Part shown: positions 1 through 1,191 of the stretch, piece by piece
Layout: each line of letters begins with the position of its first letter
How positions within the stretch are numbered: the first letter of the stretch is position 1
Assembly: GCA_000004985.1 (NCBI GenBank)
Contig: GG739511.1
Reading direction: 5' to 3' (one strand)
Length of the DNA stretch: 1,191 nucleotides
Source: Naegleria gruberi
Taxonomy: Eukaryota
Position numbers and translations under genes: made by a program
Notes under the pieces: generated by a model
What the model saw: the letters and a program-made list of their open reading frames with translations, nothing else
What the model was told of the DNA's origin: nothing
Databases searched by the model: none

Positions 1-1
1 G

Positions 2-160
2 AAACCAAAGTTTGTCAATCCAGAAGTTAGAATTGCCATGGAAAAACTAGCTAAACTTCCACTTGTCATGAGTTGTGATGCTTGGTTGAATCAATATGAC
101 CCAGGTCTTTTGGAAAATGCTGAAGAAGGTCAAGAAGAAGATCTAACAAGCAGTAATTAA
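2..160 (+). CDS. 3'-terminal fragment of a protein-coding gene (52 codons + TAA stop at 158-160); product not recognised; acidic C-terminal tail. The CDS continues upstream of the window
   Basis: Frame 2 is the only frame on either strand open across 2-157. The other two + frames and all three - frames carry multiple stops here. Translation: KPKFVNPEVRIAMEKLAKLPLVMSCDAWLNQYDPGLLENAEEGQEEDLTSSN*. It is amino-acid-like, with a hydrophobic core and a Glu-rich tail. Codon choice is consistent (GAA x8, AGA, CCA, GGT). Composition drops abruptly to about 8% GC immediately after the TAA. Confidence 0.6.
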   Translation, partial: KPKFVNPEVRIAMEKLAKLPLVMSCDAWLNQYDPGLLENAEEGQEEDLTSSN

Positions 161-260
161 TTGTAAATAAATTTTTGAGATTTGAATTTAATAATTTTAT
201 TTAATTATTAATAATAAAAAATTAAATAAAAATTAAATACTGTTAATTCTTTATAAAGTA
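161..260 (+). other. Extremely AT-rich (about 8% GC) 3' UTR / intergenic tract with AATAAA-like motifs (first at 166-171) and short AT direct repeats (AATTAAATA x2 around 222-240)
   Basis: Direct base count of 161-260 gives about 8 G/C in 100 nt. AATAAA sits 6 nt past the stop codon and further copies follow. This is typical of a eukaryotic 3' UTR / polyadenylation region, but its function cannot be confirmed without transcript data. Confidence 0.35.
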
Positions 261-281
261 CGAATTGTTACAGAACTAACT

Positions 282-346
282 AGACTAACGCTGAAGCCTG
301 GTAAAAAGTGTCGCTCGCGACCCTTAAACAAATGGCAAAGTTACAA
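282..346 (+). repeat. Left terminal inverted repeat arm (outer block 282-297, diverged spacer 298-329, inner block 330-341, partial match continuing to about 346)
   Basis: Manual reverse-complement alignment against 1062-1129. The 16/16 and 12/12 cores are flanked by weaker similarity (TTACAAAAA versus CAAGAAAAA). The spacer is roughly 50% identical. Confidence 0.5.
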
Positions 347-469
347 AAACTCGCGCCCCCGCTTAATGTTTAAATTTAATAAAAAAAAATTAATTCCTCA
401 TCACTACTCACACCATCATCGGAACTGTAGTCAGCACCAGAGGCACCAAGTCACCTTCCATATCATTGG

Positions 470-691
470 TCAAAAACAAATATCTTGTGATGATGTCAAT
501 CCTATACACCTCGTTCGCCTTCCCACCACAGTGGAGGTAGTTTTTGTTATGTACTTTCTCTGCCTCTCTCCTCTACGGTAAGTCTTTTCGAAAACTTCAT
601 ACTCATCTCGTGGACCATTAATTAATTCGTAATTGTTGTATGATGGATTCCATTGCTGTAAAGAACATCGCCAAGTGCCGCAGGAAAACAA
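470..691 (-). CDS. Unsupported 73-aa ORF inside the element. It may be a remnant or captured coding fragment rather than a gene
   Basis: It is the most protein-like translation in the interior (…WNPSYNNYELINGPRDEYEVFEKTYRRGERQRKY…). But it is short, overlaps the + strand ORF 366-581, has no recognisable family, and sits in a 43% GC island bounded by TIRs. Confidence 0.12.
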   Translation of the reverse strand: MFSCGTWRCSLQQWNPSYNNYELINGPRDEYEVFEKTYRRGERQRKYITKTTSTVVGRRTRCIGLTSSQDICF

Positions 692-1037
692 GTAGCCATA
701 GTGTTGTTAACATGAAGAATGTGAAATGGTTTTAAGGGTTGTCTTCCTTCAGCAAGAATATCATAGATGGAAGTAGACAAATCCTTGCTGTTGACCACCA
801 ACGAATTTGGAGAAGTTACACCTTATTCTTTGACCAGTTATTGGTGGAGAGGAATTATGCGAATTGGAGCACTCTAGGTTGCTTGTCATCCTTGTCCACT
901 AGTACTCTGATACGGTTGTTGGTAGAAACATTACTTTAATCTTCAATAAAACCACTATTTAAAGGTGAAAAATTTCTTTTTATTTCAAATTTTATTCGTA
1001 ACGGTGTTGGCGGGCTGTTTTGCAAGGAGGGAAATCT

Positions 1038-1090
1038 CTGACTTTGCATTTTTGCCCATTTTTCTTGACTTTGCCATTTTTTTGACAAGG
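1038..1090. repeat. Degenerate tandem sub-repeats inside or next to the right arm: CTGACTTTGCATTTTTGCCC / CTTGACTTTGCCATTTTTTTGAC. These are reiterations of the inner TIR motif
   Basis: TTGAC/CTGAC occurs at 1038-1042, 1065-1069 and 1082-1086. TTTGC(A/C) and ATTTTT units alternate. Reverse-complemented, these read AAAATGCAAAGT, AAAATGGGCAAA and AAATGGCAAAGT. That is three near-copies of the motif, which occurs once on the left arm. Confidence 0.45.
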
Positions 1091-1129
1091 TGTTTTTTGG
1101 GCCGTCTTTCAGTGCTTCAGCGTTAGTCT
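1062..1129 (-). repeat. Right terminal inverted repeat arm (inner block 1068-1079, spacer 1080-1113, outer block 1114-1129)
   Basis: Reverse complement of 1062-1129 aligns with 282-346 at the same block order and near-identical spacing. Confidence 0.5.
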
Positions 1130-1191
1130 GGGGCTTTCCGCATTTTTTCCTCTTTTTAAATCGCAAATTCTGTTCTGCAAACAGCGAATTG

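Follow-up and report, generated by a model that had tools for sequence, protein, structure and literature searches.

At each end of piggyBac, a terminal repeat of 13 bp is followed inward by an internal one of 19 bp, the spacer between them being 3 bp at one end and 31 bp at the other (PMC3073922), and in the Emigrant MITE the pogo-like Lemi1 transposase binds both the terminal repeat and subterminal motifs (PMC1636448). For MITEs, high copy number is the decisive criterion (PMC5172404). The non-autonomous elements of the Helentron type, called HINEs, carry subterminal inverted repeats of 12–15 bp, which lie 2–4 nt from the 5′ end and 38–60 bp from the 3′ end; they have no target-site duplication (TSD), carry a 3′ palindrome and are easily mistaken for MITEs (PMC4067079). 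As for Naegleria, DNA transposons, including repeats classified as piggyBac and EnSpm, have been reported at low levels, with piggyBac in N. lovaniensis (PMC6125883), and most of the repeats of N. gruberi are unclassified (PMC12344493).

Here we consider a stretch of 1,191 nt of N. gruberi DNA, referred to below as the window, in which an 848-bp segment at positions 282 to 1129 is bracketed by an inverted repeat made of two blocks at each end. In our judgement there is an even chance that this segment is a DNA transposon copy, non-autonomous or decayed, bounded by terminal inverted repeats (TIRs).

The two-block inverted repeat and its setting

The features of the window are listed with coordinates, strand, description and basis.

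2–160, plus strand: 3′ end of the host gene, 52 codons and a TAA stop at 158–160 (HMMER, blastn, codon score)
161–281, plus strand: left flank, AT-rich 3′ UTR or intergenic tail, 12% GC, with AATAAA motifs (composition, sequence)
282–297, plus strand: left terminal block, AGACTAACGCTGAAGC (inverted-repeat search, shuffles)
329–341, minus strand: left subterminal motif, ACTTTGCCATTTG, which holds the perfect 12-mer at 330–341 (motif scan, arm alignment)
372–391, no strand: possible third colinear block in the left arm, A/T-only (alignment score 29)
411–822, minus strand: coding-like stretch in the successive frames −1, −3 and −2 (codon log-likelihood)
971–992, no strand: possible third colinear block in the right arm, A/T-only (alignment)
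1041–1053, plus strand: second right-arm copy of the subterminal motif, in direct orientation, ACTTTGCATTTTT (direct-repeat search, motif scan)
1068–1080, plus strand: right subterminal motif, ACTTTGCCATTTT, which holds the perfect 12-mer at 1068–1079 (motif scan, arm alignment)
1114–1129, minus strand: right terminal block, reverse complement of 282–297 (inverted-repeat search)
1130–1191, plus strand: right flank, 40% GC, cut by the window end (composition, flank comparison)

Window positions 282–297 and 1114–1129 form a perfect inverted repeat of 16 nt. A second perfect inverted repeat, the 12-nt AAATGGCAAAGT, is found at 330–341 and 1068–1079, where it falls within a 24-nt pair of arms that are 83% complementary. 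The order of the blocks is equal at both ends, and the spacers between them measure 32 nt on the left (298–329) and 34 nt on the right (1080–1113). No further copy of the terminal 16-mer occurs within the window, with up to 3 mismatches allowed.

As a null model, 2000 dinucleotide-preserving shuffles of the whole window were used. Two of them contained perfect inverted matches of 16 nt or longer whose arms were separated by more than 100 nt, and none contained the colinear pair of blocks. The inner arms, aligned locally after removal of the 16-mer, reach a best score of 29, a value matched by 2 of 1000 shuffles. When the two arms were joined by a GAAA loop and folded as DNA, they gave the expected interrupted stem, at −37.8 kcal/mol (z = −8.5). 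It might be objected that two inverted matches could coincide in AT-rich DNA, the 12-mer and the possible third block being A/T-rich and low complexity being known to inflate matches of such kind. However, because of the shuffle tests, chance is effectively refuted as an explanation, and we attach next to no credence to it. A first reading of this DNA, made from its letters only, had described two perfect inverted matches in equal order and at near-equal spacing, held their joint occurrence by chance to be very unlikely and proposed that the joined arms should fold into a long stem; all three points are upheld by these results, and the two-block inverted repeat is confirmed as real and non-random.

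The sequence between the blocks bears on how such ends arose. When aligned with gaps, the two spacers agree at about 50% of positions, which makes them essentially unrelated, and the blocks are perfect; therefore, the ends look two-part by design and not like decayed long repeats. Under neutral decay of once-identical long arms, the survival of a perfect 16-mer would have a probability of about 0.6^16, or about 3e-4. The subterminal motif is present in three good copies, all of them pointing inward, and two of these are direct copies within the right arm, 27 nt apart (1041–1053 and 1068–1080). With up to 3 mismatches, the motif has five matches where 1.3 are expected, a result seen in none of 200 shuffles. 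The possible third block was also found by alignment, and its score of 29 was reached in none of 1000 mononucleotide shuffles, but the sequence is of low complexity; since it consists of A and T only, it is weak evidence. It hints at arms that would extend to about 110 nt on the left and about 160 nt on the right.

The host gene precedes the segment. Frame +2 is open from base 2 up to the TAA at 158–160, and HMMER matches the 52-aa peptide to the C-terminal end (41 residues) of P0003, a 740-aa protein encoded on a metagenome contig (59% identity, E 5e-5); the sole relative of P0003 is the Naegleria fowleri hypothetical protein FDP41_011035 (55% identity). At the nucleotide level, blastn aligns window positions 41–139 with 13498–13599 of the N. 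fowleri locus (L005) at 73.5% identity (E 1.8e-11), and the codon log-likelihood of the gene end, 2–160, is +14 bits per 40 codons. Judged by these similarities, the flanking gene is the orthologue of FDP41_011035, and the proposal that the segment lies just downstream of the 3′ end of a gene, which here has its stop at 158–160, holds. By this match, the window is eukaryotic DNA from a Naegleria-like heterolobosean distinct from N. fowleri. FDP41_011035 is an uncharacterised protein of 1077 aa, without a Pfam domain. The gene order around it (Kazal_2 ... ParcG, then the FDP41_011035 orthologue) is common to N. fowleri and the metagenome contig, the loci compared being 10001–13602 of L005 and 4861–7083 of the contig locus, L006.

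The segment has a GC content of 37–41%, against 12% in the adjoining left tail. Since the right flank is also 40% GC, the right boundary is unmarked by composition. If 282–1129 is taken out, the intergenic DNA amounts to 121 nt plus at least 62 nt, i.e., at least 183 nt; in the N. fowleri locus, the next gene begins 195 nt beyond the end of FDP41_011035. Nothing similar to 160–1191, or to either repeat block, was found at the syntenic loci of N. fowleri and the metagenome contig. The similar size of the gap and the lack of similarity at the loci of these relatives fit an insertion, a comparison tempered by the fact that intergenic DNA is expected to be unconserved at such an evolutionary distance regardless.

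The ends compared with those of described elements

No TSD of 2–10 bp abuts positions 282 and 1129, where the flanks read aactaact and ggggcttt. The flanks share no adjoining direct repeat of at least 4 nt, and by eye the 2-nt (ct/gg) and 3-nt (act/ggg) neighbours mismatch as well. Without an abutting direct repeat, the segment lacks the TSD that hAT, Mutator, PIF and piggyBac elements call for, including the 8 bp of hAT and the 9–10 bp of Mutator. A TSD could be read only in a TA that lies within the repeat, at 286–287 and 1124–1125, and this leaves the four symmetric outer bases (AGAC/GTCT) unexplained. Perfect terminal blocks without a TSD are awkward for the transposon reading, being a poor match to a young cut-and-paste insertion.

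Some short repeats are present around the two junctions. Positions 273–290, at the left junction, hold a 9-nt tandem in which the flank duplicates the beginning of the arm, GAACTAACT followed by AGACTAACG, with ACTAAC at 275–280 and again at 284–289. As the right end has no match to it, this tandem is not a TSD; it could be the product of slippage or of micro-homology at the junction. Outside the arms, the direct repeat CGAATTG is found at 261–267, 14 nt ahead of the left arm, and at 1185–1191, 55 nt past the right arm and at the window end, and an inverted match pairs CAGAAC (271–276) with GTTCTG (1172–1177). Both pairs are short enough to be due to chance.

In the sequence-only reading, the layout was taken for that of a MITE or of a foldback element. 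The part of the MITE proposal that stands is the inverted terminal and subterminal blocks, which are real and non-random: a terminal inverted repeat of 16 bp is accompanied by a subterminal block of 12 bp. The resemblance to Emigrant and other MITEs goes further, in that terminal repeats and inverted subterminal motifs are combined with the lack of intact coding capacity and a position beside a gene (PMC1636448; PMC5172404). The differences are the absence of a TSD at the repeat ends, the length, 848 bp against a few hundred, and an interior that looks like a decayed ORF. MITEs are usually well under about 800 bp and have no coding capacity; at 848 bp, with a coding-like, frameshifted interior in which no ORF is intact, the segment would hardly be a typical MITE. 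In a foldback element, long arms account for most of the length, which makes the left half complementary to the right half. Comparison of 396–705 with the reverse complement of 706–970 gives a score of 22, which 136 of 1000 shuffles match; the left and right halves of the interior are not complementary, and a foldback element was rejected.

With piggyBac, the segment shares ends in which one perfect repeat is terminal and another internal, with a spacer between them (PMC3073922). However, the spacers of piggyBac are strongly asymmetric (3 and 31 bp), whereas those of the segment are 32 and 34 nt; a TTAA flanks each piggyBac end, whereas none occurs within 270–300 or 1110–1140; and no remnant of a piggyBac transposase was found. 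A likeness to Tc1/mariner (Stowaway-like) elements can be drawn from the TA that is symmetric in both arms, so that the segment is readable as TA + ACGCTGAAGC...GCTTCAGCGT + TA. In that case, chance or a target preference is needed to account for the symmetry of the outer AGAC and GTCT. To our knowledge, moreover, the ends do not resemble Tc1/mariner termini.

Another candidate comes from a different class of elements. The segment might belong to a non-autonomous rolling-circle element of the Helentron type, a HINE like DINE-1, which inserts without a TSD and in which the 16-bp repeats would be subterminal. The likeness consists of short perfect inverted repeats, about 13–16 bp, near the ends, together with the lack of a TSD and of coding capacity (PMC4067079). 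The true ends would then be displaced outward, by a few bases from 282 and by some tens of bases from 1129, a placement that we consider improbable. A T at 277 does stand 4 nt ahead of the left repeat, the GC-richer sequence extends past 1129, and a hairpin with a 5-bp stem is found at 1170–1184, 41 nt past the right repeat; but chance is expected to yield a 5-bp hairpin within 67 nt, and the 3′ end that it implies would fall beyond the window, at a distance of 63–90 nt from the repeat that departs from the published range. Nor are there runs of T, or evident T-rich sequence, at the putative boundaries, and the chance-level hairpin is the only candidate for the 3′ palindrome. The 16-mer is not palindromic itself. 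An equally spaced second block of 12 nt is not a described feature of HINEs, and no Rep/helicase remnant was found in the Pfam and protein-database searches. In favour of the Helentron reading, Helitron-class repeats have been reported in another heterolobosean, Acrasis kona (10.64898/2026.06.24.734286). On balance, we doubt that the segment is of Helentron type.

The hairpin at 1170–1184 reads CTGTT ctgca AACAG. On the other side, a 10-nt palindrome, CTTTATAAAG, lies at 249–258, 24 nt ahead of the left arm. Neither exceeds what chance would give, and they would be relevant only if the element were Helentron-like, with its ends outside the repeats.

DIRS elements, too, have inverted terminal repeats, which are unequal, and no TSD. 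A deletion derivative of such a tyrosine-recombinase retroelement would agree with the unequal arms, about 110 and about 160 nt, and with the absence of a TSD, and among the LTR-class repeats reported for N. lovaniensis, DIRS takes the largest share (0.32%; PMC6125883). However, no stretch that could pair with the termini was found in the interior, a third copy of the 16-mer is lacking even when 3 mismatches are tolerated, and no similarity to a reverse transcriptase or a recombinase was detected in any frame. We regard a DIRS-like origin as highly improbable.

The coding-like interior

The segment contains neither an intact ORF nor a tRNA, it matches no Rfam family, and alternative genetic codes open no long ORF. 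The interior is nevertheless coding-like on one strand. With a codon log-likelihood table trained on Naegleria genes from two loci (N. fowleri and the metagenome contig), the three minus-strand frames that succeed one another across 411–822 reach best 40-codon scores of +12.7, +7.4 and +6.6 bits, whereas the plus-strand frames of the interior stay at or below 1.8 bits throughout. The maximum is attained in 1% of shuffles and is near the +14 bits of the true coding end. A spliced minus-strand gene was considered and rejected, as no model joins the frames via the GTAAGT donor that was found in both N. fowleri introns examined. Since canonical introns do not join the frames, we read the interior as a relic ORF: the codon scores suggest that 411–822 would be the frameshifted remnant of a minus-strand coding sequence.

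The searches give this putative remnant no identity. Pfam has no match to the ORF pieces or to the frame-joined conceptual proteins, and PDB has none to the ORF pieces; the stop-to-stop segments of at least 30 aa within 282–1191 find nothing at E <= 0.1 in a database of 5.8 billion proteins, and an exact-protein look-up of the window ORFs gave no match. The joined conceptual protein of 138 aa has a weak match to the WGR domain of PARP2 (E 0.24). This candidate was dismissed after comparison with an alignment of the PARP1/2/3 WGR domains, with an hhalign probability of 0.7% and an HMM score of 3.1 bits.

A separate open frame of 84 codons, rich in Lys and Arg, occupies 939–1190 on the minus strand, passing through the right arm and off the right end of the window. 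In codon usage it scores a modest +3.9 bits, and it is without a homologue. As seen in a window that ends at 1191, it is probably non-coding.

A possible transposon copy or a repeat that never moved

How would a transposon of this kind have worked? According to the reading that we favour, the segment would be a single copy of a cut-and-paste TIR transposon, which we assign to no superfamily, inserted in the short intergenic region after a conserved gene of a heterolobosean amoeba. The outer 16 bp would serve as the site of terminal recognition and cleavage, and the 12–13-bp motif located 32–34 bp further in, of which the right arm has two copies, would be bound by the transposase as a subterminal site. 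A transposase encoded elsewhere in the genome, by an autonomous partner, would bind and pair both ends and move the segment, whose interior would retain only the remnant of a frameshifted minus-strand ORF. Because there is no intact ORF and yet a decayed, coding-like interior, the segment would have the character of a deletion derivative. The architecture of the repeat and its non-randomness, the host-gene setting, the coding-like interior and the lack of an intact ORF are observed; the role of the blocks as binding sites, the past mobility and the autonomous partner are what we infer. In favour of the transposon reading are the inward-pointing and over-represented subterminal motif, the contrast in GC between the segment and the 12% GC tail, and the orthologous locus of N. 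fowleri, which has 195 nt and nothing similar where the intergenic region is interrupted here. Against it, no transposase homology was detected in any frame (Pfam, PDB and the protein database), and beyond the repeats themselves no feature that defines a transposon was seen.

Copy number was approached through collections of metagenome, viral and prokaryotic genome contigs, from which the source genome is absent, and the two-block pattern has 0 matches there. In the same collections, again without the source genome, the only matches to a 19-nt terminal pattern were four of about 20 bp, at chance level, in unrelated contigs of 47–60% GC. Blastn against plasmids and phages gave no match, and a literature search for the 16-mer did not find it.

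The main alternative is that the segment is a single-copy inverted repeat that never moved, and that its blocks are short motifs, either functional or derived from recombination. One possibility is that proteins bind them and that they flank a small transcription unit on the minus strand, now frameshifted. Alternatively, they could be what is left of an old inverted duplication at this locus, whose copies selection or gene conversion has kept from diverging. Selection on short motifs also yields perfect blocks beside unrelated spacers, so the two-part ends can be accommodated; the absence of a TSD, the lack of a second copy in the collections searched, which exclude the source genome, and the host-like codon usage on one strand of the interior are likewise in keeping with DNA that stayed in place. 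The same may be said of the very low annotated transposon content of Naegleria, 0.13–0.28% (preprint 10.64898/2026.06.24.734286), and of the 2.5–5.1% of total repeats in Naegleria genomes (PMC6125883). On the other hand, the geometry of terminal and subterminal blocks at equal spacing is the look of transposon ends, the interior is without an intact ORF or canonical introns, and the syntenic locus of N. fowleri has nothing like the segment. It also counts against a stationary repeat that we know of no regulatory system in Naegleria with inverted motifs of 16 and 12 bp about 800 bp apart. A repeat that never moved is, in our view, unlikely, though it deserves to be taken seriously.

Finally, the absence of a TSD may be a property of the element. 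The segment would then represent an undescribed family of heterolobosean amoebae, mobile, bounded by inverted repeats and inserting without a TSD, with ends in two parts (16 bp, and 12–13 bp about 33 bp inside), be it a new Helentron-like lineage or an uncatalogued type of transposon in genomes that are poor in them. This is a speculative suggestion, and we would be surprised to see it borne out.

If the segment is single-copy, it is merely a local curiosity, and neither outcome touches a long-standing open question. If it is mobile, its integration chemistry would be notable, given that there is no duplication at the ends, and a recent insertion beside a conserved gene would be usable as a strain or species marker. 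In that case, it would also add another unclassified family of DNA transposons to a lineage, Naegleria and its relatives, whose repeats are sparse and mostly unclassified.

Follow-up and report, generated by a model that had tools for sequence, protein, structure and literature searches.

The window (the whole 1,191-nt stretch of Naegleria gruberi DNA analysed here) begins with the 3' end of a predicted host coding sequence and, beyond an AT-rich spacer, carries an 848-bp unit at 282-1129 that is bounded by a perfect inverted repeat, holds a second inverted-repeat block inside each end and encloses a decayed open reading frame (ORF) on the minus strand. A short motif within the inner block is reiterated in the right arm of this unit. 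The features are as follows, with the ends of the unit named by the orientation of the ORF.

2-160, plus strand: predicted 3' end of a host coding sequence, outside the proposed element (frame +2, stop TAA at 158-160; from the ORF and its translation)
271-281, plus strand: near-duplicate of the terminus (CAGAACTAACT versus AGACTAAC, 1-nt indel), directly outside the left outer repeat
282-297, plus strand: outer terminal inverted repeat, left (AGACTAACGCTGAAGC), 16/16 complementary; putative 3' end of the element
326-349, plus strand: inner inverted-repeat block, left (AAACAAATGGCAAAGTTACAAAAA), holding the lone left 12-mer (330-341), 32 nt inside the outer repeat
376-953, minus strand: decayed, internally deleted ORF related to EFC35415.1 (phmmer, tblastn and frameshift-aware alignment)
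985-1077, minus strand: 30-codon ORF (MAKSRKMGKNAKSE...), starting at an ATG inside the exact 12-mer
1038-1086, plus strand: motif tandem array at the putative 5' end of the element, ~2.5 copies of an 18-nt unit (Tandem Repeats Finder)
1038-1050, plus strand: array unit 1, truncated (CTGAC-TTTGCATT)
1051-1069, plus strand: array unit 2 (TTTGCCCATTTTTCTTGAC)
1070-1086, plus strand: array unit 3 (TTTGCCATTTTTTTGAC)
1060-1083, minus strand: inner inverted-repeat block, right, pairing with 326-349, 34 nt inside the outer repeat
1114-1129, minus strand: outer terminal inverted repeat, right (GCTTCAGCGTTAGTCT on the plus strand); putative 5' end of the element

Two inverted-repeat blocks and a tandem motif array

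The outer repeat is a perfect 16-mer of mixed composition. An inverted repeat of 16 nt was reached in 0.1% of 1000 dinucleotide shuffles (P ~0.001), and the shuffles whose longest inverted repeat reached that length were low-complexity ones. The inner blocks span 24 nt, are 83% complementary between the arms and contain the exact 12-mer; an exact inverted run of 12 nt whose distances from the outer repeat agree to within 3 nt in the two arms would arise by chance with P = 0.004. Similarity between the arms is confined to these two discrete islands, because neither the spacer between the outer and inner blocks (P = 0.66) nor the DNA further inside than the inner blocks (P = 0.49) is detectably similar between them. 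This pattern is expected of functional cis-sites and not of the uniform decay of a long repeat. A long degenerate fold-back is ruled out, as the two halves are not complementary beyond the two blocks, and so is recognition through a hairpin or cruciform, as the arms fold no better than shuffles (z +0.4 to +1.1). Searches of the window against Rfam at E up to 1 and scans for tRNAs gave no match. With neither hairpins nor a match to an RNA family or tRNA, structure-based alternatives are therefore excluded. Around the left 12-mer, we note a direct repeat matching at 9/10 positions, CTCGCGACCC (314-323) and CTCGCGCCCC (350-359), 36 nt apart. GC clusters lie in comparable places in the right arm (1100-1107 and 1009-1017), and their similarity between the arms is not significant.

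The 12-mer AAATGGCAAAGT occurs exactly at 330-341 (plus strand) and 1068-1079 (minus strand), on the coordinates and strands given in an earlier, sequence-only reading of the window. That reading had also described two degenerate copies in the right arm, the first missing one base and the second carrying an extra one, and three TTGAC/CTGAC pentamers spaced 17-27 nt apart and interleaved with the 12-mers. The copy at 1041-1052 (ACTTTGCATTTT) is indeed the 12-mer minus one base (edit distance 1). For the copy at 1051-1063 (TTTGCCCATTTTT) the description holds for the 10-nt core TTTGCCATTT, into which one C is inserted, and fails for the full 12-mer, from which this copy is 3 edits away, the AC being missing. 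The pentamers (YTGAC) lie where they had been placed, CTGAC at 1038 and TTGAC at 1065 and 1082, with spacings of 27 and 17 nt. Together, the three 12-mers and three pentamers are a single tandem array and not independent interleaved sites, because Tandem Repeats Finder resolves 1051-1086 into 2.0 copies of the 18-nt unit TTTGCC(C)ATTTTTNTTGAC (89% matches, score 56) and a truncated third unit at 1038-1050 precedes the two full ones. The pentamer is not conserved on the left, where the arm reads GTTAC in place of the GTCAA of the right arm and TTGAC is absent; it therefore lies outside the conserved inverted repeat. The subterminal position of the motif within an inverted-repeat unit and its unequal copy number at the two ends, both claimed in the earlier reading, are borne out by the perfect 16-mer with inner blocks 32 and 34 nt inside it, and by a count of 1 copy at the left end versus ~2.5 at the right. 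We discarded the idea that TTGACA at 1082 marks a bacterial promoter: no sigma-70-like site was called there, and counts equal the shuffle expectation.

The motif array is statistically real, beyond the chance of local composition. Allowing ≤2 mismatches, the 12-mer occurs 4 times against 0.37 expected, and at least 4 occurrences were reached in 0/200 shuffles. Two further copies of the core at edit distance ≤1 within the T-rich stretch 1000-1067 have a probability of P = 0.0008 (5000 dinucleotide shuffles), and the AT-rich spacer at 161-281 holds no additional copy of the core at that distance. YTGAC alone is mildly enriched (10 versus 4.7 expected, with 10 reached in 6/200 shuffles). Outside the right outer repeat, GCATTTTTTCCTCTTTTT (in the stretch 1140-1169) resembles the array at 1046-1063 (83%, z ~2.9), and AAATCGCAAATT (1158-1169), also beyond the repeat, reads as the 12-mer in the opposite orientation with 2 mismatches. 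These array-like strings may have arisen by chance in T-rich DNA or may be left over from the end of a second element. Their presence at 1140-1169 weakens both the composition-independent significance of the motif and the placement of the right boundary.

The extra right-arm copies are explained equally well if an 18-nt unit was duplicated by replication slippage within a T-rich tract, which makes slippage a serious rival for them, and it is possible, though doubtful, that the element is real and its reiteration neutral, with the inner block an island of a once longer repeat and the extra copies devoid of any binding role. The form of the array suits this account, as 18-nt units simply follow one another head to tail, one of them truncated, and the degenerate copies are set apart by indels of one base within homopolymer-like runs. 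Short tandem duplications are frequent across the window, as in the micro-tandems at 187-239 and the near-duplicated terminus at 271-290, and similar strings of G/C plus T-runs persist beyond the outer repeat. However, the inner 12 nt are perfect and stand at an equal offset in both arms, while the 32-34 nt spacers are unrelated. The interior ORF, described below, is also heavily decayed, and two perfect islands are not what uniform neutral decay would be expected to leave.

The interior open reading frame

An exhaustive phmmer search with the frame-corrected minus-strand translation against 1.84 billion proteins returned a single match, EFC35415.1 (E = 7.6e-4). No other search recovered it: no hit came from word-indexed protein searches in which the flank and every interior ORF piece served as queries, and the interior ORF pieces matched no Pfam family. 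EFC35415.1 (XP_002668159.1) is recorded as "predicted protein, partial [Naegleria gruberi]", has 681 aa and forms a singleton cluster; its gene sits alone on a 2504-nt unplaced contig. With EFC35415.1 as the query against the window, tblastn aligned residues 121-197 to 789-649 (E = 3e-11) and residues 17-44 to 953-879 (E = 2e-6). The second of these matches was absent from the phmmer query and therefore confirms the homology independently. Frameshift-aware alignment gives a secure collinear match of 953-616 to residues 17-223, with 70-94% identity in alignment blocks of at least 10 residues, the many short linking blocks being less informative. The first 16 residues of EFC35415.1 have no credible alignment to the window. 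Past residue 223 the alignment is likewise not credible, and the homology of 615-376 is uncertain.

Relative to EFC35415.1, the ORF has ~45% of its codons deleted, is interrupted by 3 in-frame stops and changes frame at least 8 times. The minus-strand stops at 938-936, 876-874 and 624-622 face E, K and Q of EFC35415.1, respectively, and each is one base change away. Alternative genetic codes 4, 6 and 10 restored no long ORF, and the ciliate code was rejected as an explanation of the TAA opposite Gln, that TAA being one of three single-base nonsense changes. The interior is thus a dead, internally deleted copy of an EFC35415.1-related gene on the minus strand, and a decayed copy of an orphan N. 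gruberi ORF independently supports the mobile-element context that had been proposed for the motif. Because the ORF lies on the minus strand, the right arm with its array would be the 5' end of the element, upstream of the ORF. Within the ORF, deletions far outnumber substitutions. On the opposite (plus) strand, the canonical eukaryotic 5' splice-site string GGTAAGT occurs at 567-573, and no supporting exon structure was found.

No match to EFC35415.1 was found in Pfam, NCBIfam, PHROG or the PDB, and no transposase, DNA-binding or other domain was detected in it. Its single-sequence AlphaFold model is unusable (pLDDT 32).

The position of the array relative to the ORF raises another account, which we consider distinctly unlikely: that the motif is an expression signal or N-terminal coding sequence. 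Here AAAAATGGCAAAG would be an A-rich start context plus ATG, the array would encode MAKSRK-MGKNAKS or serve as a uORF or promoter element, and the left copy would follow from the inverted repeat. On the coding strand, the alignment becomes secure from codon G17 (at 953), and the array precedes this codon by ~85-175 nt. Its ATGs at 1077 and 1059 share one frame, with a period of 18 nt that is divisible by 3, the 30-codon ORF spans 1077 to 985, and no ATG is present where Met1 of EFC35415.1 is expected, at or just above 1001. The third ATG (1049) nevertheless does not share that frame, and the ORF ends with a stop at 985-987, ahead of the homologous part and in a different frame from it. Annotated EFC35415.1 begins MNTNKG without a MAKSRK extension, and its first 16 residues are the ones that do not align credibly. 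Expression, moreover, would not require the motif to be mirrored at an equal offset in the opposite arm.

Boundaries, flanks and searches for other copies

The 16-mers are flanked by AACT on the left and GGGG on the right. A systematic scan of all terminus pairs for a target-site duplication found no direct repeat of ≥3 bp beside a good inverted repeat; the closest approach is TA at the left end versus TG at the right, if the termini are moved by 1 nt. By the generic tests for a Class II element, terminal inverted repeats are thus present (16/16, plus a second block at a matching offset) and a target-site duplication is absent. Directly outside the left repeat, CAGAACTAAC (271-280) and T281 adjoin the start of the outer repeat, AGACTAACG (282-290), such that the terminus is near-duplicated in tandem. 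If the right end is read with C (G1130), the consensus terminus would be CAGACTAAC... Further out, the window ends in CGAATTG (1185-1191), a 7-mer also present at 261-267, with GTTACAGAAC and GTTCTGCAAAC in inverted orientation just inside this pair (stretches 261-276 and 1171-1191). An outer boundary with CGAATTG as a 7-bp duplication was set aside as too weak: the match is 8/12, and the distance between the 16-mer and the GTTCTGCAAAC match on the right exceeds that of its left counterpart by 37 nt.

The flanking ORF at 2-160, whose translation ends in AWLNQYDPGLLENAEEGQEEDLTSSN before the stop, has no homologue among 5.8 billion proteins. The spacer that follows its stop (161-270) has 9-26% GC, compared with ~38% for the coding sequence. 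This composition, the codon choice and the sole homologue agree with a Naegleria-like nuclear genome. Look-ups by exact product for eight ORFs of the window and for EFC35415.1 returned no contig. Two AT-only micro-tandem arrays, of periods 10 and 11, lie at 187-239, in the 9% GC part of the spacer between the flanking stop and the element.

Relatives of the element were absent from the viral, metagenome, prokaryote, plasmid and phage collections searched, which yielded neither a second copy nor DNA of an autonomous partner. A whole-window blastn search found no plasmid or phage similarity, and the viral and prokaryote genome collections do not contain a window-specific interior 29-mer (669-697). 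The outer 16-mer has 33 single matches in IMG/VR, a number consistent with a rough chance estimate, and none is accompanied by the inner motif. Of these 33, 10 are related phage contigs that share an exact 21-mer with 279-299 of the window, including the outer repeat (at 9068-9088 of one contig, for example). We rejected this 21-mer as a sign of relationship and regard it as a coincidence within one phage family, given no further similarity and no tRNA there. The gapped pattern of outer plus inner block gave one independent match in metagenomes, with no further similarity and attributed to chance, and none in prokaryote genomes. String searches of the literature for the repeat sequences and for EFC35415.1 and XP_002668159.1 returned nothing relevant.

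These results bear on a third account, that the unit is non-mobile: a pseudogene of an ordinary Naegleria gene bracketed by inverted repeats from local rearrangement, with the motif a T-rich compositional feature. Points in its favour are the lack of a target-site duplication and of a demonstrated second copy, the lack of a transposase domain in EFC35415.1, and the array-like T-rich strings beyond the repeat. A non-mobile pseudogene with fortuitous repeats is nonetheless improbable and the least likely of the readings, because two blocks in register, inverted and at matching offsets, enclose exactly the pseudogene. The intact homologue, moreover, is alone on a 2.5-kb unplaced contig, as is typical of collapsed repeats; this separate contig is the one indirect hint of multiple copies.

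The proposed element and its place among DNA transposons

The sequence-only reading had named hAT, Mutator, P and Tc3-type elements as ones in which short subterminal repeats are the usual transposase-binding sites; no target-site duplication, matching repeat form or transposase domain of these families was found here. P elements of Drosophila combine a short terminal repeat with a separate internal transposase site tens of bp inside each end, across unrelated spacers. They also have extra subterminal inverted repeats and non-identical ends, and give rise to non-autonomous copies by internal deletion; their repeats are 31 bp long, their target duplication is 8 bp and their transposase has a THAP domain. 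The present unit resembles them in its short terminal repeat, separate inner block, unrelated spacers, non-identical ends and internal deletion. It differs in that its repeat is 16 bp, it has no 8-bp duplication and no THAP domain, and the sequences are unrelated. In Ac/Ds and other hAT elements and in En/Spm (CACTA), reiterated subterminal motifs (AAACGG hexamers in Ac, a 12-bp motif in En/Spm) bind the element's protein, with many copies dispersed over 150-250 bp, in both orientations and asymmetrically between the ends. Short terminal repeats, a reiterated short subterminal motif and asymmetric ends are shared here, but the unit has one left copy versus a tight 2.5-copy tandem on the right, carries no duplication (8 bp in hAT, 3 bp in CACTA) and has no BED, hAT dimerisation, hAT or Tnp2 domains.

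In Tc3, a Tc1/mariner element, the two binding sites are related in sequence and lie inside long (462-bp) repeats flanked by a TA duplication. The unit likewise has a terminal site plus a second, internal candidate site within an inverted repeat; unlike Tc3, its outer and inner blocks are unrelated, its flanks are TA versus TG, and no DDE_3 or HTH domain is present. Mutator/MULE elements differ more plainly: the unit has neither a 9-bp duplication nor a MULE domain, and its arm similarity consists of two short blocks and not of long repeats. It differs from a MITE in keeping an ORF remnant within its 848 bp, and it has no target duplication. Kolobok elements have been reported in Naegleria (PMC9587614). 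The host lineage and the 5'-RR...YY-3' form of the termini (AG...CT here) are consistent with that group, but Kolobok has TTAA duplications and a recognisable DDD/E transposase, whereas AACT and GGGG flank the present unit and no transposase domain of that kind is found. The named superfamilies hAT, P, Mutator and Tc3 are analogies and not assignments, because EFC35415.1 has no hAT, P, MULE, Tc1 or other domain. The most fitting label for the unit is an unclassified, internally deleted and non-autonomous element with terminal inverted repeats. An unclassified element is unsurprising here, because all but a small fraction of the repeats in N. gruberi resist assignment to known transposable elements (PMC12344493).

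We favour, with roughly even confidence, the reading that 282-1129 is a dead, non-autonomous copy of an unclassified cut-and-paste-type DNA element with two-part ends, in which the inner block is a likely docking site and the 5' array arose by duplication. Read on the minus strand, each end would comprise the 16-bp repeat, an unrelated spacer of 32 or 34 bp and the ~24-bp inner block centred on AAATGGCAAAGT. By analogy with known elements, the terminal repeat would be the presumed site of cleavage and synapsis, and the inner block a likely subterminal, high-affinity docking site for the element's own EFC35415.1-like protein. At the 5' end, the 18-bp unit holding the inner block would have been duplicated locally in tandem to ~2.5 copies, so that the 3' end of the element would carry a single site and the 5' end as many as three. 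The additional 5' units could add affinity or help to tell the two ends apart. From this architecture and its analogues we infer that the unit transposed, that the ORF product acted as its transposase and bound the inner block, and that the extra copies may have been relevant to this binding.

Non-autonomous DNA transposons are typically copies that have lost internal sequence and kept intact ends. Defective copies of the proposed element may have been filtered for continued mobilisation by a protein recognising the end blocks; such selection for mobilisability is proposed because the end blocks are intact and in register, while the interior ORF is wrecked and the spacers are unrelated. A subterminal repeat in a transposon end is in itself textbook architecture, here in an under-annotated lineage. 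A broader proposal, which we think rather unlikely, is that the EFC35415.1-like orphan is the transposase of an undescribed superfamily of heterolobosean DNA transposons, with a bipartite end (16-bp terminus plus reiterated 12-bp subterminal site) and no conventional target-site duplication.

If the favoured reading of a dead, non-autonomous element is right, the window provides the cis-acting ends of an unclassified Naegleria element (the 16-mer, the 12-mer and their defined spacing) and ties this end architecture to a candidate trans-acting protein that now has no annotation. Repeat annotation in Naegleria would benefit from a defined element whose ends and ORF are both in hand, and such an element could reveal a transposase family that is missed by current profile methods. 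The 2504-nt contig carrying the EFC35415.1 gene has about enough room for one ORF and two such ends, an observation that is suggestive only.
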